This document shows, one piece after another, positions 1-31,541 of a DNA stretch of 31,541 nucleotides. The stretch comes from Clostridia bacterium (GTDB lineage Bacteria; Bacillota; Clostridia; Oscillospirales; CAG-382). The notes under the pieces are model-generated. The model saw only the letters and a list, made by a program, of their open reading frames with translations, was not told the DNA's origin and did no database searches. A program made the translations under genes and the position numbers. The stretch is from contig JAFYOG010000160.1 of assembly GCA_017560285.1 (NCBI GenBank), positions 1-31,541 on the forward strand. The letters run 5' to 3'. Within the stretch, counting starts at the first letter, position 1. Each line of letters starts with the position of its first letter.

Positions 1-309
1 GATTTTATCGGGGCGGGTGGAAATGCGTATGCTTTCTGCCACACCCTTTTTTATATAGCCCTTTGCGGTTTGCAAAAGCGATTCCATCCTATGCCGTTCT
101 ATGGCGGTAAAGCTGCCGCCGAAAAAGCCTATTTGGCTTTCCTCGGTACCAACCTCTTGGCTTTGCAAAAGGCTGTTAAGCTCTGCCAATTCGGTTTGCA
201 AATCCTTTTCTGCCTGCACGCCCGTTATTTTAACCTGCGAGCAAAAAACGCAACAGTTGGGGCAGCCTGCATGGGGCACGAAGAAAGGTATATTACGATG
301 GGTTTTCAT
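1..309 (-). CDS. Radical SAM protein (Elp3/YhcC-like), N-terminal part, runs off the window start
   Basis: Not in the ORF track; translated by hand from ATG at 309: MKTHRNIPFFVPHAGCPNCCVFCSQ...FFGGSFTAI...IRISTRPDKI. Has the CxxxCxxC cluster motif and is open to position 1. Overlaps the rnc 3' end by 17 bp; this family commonly follows rnc in Clostridia. Confidence 0.85.
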   Translation of the reverse strand, partial: MKTHRNIPFFVPHAGCPNCCVFCSQVKITGVQAEKDLQTELAELNSLLQSQEVGTEESQIGFFGGSFTAIERHRMESLLQTAKGYIKKGVAESIRISTRPDKI

Positions 310-1003
310 TAAGCTCACCAAGCAATATTAACGCTTCTTTTGCCGCCGCTTGCTCTGCTTCGCGCTTGCTTCTGCCCACACCCTTGCCAAGCAGGTTGGA
401 ATTTAGGTAAACCTCGTAGCTGAAGGTTCTGTCGTGGGGGGGACCCTCTTCGCCTACCAAGCGGTATGCAAGAACCTCCTCGGGGGTTTGTTGAACTATT
501 CTTTGCAAGCGGGATTTGTAATCCTCGGTACCGGTTTTGCTAACGGTTTCTAACATTTCGGTTATAAAGGGCAACACGAACGCCCTTGCCCGTTCCATAC
601 CGCCGTCAAGATAGATTGCGGCAAGAACTGCCTCGAAGGCATCGGCAATGGTGCTTTTGCGGTGTCTGCCGCCGGATTCGCCCTTGCCCAAAAGCATATA
701 ATCCCCAAGCTCTAATTTGTTGGAAAAGCTTGCCAACGCATCCTCGCACACCAACGCGGCGCGGGTACGGGTTAAAAAGCCCTCGTCGGCATTGGGAAAT
801 TGGTTAAACAAGAATTCTGCGGTGATAATAGATAAAACCGAATCGCCCAAAAATTCGCTTCTTTCGTTGCTTACGGTAAAGCCGTTTTTGCGGTTTTCGT
901 TGCAATAGGAAGAATGGGTTAGGGCAACCCGCAAATATTCTATATTGTTAAAGCTGTAATTTATTTTATTTTCCAAATGGCTTAGGGGCTTTTCCAAGGT
1001 CAT
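293..1003 (-). CDS. rnc: Ribonuclease III
   Basis: Signature NERSEFLGDSVL, ADAFEAVLAAIYLDGG, C-terminal dsRBD (DYKSRLQ...GPPHDRTF...GRSKREAEQAAA). RBS GGAGG upstream. Confidence 0.97.
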   Translation of the reverse strand: MTLEKPLSHLENKINYSFNNIEYLRVALTHSSYCNENRKNGFTVSNERSEFLGDSVLSIITAEFLFNQFPNADEGFLTRTRAALVCEDALASFSNKLELGDYMLLGKGESGGRHRKSTIADAFEAVLAAIYLDGGMERARAFVLPFITEMLETVSKTGTEDYKSRLQRIVQQTPEEVLAYRLVGEEGPPHDRTFSYEVYLNSNLLGKGVGRSKREAEQAAAKEALILLGELNENPS

Positions 1004-1005
1004 TT

Positions 1006-2010
1006 TTATTCCTCCGCGGAAGTTTTTGCCGTAGCTTGGGCAATTTTTTCGATAGTGCCGCCCTGACAGTAAAGCATAACCTGCTTTATTGCCGAACGGA
1101 AGGAATAAGCGTCGGAACTGCCGTGGGCTTTAACCACCGGCTTTGCAAGGCCCAAAAAGGGCGCGCCGCCGTATTCGGCAGGGTCAAGACGCTTTTTTAG
1201 CTTTTTGGTTTGGCGCAGGGTTAAAGCACCGCCCAGCATTGCAATGGGGTTTGCTTTAAATACGCCCTTTATGGATTTGGACATAAACTTTGCCATGCCC
1301 TCCATAAGCTTTAGGGTTACGTTGCCGGTAAAGCCGTCGCAGACCAAAACGTCGCAACCGCCGAAGGGCACTGTCTTGCCCTCGCAATTACCGATAAAGT
1401 TAATGCTTTTATCTTCGCTTAACAGCTTATATGCATCCTGCAAAATCTGTGTTCCCTTGTGGGGTTCGGTCCCGTTGTTAAGCAATGCAACACGGGGGCT
1501 TTCTATGCCCAAAACGTTTTCGGCATAGATAGAGCCCATTTTTGCATAAAGCTGTAAAACCTCGGGGGATGCATCTAAATTAGCACCGCAATCCAACAGT
1601 ATAAAGGGCTTATCTAAGGGCATTATAGAGCCCAGTGCCGCACGGCGAATGCCCTTTATGCGGCGGATAATAAGCGAGCTCGCGGTAAACAGCGCACCGG
1701 TGTTGCCTGCGCTTACAACCGCATCTGCCTTGCCCTCTTTACAAAGGGTAGCCGCCATAACCATGGTGGAATCCTTTTTATCCTTCATAACTATCGCAGG
1801 GTCGTCTGTCATTTCCACAACGGAATTTGCGGTAACCGCGGTTACGTTTTCGGGCAATGGGGGAAGTGCGGCAACCGCTTCCTCGGTGCCCACAAGAATA
1901 AGGCTTAAGCCCTGATTTTTAAATTCCTTTGCGGCGTTAAGTGCACCCGCGGCAAGCTCGCTTGCGGGGTTATCGCCGCCCATTATATCTACTGCAACGG
2001 TAATTTTCAT
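1006..2010 (-). CDS. plsX: Phosphate acyltransferase PlsX
   Basis: AVDIMGGDN, VSAGNTGA, LDCGAN, LLNNGTEPHKG, DVLVCDGFTGNVTLK, YGGAPFLG, KAHGSS motifs. Confidence 0.96.
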   Translation of the reverse strand: MKITVAVDIMGGDNPASELAAGALNAAKEFKNQGLSLILVGTEEAVAALPPLPENVTAVTANSVVEMTDDPAIVMKDKKDSTMVMAATLCKEGKADAVVSAGNTGALFTASSLIIRRIKGIRRAALGSIMPLDKPFILLDCGANLDASPEVLQLYAKMGSIYAENVLGIESPRVALLNNGTEPHKGTQILQDAYKLLSEDKSINFIGNCEGKTVPFGGCDVLVCDGFTGNVTLKLMEGMAKFMSKSIKGVFKANPIAMLGGALTLRQTKKLKKRLDPAEYGGAPFLGLAKPVVKAHGSSDAYSFRSAIKQVMLYCQGGTIEKIAQATAKTSAEE

Positions 2011-4250
2011 TTGCTTTCACTCCAGCCGCATTTATTTTTGCAATAATAAACCTCGCCGGTTTTCTTCTTCAATACCGCTTCTCCGCAACGGGGGCAACGG
2101 CGGTCGGTGGGAATATCCCAAGAGGAAAAGCTGCAGTTGGGGTAATCCTCGCAGGCGTAATAGGTTTTACGGCTCTTCGTTTGCTTTACCATAATACGCT
2201 TACCGCAATCGGGGCAAACCACACCGCTGTCGCGGCGGTAGGAAACGGCGGTTTTACATTCGGGGTAATTACGGCAGGCAAAAAAGCTGCCGTGGGGACC
2301 CTTGCGAAGTATCATATCGTTGCCGCAGTTGGGGCATTTTTCGTCTGCAATAACCTCGGCGGTCTTTTTGCTTTCGGCTTCCTCTGCAACCGGCTTTTCT
2401 GCCTCGTCAAGACGCTTTGTGTTGCGGCATTTGGGGTAATTGGGGCAGGCGGCAAACTTGCCGTAGCGACCTGTTTTTTCTACCATTACCGCGCCGCATT
2501 TTTCGCATATGATACCTGTTTCTACCTTGGGGATTTCTACCTTTTCGCTGCCCAAGGTTTTTTCGGCTTCTTCTAACTGTTCCTGAAAAGGACCGTAAAA
2601 ATCGCGGATAACGCCCACGTAATCGGTGCCGCCCTCTTCTATGCGGTCTAAATTTTCTTCCATTTCGGCAGTGAAATTATAATCTACAATATGCGAGAAG
2701 GATTGCTTCATTGTTTCGGTGGTAACAAAGCCAAGCTCGGTAGGAATAAGGAATTTGCCCTCGCGGCGGATATACCCGCGGGAAATTATTGTGGTAATAG
2801 TTGCGGTATAGGTAGAAGGTCTGCCTATTCCCTTATCCTCTAACACCTTAACCAAAGAACCCTCGGTAAAGCGGGAGGGGGGCTGGGTAAACTTTTGCTC
2901 GGGTGCAATTTCTTGGGCTGTAACGGTTTCGCCCTCGGAAAGGTCGGGCAGCATTGCTCCGCTTTCTTCGTCGGCGGTATCGTCTAAAATATCGCCGTAA
3001 ACCGCGGCAAAGCCTTTAAACTTTACGTTATGGCCGTTTGCGCGGAAAATGCAACCGTTGCATTCTATATCTGCCGAAACGGTATCCAACAGCTCGGACG
3101 CCATTTGAGATGCGATAAAGCGTTCCCAAATAAGCTTGTAAAGCTTGTATTGGTCGTTGGTGATTTTACCCTTAACCGATTCGGGCGTGATGGCAGGGTC
3201 GGTGGGGCGAATAGCCTCGTGAGCGTCCTGCGCGTTCTTTTTCATTTTAAATTCGTTGGGGGCGGCGGGATAATATTCCGCGCCGTATTTGCTTATAATA
3301 ACGTTCTTTGCCGATTCACGCGCTTCCTCGGAAATACGCAAGGAATCGGTACGCATATAGGTTATAAGACCGTGGGTGCTTTTTTCGCCAAGGCTTACAC
3401 CTTCGTAAAGCTCTTGGGCAATAAGCATTGTCTTTTGGGATTGGAAGGAAAGCTTGCGGTTTGCATCCTGCTGTAGGGTAGAGGTAATAAAGGGGGGCGC
3501 GGGACGGCGTTGCTTTAACGCGCGTTTAACCGAATCCACACGGAAATTGCCCTTTTCGATGGCGGCAAGAATTTGCTTTACCTGCGCTTCGCAGTTAATA
3601 TCCTGTTTTTTGCCGTCGGTGCCGTAGAATTTTGCCTTAAATACCTCGCCTTCGGAAGTAACGAAGGTGGCGGGGATAACCCAATATTCCTCGGGCTTAA
3701 AGGCGTTAATTTCCTGTTCGCGCTCTACAACTATACGGGTTGCAACCGATTGAACTCTGCCCGCAGAAAGACCGTTCTTTATATGCTTCCAAAGGAATGG
3801 GGAAATTTTATAACCAACCAAGCGGTCTAAAATACGTCTGGTCTGTTGGCTGTTAACCATATTCATATCGATATCGCGGGGGTGCTTTATAGCTTCCTTT
3901 ACCACGTTTTTGGTAATGGAGTTAAAGGTTATGCGCTTTATCTTTGCAGGGTCTACGTTAAGAACCTTTGCAAGATGCCAGCTTATGGCTTCTCCTTCCC
4001 GGTCGGGGTCGGCGGCGAGGAATACGCGGTCTGCCGCCTTGGCTTCCTTGCGAAGCTCGTTAATAAGCTCGCCTTTGCCGCGGATGTTTATATATTGGGG
4101 CTGAAAATCGTTATCGATATCTATACCCAGCTTGCTTTTGGGCAGGTCGCGTACGTGCCCTTTGCAGGATTTAACCTTATAGCCCTTGCCCAAAAAGCTT
4201 TTTACCGTATTTACCTTGTGGGGGGACTCCAAAATTACCAACGTGTTCAT
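2007..4250 (-). CDS. topA: DNA topoisomerase I with four C-terminal Cys zinc-ribbon repeats
   Basis: TOPRIM start LVILESPHK, DPDREGEAI, SAGRVQS, active-site ITYMRTDS, GIGRPSTY. Start moved from 4313 to the ATG at 4250 (MNTLVILES), which has AAGGAG upstream. ATGA overlap with plsX. Confidence 0.96.
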   Translation of the reverse strand: MNTLVILESPHKVNTVKSFLGKGYKVKSCKGHVRDLPKSKLGIDIDNDFQPQYINIRGKGELINELRKEAKAADRVFLAADPDREGEAISWHLAKVLNVDPAKIKRITFNSITKNVVKEAIKHPRDIDMNMVNSQQTRRILDRLVGYKISPFLWKHIKNGLSAGRVQSVATRIVVEREQEINAFKPEEYWVIPATFVTSEGEVFKAKFYGTDGKKQDINCEAQVKQILAAIEKGNFRVDSVKRALKQRRPAPPFITSTLQQDANRKLSFQSQKTMLIAQELYEGVSLGEKSTHGLITYMRTDSLRISEEARESAKNVIISKYGAEYYPAAPNEFKMKKNAQDAHEAIRPTDPAITPESVKGKITNDQYKLYKLIWERFIASQMASELLDTVSADIECNGCIFRANGHNVKFKGFAAVYGDILDDTADEESGAMLPDLSEGETVTAQEIAPEQKFTQPPSRFTEGSLVKVLEDKGIGRPSTYTATITTIISRGYIRREGKFLIPTELGFVTTETMKQSFSHIVDYNFTAEMEENLDRIEEGGTDYVGVIRDFYGPFQEQLEEAEKTLGSEKVEIPKVETGIICEKCGAVMVEKTGRYGKFAACPNYPKCRNTKRLDEAEKPVAEEAESKKTAEVIADEKCPNCGNDMILRKGPHGSFFACRNYPECKTAVSYRRDSGVVCPDCGKRIMVKQTKSRKTYYACEDYPNCSFSSWDIPTDRRCPRCGEAVLKKKTGEVYYCKNKCGWSESK

Positions 4251-4272
4251 ATAGGTGTATTTCTCCTTAAGA

Positions 4273-5490
4273 TTATGCTTTTGCTTTAGTGTATCTTCCG
4301 CCGGGGGATGCAAGTACCTTGCCCTCGATTTCCATAACCGTAAGCTCGCACATTATTTCCGAAACTGCAATACCGGTTATTTGGGTAAGCTCATCGGCGC
4401 TTATGGGCTTGCTTATGCTTAGGGCGGAAAGTATTTTATCTGCCAAGGTATTGCCGCCGTTTTCTTGTGGTAGGGCGGTAACTTCCTCCGGGGCAGAGAT
4501 GATTTCTGTTTTAACGGTCGGTTCTGCAACCGGTTCTTCCTTAATAGGCTCCTCGGTTATTGGTGCAGTCCCGTAGGAACGCAGCTTAGAGGTAACCGAA
4601 GGGGTATATTGCCGCATTATTTCGGGGTGTTCCAAAACCAAAACCGATATTATATCCTGCGGTTCGGTAGCGGCAGGAACGCCGTTCTTTATAAGGGTGT
4701 TGGTGCCCGAATTCTCGGTGCCGATTGCGCCGGGCACAGCAAAAACGTGCTTGCCCTGCTCTAACCCGTGGCGGGCGGTTATTAATGCTCCGCTGGATTC
4801 CCCTGCCTCGATAACCACTATCGCATCGCTAAGACCGCTTATTATACGGTTGCGGTTGGGAAAATCGGCTTTCGTGCGGGGACAGCCGGGGTACATTTCG
4901 CTTATAACCGCGCCCCGCTGATAAAGGGTCTGAAACGCTTTTAAATTTTCTTTGGGATAAACGTCGCCTATGGGGTTGCCCAAAACGGCAACCGTATAGC
5001 CGCCTGCCATAATTGCACCGCGGTGGGCGGCGGTATCTATGCCTGCCGCAAGACCGCTTATTACGTAAGCACCGCTTTTGCAGAAATTATATGCAAAATT
5101 TTCGGCAATATCCTTACCTGCAGATGTCATTTTGCGTTTGCCCACAACCGCAACGCAGGGAATGCCGTTTAAGCTTTTTAAATCGCCCATAACGTACAGC
5201 ACAGAAGGCGGGGTTGGGATTCGGCGCAAGGATTTGGGATAAAGGTTATCGTAATAACCCACCACCTGCGCCCCCATGCTTTGACAGCGCTTTAAAATCT
5301 CGAAGGCTTGTGAGGTATCTTTATTTTCAAGACGGTTGATATATTTTTGCTTTTTATCGCCAAGGAAGGAAAAATCGTTGCAATTATAAATTTCCTCTAT
5401 GCCGTTATATTTGCCCAATATTTCCCCTGCAATACCGTTGCAAATGCCCGTGGCAAGCTGAAACCAGATATAAAGTATAGCCTGCTTCAT
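4273..5490 (-). CDS. dprA: DNA-processing protein DprA/Smf
   Basis: YPKSLRRIPTPPSVLY, VISGLAAGIDTAAH, FPNRNRIISGLS, SGALITA, VFAVPG and a C-terminal winged-helix-like segment. The dprA-topA order is conserved in Firmicutes. Confidence 0.94.
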   Translation of the reverse strand: MKQAILYIWFQLATGICNGIAGEILGKYNGIEEIYNCNDFSFLGDKKQKYINRLENKDTSQAFEILKRCQSMGAQVVGYYDNLYPKSLRRIPTPPSVLYVMGDLKSLNGIPCVAVVGKRKMTSAGKDIAENFAYNFCKSGAYVISGLAAGIDTAAHRGAIMAGGYTVAVLGNPIGDVYPKENLKAFQTLYQRGAVISEMYPGCPRTKADFPNRNRIISGLSDAIVVIEAGESSGALITARHGLEQGKHVFAVPGAIGTENSGTNTLIKNGVPAATEPQDIISVLVLEHPEIMRQYTPSVTSKLRSYGTAPITEEPIKEEPVAEPTVKTEIISAPEEVTALPQENGGNTLADKILSALSISKPISADELTQITGIAVSEIMCELTVMEIEGKVLASPGGRYTKAKA

Positions 5491-6281
5491 TACATTTTAC
5501 CCCGTTTTGCTTCCCACAGTATAACTGCGGCGGCGGTGGCGGCGTTAAGGCTTTCGGTCTTGCCGCTCATGGGGATAATTGCGGTAAGGTCGCATTGGGC
5601 AATAACCTCTTCCTTTAAGCCCTTTCCCTCGTTGCCCACCATAAAGCAATCGTCGTTATTTATATCGAACCTGCCCAAGGTTTGGGCTTTATCGGTAAGG
5701 GCGGTTGCAATAACCCGCTTGCCCTGACTTTGTAACAGCGTTACGCAATCTAAGGCGGTATCTGCAACGTACACGTTGGCAAAGAACATAGCGCCCATTG
5801 TTGCTCTAACGGTTTTGGGGGAATAAATATCGGCGCAATTACCGCAAAGAATTATATTGCAATCCAAGGCGGCGGCGGTGCGTATAACCGTGCCAACGTT
5901 GCCGTTATCCTGCAAATCTGCAAGGGCGATGCTTGTGCCCTTTAATTCCTTAACCGTTTCTTGGCTTAAGGGCTTTATATTATTTAGCCGTTCCGCAACG
6001 GTAAAAATGCCTTGGGGTGCCTTTTCCTCGGTAAGCTTTTCGTAAACAGAGCCTGTAACCGAAAATACCTCGCACCCTGCGGAATTGATAAGGTCCCGAT
6101 ATTTGTTAAGGGCATCCTCACGCACAAAAAGCATTTTGGGATCCCTTCCGCTGCGGATATATTCCTCTAACAGATGCACACCCTCGAAGCAAAACAGCCC
6201 TTCGGCTTCTCTGCCCTTTTTGGCGGTAAGGGTTGCCGCCCATTTTATTGTAGGGTTGTTTCTCGATTCTATATGCTTCAT
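5490..6281 (-). CDS. TrmH/SpoU family RNA 2'-O-methyltransferase
   Basis: IESRNNP N-terminus, LQDNGNVGTVIRTAAA, VGNEGKGL, IPMSGKTESLNAA. Start set at ATG 6281 (RBS AAAGGA) rather than 6341. Confidence 0.93.
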   Translation of the reverse strand: MKHIESRNNPTIKWAATLTAKKGREAEGLFCFEGVHLLEEYIRSGRDPKMLFVREDALNKYRDLINSAGCEVFSVTGSVYEKLTEEKAPQGIFTVAERLNNIKPLSQETVKELKGTSIALADLQDNGNVGTVIRTAAALDCNIILCGNCADIYSPKTVRATMGAMFFANVYVADTALDCVTLLQSQGKRVIATALTDKAQTLGRFDINNDDCFMVGNEGKGLKEEVIAQCDLTAIIPMSGKTESLNAATAAAVILWEAKRGKM

Positions 6282-6358
6282 AAAAATCCTTTTAGGTGAT
6301 AGCGTTCTGCGCCGTCGCAAACGACAAAACAAAAAATCCATACATTATAATATATATA

Positions 6359-6387
6359 ATAATAGTACGGATTTTTTATCTTGTCAA
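6359..6387 (-). promoter_or_regulatory. sigmaA-type promoter for the trmH-dprA-topA-plsX-rnc run
   Basis: Minus strand TTGACA (6387-6382), 17-bp spacer, TATTAT (6364-6359). Confidence 0.7.
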
Positions 6388-6407
6388 TATTAAATTTTAG
6401 AATATTT

Positions 6408-7262
6408 TCAGTCGAAGCATCTTTTGCCTACGAGGATTCTGTCGATTCCGCCGTAATCCTTTATTACCGCAACCTGAAAACCGTTTTCCTGCATTATTTT
6501 AGATACGTCCTCGCATTGGTTAATGCCGATTTCGTAAATAAGCACGCCGTCCCGCTTTAAAATATAGGGGGAAAGGGCGGTTACCGTGCGGTAATAGCGC
6601 AAGCCGTCCTCGCCGCCGTCAAGGGCGGTATCTGGCTCGAAGCCAACCTGCGGCGCAAGGGTTAAAATATCGTCGGTAGGAATGTAAGGGGGGTTACAAA
6701 TAATAAGGTCCAAGGGCTTTTCCATAACCGCCGCAAGCTCGATATAATCGTCCTCGTCCAAGGCATCAAAGCGCTTTACGGCAACGTTTCTTTGCTCGGC
6801 AAGGTTTTTTTCGGTATAGGGCAAAGCTTTAAGGGAAAGCTCTAAGGCATAACCGCTTACGGTGGGCTTTTCTGCGGCGATAGCTTTTGCAATACAGCCG
6901 CTTCCGCTGCAGATATCGGCAAACAAATCGCCGTCCTTTAAAATACCCAACGCCGCCTTTACACCTATTTCGGTATCGCTTCGGGGAATAAAAACGCCGT
7001 CGCCAACGTTGATTTCATAGCCGTAAAAATTGCATTTTCCAAGGACGTACTGCAAGGGCTTGCCAAGGGAAAGCTCGAACACGGCACCGCTTACGAAGGC
7101 ATCGATAGAACGGGGTGTTTCGTCGTCTAAATGGGCAAGCAGATACCCCCGCTCGGTGTTAAGCGCCTCGCACAGTAATATATCGGCAATAACGTCCCCT
7201 TCCTCGGGGGATATGCTCATAAGCATTTCTTTTAGTTTGTTTCTGTAATCTCTAAGCTTCAA
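6408..7262 (-). CDS. prmC: Release factor glutamine methyltransferase PrmC/HemK
   Basis: GKPLQYVLG, VFIPRSDTE, DICSGSGCI, CNPPYIP, ALDGGEDGLRYY. TTG start overlaps the upstream stop by 11 bp. Confidence 0.94.
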   Translation of the reverse strand: MKLRDYRNKLKEMLMSISPEEGDVIADILLCEALNTERGYLLAHLDDETPRSIDAFVSGAVFELSLGKPLQYVLGKCNFYGYEINVGDGVFIPRSDTEIGVKAALGILKDGDLFADICSGSGCIAKAIAAEKPTVSGYALELSLKALPYTEKNLAEQRNVAVKRFDALDEDDYIELAAVMEKPLDLIICNPPYIPTDDILTLAPQVGFEPDTALDGGEDGLRYYRTVTALSPYILKRDGVLIYEIGINQCEDVSKIMQENGFQVAVIKDYGGIDRILVGKRCFD

Positions 7263-8385
7263 GGTTAGTTTCTTCCTTTGCTTCGGTTTCTTCGGGATTT
7301 TCTGCGGTTTCTTCGGTGGTTTCTTCGGTGGTTTCTTCTTTATTTTCCCATTCCTTCATAGCTAAAACGCATTCCTCGTAAAAGTTAGGGAAATCGTCGG
7401 GAAGGGCGCATTTTAAAGAGGTTATACCTACTTCGATAATATCGTCCTCGGGTTCGCGGGTGGTGAGGTTTTGCATCCAAAGACCGGGCTTTGCAAGGAT
7501 GCGAATAAGCAGGTTATCGTGCTTGCCTGCATAACGTATAAATTCGTAGCCGATGCCCATGGTAAAGGGCAACAGGCAGATTTTTATAAGGCTTCTTAGC
7601 CATACGGTATCGATAGTGATAAAAATACCTATAAATATGGATAAAAGCATCATCGCGAACATAAACGAGGTGCCGCAACGGGGGTGGAAGCGGGATTGCT
7701 TTTTAACGTTTTCTACGGTAAGCTCTAAGCCTGCCTCGTAGCAGAAAATGCTTTTATGCTCTGCCCCGTGGTATTTGTAAACACGCTTCATATCGGGGAT
7801 AAGCGAGGTTAGCCAAATATACGCCACAAAAATAACGACCTTAAGCACGCCCTCGACAACACTGCGGATAACGCCGGTTGCCGATGCATTGCCGATTATA
7901 TATTTTATGCCGTTTTCGGTACGGGTAGGTTCGCCGAACCATTCCAAAACCAAGCCGCCGATAAAGGTGGGCAACCAAATAAACAGCAGTGCCGCCAAGG
8001 CAACGCCAAGCACCATTGCAACGGCGGAAACAACCGAAATAAGCCATTTTCCGCAATGCTTTTCTACCCATTTATCGAACTTTGATGCGTTTTCCTCTTG
8101 GTAATCTAACCCAAGCATATCGGTGCCCGTGTTAATGGTGGAAAAGGATTGCACCATAGATTCTATAAAAGCAACGAAACCGCGCAAAATGGGAAGCTTG
8201 AATATTTTGATTTTATCCGAAACAGAGCTGTTGGGCTTGCGGGTAACGGCTATTTTTTTGTTATCCATACGGCGCACTGCTATTGCGGTAAGGGTTTTGC
8301 TCTTCATCATAACCCCTTCGATAATAGCCTGACCGCCTACGCCACCCAGCCTGCAGTTTTTAGGCTGTTTGTCTTTTTTGCTCAT
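7252..8385 (-). CDS. DUF1385 (YqhQ-like) membrane protein
   Basis: GGQAIIEGVMM, YHGAEHKSIFCYE, SRFHPRCGTSF, PGLWMQNLTTREP. DUF1385 usually precedes prmC. Ends in an acidic E/T-rich tail. Confidence 0.9.
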   Translation of the reverse strand: MSKKDKQPKNCRLGGVGGQAIIEGVMMKSKTLTAIAVRRMDNKKIAVTRKPNSSVSDKIKIFKLPILRGFVAFIESMVQSFSTINTGTDMLGLDYQEENASKFDKWVEKHCGKWLISVVSAVAMVLGVALAALLFIWLPTFIGGLVLEWFGEPTRTENGIKYIIGNASATGVIRSVVEGVLKVVIFVAYIWLTSLIPDMKRVYKYHGAEHKSIFCYEAGLELTVENVKKQSRFHPRCGTSFMFAMMLLSIFIGIFITIDTVWLRSLIKICLLPFTMGIGYEFIRYAGKHDNLLIRILAKPGLWMQNLTTREPEDDIIEVGITSLKCALPDDFPNFYEECVLAMKEWENKEETTEETTEETAENPEETEAKEETNLEA

Positions 8386-8515
8386 TTATAATGCTCCTTG
8401 TTAAAACAAATGTAAACTGTTGTTATTGATTTTTCCTCAATTTTGTATTATACTATACTAAACCTAAAAATAAAACCCCAAATTAAAAAAATTTACAAGT
8501 TTTGGTATCTTATTT

Positions 8516-8845
8516 ATGGAAAATAAAGTTTTTGCAAAGAACGACAGCGGTTTTGTTTGCGGTAATTGCGGCAAAGAGGTACCCCCCTTGGGCTATACCT
8601 CGCGTAATCATTGCCCATATTGCCTTTATTCCCGCCATCTTGACGTTAACCCAGGGGACAGAGCATCCGATTGCGGCGGGCTAATGCGCCCCGTTGCCGT
8701 TACGTCCCACCCCAAAAAGGGCTTTGTTATCACCCACAAATGCACCCTTTGCGGCAGCGAACGGAACAACAAAATGCAAGCCGACGACGATACTTCCCTG
8801 CTTATAAAGCTTACCAACCCCTATTTTGCGGAGGAATATAAATGA
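8516..8845 (+). CDS. RNHCP domain protein (putative Zn-binding)
   Basis: FVCGNCG, RNHCPYCLYSRHLD, PGDRASDCGGLM, HKCTLCG. Confidence 0.88.
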   Translation: MENKVFAKNDSGFVCGNCGKEVPPLGYTSRNHCPYCLYSRHLDVNPGDRASDCGGLMRPVAVTSHPKKGFVITHKCTLCGSERNNKMQADDDTSLLIKLTNPYFAEEYK

Positions 8846-9894
8846 AAAAGCTTGACGAAAACAAAAAGAAGCAGCTTATTTCTATGGGCTTTGCCGCGTT
8901 GCTTGCCCTTGCGGCGTTTTTGGCGGCATTGGCTTTTAGAAGAAGCGCAGGTGTTATCGCAATGACACCCTTGGCGTTTGCTATCACCGCCGCCGCGGCT
9001 TTTTTGCCTATTGACGAAAAAACAAAAACCCTGTTTTTTGGCGTTACCGCCTTTTGCTTAAACACCGTTAACGAGCAAAAAATGAGATTTACCCTTATTT
9101 ACACCGCAATAATTACGGTTTCCTGCTTTATTTTTTCTATGGGCGCAAAATATATTTTGCAAAAGAAGAAAAAGGCGGTGGGAATCCCTCTTATAGCGGT
9201 ATGCTTGGTTGCTTGCACGGGTTTGGGCTTGGTATATATGGGCAACCCCGTTGCCGCCGCCAAGGCTAAAGCCGATATTAAGGAATACACCCAAGGGATT
9301 TACCCCGAAAGCGAAAACGCCGCTTTGGGAACGGTGGAGTTTTCGGATATTCAGTATAACTATGCCGACGGCACCTATTTTGTTTATGCCCAAAGCAGTG
9401 TTTACCCTGCCGACCAACAGATTATTTCTGTAAAAAACGGCGGTTTAACAGACCTTTTTAAGCCCTTGATGGAAGACCGAATTCTTGAACCTTATGCAAA
9501 ATCCTTTACCGCCGCTTTAAGAAAAAGCTTCCCCGACGATATGTTTACCGTAGAATGCGACAGCGTGGCATTGTTGCCCGATGAATCTTTGCTTGCCGCC
9601 GAAACCGGCGAATTTTACAGCGATATTACCTACGAAATATGGCTTGGCGGTATACAAAACAACACCGATATGACAGAAGCCGTTATTAGGTATATGAAGG
9701 TTATAGAAAAGCAAAAGCTGCCTTACGACAGAATTGTGTTTACCGGCGGCAGTAACCCTTGGATAGTGCGTGCCGTTACGGTAGAAAACATCACCTATAT
9801 TGATAACGACAATTACAGCGTGGATTTTGTATCCACCGCAACCTCTAACCGCTTTGACCGCTTTATGAATTATTGGATGAAGATAAAAAAATAA
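8842..9894 (+). CDS. Hypothetical membrane protein (several N-terminal hydrophobic segments, soluble C-terminal domain)
   Basis: 350-aa ORF with an ATGA overlap to the RNHCP gene, hydrophobic stretches in the first ~135 aa, and a terminator downstream. Confidence 0.75.
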   Translation: MKKLDENKKKQLISMGFAALLALAAFLAALAFRRSAGVIAMTPLAFAITAAAAFLPIDEKTKTLFFGVTAFCLNTVNEQKMRFTLIYTAIITVSCFIFSMGAKYILQKKKKAVGIPLIAVCLVACTGLGLVYMGNPVAAAKAKADIKEYTQGIYPESENAALGTVEFSDIQYNYADGTYFVYAQSSVYPADQQIISVKNGGLTDLFKPLMEDRILEPYAKSFTAALRKSFPDDMFTVECDSVALLPDESLLAAETGEFYSDITYEIWLGGIQNNTDMTEAVIRYMKVIEKQKLPYDRIVFTGGSNPWIVRAVTVENITYIDNDNYSVDFVSTATSNRFDRFMNYWMKIKK

Positions 9895-9899
9895 GCCTT

Positions 9900-9934
9900 A
9901 ACCGTCGGGTAAAAATCCCGACGGTTTATTTTTT
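9900..9934 (+). terminator. Intrinsic terminator after the membrane-protein gene
   Basis: Stem AACCGTCGGG / CCCGACGGTT, 7-nt loop, then TATTTTTT. Confidence 0.8.
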
Positions 9935-10007
9935 GCTGAATAAACCCGCTTCTCTTGGCAAAAATATGTATGTAAGCATAAAATGGAAATTAAGAGGAGC
10001 ATAAGCT

Positions 10008-10403
10008 ATGAAGATACAAAACAACGACGAAAGCATTCATCGCGGCGATATTTATTATGCCGACCTAAGCCCTGTCGTTGGGTCGGAGCAGGGCGGAATA
10101 AGGCCCGTGCTTATTGTTCAGAACGATATGGGCAATAAATACAGCCCAACGGTTATTGCCGCCGCCATAACCAGCCGCACGGGCAAAACCAAGCTCCCCA
10201 CCCATATAGAGGTTACCGCAGGCGAGAACATAAAGGGCGATACCCACTGCGGGCTTGCAAAAAATTCGGTTATTCTGTTAGAGCAGATACGCACCATAGA
10301 TAAACGCAGACTGAAGGAACGTATGGGTAAGCTTGACGACCGCACCATGCAACAGGTTGACAGCGCAATAGGCATTAGCTTTGGGTTGGGCAACACCCTT
10401 TAA
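10008..10403 (+). CDS. mazF: MazF/PemK family endoribonuclease toxin (EndoA/NdoA-like)
   Basis: [69 protein letters not shown]. Confidence 0.95.
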
Positions 10404-10410
10404 AAAAAGA

Positions 10411-10446
10411 AACTGCACTTTCGGGCAGAAAGTGCAGTTATTTTTA
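10411..10446. terminator. Bidirectional terminator between mazF and the DUF4855 gene
   Basis: AACTGCACTTT / AAAGTGCAGTT stem, A-run on the left and T-rich run on the right, between convergent genes. Confidence 0.8.
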
Positions 10447-12543
10447 TTTCTTTTTGGATTTTGCAACGGTAGCAATGGCAACCACAACCATAAAGCCTGC
10501 CAAAAGGGCTATCATAGGGAACAGCCAAGGGGGCGTTTGCTCGGTTTGACCCGAAGACGGGGGAAGAGGAATATAAATATCCTCGCTTTCCTCGGGGGGT
10601 TGGGTTACGGGGGCAACTGTTACGTTAACGGTATGGGGCTTAGATTGAGAAAAGCCGTCGCTTACGCAAAGGGTAAAGCTGTCTACACCGGCAAAACCGC
10701 TTTCGGGGCTGTAAATTACCGCCGTTTTATCGGCAGAAACGGCAACCTTGCCGTTGGCGGGCTGTGCGGTTATAATAACCGAAATATCGCCCCAATAGGA
10801 GCTTGCATCGGCAATGGAAATAGGAACGATAGCATCACCCTCGGTAATTTCCACCGCTGTATTTCCGCTTATTTCGGGGGGCATATTGTTATAGTTCCCG
10901 TTTATATAACGGTAGGTTATATCGTAAATTCTGCGCAGACAAACACCCTGCTCCGACGAGGTTTTGGCATAACAGCAGTTATAAAGAAAGCCTATGCCCA
11001 TTCCCTGCTCGTACAGATTAACGGCGTTCATATACCCCGTGGTGCCGCCGTAGTAAAGCTGGGCTTCGTAATTGTTGCAGATTGCCTGATAATCCCAGCC
11101 GTTATCGTAGGCGTTAAACAGCTTGGAAAAGCCTATTTCCACGCCCATACGGTTGTTATATACGCTTTTTGCATATTGAGAAAGCATAGTCTGCTTATAG
11201 CTGCCGTTTAAGCCATGCTCGCCATAATTAGATTGCATTACCGCCGCAGTAAAGCCAAGCTCTTCCCATTGGTCGAACCCTGCAAAAAGATATGCAGAGG
11301 AATAAAAGCTTGCAAGGTTTTGCCGTTTTATATACTTGTTTATATCCTTTATAAGCTCTTCTTCCTGCAAGGAAAGGGTATAATCTACCCCTTGAATGTT
11401 TAGAAAGAAGCCAGATAAGTTAAGAAATTCGTAATTATTAAGCTTGAATTCGTCGATACATCTGCTTACGTACCATTTTACAATATCCAAGCGTTCGTCG
11501 GGTTCGGCGGAATATTCGTCGGTGCCGTCGTTATCTATATCGCCAAAGGGTAATTCGGTTAAAGCGGGATAAGGGATTGTAAAATAGACGTTTAGCTTAT
11601 CGGTTATGCCCAAAGCTTGGTAAGCTCTGCCTGCCACCTTATTAAGGGCATCTAAATCCTGCCCCAAGGTAAAGGTATGGGAAAGGTACATTTCCCATTC
11701 TGCAAAGCCCCATTGGCTTTTGCCGTCGGCGGGCAGGTTGCAGGGGGAAAGCAACACGCTGTCGAACATTTTGCCCTTTATTTCCCCTGCGGAATTAACG
11801 TAAGCCACGTAGGGTAAAAGCTCATCCTCGGTAAGAACGCCAAGGGTATGGTCGGTTTCCGCGTGGCCGTTATAAAGCTTTACAATATCCTTGCTTTGGT
11901 TAATCTGCGCGGTATAGCCCTTTTCCAAAGGCTCGTTTTTAGGGTCGAGAGGTCGTTCCGTACCTGCAAGAATGCTGTTGCCGTAAACCGCAACCTCGCT
12001 GCAATAAACGTAGCCGTCGGTGGCATATTCAAGCTTTGCATAGCGGGCGGAATAGGTACGGCGAAGAGCTATATCTATACCGTGAACCCCTTCCTTAACG
12101 TCTGTAAGCCGTTCGCGCAGGTCTTTTTCGCCAACCAACTGATAATCGGTGCCGTTATCCGAAAGATAAAGCTTTATGTACCTTGGCAGGTATATTTGCT
12201 TTTGGGGGGAATGCAAAAATATGGCAAAAGCCGAATCTACACCGCGGTTTTCGCCGAAATCGAACACAATATTGCGGCTTTTTCCGCCGTATGCCTTATA
12301 CCATGCCGCGCTTTCTGCGTTTAGGTCGCCCCAAACGTTATCGCTAAGCTTGCCGTTATCCTCGCCCATTGCAATACCATCGGGAGAAATGCTTCCGTAG
12401 GAATCCGAAATCGGTTCGCCGGTACAAACGTTATAGGGCAAGCCCGCGGAAAGATTTTCCTGCGGTTGTTCTGCCGTTGCCGTAAAGGAAAAAATATTTA
12501 TTATAAAAAGCGTTGCCAACAAAAAAGCCGTTATTTTTCGCAT
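10444..12543 (-). CDS. Secreted, C-terminally anchored DUF4855-domain protein with a probable discoidin/F5/8-like N-domain and an Ig/cadherin-like C-domain
   Basis: Signal peptide MRKITAFLLATLFII; YVAYVNSAGEIKGKMFDSVLL resembles DUF4855; PANGKVAVSADKTAVIYSPESGFAGVDSFT resembles Big_9/cadherin-like repeats; Pro-rich linker, TM helix and KSKKK tail. Confidence 0.7.
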   Translation of the reverse strand: MRKITAFLLATLFIINIFSFTATAEQPQENLSAGLPYNVCTGEPISDSYGSISPDGIAMGEDNGKLSDNVWGDLNAESAAWYKAYGGKSRNIVFDFGENRGVDSAFAIFLHSPQKQIYLPRYIKLYLSDNGTDYQLVGEKDLRERLTDVKEGVHGIDIALRRTYSARYAKLEYATDGYVYCSEVAVYGNSILAGTERPLDPKNEPLEKGYTAQINQSKDIVKLYNGHAETDHTLGVLTEDELLPYVAYVNSAGEIKGKMFDSVLLSPCNLPADGKSQWGFAEWEMYLSHTFTLGQDLDALNKVAGRAYQALGITDKLNVYFTIPYPALTELPFGDIDNDGTDEYSAEPDERLDIVKWYVSRCIDEFKLNNYEFLNLSGFFLNIQGVDYTLSLQEEELIKDINKYIKRQNLASFYSSAYLFAGFDQWEELGFTAAVMQSNYGEHGLNGSYKQTMLSQYAKSVYNNRMGVEIGFSKLFNAYDNGWDYQAICNNYEAQLYYGGTTGYMNAVNLYEQGMGIGFLYNCCYAKTSSEQGVCLRRIYDITYRYINGNYNNMPPEISGNTAVEITEGDAIVPISIADASSYWGDISVIITAQPANGKVAVSADKTAVIYSPESGFAGVDSFTLCVSDGFSQSKPHTVNVTVAPVTQPPEESEDIYIPLPPSSGQTEQTPPWLFPMIALLAGFMVVVAIATVAKSKKK

Positions 12544-12633
12544 TTTATTACTCCAAACCCATTATAAATTTATTATATTGTTATTTTGTCAAAAAATCAA
12601 GAGAAATAATACAATATTAAGGGAGTGATTTTT

Positions 12634-13326
12634 ATGTTGGAAAATCTGCAGGGCAGTTTTATGCTAAACAACGGCAATGCGGCGGTTTCGGCAGACCTTA
12701 AGGGCGGTAACGTTTTTGCCGCAGACGGCTTTTGCAATTACCTTTGGGAATACGGTCAAGAGGGCGATTTGCTGTGTCAACACCCTGCCGTACGCCCCTA
12801 CCGAAGGTTTAGGTACAACGAAAATGCTTGCGTTACAACCGCCTTGGGTTGTTGCAACGGCAACAGCGTTTATATTTTGGATAAGGATTTAAAAGAGCTT
12901 GGTTACGTTAGCCTAAACGGTCTGCAAAGGGACGGTTGCACAAGCTACGGCGGTTTAACCGATGCATCTGTAACCGTTATCGGCAACGAGCTGTTTTTTG
13001 TGGGTGCTTTTTTCGACGGGGCGTTTTTGTTCGATATTCAAGGCAAGCGGCTTACACGGCTGTGCGCGGTGGAAAGGAACGAAACGCTTACCGATTTTAT
13101 CTCTGCAGGGGACGATATTTACGCTATGGCGGTTATTTGCGATAACACGCAAATTATTACCGTTGCCCGCAACGGAATTATATACAACGGAATTCTTTCG
13201 CCGAAATATACGTTGCGTATGCTGTTTTACAAAAACGGCTGTGTTTATGGGCTTTTTGGGCAGGGTTATATTTATAACCGAATTTTTAAAATATTTTCCG
13301 AGGACGTTTTTTATCTGCCGCGGTAA
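12634..13326 (+). CDS. Hypothetical protein (Cys-containing, probably beta-rich)
   Basis: Long ORF with RBS AAGGGAG about 8 nt before ATG 12634 (the track's GTG at 12625 overlaps the RBS). No family recognised. Confidence 0.7.
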   Translation: MLENLQGSFMLNNGNAAVSADLKGGNVFAADGFCNYLWEYGQEGDLLCQHPAVRPYRRFRYNENACVTTALGCCNGNSVYILDKDLKELGYVSLNGLQRDGCTSYGGLTDASVTVIGNELFFVGAFFDGAFLFDIQGKRLTRLCAVERNETLTDFISAGDDIYAMAVICDNTQIITVARNGIIYNGILSPKYTLRMLFYKNGCVYGLFGQGYIYNRIFKIFSEDVFYLPR

Positions 13327-13368
13327 TTTTTAAGCCCCTTTGCAAATATAATTTTGCGGAGGGGTTTT

Positions 13369-13872
13369 ATGAAAAAAGCGTTTGCGATTATTATATTATC
13401 GGTTATATTTATCTGCGGTTGCGGCAACGAAGATATTAAAAACAAATTCGCCCTGCCGTTAGAGCTTACCGCAAGCCTTAACGGCAAGGATTATTTTATA
13501 CAGCGGATTACCCAAGAGGGCTATTCCTTAAGCTTTGATAAGGAACATCCCCTTTTCGGGTTAAATATTGAAATTTGGGGTGATAAGGGTACCGCAACGG
13601 TAGCAGATTTCGTTTGCCCCGTGGAAAGCGGATATTTCCCTGCACAGCACTGCCTTGCAAGGGCTGTAAGGCTTTTGAACGAAAGGGATATTTCTGCCGT
13701 AAAAACCAAAAAGGGTTTTAAGTACACTATTGACGAAACCGTTATTTTGGTGTATTATGATAACGATACAAAGCAGGTTATAGGCATTGAAGCAGAGGAG
13801 AACGGCAGGCGGTTTTATTTTTCCGTCCGTGCCATAACACCCTATGAAAAACCGAGTAACGGCGAAGGTTAA
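13369..13872 (+). CDS. Putative lipoprotein (possibly GerS/YdcC-like by synteny)
   Basis: RBS GGAGG; MKK + hydrophobic stretch + lipobox-like ICGC; directly upstream of alr. Confidence 0.7.
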   Translation: MKKAFAIIILSVIFICGCGNEDIKNKFALPLELTASLNGKDYFIQRITQEGYSLSFDKEHPLFGLNIEIWGDKGTATVADFVCPVESGYFPAQHCLARAVRLLNERDISAVKTKKGFKYTIDETVILVYYDNDTKQVIGIEAEENGRRFYFSVRAITPYEKPSNGEG

Positions 13873-14938
13873 CCTTAACACCATTCGCAACAATTACAAT
13901 TATATACAATCTATTTCCAACGGTAAAATTATGGCGGTTGTAAAAGCAGATGCTTACGGCCACGGCGCCATTGGCATTGCAAAAGAGCTTTCCGCCGCCG
14001 GCTGTACCGATTTTGCCGTTGCCTGCATTACCGAAGCGCAGGAGCTTCGCGCCGCAGGCATTAACGGAAACATTCTTATATTGGGCCCTACCGATGCCCG
14101 CTTTGCCGACGAAATTATCGCGGGGGATTTTATTCAGACCGTAGATAGCTTTGATTACGCCAAAAAGCTTTCGGAATACGGCAAGGTAAGGGTTCACGTT
14201 AAGGTAGATACGGGTATGTCCCGCATAGGTATTTATTGCCACGAAAGCGAAGACGTTGGCTTTGCCGCAAAAGAGGTTGCCGCAATTTCTTGCTGTGAAG
14301 GCATTGGCATGGAAGGGATTTTTACCCACTTTGCCGCCAGCGACGATTGCTGTGGGGATTATACCGAAAAGCAGTTTGCCGTATTTTCTGCCCTGCTTAA
14401 CCGTTTAGAGGAAATGAAGGTTAACGTGGGCACACGCCATTGCTGTAACAGCGCCGCTATTCTTAAATACCCCCGTATGCATTTGGATATGGTTCGCGCA
14501 GGTATTATTTTATACGGTCTTATGCCATCTAAATATTGCATCGACGGCAACATTCTGCCCGCAATGCGGCTTTCTGCCCGCGTTTGCGCGGTACATAAGC
14601 TTAACAAGGGCGACAGCGTAAGCTACGGCTGTACCTACACCGCCCAAGAGGATACCCGCGTGGCGGTAATTTCCATTGGCTATGCCGACGGCTTTTCCAG
14701 AGTATATTCCGGTAAGGAATTTATAAAGATTAACGGCAAAAAATTTGCCACCGTTGGTAAAATCTGTATGGATATGTGTATGGTCGATATCGGTAACGAT
14801 GCAGATTGCAAGGTTGGGGACGAGGCGGTTATATTTGAATCTGCCTTCGATATAGAACAGCTTGCCAACGCGTTGGGCACCATTAATTACGAGATTTTGT
14901 GCTCGTTAAAGCACCGCGTAAAGCTGGAATACAAATAA
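13844..14938 (+). CDS. alr: Alanine racemase
   Basis: PLP-lysine motif AVVKADAYGHGA, HVKVDTGMSRIG, GIFTHFA, VRAGIILYG, SVSYGCTY, IGYADG, GKICMDM, TINYEILC. Confidence 0.96.
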   Translation: MKNRVTAKVNLNTIRNNYNYIQSISNGKIMAVVKADAYGHGAIGIAKELSAAGCTDFAVACITEAQELRAAGINGNILILGPTDARFADEIIAGDFIQTVDSFDYAKKLSEYGKVRVHVKVDTGMSRIGIYCHESEDVGFAAKEVAAISCCEGIGMEGIFTHFAASDDCCGDYTEKQFAVFSALLNRLEEMKVNVGTRHCCNSAAILKYPRMHLDMVRAGIILYGLMPSKYCIDGNILPAMRLSARVCAVHKLNKGDSVSYGCTYTAQEDTRVAVISIGYADGFSRVYSGKEFIKINGKKFATVGKICMDMCMVDIGNDADCKVGDEAVIFESAFDIEQLANALGTINYEILCSLKHRVKLEYK

Positions 14939-14947
14939 TAAGCAAAC

Positions 14948-14979
14948 AAAAAAGATATGCCGCAAAGCATATCTTTTTT
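14948..14979. terminator. Bidirectional terminator between alr and the dockerin operon
   Basis: AAAAAAGATATGC / GCATATCTTTTTT perfect stem with a CGCAAA loop, between convergent genes. Confidence 0.82.
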
Positions 14980-14989
14980 ATTTTGTAAA

Positions 14990-15544
14990 TTATACCCAGT
15001 TATCCGACCAGCCGTTTTCGCCGTTGGTGGGATCGTAAGGGTCGCAGGAATAATCCTTGTTAATTTCATAGGTGCCGAAATATGCGCGCTTTACCTTAAT
15101 GTAATTAATAGGTCTAATGTCGCCCTTGGCATCTGCCCCTGCCGCCTGTCTGGCAAGAGAGTTTGCATAATAAGTGCCCATACAGGTACGCTTGGTAAGC
15201 AAATAATCGCGGGCGGTAAGCTCGCCGTCGCCATCGAAATCGCCCATAACCACAACGGTATACAACGCTCTGCCGTCGACTTTTACGGTAAAGCCGGTGC
15301 CCATATAGGTTGTGCTGGAGGGGTCAAGACGGGTGCCATCTTTATCGAATATTTCCACGCTTTTACCGGTATAAAAAGAGCGGAACACGTTTTGGGGTGT
15401 TTTTAGGGAAATGCCGTAAATAGTACCGTTTTTAATTGTGGGAATAAAATCAACGGTAACGGTTTCGGCATAAGCGCAAAGGCTGAACGCCGAAAGCAAT
15501 AACACGCAAGCCAATAATAAAGAAGTTAATCTAAGACCTTTCAT
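14990..15544 (-). CDS. Small secreted protein with a dockerin-like domain
   Basis: Signal peptide ending AYA; GDFDGDGELTARDYLLTKR Ca-loop/helix repeat and a degenerate second repeat (GADAKGDIRPINYIKVKRAYFG). Confidence 0.78.
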   Translation of the reverse strand: MKGLRLTSLLLACVLLLSAFSLCAYAETVTVDFIPTIKNGTIYGISLKTPQNVFRSFYTGKSVEIFDKDGTRLDPSSTTYMGTGFTVKVDGRALYTVVVMGDFDGDGELTARDYLLTKRTCMGTYYANSLARQAAGADAKGDIRPINYIKVKRAYFGTYEINKDYSCDPYDPTNGENGWSDNWV

Positions 15545-15545
15545 A

Positions 15546-16379
15546 TTACACCTCCACCCATTCTCCGGGGGTTTTTAAAGCCTTGTTGCCTGCTTCGATA
15601 ATGCCCATTACCGAAATAGTTTCGGCATGGTCGGCATAAATTTTGCCGGTTTTAAAGAAATCGCACAGGGCTTTTATAAAATTAGGGAAATAATCGCTCA
15701 TTTGGGGGATTTTTACGGTAGAGCCGTCGGTATAGTTAACGGTTAAATCGAAATCTACACCCGTCCAGCCGTAATGGCTTAACACCGCACGTCTGCCGCC
15801 TGAAAATTCTATAACCATAGATTCGTACATACCGCTGCCCACAGACATCATACGCTTAACGTCGCTGCCCATAAGCATAACGATAGGTTCTATCTGATGT
15901 ATTGCGTAGGTATCGAAATTGCCGGGCCCGCGGGAGTTTATAAAGCAAATGTTTTCTTTGCTAACACCCTCTAATTCGTTGGCAAAGCGCAATGCCGAGG
16001 TAGAAAAGAAGGGGGTGCTGTGCTTTTCGCCTATTTCGGTAATCTGCTTTGCAATTTCCTTAGAAAGGGCAAAGGTTTTATCTACGTAAACCGGCTTTCC
16101 GCTTGCCAAGGGCTCGCGGCATAAATCTAAATGACGTTCGGGGTTATCGGGGGAAAGCACGATAATGCAATCGCTTTTTTCCACAACCTCTTTAATGGTG
16201 CTGCATCTTTCTACACCGAACTTTTCGCACCATTGGTCGGTGGTAAGGCCGTTGGGTTTATCGATCTCGGCATAAGCGTAGGCTACCGTAAAATCGCTTC
16301 CGCACTGGTCTGCAATAAATTTAGGGTAATTGTTTGCGTGCCATTCATCAAGAAAATAATCAATAAAACCTATTTTCAC
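15546..16379 (-). CDS. Gfo/Idh/MocA-like oxidoreductase
   Basis: N-terminal Rossmann-like order, IIVLSPDNPERH, PVYVDKTF (EKP-like), FSTSALRF, YAIHQIEPIV. Confidence 0.75.
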   Translation of the reverse strand: MKIGFIDYFLDEWHANNYPKFIADQCGSDFTVAYAYAEIDKPNGLTTDQWCEKFGVERCSTIKEVVEKSDCIIVLSPDNPERHLDLCREPLASGKPVYVDKTFALSKEIAKQITEIGEKHSTPFFSTSALRFANELEGVSKENICFINSRGPGNFDTYAIHQIEPIVMLMGSDVKRMMSVGSGMYESMVIEFSGGRRAVLSHYGWTGVDFDLTVNYTDGSTVKIPQMSDYFPNFIKALCDFFKTGKIYADHAETISVMGIIEAGNKALKTPGEWVEV

Positions 16380-16382
16380 GGC

Positions 16383-17264
16383 TTATTCTCCCATCTTGCT
16401 TTTAAGAAAGCCAACCGCCATAAGTATATCTGCGTAAGGGTCTGCACCGCATTCCCGCTCGATGGTAAGGTAACCGTCGTAGCCGATATCCTCTAAAGCC
16501 TTAAGATATTCGTTAAAGGGAACGTTGCCCTCGCCAAGGGGAACCTCTAAGAAATAATCGGAAAGACGCAAATCCTCGATACCGCCCTCGGCAAAGAAGG
16601 TATAAACCTTGCGGGGGTCGATAATAAAGCCCTTGCCGTCCTTTGCGTGGGTGTGAACGATATAATCCTTAAGAATATGCACTGCGGCAACGGGGTCGTC
16701 GCCGGCGCACATAACAAGGTTTGCAGGGTCCATATTTACACCAAAGCCCTTGCTGTTTACGTCGTCAAGCAGCACCTTTAAGCGAGCCGCGGGCTCGGGG
16801 CCGGTTTCTACCGCAAAGGTAACGCCCAAAGAAGCGGCGTATTCGCCTATTTCGCGGCAGGCGGAAAGCATATTTTTGTATGCCTCGCATTCTTTATCTG
16901 CCTTAAGAATATCGTTTTTATCCTCGGGCACTACGCCGATATGGGTGGTAACCACCTTGGTTCCCAATTTTACAGCCAAATCTGCCGCCGCCTTAGATGC
17001 AGGCACCTTCCAAGCGTTTTCATCGGCACGTTCAAAGCCGTGGCCGCCGAAATCGCTGCAGATTGCAGAAATTTCCAAGCCGTATTTTTCTAATAAGCCC
17101 CGCACGCGGGCTACCTTTTCGTCATCGAAGGTATCGTACTTCATTTCGCCGTTTACAACGTAAAGCTGAATCCCCTGTGCGCCAACCTCTGCCGCCTTTG
17201 CAAGGGCAGATTCGAAGGGAAGAAGGAAGGAATCGGTAATAACGCCTATTTTAAATGTTTTCAT
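16383..17264 (-). CDS. Sugar phosphate isomerase/epimerase family (xylose isomerase-like TIM barrel)
   Basis: Metal-ligand pattern AVETGPE, NMDPANL, HTHAKD, LTIERE; VPLGEGNVPF. Confidence 0.88.
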   Translation of the reverse strand: MKTFKIGVITDSFLLPFESALAKAAEVGAQGIQLYVVNGEMKYDTFDDEKVARVRGLLEKYGLEISAICSDFGGHGFERADENAWKVPASKAAADLAVKLGTKVVTTHIGVVPEDKNDILKADKECEAYKNMLSACREIGEYAASLGVTFAVETGPEPAARLKVLLDDVNSKGFGVNMDPANLVMCAGDDPVAAVHILKDYIVHTHAKDGKGFIIDPRKVYTFFAEGGIEDLRLSDYFLEVPLGEGNVPFNEYLKALEDIGYDGYLTIERECGADPYADILMAVGFLKSKMGE

Positions 17265-17287
17265 AATTTTACCTCTTTAAAGATTTA

Positions 17288-17761
17288 TCAAACAAGCATT
17301 TCGAACACACCGTACGCAGTGTAATACAAAGTAAGAATTATTGCACCTGCGGAAACAACGCCGCAAGCAATGGGAAGAAAGCTTTTTCTAAGCTTTAAGC
17401 CAAGGGTTATGGCTATTAACGCCCCTGTCCAAGCACCGGTGCCGGGCAACGGGATTGCCACAAAAAGGAACAAGCCCCAAAACAGCGCTTTTTGCGCGCC
17501 TGACTTCATTTTTGCAACCTTTTTTTCGCCCATTTCCAATATTTTACGGAAGGGCTTGCCGAATTTGGGGAACTTTGCAAGCCAATTTAATACCTTGCCG
17601 CCGAAAATTATTAAAAACGGAACCGGCAATATGTTGCCTATAACCGAAAGCAGGGTTACCGCAACGACGTCGCCGCCGTTTGCCAAGCCGTAAGGGATAG
17701 CCCCGCGAAGCTCGATAATGGGGACCATGCTTATTAAAAACGTTACGATATAATTCAACAT
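17288..17761 (-). CDS. COG2426 / small multidrug export family membrane protein
   Basis: ISMVPIIELRGAIPYG, IGNILPVPFL, FVAIPLPGTGAWTG. Confidence 0.88.
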   Translation of the reverse strand: MLNYIVTFLISMVPIIELRGAIPYGLANGGDVVAVTLLSVIGNILPVPFLIIFGGKVLNWLAKFPKFGKPFRKILEMGEKKVAKMKSGAQKALFWGLFLFVAIPLPGTGAWTGALIAITLGLKLRKSFLPIACGVVSAGAIILTLYYTAYGVFEMLV

Positions 17762-17774
17762 ACTTTATCGCTTA

Positions 17775-19046
17775 TTAAATAGTGTAGGTGCCGAAATATG
17801 CACGCTTTAACAACAAATAATCTCTTGCATCTATTTTGCCGTTGCCGTTAATATCTGCAACAGACATTTGGCACTGAAGCGTATAGGTGCCGAAGTAGGC
17901 ACGCTTTAACAGCAAATAGTCTCTTGCATCTATTTTGCCGTTCATATTTACGTCGCCAACGGTGCCTTTATCGGGGTCGGGATTTAAATCGGGTTCGGGC
18001 TCGGGGCTTTCTTCGGGGTTGTTACCGCCGATAAACACGGGTTCTTCGCCGGGCTCGTAAACAGCAAAAGCGGCGCGTACAAGGTCGTTAATTTCGTTGG
18101 TTCTGCCTGCAGATTCGATGTTGATGTTGTAAATAGAAACCTGCATTCCAAGCTCTACGGTTGCTTTAAAATCGGAATAATCGTCGCTGTTAAGCCGATG
18201 AACGCCTATAAGGAAGCTTCCCTTGGGGATTTTCACCTTGGATTTATCGGTGTTTTTAACGTCTACGTAATCGATAATACCGTCGAGACCCGCAATAAGA
18301 ATTGCATAGTTCTTCATTGCGCTTTGGTTAAATTGATCGTCGCAGAACGCCTTTACGTATTCGCCAACGGTATAATCCTTGCTGGCGGCATAAAAGATAA
18401 CGTTGTTAACGTCGTTACGGTAGCCTGCCACGTGCAAGGGAATTGTATCGGAAGGAACGGGTGCGTTAACCGCGGGCTGAACCGCATAGCGCACGACGAT
18501 ATCCTCTACCTCTGCATCGCAATAGGTTTGCATATCGGAATTATATGCGCGGAAGTTCTTTATTTGGAACTTAATATTGTTTACGCGGCAGGATTTTTTT
18601 ACAAGGAAGGGGATTTTTATAACCAAGGAATCGTTATCTACAAAAGTGCCTGCACCCGAAACCAAATCGCTAAAAGCAAGCGTATATTTTGCGGCAGAGG
18701 TATCCAAGGTGCCCACACCCTCCCAGCTGGCAGGGTTAACGCTTATAAGCTTGGTAAAATCGAAAGCGTCGTTATCGCTGTCGTTTGCCGCCTTGGTAAC
18801 GGGGTCTACCTTGCTTTTTTCGTAATATAAATCGAACTCGATGGCAGAAACGCCGTCGTTTAAGCCAAAGTTAATATCCCGCAGGGATATGGTTACGCTA
18901 ATTTGACGTTCGGGGTTGTAATTTTTAGTAGAATCACCGGTATATACGGTAAAGGATTTTGTGTTATCGAGTTTTGATGCCGAAACCGATATACACAACG
19001 GCAACAGCATAAGCGCCGCCATAATTATTGCCAATAATTTTTTCAT
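17775..19046 (-). CDS. Secreted protein with an N-terminal cohesin-like domain, an unknown middle domain, a Pro/Glu/Asp linker and a C-terminal dockerin
   Basis: Signal peptide; VTISLRDIN..GVSAIEFDLYYEKSKV...FLVK is cohesin-like (moderate support); PEESPEPEPDLNPDPD linker; two canonical dockerin repeats (GDVNMNGKIDARDYLLLKR, ADINGNGKIDARDYLLLKR). Confidence 0.8.
   Translation of the reverse strand: MKKLLAIIMAALMLLPLCISVSASKLDNTKSFTVYTGDSTKNYNPERQISVTISLRDINFGLNDGVSAIEFDLYYEKSKVDPVTKAANDSDNDAFDFTKLISVNPASWEGVGTLDTSAAKYTLAFSDLVSGAGTFVDNDSLVIKIPFLVKKSCRVNNIKFQIKNFRAYNSDMQTYCDAEVEDIVVRYAVQPAVNAPVPSDTIPLHVAGYRNDVNNVIFYAASKDYTVGEYVKAFCDDQFNQSAMKNYAILIAGLDGIIDYVDVKNTDKSKVKIPKGSFLIGVHRLNSDDYSDFKATVELGMQVSIYNINIESAGRTNEINDLVRAAFAVYEPGEEPVFIGGNNPEESPEPEPDLNPDPDKGTVGDVNMNGKIDARDYLLLKRAYFGTYTLQCQMSVADINGNGKIDARDYLLLKRAYFGTYTI
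17782..17942. repeat. 62-bp direct repeat pair encoding the two dockerin segments
   Basis: 17782-17843 versus 17881-17942, 99-bp offset, 57/62 identical by hand alignment. Confidence 0.9.
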
Positions 19047-19112
19047 ACCGAATAGCCTTTCGTTTTTTTATTTTTGTGCCCAATTACAAAAAATCGGCAT
19101 ATACTCGGTTTG

Positions 19113-19141
19113 ATTTTAACAAAATAAACATAAAAGGTCAA
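19113..19141 (-). promoter_or_regulatory. sigmaA-type promoter of the cohesin/dockerin operon
   Basis: Minus strand TTGACC, 17-bp spacer, TAAAAT with extended TGn. Confidence 0.65.
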
Positions 19142-19181
19142 TAGCAACTTTTAATTTTTATCTGTTTTTTACTGTTATTTA

Positions 19182-19210
19182 TTGTAATTTATATTTTTTT
19201 ATAGTATAAT
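19182..19210 (+). promoter_or_regulatory. sigmaA-type promoter of murB-whiA-dnaE
   Basis: TTGTAA (19182-19187), 17-bp spacer, TATAAT (19205-19210). Confidence 0.65.
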
Positions 19211-19251
19211 GACAATGAATTAATTTATCTATTATGGGAGTGTGCGCCTAT

Positions 19252-20115
19252 ATGAACTGCACCTTGCTTGAAAACGCAAATCTGGCACAATATTGCTCGA
19301 TGAAAACCGGCGGCAATGCAAAATACGTAGCGTTGCCTAAAAACGAGGAAGAATTGATATATGCAATAAGCTTTTTCCATCGGTGTAACGAAAAATACGT
19401 GGTTGTGGGAAATTGCTCTAATTTGCTTTTTACCGACGATGGCTTTGACGGCGGGGTTATTATTCTTACCGCAATGCGGGGCATTTCGTTTAAAGACGGA
19501 ATTATTACCGCCAACTGCGGCGAAAGCCTTTCTGCCTTGGCTAAATGCGCCCTTGATAACGGCGTTACCGGTATGGAATTTTGCTACGGCATTCCCGGCA
19601 CCGTAGGCGGCGCAATATATATGAACGCAGGGGCATACGGCGGCGAAATTTGCCAATGCTTTATAAAGGGCAGGTTTTTGGACGAAAGCCTTAATATTGT
19701 TACCCTTTCTAACGAGGAATTGGATTTTTCTTACCGCAACAGCCTTTTGCAACGAAAGAATTTGCTGTTTTTAAGCGGCGAATTTAAGGGTGAAAGCGGA
19801 GATAAAGCCGCTATCCGCGCAAGAATGGACGAACTTATGTCGGCGCGGAAATCCAAGCAGCCCTTGGAATACCCAAGCTGCGGAAGCACCTTTAAGCGCC
19901 CGCCCAACAATTTTGCAGGAGCATTGATAGAGCAATGCGGGCTTAAGGGCTATACCATAGGCGGGGCACAGGTTTCGGAAAAGCACGCAGGGTTCGTTAT
20001 AAATATCGGCAACGCTACCTCGGCAGACGTGCTTAACCTTATGGATTACGTTACCGCAACGGTGCTTGAAAAAACAGGCGTAAAATTAGAGCCGGAAATA
20101 AGAGTGATAAGATAA
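19252..20115 (+). CDS. murB: UDP-N-acetylenolpyruvoylglucosamine reductase
   Basis: VGNCSNLL, GIPGTVGGAIYMNAGAYG, FSYRNS, QPLEYPSCGSTFKRP, VSEKHAGFVIN, LEPEI. ATG 19252 preferred because GGGAG lies upstream; 19234 is the alternative. Confidence 0.95.
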   Translation: MNCTLLENANLAQYCSMKTGGNAKYVALPKNEEELIYAISFFHRCNEKYVVVGNCSNLLFTDDGFDGGVIILTAMRGISFKDGIITANCGESLSALAKCALDNGVTGMEFCYGIPGTVGGAIYMNAGAYGGEICQCFIKGRFLDESLNIVTLSNEELDFSYRNSLLQRKNLLFLSGEFKGESGDKAAIRARMDELMSARKSKQPLEYPSCGSTFKRPPNNFAGALIEQCGLKGYTIGGAQVSEKHAGFVINIGNATSADVLNLMDYVTATVLEKTGVKLEPEIRVIR

Positions 20116-20792
20116 TGTCTTTTTCTTCGGATATAAAGCAACAATTAACCGACGCAGCGCCCAAAAAGCAATGCTGTGCCGATGCGGTAAACGCAGGCAA
20201 GGAGCTTGCTCCCTTTTTGCAAGGCTGCGATAAAGATGCAGGTATGTATTTGCGGGGCGTGTTTTTAAAATACGGCAGTATAAGCGCGCCGGGCAGGAAC
20301 TTTATGCTTTCTTTTTCGTTACCCAACGAGGAAGCCACCCAAACCGTTTTTGATATGCTTTGCGATTGGGGTATGGAGCCGAAGCAATCGGTGCGCCGCG
20401 GGAAGCCGATTATTTATTTTAAAGCCGCCGAAAGCATAGAGGACGTTTTGTCGTTTATGGGCGCTACAAAAGCGGCGTTGGATATTATAAACACCACCAT
20501 TTTAAACGACGTACGAAATAATATGAACCGCATTTGCAACGCCGAAACCGCAAATATGGACCGCACCGCAAAGGCGGCGGCAGAGCAATGCGAGGCTATT
20601 AAGACCATTATAAAATACGGCGCGTTGCAAAACCTGCCTGCCGAGCTTAGAGAATGCGCCGAAATTAGGCTTGCCAACCCCGATATGAGCTTGGCGCAGA
20701 TACGCAACCTGCTAAGCGCGCCGGTTAGTAAATCCGGCTTGAACCACAGGTTCAGAAAGCTTATAGAAATAGCGGAATCATATAACTTTTAA
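20115..20792 (+). CDS. whiA: WhiA family DNA-binding protein, internally shortened (225 aa)
   Basis: MSFSSDIK start, YLRGVFL..GSIS, RNNMNRICNAETAN, C-terminal HTH SLAQI...VSKSGLNHRFRK. Confidence 0.9.
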   Translation: MSFSSDIKQQLTDAAPKKQCCADAVNAGKELAPFLQGCDKDAGMYLRGVFLKYGSISAPGRNFMLSFSLPNEEATQTVFDMLCDWGMEPKQSVRRGKPIIYFKAAESIEDVLSFMGATKAALDIINTTILNDVRNNMNRICNAETANMDRTAKAAAEQCEAIKTIIKYGALQNLPAELRECAEIRLANPDMSLAQIRNLLSAPVSKSGLNHRFRKLIEIAESYNF

Positions 20793-20816
20793 ATTTTTAC
20801 GGAGACGAACGGGTAT

Positions 20817-23800
20817 ATGGGCTTTGTTCATTTACATTTACATACCGAATACAGCCTGCTTGACGGCGAATGCCGTATAAGCCAGATACCCCAACGTCTT
20901 TTGGATATTGGGCAAACCGCCTGCGCCATAACCGACCACGGCGTTATGTACGGCACGGTAGAATTTTTTAAAGCCTGCAAGGCTAACGGCATAAAGCCCA
21001 TTATAGGCTGCGAGGTTTACGTTGCCCCCAGAGGGATGGAGCAAAAGGATAGGCTTTTAGACAGCGATTATTCCCACCTTGTGCTTTTGGCAAAGGATGC
21101 CGAGGGCTATAAAAACCTTGTTTCTATCGTTTCCAAGGCGTTTACGGCAGGCTTTTACCAAAAGCCCCGCACCGATATAGAAACCCTTACCAAGCATTCC
21201 CAAGGGTTAATTGCTCTCTCGGGCTGTATTTCGGGCAGTATCCCCAAGGCTATTCTTGCCAAGGATATGTCGTTAGCGCGGGAACGGATTATTATTTTCA
21301 GCCGCATTTTCGGCAAGGATAATTTTTATTTAGAGCTTCAGCGCCACGGTATAGAGGCGCAGGAGGAGGTTAACCGCGCCTTGGTTAACTTTTCTAAGGA
21401 ATTGGATTTGCCCTTGGTTGCCACCAACGACGTGCATTACACCCAAAGAAGCGATGCTTCGGTGCAAAAGCTGCTTACCGCCATTGCCACCGCAAGCACG
21501 TTGGAGGACAATAAGCTGCAAATGGAAGGCAGCGAGCATTATATTAAAACCGAAGCGGAAATGCGCGCTCTTTTTGCCGACGTTCCCCAAGCGGTTGACA
21601 ACACCGTAAAAATTGCGGATTGCTGTAATTTTGAATTCGATTTCGAAAATATGCATCTTCCCGCCTTCCGTGCGCCTGCACCCTATAATGCAGAAAGCTA
21701 TTTAAAAAAGCTTTGCCAAGAGGGGTTAGCCGATTTGCAGGGCAAGGGCAGGCTTAAGGCAGATATAGCCGAATATACCGCCCGTATGGAATACGAGCTT
21801 TCGGTTATACACAAAATGGGCTTTGACGATTATTTGCTTATCGTATGGGATTTTGTTAACTATGCAAGAACAAAAGGCATTCCCGTTGGCCCCGGCAGAG
21901 GCAGTGCGGTTGGCTGTCTTTGCGCTTACGTGCTTGGAATTACACAGGTTGACCCATTTGAATTCGGTTTAATTTTCGAACGGTTTCTTAACCCCGAAAG
22001 GGTTAGTATGCCTGATATAGATATAGATTTTTGCGACGAACGCCGTTTAGAGGTAATAGATTACGTTACCGAAAAATACGGCAAGGCTCACGTTGCCCAG
22101 ATTATTACCTTTGGTACCCTTGCCTGCCGTATGGCAGTGCGGGATACGGGCAGAGCCTTGGGTATGTCTTATGCCGCCGTTGACGAAATTGCAAAGCTTA
22201 TACCCAAATATAACGGCGTAACCTTGGAAGCCGCATTGGCAGAAAGCCCCGAGTTAAAGCGCCGATATAACGACGACCCCGAGGCAAAGCGGCTGTTGGA
22301 TTTTGCCGCCAAGCTTGAGGGCAGACCCCGCAATTCTTCTACCCACGCAACGGGGGTTGTTATTACCGATAAGCCCCTTACCAACTATCTTCCCTTAGCG
22401 GTTAACGACAGCGCCACCGTAACCCAATTTACAATGAACACCGTTGCCGATTTGGGGTTGCTTAAGATAGACTTTTTGGGGTTGCGCTTTCTATCTATAA
22501 TTCACAACGCAGAGCAGGAAATAAAAAAGACCCACCCCGAATTTTCGGCAGAGGATATACCCTTTAACGACCAAGCCACCTTCGAAATGCTATCTAAAGG
22601 CAAGGCGTTGGGTCTGTTTCAGCTTGAAAGCGAGGGTATGCGCAGGCTGTTAACCAAGCTAAAGCCCAAAAATATCGAGGATATAGTATCGGTAATATCC
22701 CTTTACCGCCCCGGACCTGCGCTTTCCATAGACAGCTTTTTAAAGAACCGTATACGCCCCCAAGAGATAGAATACGCAGATAAAAGGCTTGCCCCCGTTT
22801 TGGATACCACCTGCGGTGTTATTCTTTACCAAGAGCAGGTTATGCAAATCTGCCGCAGCTTGGCGGGCTATTCCTACGGCAGAGCCGACCTTGTGCGCCG
22901 TGCCATGGCAAAAAAGAAGGCAGACGCCATGGAAAAGGAAAAGGATATTTTTATAAACGGTGCCACCCAAAACGGTGTGAGCAAGGAGGTTGCGGTTGAA
23001 ATTTTCGACCGTATGAGCGAATTTGCAAAATATGCCTTTAACAAAAGCCACGCCGCGGCCTATGCCGTTGTTTCTTACAAAACCGCATATCTTAAATGCC
23101 ATTACCCCATAGAATATATGTGCTCGTTGCTTAGCACGGTTATGGGAAGGCAGGATAAGGTTCAGGAATATATCGACGATTGCGCCGATATGGGCATAAA
23201 GCTTTTGCCCCCCGACGTTAACCGCAGCTTTGGCGATTTTGCCGCCGAGGGCAGTAATATACGCTTTGGGCTTGCGGCGATAAAGAATGTGGGCGGATTA
23301 TTTGCCCAACGGGTTATTGACCAAAGAACCCGAAAGCCCTTTAGAAGCATAGAGGATTTTTTAGAGCGTTGCTCGCAATACGGCAGTGTAAAATCCTTCG
23401 AATCGCTTATTACCGCAGGTGCATTGGATTGCTTTGGGCTAAAGCGAAGCCATATGCTGGCGGGGATTTCTGCCGCGCTGGACGACGTTTCAAAAAACCG
23501 CAACCGCAATTCCGAGGGGCAGTTAAGCCTTTTCGGCGGCGACAGCGGAATAGAGGAAAGCGCATTTATGTTCCCGAAATGCGACCTGCCGGAGCTTTAT
23601 AAAAGCCAGATGCTTTCGGGCGAAAAGGAAATGACAGGGCTTTATTTTTCGGGGCACCCATTAGACGGCTACGGCGATATTCAGCAAAAAATAGGTGCAA
23701 CCAACACCAAAGAGCTGTTTAATTTGCTTTCGGAAGACAAAATTTCGAAAAAAGATTTAATAAAAATTATCGGTCTTGTAACAAAAAAGCGGCAGAAGGT

Positions 23801-24290
23801 TACAAAAAAGAATGATATAATGGCGTTTGTAACCGTAGAGGACGAATTCGGCAAGGCGGATATAGTTGTGTTCCCCACCCTTTACGCGCAAATAGGCGGG
23901 CTTATTACCGAAAACAGCGTTTTGGTGTTTACGGGCAACGCCGAGCTTAAAGAGGGCTACAGCGAAAGCGGCGAGGATGCAGAGGATACGGTTACCCTGC
24001 TGGCAAAATCGGTTTTAACCCCACAGCAGGCAGAAAAGGATTTGGCAACCCAAGACATACCCGATGAAAACGAAAAATCCCTTTATATAAAGGTTACCGA
24101 GGAAAACGCCTTCCGTCTTGACGATGCGTTGGCGCTGGCGGCGGCGACCAAGGGCGGCGCAAAGATTTTGGTTTATTTCGAAGCCGAAAAGAAATTGCGC
24201 TTAGCCACAGGCAAGCTTGCCCGTATTGACGAAAGGCTTTTGGCACAGCTAAAGGCTGTTATGGGCGACGGAAATATAGCGGTAAAATAA
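20817..24290 (+). CDS. dnaE: DNA polymerase III alpha subunit
   Basis: PHP domain HLHLHTEYSLLDG and AITDHG, GPGRGSAVG, FERFLNPERVSMPDIDIDF, GLLKIDFLGL, FAKYAFNKSHAAAY, OB-fold MAFVTVED. No intein-sized insertion. Confidence 0.98.
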   Translation: MGFVHLHLHTEYSLLDGECRISQIPQRLLDIGQTACAITDHGVMYGTVEFFKACKANGIKPIIGCEVYVAPRGMEQKDRLLDSDYSHLVLLAKDAEGYKNLVSIVSKAFTAGFYQKPRTDIETLTKHSQGLIALSGCISGSIPKAILAKDMSLARERIIIFSRIFGKDNFYLELQRHGIEAQEEVNRALVNFSKELDLPLVATNDVHYTQRSDASVQKLLTAIATASTLEDNKLQMEGSEHYIKTEAEMRALFADVPQAVDNTVKIADCCNFEFDFENMHLPAFRAPAPYNAESYLKKLCQEGLADLQGKGRLKADIAEYTARMEYELSVIHKMGFDDYLLIVWDFVNYARTKGIPVGPGRGSAVGCLCAYVLGITQVDPFEFGLIFERFLNPERVSMPDIDIDFCDERRLEVIDYVTEKYGKAHVAQIITFGTLACRMAVRDTGRALGMSYAAVDEIAKLIPKYNGVTLEAALAESPELKRRYNDDPEAKRLLDFAAKLEGRPRNSSTHATGVVITDKPLTNYLPLAVNDSATVTQFTMNTVADLGLLKIDFLGLRFLSIIHNAEQEIKKTHPEFSAEDIPFNDQATFEMLSKGKALGLFQLESEGMRRLLTKLKPKNIEDIVSVISLYRPGPALSIDSFLKNRIRPQEIEYADKRLAPVLDTTCGVILYQEQVMQICRSLAGYSYGRADLVRRAMAKKKADAMEKEKDIFINGATQNGVSKEVAVEIFDRMSEFAKYAFNKSHAAAYAVVSYKTAYLKCHYPIEYMCSLLSTVMGRQDKVQEYIDDCADMGIKLLPPDVNRSFGDFAAEGSNIRFGLAAIKNVGGLFAQRVIDQRTRKPFRSIEDFLERCSQYGSVKSFESLITAGALDCFGLKRSHMLAGISAALDDVSKNRNRNSEGQLSLFGGDSGIEESAFMFPKCDLPELYKSQMLSGEKEMTGLYFSGHPLDGYGDIQQKIGATNTKELFNLLSEDKISKKDLIKIIGLVTKKRQKVTKKNDIMAFVTVEDEFGKADIVVFPTLYAQIGGLITENSVLVFTGNAELKEGYSESGEDAEDTVTLLAKSVLTPQQAEKDLATQDIPDENEKSLYIKVTEENAFRLDDALALAAATKGGAKILVYFEAEKKLRLATGKLARIDERLLAQLKAVMGDGNIAVK

Positions 24291-24315
24291 CCCGATTCCG
24301 AAAGGAGTTATAAAT

Positions 24316-26994
24316 ATGAACGAAAATTTTAATAAGGAAGCAGGCGCAACCAAGGATTTTGGCGCAATAGAGCCAAGCAAGGACGGCGCCACAAGACCCT
24401 TTGATACCGTAAAGCCAAAGGAAGAAGCCAAGGGCGAACCCCAAAAGGGCGAAAGCAAATCCTTGGAAATGTCTAAAAAGGCGGCAAAAGCCACCGCAAA
24501 GGGCACTATGTACGTTGTTAAAAAGGTGTTGCTGTGGACCCTTACCATATTGCTTACCTTGGTGCTTATAGGTATTATTACGGGCGCTATCGTTGGTTTT
24601 GCCTTTGTGGGCTATATTAAAAACTACGTAGACCCCTCTTTTGATGAGCTTGCCGACCTTAGGGTGGATTCCGCCCTCTCTACCACAATGTATTATACCG
24701 ACAGCAACGGGCAGGAGGTTTTGTTAAAGGAAGATACTCTTGAAGGCTCGGAAAACCGTATGTGGGCAGATTTTCAGGATATTCCCAAAAACCTTGTTAA
24801 CGCTTATATTGCCGTAGAGGATAAGCGTTTTTGGGAACACCCCGGCGTTGATACAACAAGAACCGCATCGGCGATATATAACTTCTTTATTCCCACCAGC
24901 GCCAATTACGGCGGCGGTTCTACCATTACCCAACAGCTTATAAAGAACGTTTCGGGCGAGAACGAGGCTACCATACAGCGTAAGGTGCAGGAAATATTCC
25001 GCGCTTATTACGTAGAGGAGCATTACACCAAGGAACAGATAATGGAAATGTACCTTAACACCATTTTCTTATCTCACAACGCTTACGGTGTACGTGCCGC
25101 GGCGCAAACCTATTTCGGCAAGGAATTAAAGGACCTTAGCCTTGCGGAATGCGCGGCGATTGCATCTATAGGTAAATCCCCCACCAAATACGACCCCATA
25201 CTTAACCCCCAAAACAATTTAGAGCGCCGAAATCAGGTGCTCAAGCTTATGCTGGAGCAGGAATTTATTTCCCAAGAGGAATTTAACGAATTTTACGATG
25301 CCCCTATTAGGCTTGCTCAGGATGACGACGAGGAAGGCTATACCGAAACCATACATTCTTATTATATAGATACCGTAATGGACGACGTTATTGCCGATTT
25401 AATGAGCAAATACGGATACGATAAGGTTACCGCATCGCAAATGCTGTTCTCGGGCGGGTTGGAAATAGTTACCTGCCTTGACCCCGAAATTCAGGCGGCG
25501 GCCGAAAAGGTGTATACCGACAGCCAATATTGGCCCGAAAGCAACGGTATGCGCGCACAATCGGCCATATGTATTATGGACCCCGAAACCGGCAATATTC
25601 TTGCTATCGTAGGCGGTCTTGGCGAAAAGAAGGAAAGCCGCGGCTTTAACCGCGCCACCCACGCATACAGACAGTGCGGTTCTTCCATAAAGCCTATTTC
25701 CGTATATTCCCTTGCCATAGAAAACGGCGTATTCAACGGCGGCGCAAGCCTTGACGATATCCCGTTCCTTTACGACGAGGAGGAAAAAGCCCATTGGCCC
25801 GGCAACGCAGGCAGAGGTTATTTGGGTAAGGTTTCTTTGGATTATGCTATTCAGGCATCCCTAAACACCACCTCGGTTTACACCTGCAATTTGCTTGGTG
25901 TTGACACCGTGTTCGATAATCTTTCTAAATACGGCTATTCCACAATTATTGCATCCGAAAAGCGCCCCGACGGCACTATTGTTTCGGATATAGGAATTTC
26001 GCCCTTGGCGCTGGGCGGCTTTACCTACGGTGTAACGGTTAGAGACCACACCCAAGCCTATGCTACCCTTGCCAACAAGGGCATAAGCTCTAAGGGCAGA
26101 ACCTACAGCGTAGTACGGGACAGCGACGGCAGAGTTATTTTGGATAACCGCGAGCAGCATCAGGTTATGTACAGCGAAACCACCACCGCGGTTATGACCG
26201 ACCTGCTTACCCACGTTGTTACCGGCAGCAGCGGTACCGCAAGACGTTCTATAGATGTCCACAAGAACTTCGGCGTGCAGGTTGCGGCAAAAACAGGTAC
26301 CACCAACAACGACGTTGACGTTTATTTTAGCGGTTATACCCCCGATTTCGTTGCCTGCGTTTGGTACGGATACGACCTAAACAAAACCGTTTCCAACACC
26401 CGCGCGGCGGCAGAGCTGTGGAATGCGGTGTTTACCGAAATTTACAGCAATTACGATAAAAACGGAAAATCCTATACCAAGGAATTTTCTATGCCTGCCA
26501 CCGTTGTTACCAACGTAGAATACTGCACAGTTTCGGGCAAGAAGCCCACCGATGCCTGCCGTAACGACCTTTATCACCAGCAGGGCGGCGCAAGCTGTAT
26601 TGCAACGGGCACCTTTATAAGAGGTTACGAGCCCACCGAGGAATGCGACGGCCACATTATGGTAAAATGGGATAAGGTTACCGGCGGTATCTGTGCCGAC
26701 GGCTGTAACTGCCCCGCAGGTAATATTATAGAGGTTGGCTTTAGAGTTATGTCCTTGGAGGAGCGTTGCATTAAGGGCAGAGCTCGGGTTGGCGATGCAC
26801 AATACACCTATATGCCGTTACCCACGGGAATTGCAATTAACACCAACACCAAATACCCCTTCTTCTTTAACGCCTTCCCCGAAGAACACGAATATGCATT
26901 CGGTTATTACAGCTCCAGCATTCGACCTGCCAACAGCTTGTGTACCGAGCATTATAACCCCTTGGCGAACAACCCGTTGATACCTAACCCGTAA
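24316..26994 (+). CDS. Class A penicillin-binding protein (PBP1A; transglycosylase + transpeptidase)
   Basis: TM anchor, EDKRFWEHPGVD, GGSTITQQLIKN, RKVQEI, transpeptidase SxxK (GSSIKP), SLN, KTGT; Cys-rich C-terminal extension. Confidence 0.95.
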   Translation: MNENFNKEAGATKDFGAIEPSKDGATRPFDTVKPKEEAKGEPQKGESKSLEMSKKAAKATAKGTMYVVKKVLLWTLTILLTLVLIGIITGAIVGFAFVGYIKNYVDPSFDELADLRVDSALSTTMYYTDSNGQEVLLKEDTLEGSENRMWADFQDIPKNLVNAYIAVEDKRFWEHPGVDTTRTASAIYNFFIPTSANYGGGSTITQQLIKNVSGENEATIQRKVQEIFRAYYVEEHYTKEQIMEMYLNTIFLSHNAYGVRAAAQTYFGKELKDLSLAECAAIASIGKSPTKYDPILNPQNNLERRNQVLKLMLEQEFISQEEFNEFYDAPIRLAQDDDEEGYTETIHSYYIDTVMDDVIADLMSKYGYDKVTASQMLFSGGLEIVTCLDPEIQAAAEKVYTDSQYWPESNGMRAQSAICIMDPETGNILAIVGGLGEKKESRGFNRATHAYRQCGSSIKPISVYSLAIENGVFNGGASLDDIPFLYDEEEKAHWPGNAGRGYLGKVSLDYAIQASLNTTSVYTCNLLGVDTVFDNLSKYGYSTIIASEKRPDGTIVSDIGISPLALGGFTYGVTVRDHTQAYATLANKGISSKGRTYSVVRDSDGRVILDNREQHQVMYSETTTAVMTDLLTHVVTGSSGTARRSIDVHKNFGVQVAAKTGTTNNDVDVYFSGYTPDFVACVWYGYDLNKTVSNTRAAAELWNAVFTEIYSNYDKNGKSYTKEFSMPATVVTNVEYCTVSGKKPTDACRNDLYHQQGGASCIATGTFIRGYEPTEECDGHIMVKWDKVTGGICADGCNCPAGNIIEVGFRVMSLEERCIKGRARVGDAQYTYMPLPTGIAINTNTKYPFFFNAFPEEHEYAFGYYSSSIRPANSLCTEHYNPLANNPLIPNP

Positions 26995-26998
26995 AAAC

Positions 26999-27028
26999 AA
27001 AATACCCGACAGCCGTCGGGTATTTTTT
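26999..27028. terminator. Bidirectional terminator between PBP1A and ygiQ
   Basis: AAAATACCCGAC / GTCGGGTATTTT stem with an AGCC loop, between convergent genes. Confidence 0.85.
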
Positions 27029-27031
27029 ATT

Positions 27032-28933
27032 TTATCTTTTTACCTTGCCTTTGTTAGGCTTTGCGGATTTACCCTTAGCGGGCTTTTTAACCTGGGGCTT
27101 GCCCTTGGATTTATCGGTTTTTGCTTTATCGGGCTTATTGCCGAAATGCTTTTTCTGTTCGGGGCGAACCAAGCAATCCTTGCCAAAGCCGATAAGGTCT
27201 TCCCTGCCGGCAAGCTTTAAAGCCTTGCGAACCAAGGGTGCGTTGGCGGGGCGGGCAAACTGAAGCAGAGCCCGTTGCATTTGTTTTTCCTCGTAATCGC
27301 GGGATACGTAAACCGATTTGCCGGTGGCAGGGTCAATTCCCGTATAGAACATACAGGTAGAGGCGGTGCCGGGGGTGGGATAAAAATCCTGAACCTGTTC
27401 GGGGTTTAGGTTGTTCTTTTTTAAATAAAGCGCCATTTCCACAGCGTGGTTTAAGGTGCTGCCGGGGTGAGAGGATATTAAATAAGGCACTATATACTGT
27501 TCCTTCCCTGCCTCTTTGGTTAACTGCGCAAAGCGGGATTTGAACTTATCGTATTCCTCTATGGGGGGCTTGCACATAAGCGAAAGCACGTCGTTACAGC
27601 AATGCTCGGGAGCTACCTTTAAATGCCCGCTTACGTGGTCGGAAACAAGCTTACGGAAGAATTTGGGGTTTTTATCTGCCAAAATATAATCGTACCGCAA
27701 GCCCGACCTTATAAACACCTTTTTAATTTTAGGCAACGCTTCTATTGCCTTTAAAAGGTCGATATATTCGGTATGGTCTACCTGCATATTCTTGCAAACG
27801 GTGGGCGACAGACAATTTTTGCCCTTGCACACACCGTATTTTTTTGCCTTTTCGCAGCCGTTTGTGCGAAAATTTGCGCTGGGGCCGCCTACGTCGTGTA
27901 TGTAACCCTTAAAATCGGGCATTTGGGTAATAAGCTTGGCTTCTTCCACGCAGGATTCGATAGAACGGGAGGTAACCGTTCTGCCTTGGTGGAAAGCGAT
28001 AGAGCAAAAGCTGCAGCCGCCGAAGCAACCGCGGTTATGGGTAACCGAAAATTTAACTTCTTCTATACCGGGCACACCCCCCAAGGGCTCGTAGCTTGGG
28101 TGATAGGTGCGCATATAGGGCAAGGAATATACCGCATCGAGCTCTTTGCGGGTTAAGGGCGGCATAGGCGGGTTTTGAACCATAACCTTTTCGCCGTAAT
28201 ATTCTAAAATCGCCTTGCCGTAGATATGGTCCTGATTATCCGATTGAACCTTAAACGCCTTTGCAAAGGCGGCTTTATCGGTTTTTATATCGTCGTAATC
28301 GCCGCAGGAAACGCTATCGAAATGGGGTGTAAAATCGCGGCTTTCCAAAAAGCAGGTGCCGCGAACGTCCCTTATTTTGCGAACGGGAACGCCTTTATCT
28401 AACAAAAAGGCAATGCGGCGCAGGATGTTTTCGCCCATACCGTAGGTTAAAATATCTGCGCGGGAATCTACAAGAACACTTCTTCTTACCGTGTTTGACC
28501 AATAATCGTAATGGGCAAACCTGCGGGTGGATGCCTCTAACCCGCCGATAATTATAGGAACGTCGCCGTAAGCCTCCCGTATGCGGTTGCAATATACTAT
28601 AACCGCGCGGTCGGGACGGTTGCCCATTTTTCCGCCGGGGGAATAATAATCGTAATTACGGCGCTTTTTAGAAACCGTATAATGGGATACCATAGAATCG
28701 ATATTGCCTGAATTTACCAAAAAGCCCAGCCTTGGCTTGCCGAACCGCATAAAATCGGTTTTGCTTTTATAATCGGGCTGGGGTATAATGGCAACCGAAA
28801 AGCCCTCGGATTCCAGCACGCGGGAAATTATGGCGGTGCCGAAAGAGGGGTGGTCCACGTAGGCATCACCCGTAACCAAAACAAAATCCGGTTGAAAATC
28901 TATTTCCTGGGCAAAAATAGGTAAAAAGGGCAT
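27032..28933 (-). CDS. ygiQ: YgiQ family radical SAM protein (UPF0313)
   Basis: LVTGDAYVDHPSFG, RGCFGGCSFCSI, DVGGPSANF, SGLRYDY, HLKVAPEH, QVQDFYPTP; Lys-rich tail. Confidence 0.93.
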   Translation of the reverse strand: MPFLPIFAQEIDFQPDFVLVTGDAYVDHPSFGTAIISRVLESEGFSVAIIPQPDYKSKTDFMRFGKPRLGFLVNSGNIDSMVSHYTVSKKRRNYDYYSPGGKMGNRPDRAVIVYCNRIREAYGDVPIIIGGLEASTRRFAHYDYWSNTVRRSVLVDSRADILTYGMGENILRRIAFLLDKGVPVRKIRDVRGTCFLESRDFTPHFDSVSCGDYDDIKTDKAAFAKAFKVQSDNQDHIYGKAILEYYGEKVMVQNPPMPPLTRKELDAVYSLPYMRTYHPSYEPLGGVPGIEEVKFSVTHNRGCFGGCSFCSIAFHQGRTVTSRSIESCVEEAKLITQMPDFKGYIHDVGGPSANFRTNGCEKAKKYGVCKGKNCLSPTVCKNMQVDHTEYIDLLKAIEALPKIKKVFIRSGLRYDYILADKNPKFFRKLVSDHVSGHLKVAPEHCCNDVLSLMCKPPIEEYDKFKSRFAQLTKEAGKEQYIVPYLISSHPGSTLNHAVEMALYLKKNNLNPEQVQDFYPTPGTASTCMFYTGIDPATGKSVYVSRDYEEKQMQRALLQFARPANAPLVRKALKLAGREDLIGFGKDCLVRPEQKKHFGNKPDKAKTDKSKGKPQVKKPAKGKSAKPNKGKVKR

Positions 28934-29011
28934 AATAATATCTCCTGTATAATCATAAGCTTATTTTAACACCTTAATTAAAAAAAGTAAAGCAAAAGCG
29001 CAATTTTATTC

Positions 29012-29040
29012 TTGACAAATATATAAAGCTATGATAAAAT
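29012..29040 (+). promoter_or_regulatory. sigmaA promoter of perR-rbr
   Basis: TTGACA (29012-29017), 17-bp spacer, TAAAAT (29035-29040) with extended TGn. Confidence 0.8.
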
Positions 29041-29045
29041 ACTAT

Positions 29046-29060
29046 TGACAATTATTACTA
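29046..29060. promoter_or_regulatory. Putative Fur/Per box
   Basis: TGACAAT-T-ATTACTA matches the 7-1-7 Fur box TGATAATnATTATCA at 11 of 14 positions and lies at the predicted transcription start. Confidence 0.55.
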
Positions 29061-29074
29061 TTAAGGTGTTTTAT

Positions 29075-29473
29075 ATGATAAAAGAGCGCAATACGAAGCA
29101 AAAAACGGTAATTTTGTCCGCAGTGCGTTCCGCAAAAATACATCCGACGGCAGAACAGGTTCACGCTATGGTGTTGGCAGATATGCCCAACATAAGCCTT
29201 GGTACGGTTTACCGTAACCTAAACCATATGGCAGAGCTTGGTCAGATAAGGCGCATTTCGGTTACCAATTCGCCGGATAGGTTCGACGGCGATTTATCGC
29301 CCCACCACCATATTTGCTGCAGCGAATGCGGCGAATTTAACGATAGGTTCGACCTACCCTACGACAAAAGCCTTGATACCCTTGCCGAAAAGAAAACGGG
29401 GTACAAAATTACCCGCCACGAAACCGTTTTTTACGGCTTGTGCAAGAACTGCAAGAAATCAATTAAAAATTAA
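29075..29473 (+). CDS. Fur family regulator, probably PerR-like
   Basis: [38 protein letters not shown]-terminal CKNC. Start set at ATG 29075 (RBS AAGGTG). Directly upstream of rubrerythrin. Confidence 0.92.
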
Positions 29474-29505
29474 AATATCTATATAACAAAAAGGAGAACT
29501 TTACT

Positions 29506-30051
29506 ATGGAACTCAAAGGCAGCAGAACAGAACAAAATCTTATGACAGCTTTCGCAGGCGAATCTCAGGCTCGTAACAAATACACCTATTACGCAAGCGA
29601 AGCTAAAAAAGCAGGCTACACCCTTATTGCCGACATTTTCGAAGAAACCGCAGGCAACGAAAAGGAACACGCAAAGCTTTGGTTTAAGCTTTTGCACGAC
29701 GGTAAGGTTCCCGATACCGCTACCAACCTTTTGGACGCAGCTTCCGGCGAAAACTACGAATGGACCGAAATGTACGCTGAATTTGCAAAGACCGCAAAGG
29801 AAGAAGGCTTCGACCATATCGCATATCTCTTTGAAGCAGTAGGCAAGATCGAAAAGGAACACGAAGAAAGATACCGCGCAGTGCTTGAAAAGCTCAACGC
29901 AGAAACCATTTTCGTTTCTGAAGAAGTTCAGGTTTGGATCTGCACCAACTGCGGTCATATCCACGTTGGCAAGAAGGCTCCCGAAATGTGCCCCGTTTGC
30001 CAGCATCCCAAATCCTACTTCCAGAAGAAAGTAGAAAACTACAAATATTAA
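29506..30051 (+). CDS. rbr: Rubrerythrin
   Basis: [41 protein letters not shown], rubredoxin-like WICTNCGH...CPVCQHP. RBS AAGGAG. Confidence 0.97.
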
Positions 30052-30058
30052 TCAGTTT

Positions 30059-30091
30059 ATCGGCAGGGCTAAACGCCTTGCCGATTTTTTT
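30059..30091 (+). terminator. Intrinsic terminator after rbr
   Basis: ATCGGCAGGGC / GCCTTGCCGAT stem (one G-U pair), then a T-run. Confidence 0.82.
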
Positions 30092-30120
30092 GCAAAAAGA
30101 AAAAGCCCCAAGGGGCAAAT

Positions 30121-30171
30121 AAGCAAAAAATAACTCCCAACCGTTAATCTATTTGTTACGGTTGGGAGCTA
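30121..30171 (-). terminator. Intrinsic terminator oriented for a minus-strand transcript
   Basis: Perfect 11-bp stem CTCCCAACCGT / ACGGTTGGGAG. On the minus strand it extends by a G-U pair and is followed by UUUUUUGCUU. Confidence 0.72.
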
Positions 30172-30223
30172 TTTATTTTCTGTCTTGATATCCAACATCA
30201 ATTTTAACCTCTCTTTCATAAGA

Positions 30224-30506
30224 TAGCCAAAGCATTGATACTTTAACCAACCCAAAGGGGCTGAACCGCAATGCTTTTCGGCTTATTTTAATTTCTCGTC
30301 TTCGCAATACGCTCGTATTGCTTCATCCTCCGCATTAAAAACGCTCGAAATTCAACCCCTTTGGGTCAAAGACTTTTTAATTAGAAGATTTTTGCTTAAT
30401 ACAAGGAAAATACGGAGTGAATACCAACGTATTCACGAGTACTTTGACGACGTAGTAACAGAAATCTACAATTAAAAAGTTGATTCAAGTTTCAATGCTT
30501 TGGCTA
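30224..30506. repeat. 283-bp element bounded by 23-bp inverted repeats, with nested hairpins (MITE/REP-mosaic-like or structured RNA)
   Basis: TAGCCAAAGCATTGATACTTTAA (30224-30246) pairs 21/23 with 30484-30506. Inner inverted repeat 30250-30265 / 30351-30366 pairs 15/16. Long imperfect hairpin at 30372-30480. Confidence 0.75.
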
Positions 30507-30770
30507 GGCATCACTTCTGCATTTTTCGCTTTTCGATATACCTTATTAATAGCTTGACCCGTAAGTGGGACGATCTTTGGTTATGAATAAGTTACTTCAT
30601 CGAAGCTTTAGCCCTTTGTGGGAAATGATTTTTGGAGATCACTTTGGTTTGCTTGCTTCTCTTCTTTCTTGCGTTGCCCGTTAAAGTAGTTTTGTTTTTG
30701 TTCCCCTAAAGCTTTACGCTTTTTTGGGGGATTTCTACTTTTTCATTGGACTCACCCTTTCTGTGTCTAT

Positions 30771-30799
30771 ATATTACCATACATATACCCCTATTGCAA
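30771..30799 (-). promoter_or_regulatory. sigmaA-type promoter firing leftward into the gene-free region
   Basis: Minus strand TTGCAA (30799-30794), 17-bp spacer, TAATAT (30776-30771) with extended TGn. Confidence 0.68.
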
Positions 30800-30883
30800 T
30801 ATGCGATATACCCAAATTTTAGGGATATTTTTTATGCACAGTAGAGAAATTGCTGTTTACAGCTTAATTTCGCCCCATTTTCG

Positions 30884-30912
30884 TTGACAACGCAGGTGAT
30901 TTTTGATATACT
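30884..30912 (+). promoter_or_regulatory. Near-consensus sigmaA promoter (P1)
   Basis: TTGACA (30884-30889), 17-bp spacer, TATACT (30907-30912) with extended TGn. Confidence 0.7.
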
Positions 30913-30955
30913 GATTACGTTGGGTGCTTCGCATTCGACTTTTTTATTTTTATTA

Positions 30956-30984
30956 TTGAAAAACAAACTATTATGTGATATAAT
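30956..30984 (+). promoter_or_regulatory. sigmaA promoter (P2) of the PAP2-like gene
   Basis: TTGAAA (30956-30961), 17-bp spacer, TATAAT (30979-30984) with extended TGn. Confidence 0.75.
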
Positions 30985-31029
30985 TCCCTTTACAATTTCC
31001 TAACGTTTTAAAGAAAGGGGGGCGGAATA

Positions 31030-31541
31030 ATGAAAAAGGCTTTTAGCTTTGTAAAAAAGGTTGTTATGGGGCAGGTTAATTGGGTAATGGGGCATAAATA
31101 TGCCTTTATTTTGCTGTTTTGGCCTATACAAACGGTGGTTTACGAGCTTATGCGCATTGCCTTTATGCACGTGCCCGTGGTTATGATACACAGCCCCTTG
31201 GACGATAAAATTCCCTTTTGCGAATGGTTCGCTATCCCCTATTACGTTTGGTATTTCTATATAGCGTCGGTGCTGTTTTACACCATTTACCACGGCAAGC
31301 GGGAATTTTTGCGGGCGGCGTTCCTTGTTATCGGCTGTACCCTTATTCCTATGATATTTTTTGTTATTATGCCCAACGGCATAGAATATTCCATGCGCCC
31401 CGATTTTGAAGCATTGGGCAGAGATAATTTCTGTATCGACCTTGTAAAGGGCATTTATGCAGGTGATTCCCCACCAAGAAACGTTATGCCAAGCATACAT
31501 TGCTCGGTGGCGCTTGCCATTGCCATGGGCTATACCAGGGC
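31030..31541 (+). CDS. PAP2-superfamily membrane protein (AUR1/IPC-synthase-like), runs off the window end
   Basis: Not in the ORF track; translated by hand: MKKAFSFVKK...IHSPLDDKIPFCEWFAIPYYVWY...GIYAGDSPPRNVMPSIHCSVA. NxxPSxH motif, hydrophobic segments, RBS GAAAGGGG. Confidence 0.85.
   Translation, partial: MKKAFSFVKKVVMGQVNWVMGHKYAFILLFWPIQTVVYELMRIAFMHVPVVMIHSPLDDKIPFCEWFAIPYYVWYFYIASVLFYTIYHGKREFLRAAFLVIGCTLIPMIFFVIMPNGIEYSMRPDFEALGRDNFCIDLVKGIYAGDSPPRNVMPSIHCSVALAIAMGYTR

Follow-up and report, generated by a model that had tools for sequence, protein, structure and literature searches.

Five genes on the minus strand of the genomic stretch analysed here (31,541 nucleotides from an uncultured Clostridia bacterium of the gut; hereafter, the window) form one apparent transcription unit, as predicted from their spacing, promoter and terminator, that brings together two secreted proteins of the cohesin–dockerin type (P1 and P5), an integral membrane protein (P2) and two cytoplasmic enzymes (P3 and P4). 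We tentatively read this unit as an operon of composite origin, in which an extracellular cohesin/X-dockerin pair is loosely coupled to a module for the uptake and conversion of a glycan-derived sugar.

Organization of the predicted operon

The five genes, P1 to P5, are separated by 13, 23, 3 and 1 bp (Table 1), and our analysis reproduced the anatomy given in a preliminary description of the locus, that is, the gene coordinates, these gaps, one promoter-like site and one strong terminator. The promoter candidate is the top-scoring minus-strand match in the region and lies approximately 65 nt 5' of the P1 start; promoter-like matches in total are not in excess (13 versus 10.5 ± 3.1 in shuffled sequences). 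A weaker match at the P2/P3 junction might, speculatively, act as an internal promoter, and its counterpart in the related locus L023 is stronger (11/12). The terminator lies directly 3' of the P5 stop codon and is common to the convergent gene alr (13844–14938, plus strand), and a scan for minus-strand terminators within the operon found nothing beyond 5-bp stems inside coding sequence. SD-like sequences precede P1, P3, P4 and P5, and that of P5 sits within the final codons of P4, which suggests translational coupling of P4 and P5. Judging from the spacing, all five genes would be co-regulated. Among the five, Pfam and NCBIfam searches turned up neither a glycoside hydrolase nor a regulator nor a sugar transporter of a classical kind, which weighs against our reading. 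The genes around the operon in the window have cell-wall functions (murB, alr and one for a class A PBP).

Table 1 Features of the operon and its flanks (positions in the window)
Feature	Position	Strand	Description
P1, cohesin-X-dockerin gene	17775..19046	-	423 aa, secreted
P2, PF06695 (COG2426) gene	17288..17761	-	157 aa, integral membrane
P3, TIM-barrel enzyme gene	16383..17264	-	293 aa, cytoplasmic
P4, Gfo/Idh/MocA-fold gene	15546..16379	-	277 aa, cytoplasmic
P5, X-dockerin-like gene	14990..15544	-	184 aa, secreted
Dockerin of P1	17778..17960	-	Standard class of the host genome
X domain of P1 (residues 189–329)	18060..18482	-	Alpha/beta extracellular module, uncharacterised
Sigma-A-like promoter candidate	19113..19141	-	TTGACC-17 nt-TAAAAT, extended -10 TG; consensus match 10/12
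Weak promoter-like match, P2/P3 junction	17263..17291	-	9/12; possible internal promoter
Bidirectional intrinsic terminator	14944..14983	both	13–18 bp stem, T-run on either strand

The cytoplasmic enzyme pair

P3, which had been described from the sequence as a TIM barrel, is a barrel of the xylose-isomerase-like kind (AP_endonuc_2 over residues 21–278, 134.4 bits with the cut-off at 31.1; top PDB match 3tva, 2.4e-18). P4 matches the N-terminal domain of the GFO_IDH_MocA family (Pfam, 28.7 bits), and its AF2 model (pLDDT 93.9) has a two-domain fold, with an N-terminal Rossmann-like and a C-terminal alpha/beta domain, for which Foldseek returned inositol and other Gfo-family dehydrogenases (E values of 1e-15 to 1e-13; TMq 0.77–0.82). 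Inositol dehydrogenases are the best of these matches, which also include WlbA, GenD2, KanD2 and DgpA2, and P4 is approximately 60 residues shorter than them. The Gfo/Idh/MocA-like assignment therefore stands as far as the fold is concerned, but the GxGxxG/A dinucleotide-binding loop is absent from P4, and an invariant G-F-I-D-x-x-L-D-E-W-H-A is present instead in 24 of 24 aligned members, so the 'redox' chemistry that had been proposed along with it is putative. By position in the alignment, rather than by superposition, an invariant K101 (D-K-T) and H161 (H-Q-x-E-P) are found where the EKP lysine and the catalytic histidine are expected. The names given to P4 homologues (n = 2288) are hypothetical protein or predicted dehydrogenase only.

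Of the 40 related loci in which the two genes are adjacent, 14 have them as one in-frame fusion (open frames of 579–713 aa); for two of these, Pfam hits to both AP_endonuc_2 and GFO_IDH_MocA confirmed the fusion. That so many relatives make the two as one polypeptide shows that P3 and P4 act together as one cytoplasmic enzyme unit, which bears out their earlier description as a pair. Pairs of Gfo/Idh/MocA and xylose-isomerase-like proteins are known from inositol catabolism (IolG/IolE), C-glycoside cleavage (DgpA/DgpBC) and 3-keto-glycoside pathways (BT_2157–2159 type). P3 and P4 resemble these pairs in being encoded by adjacent genes and in having the same two folds, but differ from IolE and IolG, their best NCBIfam matches, in score (33.8 against a cut-off of 290 for P3; 23.5 against 355 for P4) as well as in the missing loop and shorter length of P4. 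An L-ribulose-5-P 3-epimerase model also matched P3 (31.8 against 272). We rejected assignment of the pair as IolE, IolG, UlaE or IolO equivalogs, as the scores fall far under all NCBIfam cut-offs. Distant P4 homologues adjoin AraC regulators, canonical IolG-like Gfo dehydrogenases and TIM barrels. We know of no described pair of Gfo and TIM-barrel proteins that is fused in one polypeptide, or that is followed by a secreted dockerin-like gene.

The membrane protein

P2 matches PF06695 over the whole length of the profile (134.5 bits against a cut-off of 30.7), and no NCBIfam model matched. The family assignment in the preliminary description (COG2426) is thus upheld, but the possible exporter function attached to it derives from the Pfam name only, and 'small multidrug export protein' is a label without evidence behind it; published analyses give PF06695 neither a characterised member nor a demonstrated transport substrate (bioRxiv 10.1101/2020.12.18.423352). 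Remote homology and phylogeny place the family, with two re-entrant loops, in the DedA superfamily, as a separate early branch without either of the two DedA motifs (bioRxiv 10.1101/2020.12.18.423352). P2 shares a superfamily, but not these motifs, with the UptA-type undecaprenyl-phosphate flippases and PetA (PMC9876793, PMC10193950).

The secreted proteins

P1 is a secreted protein of the adaptor-scaffoldin type, composed of a signal peptide (residues 1–24), a cohesin (approximately 30–187), an X domain (189–329), a Pro/Asp/Glu linker and a dockerin (363–423). Its cohesin and dockerin, both recognized earlier, were recovered by Pfam (27.9 bits against a cut-off of 24.1, and 48.6 bits for Dockerin_1, with both DxNxNGxIDxxD loops canonical), and Foldseek aligned the AF2 model (pLDDT 84) to solved type I cohesins with target-normalised TM scores of 0.74–0.80. 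The dockerin is 70–87% identical to approximately 35 near-identical dockerins in the same genome. For the X domain, which is present twice in some P1 orthologues, a PDB sequence search gave no match; a search of 1.84 billion cluster representatives with its profile retrieved only 118 (E ≤ 1e-3), with 1–8 copies per protein, and the 31 X-domain proteins checked frequently contain F5/8 type C (25/31) and dockerin (20/31) domains.

P5 consists of a signal peptide (residues 1–26), a small beta module (approximately 27–98), a dockerin-like module (99–160) and a conserved C-terminal tail that ends in a GWxxxW motif, almost invariant in the P5 alignment. The first Ca loop of the dockerin-like module is canonical; the second is degenerate, its Ca ligands gone and its helix kept. 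Its earlier designation as a dockerin protein meets a Pfam Dockerin_1 match that covers the first repeat only and lies below significance (E = 0.036), a point against our reading, beside alignments to dockerin modules of the same genome with E values of 1e-11 to 1e-17 and homology to the beta-module-plus-dockerin ends of larger proteins (E down to 1e-20). Profile searches (Pfam and NCBIfam) found no glycoside hydrolase domain in P1 or P5, as had been noted.

Dedicated cohesin partners are known for some dockerins that are divergent or naturally truncated, and the sca cluster of Ruminococcus flavefaciens places scaffoldin genes together with that of CttA, a non-catalytic X-dockerin protein. CttA bears a cellulose-binding cargo, whereas P5 has only a 25-residue tail, and the sca cluster encodes, to our knowledge, extracellular components only, whereas the present operon includes genes for a membrane protein and two cytoplasmic enzymes as well. 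P5 looks similar to an X-dockerin dyad in its beta module followed by a dockerin-like module with a degenerate second Ca loop (related structures: PMC5429695, PMC12270676).

The cohesin–dockerin complement of the host genome

Across the host genome we found approximately 40 dockerin proteins, encoded by approximately 2.5% of the genes, and four cohesin proteins, two of which are single-cohesin proteins with C-terminal membrane anchors (that is, a transmembrane helix after PGDATS). Consistent with the non-cellulosomal system envisaged in the preliminary description, no cellulase or amylase family (GH5, GH9, GH48 or GH13 type) is among the 25 commonest of 36 Pfam families in 43 dockerin/cohesin proteins. 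Their partner domains are LRR_5, F5/8 type C, DUF4855, GDPD, NAGPA and Metallophos, together with domains of peptidoglycan hydrolases, and the families listed also include CHAP, GH25, glucosaminidase and Amidase_3; many of the genome's dockerin proteins are wall-active enzymes.

The amylosome of Ruminococcus bromii (Sca1/Amy4, Sca2–Sca4) is a system of similar size in gut Clostridia, with 26 dockerin and four cohesin proteins against approximately 40 and four here, and is alike in its LRR and peptidase cargo, its cell-anchored single-cohesin protein and one protein that, as P1 does, combines a cohesin with a C-terminal dockerin (PMC4611034). It differs in that Amy4 carries a GH13 catalytic module where P1 has an X domain only, and the same paper describes no operon that combines scaffoldin genes with genes for cytoplasmic enzymes (PMC4611034); furthermore, the dockerin-protein families listed here include no amylases or cellulases and the anchors here are not LPXTG signals. 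The host genome falls into the same general category as the presumably non-cellulolytic 'scaffoldin-containing' microbes, whose single-cohesin proteins carry transmembrane helices at the C terminus and whose dockerin proteins, numbering in the dozens, are not plant-cell-wall enzymes (PMC11557425), although that survey covers other taxa and reports no link to an operon of the PF06695/TIM-barrel/Gfo-like kind.

Mosaic conservation of the locus

Among 56 related loci (P4 at least 60% identical), a core of P2, P3 and P4 recurs in approximately 40 species and in two genomic contexts, after sigK (25 loci) and between murB and alr (approximately 22 loci), with P2 5' of P4 in 42 of the 56 and P3 directly 5' of P4 in 40. 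P5 immediately follows P4 in 21 loci that span both contexts, and full-length P5 homologues are single-copy and all at this locus in 24 genomes of the genus; the P2–P3–P4–P5 block appears to have moved as a unit. P1, by comparison, is a lineage-specific addition. All 12 loci with P1 also have P5, and two branches of the P4 tree, both with good support, have lost the pair together; the co-variation thus comes down to two independent events and does not reach statistical significance. The five-gene order, for which chance juxtaposition had been raised as a possibility, is thus not a product of chance but a mosaic: its inner core of three to four genes is widely conserved, but the complete set is present in only 5 of approximately 29 sampled species of the murB–alr clade.

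Other relatives carry the combinations 1-2-4-5, 1-4-5, 2-3-4, 2-4 and 2-5, which indicates that no component is obligate, and most carriers of the P2–P3–P4 core are without both P1 and P5; both observations count against our reading. A rival that we consider rather unlikely is co-location without shared function, in which the murB–alr slot would be a permissive, fast-changing insertion site, P2–P3–P4 on the one hand and P1 and P5 on the other would be unrelated accessory genes with no more than a promoter in common, and gene order within the genus would be kept by descent. In keeping with this, the locus is mosaic and none of the five genes is present in all relatives, the presence of P3 does not track that of P1 or P5, the content 5' of P2 is variable (P1, a zinc-ribbon protein, a 300-aa membrane protein or nothing), P1 orthologues evolve fast (25–51% identity, against 77–82% for P4) and dockerin proteins are so numerous in this genome that such neighbours are not rare. 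What co-location would leave unaccounted for is the recurrence of a single-copy, locus-specific P5 after P4 in two unrelated contexts, the 1-bp gap that puts the P5 ribosome-binding site within P4, the apparent movement of the four-gene block and the finding that P1 never occurs without P5.

Envelope and sporulation alternatives

The operon might instead have a part in display or anchoring at the surface and not in nutrient use, with P2 acting as a DedA-like flippase of a lipid or lipid carrier, P3–P4 modifying a sugar destined for a wall or surface polymer, and P1 and P5 (the latter through its GW tail) attaching to that polymer. The superfamily of P2, in which the characterised DedA members are flippases for undecaprenyl phosphate or phosphatidylethanolamine (PMC9876793, PMC10193950), the cell-wall genes nearby, the many wall-active dockerin proteins, the GWxxxW motif and the biosynthetic sugar dehydrogenases among the P4 fold matches (WlbA, GenD2 and KanD2) all fit such a role. 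We nevertheless consider it improbable, given that neither the operon nor its conserved neighbours include a glycosyltransferase, polymerase or nucleotide-sugar gene, that the murB/alr context is lineage-specific (the block elsewhere follows sigK), that PF06695 lacks the DedA motifs and a characterised member, and that the AraC and IolG-like neighbours of distant P4 homologues, together with an SBP-like lipoprotein gene inserted between P2 and P3 in some relatives, point to catabolism.

A sporulation-linked module with a late mother-cell function (for example, spore surface glycan or coat assembly) might be suggested by the position of sigK, which directly precedes the block in many relatives. 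In 25 of the 56 loci, and in seven genomes of the genus, the adjoining upstream gene, in the same orientation, encodes a SigK-type sigma factor (NCBIfam PRK05803, 282 bits; cut-off 252). Such a role is nevertheless very improbable, as the sigK–P2 gap contains a near-consensus sigma-A-type promoter (12/12 in L023 and 11/12 in L034), the promoter candidate in the window is likewise sigma-A-like, sigK of the window genome sits on a different contig, and sigK and the P2 homologue are not adjacent in other sampled families of the order.

A proposed model of a loosely coupled operon

Returning to the composite operon, we infer its binding partners, its substrate, a transport role for P2 and a redox chemistry for P4 against the background of the anatomy, domain and fold identities, P3–P4 fusion and linkage patterns presented above. 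The core would be an older portable module of P2, P3 and P4, often followed by P5, and the block between murB and alr would have gained P1 as an upstream gene in the lineage of the window. The standard dockerin of P1 may plug into one or other of the cell's two single-cohesin proteins with a membrane anchor, and the cohesin of P1 may hold P5 or another dockerin protein. The X domain (which elsewhere accompanies F5/8 type C modules of the CBM32 type) and the modules of P5 could make contact with a glycan outside the cell or with a wall polymer. A small sugar-like product would then cross the membrane, with P2 as the candidate carrier, and P3–P4 would convert it through hydroxyl oxidation coupled to isomerisation, epimerisation or elimination, by analogy with IolG/IolE-type or 3-keto-glycoside pathways. 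Given that each component is dispensable in some species, the coupling between the extracellular pair and the cytoplasmic module would be loose rather than obligate.

An operon-like unit among housekeeping genes

The five genes P1 (cohesin/dockerin), P2 (PF06695), P3 (TIM barrel), P4 (Gfo-like) and P5 (dockerin-like) clearly form an operon-like unit (see the table), in which the open reading frames (ORFs) of window 14990-19141 are separated by gaps of 13, 23, 3 and 1 bp from P1 to P5 and Shine–Dalgarno-like sequences precede P1, P3, P4 and P5, that of P5 lying inside the final codons of P4. The promoter-like site (TTGACC-17-TAAAAT with an upstream TG, 10/12) is the top minus-strand match of the region, the count of such sites there being not above that in shuffles, and the long hairpin 3' of the P5 stop, with T-runs on both strands, is common to the convergent alr. 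All of these elements (that is, the ORFs, gaps, promoter-like site and terminator hairpin) had been named in the preliminary description and were seen again, and co-transcription of the five genes is predicted. The GC content of the operon is that of its surroundings, and an Rfam scan of the window gave zero RNA family matches, hence no riboswitch in the leader. Housekeeping genes flank the unit, with alr on one side and murB, whiA, dnaE and a class A PBP gene on the other. Two conserved ORFs upstream of alr, which match neither Pfam nor NCBIfam, keep their synteny in many relatives with identities of 36-45%. DUF4855 proteins abound: the window copy has Big_9/cadherin-like domains and conserved synteny beside alr in relatives, and the genome encodes others that bear dockerins.

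Coordinates of the operon and of related features (window positions unless prefixed with an L-handle, which denotes another DNA locus)
Feature	Location	Strand	Details
P1	17775-19046	-	423 aa
X domain of P1	18060-18482	-	residues 189-329
Dockerin of P1	17802-17957		near-identical set
P2	17288-17761	-	157 aa
P3	16383-17264	-	293 aa
P4	15546-16379	-	277 aa, GTG start
P5	14990-15544	-	184 aa
Promoter-like site	19141..19113	-
Hairpin	14944-14983
Conserved ORF	12625-13326	+	233 aa
Conserved ORF	13354-13872	+	172 aa
DUF4855 gene	10444-12543	-
DUF4855 gene	L103:13168-14526
Further X domain	L094:17668-18099
Near-identical dockerin	L082:4991-5146
Near-identical dockerin	L084:4361-4516
Single-cohesin protein	L112:10276-11934	-	553 aa
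Single-cohesin protein	L103:14782-16602	-	607 aa
P3-P4 fusion	L023:7140-8834		564 aa (564-589 aa with L037 and 12 further loci)
P3-P4 fusion	L037:7068-8837		same range
Sigma-A-type promoter	L023:6592-6620		12/12
Sigma-A-type promoter	L034:5008-5036		11/12
c11 lipoprotein	L030:5553-7103
c11 lipoprotein	L119:7316-8770
c11 paralogue	L094:8290-9480		same genome as the window
sigK	L114:6312-7088		same genome as the window
M23-peptidase protein	L114:7364-9901		845 aa
Protein with N-terminal membrane helix	L115:7686-8588	-	300 aa; upstream of P2
Zinc-ribbon protein	L015:5486-6574		362 aa; upstream of P2

A non-cellulosomal cohesin–dockerin background

Cohesin–dockerin systems are understood almost wholly as machines for the breakdown of plant fibre or starch, and non-cellulosomal ones have already been documented. 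The cohesin–dockerin background here is firmly non-cellulosomal, as the preliminary description had inferred: no cellulase or amylase family occurs in the 25 commonest families listed for the 43 dockerin/cohesin proteins of the window's metagenome-assembled genome (1.77 Mb, 96% complete, 237 contigs), in which the genome-wide count proposed earlier gave Dockerin_1 matches at 42 places and Cohesin matches at four. Partner domains in these proteins are instead BspA-type LRR, F5/8 type C, DUF4855, GDPD, metallophosphatase and NAGPA, together with CHAP, GH25, glucosaminidase, amidase_3 and SH3. Numbers and architecture resemble those of the R. bromii amylosome but the cargo differs, and the genome is consistent with the group of presumably non-cellulolytic scaffoldin-containing microbes (PMC11557425); self-binding has been shown for R. 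bromii Amy4 (PMC4611034).

Of the dockerin modules, which number roughly 42, about 35 are nearly identical, that of P1 among them, and within each of these the two repeats also resemble each other, a pattern that points towards concerted evolution and one shared binding specificity; a few outliers are on contigs C181, C31 and C127, in the second module on C37, and in P5. Two single-cohesin proteins (contigs C46 and C189) share an identical C-terminal end (PGDATS, a hydrophobic helix and KTRK/KTRR; not LPXTG) and are likely to anchor the system to the membrane or wall. Dockerins are also carried by the two remaining cohesin proteins, namely P1 and a paralogue of 634 aa on contig C177.

P1 consists of a signal peptide, a cohesin (27.9 bits in Pfam; AF2 model pLDDT 84; TM 0.74-0.80 to solved type I cohesins by Foldseek on that model), a conserved alpha/beta X domain, an acidic proline-rich linker and a canonical dockerin (48.6 bits in Pfam). 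The linker and genome-standard dockerin are confined to the window's sub-clade; most orthologues instead end in a small beta module with a degenerate dockerin, similar to P5. The X domain is an uncharacterised extracellular module, and a rare one (118 proteins at E<=1e-3 when its profile was run against 1.84 billion cluster representatives), with 1-8 copies per protein and protein lengths reaching 3702 aa; among 31 of these proteins, F5/8 type C (CBM32-like) domains occur in 25 and dockerins in 20. A sequence search of it against the PDB gave zero matches, and the cohesin dominates the Foldseek matches of the whole P1 model.

In P5 a signal peptide is followed by a small beta module and a pair of dockerin-like repeats, of which the first calcium loop is canonical and the second degenerate (Pfam dockerin E = 0.036, that is, without a Pfam dockerin call), and the conserved tail ends with a nearly invariant GWxxxW motif. 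Larger proteins, among them a glucosaminidase-SH3 protein from the same genome, have beta-module-plus-dockerin ends homologous to P5, which is best regarded as a cargo-less X-dockerin-like protein. Its presence proved uninformative as a tracker of genome cohesins, which all ten sampled genomes possess with or without P5.

A portable block in a mosaic locus

Each of P1-P5 was searched in 40 relatives, and 80 loci of P4 relatives were fetched out of 478 found; linkage was counted at the 56 loci whose P4 is >=60% identical. P3 lies directly upstream of P4 at 40 of these and P2 upstream at 42, P5 follows P4 directly at 21, a SigK-type sigma factor gene is upstream at 25, and P1 is present at 12. 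The block occurs in two contexts, after sigK and between murB and alr, and P5 is seen in both. Comparative evidence firmly establishes P2-P3-P4(-P5) as a portable block, and chance juxtaposition, which the preliminary description had named as its refutation, is rejected on gene order, which recurs across species and in both contexts. The most unusual point is the tight, context-independent linkage of P5 to the gene of a cytoplasmic enzyme: full-length P5 homologues in 24 genomes of the genus are all at this locus.

The five-gene order recurs, but only in part as a complete set: the locus is mosaic, and a fixed five-component machine is rejected. At the murB-alr slot all five genes are present in five species (the window's, that of locus L016, and genomes G023, G017 and G018), most species have P1, P2, P4 and P5, and further arrangements are 1-4-5, 2-3-4, 2-4, 2-5 (digits denoting P1-P5) and other genes in place of P1. 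Two different proteins were noted upstream of P2 in relatives lacking P1. Mere co-location in a permissive slot is the strongest rival, which we regard as rather unlikely. P1 is confined to the murB-alr clade and to loci with P5, and the two were lost jointly twice, on supported branches of the P4 tree; with only two such independent pairs, significance is out of reach and the co-variation test was not significant.

In-frame fusions join P3 and P4 in 14 of the 40 adjacent pairs at these 56 loci, two of them confirmed by Pfam; because of these Rosetta-stone fusions, sequence evidence firmly supports P3-P4 as a functional pair. P3, a xylose-isomerase-like TIM barrel scoring 134.4 bits, falls far under every NCBIfam equivalog cut-off, and its paralogue on contig C76 gives no clue, as its neighbours are housekeeping genes only (murE, dapF, OAD). 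P4 (model pLDDT 93.9) has a Gfo/Idh/MocA fold (TMq 0.77-0.82 to inositol and related dehydrogenases by Foldseek) with an unusual cofactor site: in 24/24 aligned members an invariant acidic/aromatic segment stands in for the GxGxxG loop, and K101 and H161, at sites expected for catalytic residues, are also invariant. At least 2288 proteins belong to the family; all come from uncultured Clostridia and bear at best the name "predicted dehydrogenase". Distant homologues (50-55% identity) adjoin AraC regulators, canonical IolG-like Gfo dehydrogenases and TIM barrels.

P2 matches PF06695 at full length (134.5 bits in Pfam). This family is by remote homology an early branch of the DedA superfamily, of unknown function (bioRxiv 10.1101/2020.12.18.423352), and the name "multidrug export", from which a possible exporter role had been read, is without evidence. 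By analogy with DedA, the unit could instead serve in building or anchoring the envelope, which we consider improbable. Between P2 and P3, nine loci encode a 516-aa lipoprotein (c11) without Pfam or PDB match; given a sub-threshold SBP_bac_1 match in a paralogue from the window's genome, c11 may be an orphan solute-binding protein.

A sporulation module driven by SigK, as adjacency to sigK might suggest, is very improbable, since in relatives the short sigK-PF06695 gap contains perfect or near-consensus sigma-A-type promoters of the block's own, and the adjacency is thus probably positional. In the window's genome sigK is on another contig, followed by an M23-peptidase gene and not by the PF06695 block.

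Proposed role and implications

We tentatively favour a loosely coupled unit for capture, uptake and conversion, in which P1 would dock on an anchored cohesin and hold P5 or other dockerin proteins, the X domain and P5 modules would touch a glycan or wall polymer, P2 would be the candidate carrier, and P3-P4 would convert the imported sugar-like compound. The earlier interpretation (that is, a non-cellulosomal surface complex with cytoplasmic sugar conversion and a possible exporter) is partly supported, in its operon-like unit and its background, and not in its exporter. In a stricter version, P1 and P5 would make up a dedicated cohesin/X-dockerin pair, tethering a glycan-contacting unit (the X domain with the P5 modules) to the cell surface and hard-wired genetically to a DedA-type carrier and a fused TIM-barrel/Gfo-fold enzyme. 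This version seems improbable; if true, it would be a Gram-positive cohesin–dockerin counterpart of a Sus-like capture-import-conversion locus, and the first functional context for PF06695 and the GxGxxG-less Gfo/Idh/MocA clade.

Each component is of a known kind. The literature searched contains no account of an operon joining a cohesin adaptor, a cargo-less dockerin-like protein, PF06695 and a TIM-barrel/Gfo-fold pair, nor a description of the loop-less Gfo clade and its fusions or of the X domain.

An uncultured gut clade, whose genomes span 1.2-2.4 Mb and come from ruminant, horse, rabbit, chicken and human samples, uses cohesin/dockerin connectors for about 40 proteins, among them peptidoglycan hydrolases, phosphodiesterases and proteins with lectin-like or LRR modules. 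If the link within the operon is only positional, the locus is a clear case of how modules are gained and lost in streamlined gut genomes. If it is functional, a surface assembly would be joined to intracellular metabolism, which to our knowledge has not been described for cellulosomes, and the operon would provide experimental handles on three uncharacterised families (PF06695, the X domain and the ~2,300 proteins of the loop-less Gfo-fold clade).

Follow-up and report, generated by a model that had tools for sequence, protein, structure and literature searches.

A minus-strand small-RNA gene with two micro-ORFs and a MITE-like insert in a Clostridia bacterium

The DNA analysed here, called the window, is a stretch of 31,541 nucleotides from contig JAFYOG010000160.1 of the Clostridia bacterium assembly GCA_017560285.1, and all positions are those of the window. 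Close to its end, in the neighbourhood of fur, rubrerythrin (rbr) and a membrane-protein gene, lies an interval with a promoter at one end and a terminator at the other, both on the minus strand. The original prediction, made from the letters of the DNA, took the interval for a single large structured RNA of ~640 nt, and named as an alternative an mRNA for a small protein with a structured insert in it. Its account of the surroundings was accurate. The unit is convergent with rbr, as is the ortholog at the sister-species locus L013, and no open reading frame of 60 amino acids or more lies between promoter and terminator on either strand, the longest being 44 amino acids.

The promoter is where it had been placed. 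The -35 box, TTGCAA, lies at 30799-30794 and is followed, after a 17-nt spacer, by the TG-extended -10, TGG TAATAT, at 30779-30771 (minus strand, as are all features of the unit described below). Homologous units keep TTGAAA or TTGCAA at the first of these places and TGnTAnnAT at the second, and both boxes are conserved ahead of the units in 14 aligned relatives and in many others. A generic promoter scan missed this promoter, since no more than 8 of its 12 positions agree with the consensus. Transcription is predicted to start near 30762-30767.

Just behind the predicted start is a 5' module (30735-30760), 94% identical to that of the L013 ortholog, in which a strong Shine-Dalgarno sequence (SD), AAAGGGTGAG at 30760-30751, stands before a mini-ORF, ATG AAA AAG TAG, at 30746-30735. 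In the minimum free energy (MFE) fold the mini-ORF contributes its last sense codon and its stop to the 5' arm of a hairpin, AAAGUAG ... CUACUUU, at 30683-30741. Of 59 units, 56 have the ATG at the same fixed position, and in 54 of those 56 the frame has two to four codons, most commonly reading MYR-stop where the window has MKK-stop. The frame ends in AGG before its stop in 30 of 56 members, and inspection by eye puts the stop of other members within a CAGG-UAAAAA-CCUG or AAGG-UAAAAA-CCUU hairpin; the place of AGG in this small hairpin may explain its conservation. The SD of the family reads AGAAAGGGUGAUACC or AAAGAGGUGAUACC and presumably pairs with the usual 16S 3' tail along a longer stretch than a normal SD does; the 16S tail meant is the general one, since the window's assembly contains no 16S rRNA. 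The mean predicted pairing probability of this SD and of the second one, described next, is about that of the remaining RNA. The 5' module has stretches, found by eye, that are complementary to the 3' module or to the loop of the mid-hairpin, but they do not covary across members, and pairing of this kind was rejected.

At the other end is a 3' module in which a short spacer separates GAAAGAGAGG from ATG-Leu-Asp-A..-Lys. The SD region GAAAGAGAGG (30208-30217) is invariant across the family. Behind it the window has a micro-ORF of nine codons at 30169-30198, ATG TTG GAT ATC AAG ACA GAA AAT AAA TAG (MLDIKTENK), and an in-frame TTG at 30201 where some relatives have an extra ATG. The length of this frame is conserved: it is exactly nine codons in 112 of 118 distinct units, ending in TAA in 52 of these, in TGA in 51 and in TAG in 9. 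The stop and the last two codons sit in the 5' arm of an intrinsic terminator whose 3' arm varies along with them. In the window, the terminator (30121-30177) has arms of 20 nt at 30177-30158 and 30144-30125, 90% complementary and followed by a U-run, which bears out the strong terminator called there before; the arm 30177-30158 contains AAT AAA TAG, codons 8 and 9 and the stop of the micro-ORF. A generic terminator scan passed over it because its loop is 13 nt long. The terminator stem covaries across the family and is an 18-pair consensus stem in R1, a covariance model of the 3' module. R1 matches the window's copy over its full length at 30227-30119 with 89.1 bits (E 1.3e-16), and nothing comparable is found elsewhere in the window.

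What lies between the two modules was seen most clearly by searching 164 genomes of the same family with a 731-nt query (30100-30830), which splits into three pieces in relatives. Query bases 18-127 are the 3' end, bases 620-720 the 5' end, and bases 125-407, window 30224-30506, an insert. In this search and in the alignment, the two end pieces recur together ~350 nt apart without the middle piece in many genomes. Locus L013 has the same three neighbours and the same RNA gene, again with no insert. The middle piece appears at 72-85% identity on unrelated contigs, three in genome G035, three or four in G039 and three in G090. The interval is a composite, in which a minus-strand small-RNA gene of ~359 nt has received a 281-nt mobile hairpin element that supplies nearly all of the stems. 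Of the two readings offered at the outset, the small-protein mRNA with a structured insert was essentially right: two micro-ORFs lie in a conserved small-RNA gene, the host, and what interrupts it is a miniature transposable element (MITE).

The element is a 279-nt core plus a duplicated TA (281 nt), and it sits 10 nt upstream of the 3' SD, with the two TA copies at 30224-30225 and 30505-30506. It has 28-nt terminal inverted repeats (TIRs) with arms 89% complementary and ends that read GCCAAAGCATT, it encloses two hairpins at 30250-30366 and 30372-30480, and the longest open reading frame in its 283 nt is 30 amino acids. In ten other copies the homology stops sharply at TAGCC...GGCTA, the flanks are unrelated, and all are bounded by TA. 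Copies of 260-290 nt with exact TIRs number 105 in other genomes, which are metagenome-assembled genomes of Acutalibacteraceae, Oscillospiraceae, Ruminococcus and the like. The TIR 13-mers occur 13-24 times per genome in five copy-rich genomes and 0-1 times in the control, and the window's own assembly of 237 contigs holds this single copy and no other TIR. Together the inverted repeats, the TA duplication, the many copies and the absence of an open reading frame identify the insert as a MITE.

TA duplication is typical of IS630/Tc1-mariner transposases, as with RUP in pneumococcus (PMC2229807), and an assignment of this MITE to them, drawn from the TA alone, is only a lead. No transposase with matching ends was found: there are no TIR pairs at insertion-sequence distance in the five copy-rich genomes, and none in the window's own genome, in plasmids or in viral contigs. 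A search of viral contigs with the MITE pattern likewise returned nothing. Like RUP (IS630-Spn1), Correia/NEMIS and ERIC (PMC2229807), the element is small, free of open reading frames, bounded by TIRs, present in many copies, intergenic, inserted at TA and a hairpin when co-transcribed. Unlike them, it is larger (~265-300 nt) and folds into a three-way junction with strongly covarying stems; it has no sequence similarity to them, and our searches found no insertion sequence with its ends.

The fold of the element is well conserved. A set of 92 distinct copies, 57-85% identical to the window's, shares the three-way-junction fold. In this set 97% of the cells are paired, and at least two Watson-Crick types occur in 29 of 75 pairs, against 3-7 when the partners are slid. 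The cells that are not Watson-Crick are G-U in 338 cases and A-C in 70 when read on the window's minus strand. This generalises an earlier remark about G-U pairs, which was itself correct: the sole mismatch of the stem 30250-30265/30351-30366, C30261/A30355 on the plus strand, is a G-U pair on the minus strand. The promoter, the stems and the G-U pairs that had been pointed out are therefore real and not products of chance. As a separate observation, the structured strand of the element is usually antisense to the neighbouring genes.

Both states of the site were found in near-identical strains. The joint 30223>30505 is present in two contigs, X3 from DNA and X15 from an RNA library; X15 is 304 nt long and spans 30169-30751 in the empty form. 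A 1220-nt DNA contig of ~99% identity (X2) also bridges the empty site. The empty site has one TA, and the filled site has a TA on both sides of the 279-nt core. Another RNA library yielded X17, a 440-nt contig with the filled form over 30209-30626; coming from an independent sample, it shows that the filled allele is real. The insertion is polymorphic among near-identical strains. The filled allele is probably transcribed, with the qualification that the RNA-library contigs are assemblies that carry neither strand nor ends and may include DNA carry-over. The RNA libraries show zero depth across 30781-31300, a part over which the DNA runs go on, and this was not taken as evidence of level or ends.

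These alleles bear directly on the proposal of a single structured ncRNA, ~640 nt long and of the OLE, GOLLD or ROOL kind. As a 655-nt minus-strand RNA the interval does fold strongly, with an MFE of -191.8 kcal/mol (z -5.7), and with its minus-strand G-U pairs this is what speaks for such an RNA. The plus strand of the interval folds nearly as well (z -5.0 against -5.7), so folding energy alone cannot pick the strand. Taken by parts, z is -9.6 for the 283-nt insert, -3.2 for the host without the insert, and -1.1 for the host without insert and terminator, a remainder that folds no better than shuffled sequence. The dense stems described earlier are real, but they are confined mostly to the insert and do not run through the whole interval. 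Among homologues, the terminator stem and the stems of the insert covary. The structured 283 nt are mobile and are missing in near-identical strains and in the ortholog, and the empty-site contigs refute one large RNA, which we regard as very improbable.

A comparison with known families, which had been proposed along with the original prediction, points the same way. Searches with the models of Rfam 15 returned no relevant family: at gathering scores there was no match in the window, OLE, GOLLD, ROOL, HEARO, raiA, tmRNA, RNase P, SRP, 6S, T-box and PyrR included, and at E values up to 10 there was sub-threshold noise only (mir-246, Hrs12, ar9 and BsrG, on terminators). The same comparison for 13 related loci gave nothing relevant. 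A BsrG-like type I toxin-antitoxin system was considered and set aside, with 23.9 bits against a gathering score of 55 and no hydrophobic frame. Two motifs bear a likeness to known elements, AGGGUGAUACC to the T-box motif and AGAGAGGUU to PyrR binding loops; neither identity was kept, as the Rfam models for T-box and PyrR found no match.

The host gene belongs to a family, which the window's unit matches in its promoter, in the SD with a frame of two to four codons, in the SD with a frame of nine codons and in a stop inside its own terminator arm. More than 120 loci match the family in scans of the collection. R1 matches 21 of 151 genomes sampled evenly from 30 families of the order, reaching at least 60 bits in 10 families, with one or two matches per genome. 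The exact motif occurs in 44 of the 164 genomes of the window's family, and a reversed control in 0. The matches are filed under Acutalibacteraceae, Oscillospiraceae, Faecousia and the like, which are gut and rumen Clostridia. Plasmid and phage collections gave no match to the RNA motif or the MITE, and the 7 pattern matches to the motif in viral contigs are all chance hits inside coding sequence. The only papers turned up by full-text searches on the peptide, the motif and the TIR are unrelated ones on plant barcodes. The family is apparently undescribed, being neither in Rfam 15 nor in the literature searched.

R1 also found a second, diverged copy in the organism's own genome (contig C140, 54.5 bits). 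This copy has the promoter, a three-codon frame (MGN-stop) and a nine-codon frame with its stop in the terminator arm, and its peptide is MLEPNNFIG. To judge from its sequence, this paralog has kept the geometry of the gene rather than the peptide.

Between its two ends, the host has a body that differs from unit to unit, from 56 to 470 nt long in a gap-rich alignment. In ~22 of 59 units, the window's included, it contains a small hairpin with an RCUUAN loop ~60-80 nt before the 3' SD. In the window this is GTCCC-ACTTAC-GGGTC at 30556-30571, 72 nt from the 3' SD in the empty-site form, and in the alignment the stems of the hairpin change around an RCYUAN loop. The body is purine-rich and its frames are rich in K, R, E and Q, the L013 ortholog having one of 84 codons, which is the kind of composition expected if a protein-coding gene had decayed here beside a generic repeat. 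The original prediction had itself allowed for this outcome, and the repeat is indeed present. The host is not a decayed protein gene, as no body frame is common to different units, and what is conserved is the two ends rather than the gappy, variable body. Decay of a protein gene is thus a highly improbable account of the locus.

The two micro-ORFs may matter as frames, as peptides or as RNA. Synonymous sites in the nine codons are nearly invariant, with GAT always and TTA in 109 of 118 units, although part of that set was picked by a pattern that fixes these bases. Such invariance suggests constraint at the level of the RNA, besides coding or in place of it. Residues 4, 6 and 7 of the peptide vary freely meanwhile, the paralog encodes a different peptide, and the 5' module presumably pairs with the 16S tail beyond the reach of an ordinary SD. 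All of this would fit a host that is purely non-coding, in which the SDs, AUGs and frame are binding sites or structural elements for a 30S subunit, a protein or another RNA, with no peptide made and no elongation. Several features are harder to place in such an RNA. Of 118 units, 112 keep the nine codons; a stop triplet (TAA, TGA or TAG) invariably comes next even as the paired arm covaries with it; and the ATGs are properly spaced from their SDs. The Leu codon, in a BLAST-derived set that carries no pattern constraint, changes only among TTA, TTG and CTG. A wholly non-coding role is a serious rival all the same, if on the whole an unlikely one.

On the opposite reading, the main task of the RNA is to encode a bioactive peptide of nine residues, ML-D-x-K..., that acts in trans. 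M-L-D-[ITN]-K is conserved across families, and there is a precedent in the 14-amino-acid peTrpL, which acts in trans (PMC7298713). Only four or five residues are fixed, however, and the nucleotides are invariant beyond what a peptide would need; the second copy in the same genome encodes MLEPNNFIG and another member of the family LEPANSMK. We give a bioactive peptide a small chance. A likeness of MLDIK to the N-termini of SerS was taken as chance: the serS of this genome starts MIDIKFLREN, its upstream region is unrelated, and it has no T-box.

The genes that follow the RNA gene were examined in 105 units. Their downstream genes comprise 61 that are co-oriented and 44 that are convergent, and there is no recurrent neighbour. 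Ten of the co-oriented downstream proteins are unrelated to each other and include transglutaminase-like, YbaK-type, nitroreductase, MntP, SpoU, TraX and amidohydrolase proteins. The RNA gene stands alone in these comparisons, independent of the genes around it.

This context, and the comparison with known systems, decide how far the RNA could be a cis-acting leader or attenuator. In such a case it would sense antibiotics or translation stress as vmlR does, and read-through would control the next gene or give antisense RNA to rbr. The vmlR leader of B. subtilis has a three-codon upstream frame (MIN), with variants MDN, MDK and MRK, and the identity of the tripeptide matters little (PMC9226507). 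The present RNA is like it in having an SD and a three-codon frame in a hairpin near the 5' end and an intrinsic terminator further on, and here too the tripeptide varies. This layout, a short frame with its SD and then a terminator (PMC9226507), together with the 61 of 105 units whose downstream gene is co-oriented, is what a leader has in its favour. Yet the vmlR leader controls the gene behind it, and no one gene follows the present RNA throughout the family, the arrangement often being convergent: 44 of the 105 units, the window's and its ortholog among them, face the next gene, and the co-oriented genes are mutually unrelated. The vmlR leader, moreover, has no second frame of nine codons ending inside the terminator. 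The chance of a cis-acting leader is accordingly slight.

Two other kinds of short translated RNA invite comparison. The rnTrpL of Sinorhizobium meliloti is an attenuation product from ahead of trpE(G) that starts at its own ATG and carries the leader peptide peTrpL (PMC7298713). It is likewise a short terminated transcript with a small frame, and it works away from its own locus; it shows that a leader-like RNA can itself be a gene product. The present family differs: it is transcribed from a promoter of its own, has two frames and is attached to no operon, and no sequence similarity was seen. The minigenes of the lambda bar type and those with AGA or AGG (PMC2490762) likewise have a strong SD, two to four codons and a stop, and AGG comes last in 30 of 56 members here; unlike those minigenes, the present RNA gives no sign of peptidyl-tRNA drop-off or toxicity. 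The family is a member of neither the vmlR leaders, nor rnTrpL, nor the minigenes, since in each case a defining feature is missing.

Our tentative preference, which we would put somewhat short of an even chance, is for an RNA that works while ribosome-bound, and that is stabilised and acts in trans. A ribosome held at the strong 5' SD and mini-ORF would keep 5'-exonuclease away from the 5' end. In B. subtilis, RNase J1 is blocked when ribosomes initiate at an SD of exceptional strength (PMC5737220), and the strong SD and three-codon frame within ~20 nt of the 5' end may act on RNase J1 in the same way. The hbs SD, whose initiating ribosomes block that enzyme (PMC5737220), and the cryIIIA STAB-SD are similar in being unusually strong and near the 5' end; they differ in protecting ordinary mRNAs, whereas here the SD serves a three-codon frame on a small RNA, and its role would be a stabilising one.

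At the 3' end, the distance of nine codons is fixed and the stop is buried in the terminator stem, so that each translating ribosome would have to open the stem. Ribosome traffic on the nine-codon frame would then govern the 3' structure of the RNA or its stability. The variable body would be the putative trans-acting part. The MITE seems to be carried along as a self-closed domain, whose closing stem of 28 bp would bring the flanks together, and for that reason it may be tolerated. Selection against the insertion may also be eased by the presence of a second, intact paralog. A broader reading is possible but rather doubtful: that the host represents a widespread class of stand-alone translation-sensing RNAs, which would report or buffer the status of ribosomes, tRNA or antibiotics in trans. 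A gene of this class would be active only with ribosomes on the three-codon minigene of its 5' end and with ribosomes running a fixed nine-codon frame into its terminator.

The analysis removes a false lead, as there is no new giant ncRNA at this locus, and it adds a member, together with a paralog from the same genome, to a small-RNA family that is common among little-studied Clostridia of the gut and rumen. The MITE is of interest in its own right, because the conservation of its structure is unusually strong and strand-biased for a transposon relic. Since it is polymorphic, it provides a natural pair of insertion and empty site in one species, and both forms are present in RNA libraries. 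The two micro-frames, one of them ending inside the terminator, have a geometry that suggests a ribosome-coupled RNA with no attached gene. If the class of translation-sensing RNAs is real, it could be tested on this natural pair of alleles, of which one carries a MITE that would be co-transcribed and is structured strand-specifically.

The genome from which the window was assembled carries a diverged second member of the RNA family, about 240 nt long, on the minus strand of contig C140 (locus L267, about 228-500). It scores 54.5 bits with R1, the covariance model of the family's 3' module, and contains no MITE. On the same minus strand it has a promoter, a mini-ORF reading MGN-stop, and a 9-codon frame, MLEPNNFIG, whose stop lies inside the terminator arm. 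In a Faecousia MAG, a minus-strand segment about 1.5 kb from another member of the family (L053:7773-7842) matches Rfam RF00029, a domain of group II introns, with 45.6 bits; it is unrelated to the host RNA and to the MITE.

In the window, the micro-ORF begins MLDIK (30198-30184), which is similar to the N-terminus of seryl-tRNA synthetase; the genome's own serS (L263:1502) begins MIDIKFLREN. The regions upstream of the micro-ORF and of this serS were compared and found to be unrelated, and there is no T-box, so the likeness is probably due to chance.

One DNA contig of run X3 (depth 38) joins 30204 to 30744, which places the 5' module almost directly against the 3' module. Its most likely source is a short paralog, or a family member from another species aligned here at 90% likeness, rather than a deletion allele. 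In the variable body of the host RNA, all four of the other sequencing runs compared with the window, DNA and RNA, have one additional T after 30553, adjoining a small body hairpin. The window assembly, or its strain, differs from the other runs by one base at this site.

The membrane-protein gene at 31030 is preceded, at 30884-30984 on the plus strand, by two TG-extended promoters close to consensus, TTGACA-17-TATACT and TTGAAA-17-TATAAT. Immediately past the first of them is a terminator-like hairpin (30919-30939); it could limit the transcript to some 30 nt or serve as a promoter-proximal stop.

Inside the MITE is a conserved apical hairpin on the minus strand, GTGAATAC-GTTG-GTATTCAC (30417-30436), with a U-run a few bases beyond it. 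A terminator scan marked it as terminator-like, and the RNA-library contig X17 continues across it. The other MITE arm is capped by a similar hairpin, GCAATAC...GTATTGC.

Among the MITE copies in loci L151-L255, one strand has an excess of G-U pairs (338 G-U vs 70 A-C). This strand is antisense to the upstream flanking gene in 64 copies and in the other orientation in 21, and antisense to the downstream flanking gene in 62 and in the other orientation in 20. Because the copies share ancestry, these counts exaggerate their independence. In the window, the G-U-rich strand has the same orientation as the host RNA. Two mini-forms of this MITE with internal deletions occur elsewhere, their terminal inverted repeats being only 58 nt (G307:C44:49102-49159) and 157 nt (G309:C18:44452-44608) apart.

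Follow-up and report, generated by a model that had tools for sequence, protein, structure and literature searches.

A short TA-bounded insertion with a conserved three-way fold in uncultured Clostridia, probably a non-autonomous DNA transposon of a previously undescribed family

The window, by which we mean the whole stretch of 31,541 nt analysed here (contig JAFYOG010000160.1, assembly GCA_017560285.1), carries a 283-bp element at 30224-30506, located within a short transcription unit on the minus strand. To the left of this unit, positions 29045-30051 hold a Fur-family regulator gene followed by rubrerythrin, an order that is the same on all same-species contigs extending far enough, and for both strands termination is provided by a cluster of convergent terminators at 30059-30177. 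The host unit of the insertion (30095-30799, minus strand) begins at a promoter comprising TTGCAA (30794-30799), a spacer of 17 nt and TAATAT (30771-30776), continues through a Shine-Dalgarno (SD) sequence with a 3-codon ORF (30735-30746) and a further SD (30208-30213) with a 9-codon ORF (30169-30198), and finishes at terminators located at 30125-30177 and 30105-30116. Between the left end of the element and the downstream SD of the 9-codon ORF there are 10 nt, and the element should be co-transcribed with the unit. In most species of the genus, the 5' and 3' parts of the unit are conserved and no element interrupts them. Regarding the unit itself, it runs from promoter to terminator with no long ORF: a strong SD with an ORF of 3-4 codons stands at the 5' end, the middle varies, with an SD-like-CCAATG motif repeated in some species, and the highly conserved pair of SD and 9-codon ORF (MLDIK...) precedes a covarying terminator. 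The unit occurs in most species of the genus, often as two copies on different contigs. When the intact unit of 15 relatives was compared with Rfam, the terminator hairpin drew spurious miRNA-like matches and nothing else was matched. The unit may act as a decoy or be a small RNA rich in SD sequences. Further to the right, on the plus strand, the region 30884-30984 contains two strong sigma-70-like promoters with extended -10 elements (TTGACA-17-TATACT and TTGAAA-17-TATAAT) upstream of a PAP2-like gene at 31030. A terminator-like hairpin (30919-30939) with a T-run is located between these two promoters, and the region may produce a short leader transcript or act as an attenuator.

Homology with copies in other genomes begins at base 30224 and ends at base 30506, which are exactly the borders drawn by an earlier reading of this DNA from its letters alone (hereafter, the sequence-only reading). 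Both ends read TA, as that reading had stated; the left copy (30224-30225) and the right copy (30505-30506) correspond to a single TA in the empty allele, and the 283 bp consist of a 281-bp insertion with its TA duplication. The left terminal inverted repeat (TIR; 30224-30251, plus strand) starts with TAGCCAAAGCATTG and is 28 nt long, with 89% complementarity to the right TIR (30479-30506, minus strand), with which it pairs. The outer stem had previously been described over 23 nt, with 21 matches and the first 15 perfect; these values are reproduced, and the stem extends to 28 nt. The TIRs are conserved in the 21 copies of subfamily A, across which the first 14 nt, forming the tip, are nearly invariant. 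Inside the outer stem, a first domain (30250-30366) is closed by the stem 30250-30265 / 30351-30366 (16 nt, 94%) and holds a small hairpin, GCAATAC..GTATTGC, at 30304-30321. The second domain is a long hairpin (30371-30481) with an apex hairpin at 30417-30436 and a conserved core at about 30399-30448 that is common to all three TIR classes described below. Both the inner stem and the long hairpin had been recognised earlier, as had a third, partial copy of the TIR, CAATGCTTTTCGGCT, at 30269-30283. This degenerate internal copy is present because the left end embeds a mini element: the left module (30224-30283, plus strand) consists of a TIR, a hairpin and the internal copy, and is equivalent to the free-standing minis of 59-62 nt with a degenerated right TIR. 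Coding capacity is nil, in line with the earlier reading, the sole ORF of 40 aa or more that overlaps the element being a 44-aa TTG frame that runs out across the boundary. Rfam returned nothing credible for the element, either for the whole window at the gathering threshold or for the region at E up to 10, and a literature search with the TIR string produced chance primer matches only.

Same-species contigs from other samples were picked by an exactly identical window rubrerythrin, and allele lengths were measured between the invariant anchors AACCTCTCTTTC and GGCATCACTTCTGC. The filled allele (window, L267, and L269) measures 289 nt between the anchors, the empty allele (L270, GCA_017554875.1, and L273) 8 nt, consisting of ATAAGA-TA only, and a third allele with a remnant of 26 nt (L268 and L271) 32 nt. 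The empty site in L270 and L273 reads ATAAGA-TA-GGCATCAC, and when the element is taken out of the window with one TA kept, 1250 of 1254 positions are identical to L270. The filled and empty alleles differ by 281 bp, therefore the TA is duplicated. It can be observed that the element is a discrete 281-bp insertion with a duplicated TA, present or absent among strains of one species. In the L271 remnant, a CTTT microhomology marks the junction between the left 21 nt and the last 5 nt. Both remnant alleles carry the flank TTAGGA where others read ATAAGA, and since the full-length copy of L269 also has the TTAGGA flank, the site was probably first empty, then filled, and then reduced to a remnant. 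A second locus lies upstream of a MatE gene, where the target TA is situated between a -10 box and an SD. Here, G111 is empty (L088, G111:C20 near 43572; TTC-TA-AGCC), while G108 (L046/L087, G108:C55) and G114 (L047, G114:C16) are filled, with TA on both sides. The search for empty sites proposed by the sequence-only reading thus provided an exact empty allele at the window locus and a second one in another genus, and target-site duplication is evident from filled and empty sites at both loci. Among genus-level relatives of the window locus no exact empty site could be read, the flanks being too diverged.

The host genome, a metagenome-assembled genome (MAG) of 1.77 Mb in 237 contigs, contains one copy of the element. 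Dispersed copies with unrelated flanks are found in relatives, as in G002 and G114. Long forms of 283-298 bp (72-85% identity) were present in 14 of the 60 species of the genus, as well as in 8 of 13 species of a second genus (g31) of the same family, and copy ends are sharp with unrelated flanks in 6-25 aligned copies, which answers in the affirmative the question of copy number raised by the sequence-only reading. G114 yields at least 19 matches at 91-97% identity, of which about ten are cut off by contig ends, mostly after some 141 nt of the element, as is typical of a young repeat disrupting an assembly with k = 141. G002 has at least four long copies together with many short ones. A 14-mer TIR scan of genome contigs hit a real copy at 1 of 120 loci among the matches listed, the others being chance matches; in metagenome contigs the 24-nt TIR pattern gave 0 matches and the core pattern identified 2 contigs, and viral contigs gave 0 matches.

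The family is modular. Besides the long form, which occurs in both genera, there are free-standing minis of 59-62 nt (TIR, hairpin, TIR) in G028, G080, G108, and G114, a left-module-only form of about 88 nt that ends at GCAATAC in several genomes, a 146-nt derivative in G002 (L021), and a 170-nt derivative in G114:C37 (L220). The last of these is a deletion between the two related internal AATAC..GTATT hairpins. Furthermore, the termini fall into classes. In subfamily B (G010, G034, and G028; elements L031, L032, L033, L034, and L265) the TIRs read TAGAGTGAGTTAAG... and the interior is shared with subfamily A, and a third TIR class, TAGGATGAAGGGAATTG..., again with a shared interior, is present on the metagenome contig L264. 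The hairpin core of about 110 nt is the best-shared interior part across the three classes, and was seen with other TIRs in G010/G034 and on the metagenome contigs L264/L265. In comparisons between classes, conservation is higher in the interior than at the termini, which is unusual for MITEs (miniature inverted-repeat elements); among class A copies it peaks in the first 14 nt. In the six subfamily-B copies that were read, the flanks look like T-TA...TA-A, which suggests a TTAA-like target.

Folding of both strands, another check put forward by the sequence-only reading, revealed strong structure beyond chance on each of them, with energies of -95.8 kcal/mol for the plus-strand RNA (z = -9.6) and -107.7 kcal/mol for the minus-strand RNA (z = -10.2), and 0 of 200 shuffles as good in either case. 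Conservation of pairing was analysed by projecting the MFE structure of the window on an alignment of 25 copies, comprising 21 subfamily-A copies, drawn from two genera, and 4 subfamily-B copies, with controls in which the 3' partners were slid by 1-3 columns. Paired cells amounted to 87.3% across the 25 copies versus 34-47% in the slid controls, a percentage that is inflated by the structure being taken from one alignment member; compensatory (double) changes, the count of which is not inflated in this way, were observed in 31 of 98 pairs versus 7-14 in the controls. The stem 30250-30265 / 30351-30366 was paired in 87% of cells and the small hairpin 30304-30321 in 99%. Within the basal helix of the long hairpin, compensatory changes occurred in 11 of 28 pairs, and RNAalifold recovered the same covariation at this base. 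The three-way fold is preserved through compensatory substitutions without strand bias: G-U and A-C cells are about equally frequent (126:98), and the constraint is therefore strand-symmetric. Such symmetry fits selection for self-complementary DNA, or for transcripts of either orientation, over selection for one functional RNA strand. The two-state RNA or single-stranded DNA switch that had been offered as an alternative, based on pairing of the left TIR with the internal copy, did not survive. Forcing this pairing costs 24-27 kcal/mol relative to the MFE, so no balanced two-state switch is available, and the candidate is rejected both on energetics (about 25 kcal/mol) and on ancestry, the internal copy being a relic of the embedded mini.

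We consider the element to be a non-autonomous DNA transposon (MITE) belonging to a previously undescribed family of an uncultured gut/rumen Clostridia lineage, with a rough probability of 0.85. The suggestion of a MITE or mosaic repeat inserting at TA, made by the sequence-only reading, is borne out by the dispersed and bounded copies, the two empty sites with TA duplication and the modular forms. Insertion sites biased towards TA-N-S-S, which often bring an end directly up to an SD (TA|AGGAGG), belong to the same picture, as do neighbouring genes of unrelated function. Against it stand the single copy of the host genome, an interior that is better conserved than the TIRs between subfamilies, and, at the MatE locus, element copies more alike (97%) than their flanks (88-92%). 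The family is undescribed and its kind is well known. Four of the five MITE features tested were found, namely small non-coding size (283 bp), terminal inverted repeats (28 nt, 89%), target-site duplication and dispersed copies; the missing one is a cognate autonomous IS sharing the TIRs, for which 164 genomes of the family were searched. In these genomes no TIR pair was located at IS distance (0.7-3 kb), and the 3.4 kb between two copies on G114:C37 carry housekeeping genes, for a pyridine nucleotide-disulphide oxidoreductase and an amidohydrolase. As to the type of enzyme, the first candidates suggested by TA duplication are those of the IS630/Tc1-mariner type. IS630-type DDE_3 genes were present in 4 of the 164 genomes; three of these copies have readable TIRs, which start with TACATCGTT..., TACTACATTG..., and TATATATAAC..., all unrelated to the element TIRs, and none were found for the fourth. 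DDE_3 had no match in G114, G108, G002, G080, or G000, and DDE_3, DDE_Tnp_1, and rve had none in the copy-rich G114, G002, and G080 or in the host genome, all incomplete MAGs, which agrees with the earlier remark that no transposase lies nearby. Of the features expected for an IS630/Tc1-mariner MITE, TA duplication was observed, and TIR similarity together with DDE_3 in element-bearing genomes was not. The check for a transposase with the same TIR was therefore negative. Among the outcomes that the sequence-only reading had named as speaking against mobility, no matching transposase was indeed found, while copies and empty sites do exist. It should be noted that the genomes searched are MAGs of 73-96% completeness and that IS elements usually fail to assemble or bin in MAGs, so the missing match does not establish absence.

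The life cycle of such a transposon can be outlined as follows. A DDE transposase acting in trans would recognise the TIRs over 14-28 nt and make a 2-nt staggered cut at TA; the enzyme would be IS630/Tc1-mariner-like, or of another type giving 2-bp duplications. In a transcript, the TIRs would zip the element into a closed three-way junction, with the flanking leader and SD remaining contiguous and free. Insertions in 5' UTRs and operon spacers may survive because the junction would leave the SD free in this manner, and purifying selection would clear insertions from coding sequence. Internal deletions, occurring at microhomologies as well as between the two related internal hairpins, would subsequently degrade the copies.

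Several known repeats are comparable. Correia/NEMIS elements of Neisseria are non-coding elements of 107-155 bp with TIRs of about 24-26 bp and TA duplication; their size classes differ by an internal segment, and they are often found just upstream of genes, co-transcribed and forming long stem-loops. To our knowledge, they have no cognate transposase. The present element is like them in being non-coding, in its TA termini and duplication, in TIRs of about 24 bp, in the existence of long and short forms, in its position near gene starts and in its strongly paired transcripts, a likeness that rests on traits and claims no sequence relationship. In contrast to Correia/NEMIS, it is larger (283-298 bp versus 107-155 bp) and forms a three-way junction whose two hairpin domains are conserved independently. 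One core is combined with at least three TIR classes, and the host genomes, in Clostridia, have few copies (1 to about 20 each). RUP is a MITE derived from IS630-Spn1, and its TIRs match a known IS630-family element. Like RUP, the present element is a Firmicute MITE inserting at TA; unlike RUP, the readable IS630-type TIRs in its family are unrelated and its copy-rich genomes are without a DDE_3 gene. BOX elements lack the transposon hallmarks of TIR plus target-site duplication, and REP/BIME are short palindromes (20-40 nt), also with neither, mobilised by a RAYT (Y1) gene. With BOX and ERIC-type mosaic repeats the element shares modularity with variable module combinations, intergenic location and stable RNA folds, but unlike BOX it has TIRs, TA duplication and exact empty sites. 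Its two internal AATAC..GTATT hairpins look REP-like, but the whole element has TIRs and a target-site duplication. According to the review by Delihas (PMC2229807), bacterial MITEs exhibit TA termini, TIRs of about 24 bp, long and short forms and highly paired transcripts, and RUP of Streptococcus pneumoniae, which inserts at TA, is thought to be mobilised in trans.

A reading that goes beyond selfish DNA is unlikely. It would make the element a mobile RNA module of 5' UTRs that serves the host, or would have mobilisation guided by the structure of DNA or RNA and not by TIR sequence. It is based on the shared core of about 110 nt, at least three classes with different internally complementary termini, the compensatory helices and the SD-adjacent copies, including those at essential genes. 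Quite unlikely, in our view, is domestication, in which the module spreads as DNA and is kept because its transcribed three-way junction serves the adjacent gene. It could then act as a 5' stabiliser of the mRNA against 5'-exonuclease, as an RNase III processing site, or as a modulator of translation initiation or translation insulator beside the SD. The position of the ends argues for such a role. For 78 non-redundant element ends, with all TA sites in the same loci as background, an SD core was present within 8 nt at 17 ends (22%) versus 3.1% of random intergenic TA ends (p = 3e-10), and many junctions read TA followed directly by AGGAG(G), with the start codon 6-9 nt further on. The arrangement in both L047 and L054 is promoter, element, SD, gene; in the former, the element begins about 3 nt past the -10 box and would form the very 5' end of the mRNA. 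Moreover, compensatory changes keep each hairpin domain, the core is common to three TIR classes, and Correia/NEMIS elements have been proposed as RNase III targets (PMC2229807). However, the SD bias is largely explained by a general target preference that is also visible at ends without an SD. After the TA, position +1 is A or C, and positions +2 and +3 are G/C at about 70% of ends versus 48-50% expected, a bias that persists when SD-containing ends are removed (p about 1e-3). The simplest reading is that the transposase prefers a TA next to a G/C-rich triplet, TA-N-S-S, of which TAAGGAGG is a natural instance in AT-rich intergenic DNA. In addition, the adjacent genes are housekeeping genes with no common function. 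In a Pfam scan of 20 of them, 18 matched functionally unrelated families and 2 had no match; gyrA, type III glutamine synthetase, carB, transketolase, MatE, a small alarmone synthetase with a RelA/SpoT domain, radical-SAM enzymes and an ABC ATPase are represented. It follows that the element is no leader of a particular pathway. Long forms adjoin genes by either end and in both orientations, the comparison of G-U with A-C cells indicates no strand preference, strains of the species differ at the window locus, and some copies are reduced to remnants, all of which also count against domestication.

The MatE locus raises the idea of an inverton, in which the 28-nt inverted repeats would flip the interior and thereby alter expression of the neighbouring gene; we regard it as very improbable. 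At this locus, the same TA is occupied by the element in G108 and in G114, but in opposite orientations; the copies show 97% identity and the flanks 88-92%. The asymmetric TIR position 15 keeps its genome-relative state in both, as an in-situ flip predicts, yet it is the one informative position, and a second position does not track. The pair could have arisen by an in-situ flip or by repeated hits on a hot spot; independent insertion into a preferred site accounts for it equally well, and a single informative TIR position cannot decide between the two. Opposite orientation at one site was seen only between two species. Neither is there a conserved promoter inside the element: the window copy contains TTGACG-17-TACAAT, a 10/12 match that is confined to this copy, other copies having no -10 box, and an internal promoter was accordingly rejected. 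No invertase gene lies beside copies among the regions whose neighbouring genes were read, and the empty sites, TA duplication and dispersed copies are features of a transposon. Were the element indeed used by its hosts, inversion of the segment enclosed by the TIRs, of the kind that may distinguish G108 from G114, could act as a switch.

A stand-alone structured ncRNA gene or riboswitch-like leader that merely resembles a repeat is scarcely credible: very strong predicted structure on both strands and conserved pairing would suit it, but there is no Rfam family match, copies of either orientation stand beside unrelated genes, the existence of presence/absence alleles with a duplicated TA contradicts it, and no promoter or terminator of its own is conserved across copies. 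A regulon leader or riboswitch was rejected on the same grounds of unrelated adjacent genes, both orientations and no Rfam match.

As a MITE family, the element documents recent activity in uncultured gut/rumen Clostridia, where the biology of mobile elements is almost unknown, and the evidence is unusually clean, with empty, filled and remnant alleles within one species. For annotation, such elements break assemblies, mimic structured RNAs or terminators, and sit between promoters and ribosome-binding sites, for example that of gyrA, so they should be masked or annotated before ncRNA or regulatory prediction. The preference for TA with a G/C-rich triplet makes SD sequences natural targets and could help to identify the missing transposase. 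Finally, on contig C176 of G000, a palindrome at 8765-8787, AAGCCGAAGCATTGCTTCGGCTT, is followed by a T-run and placed like a bidirectional terminator; it resembles two fused TIR tips, and may be a chance match or an old remnant.
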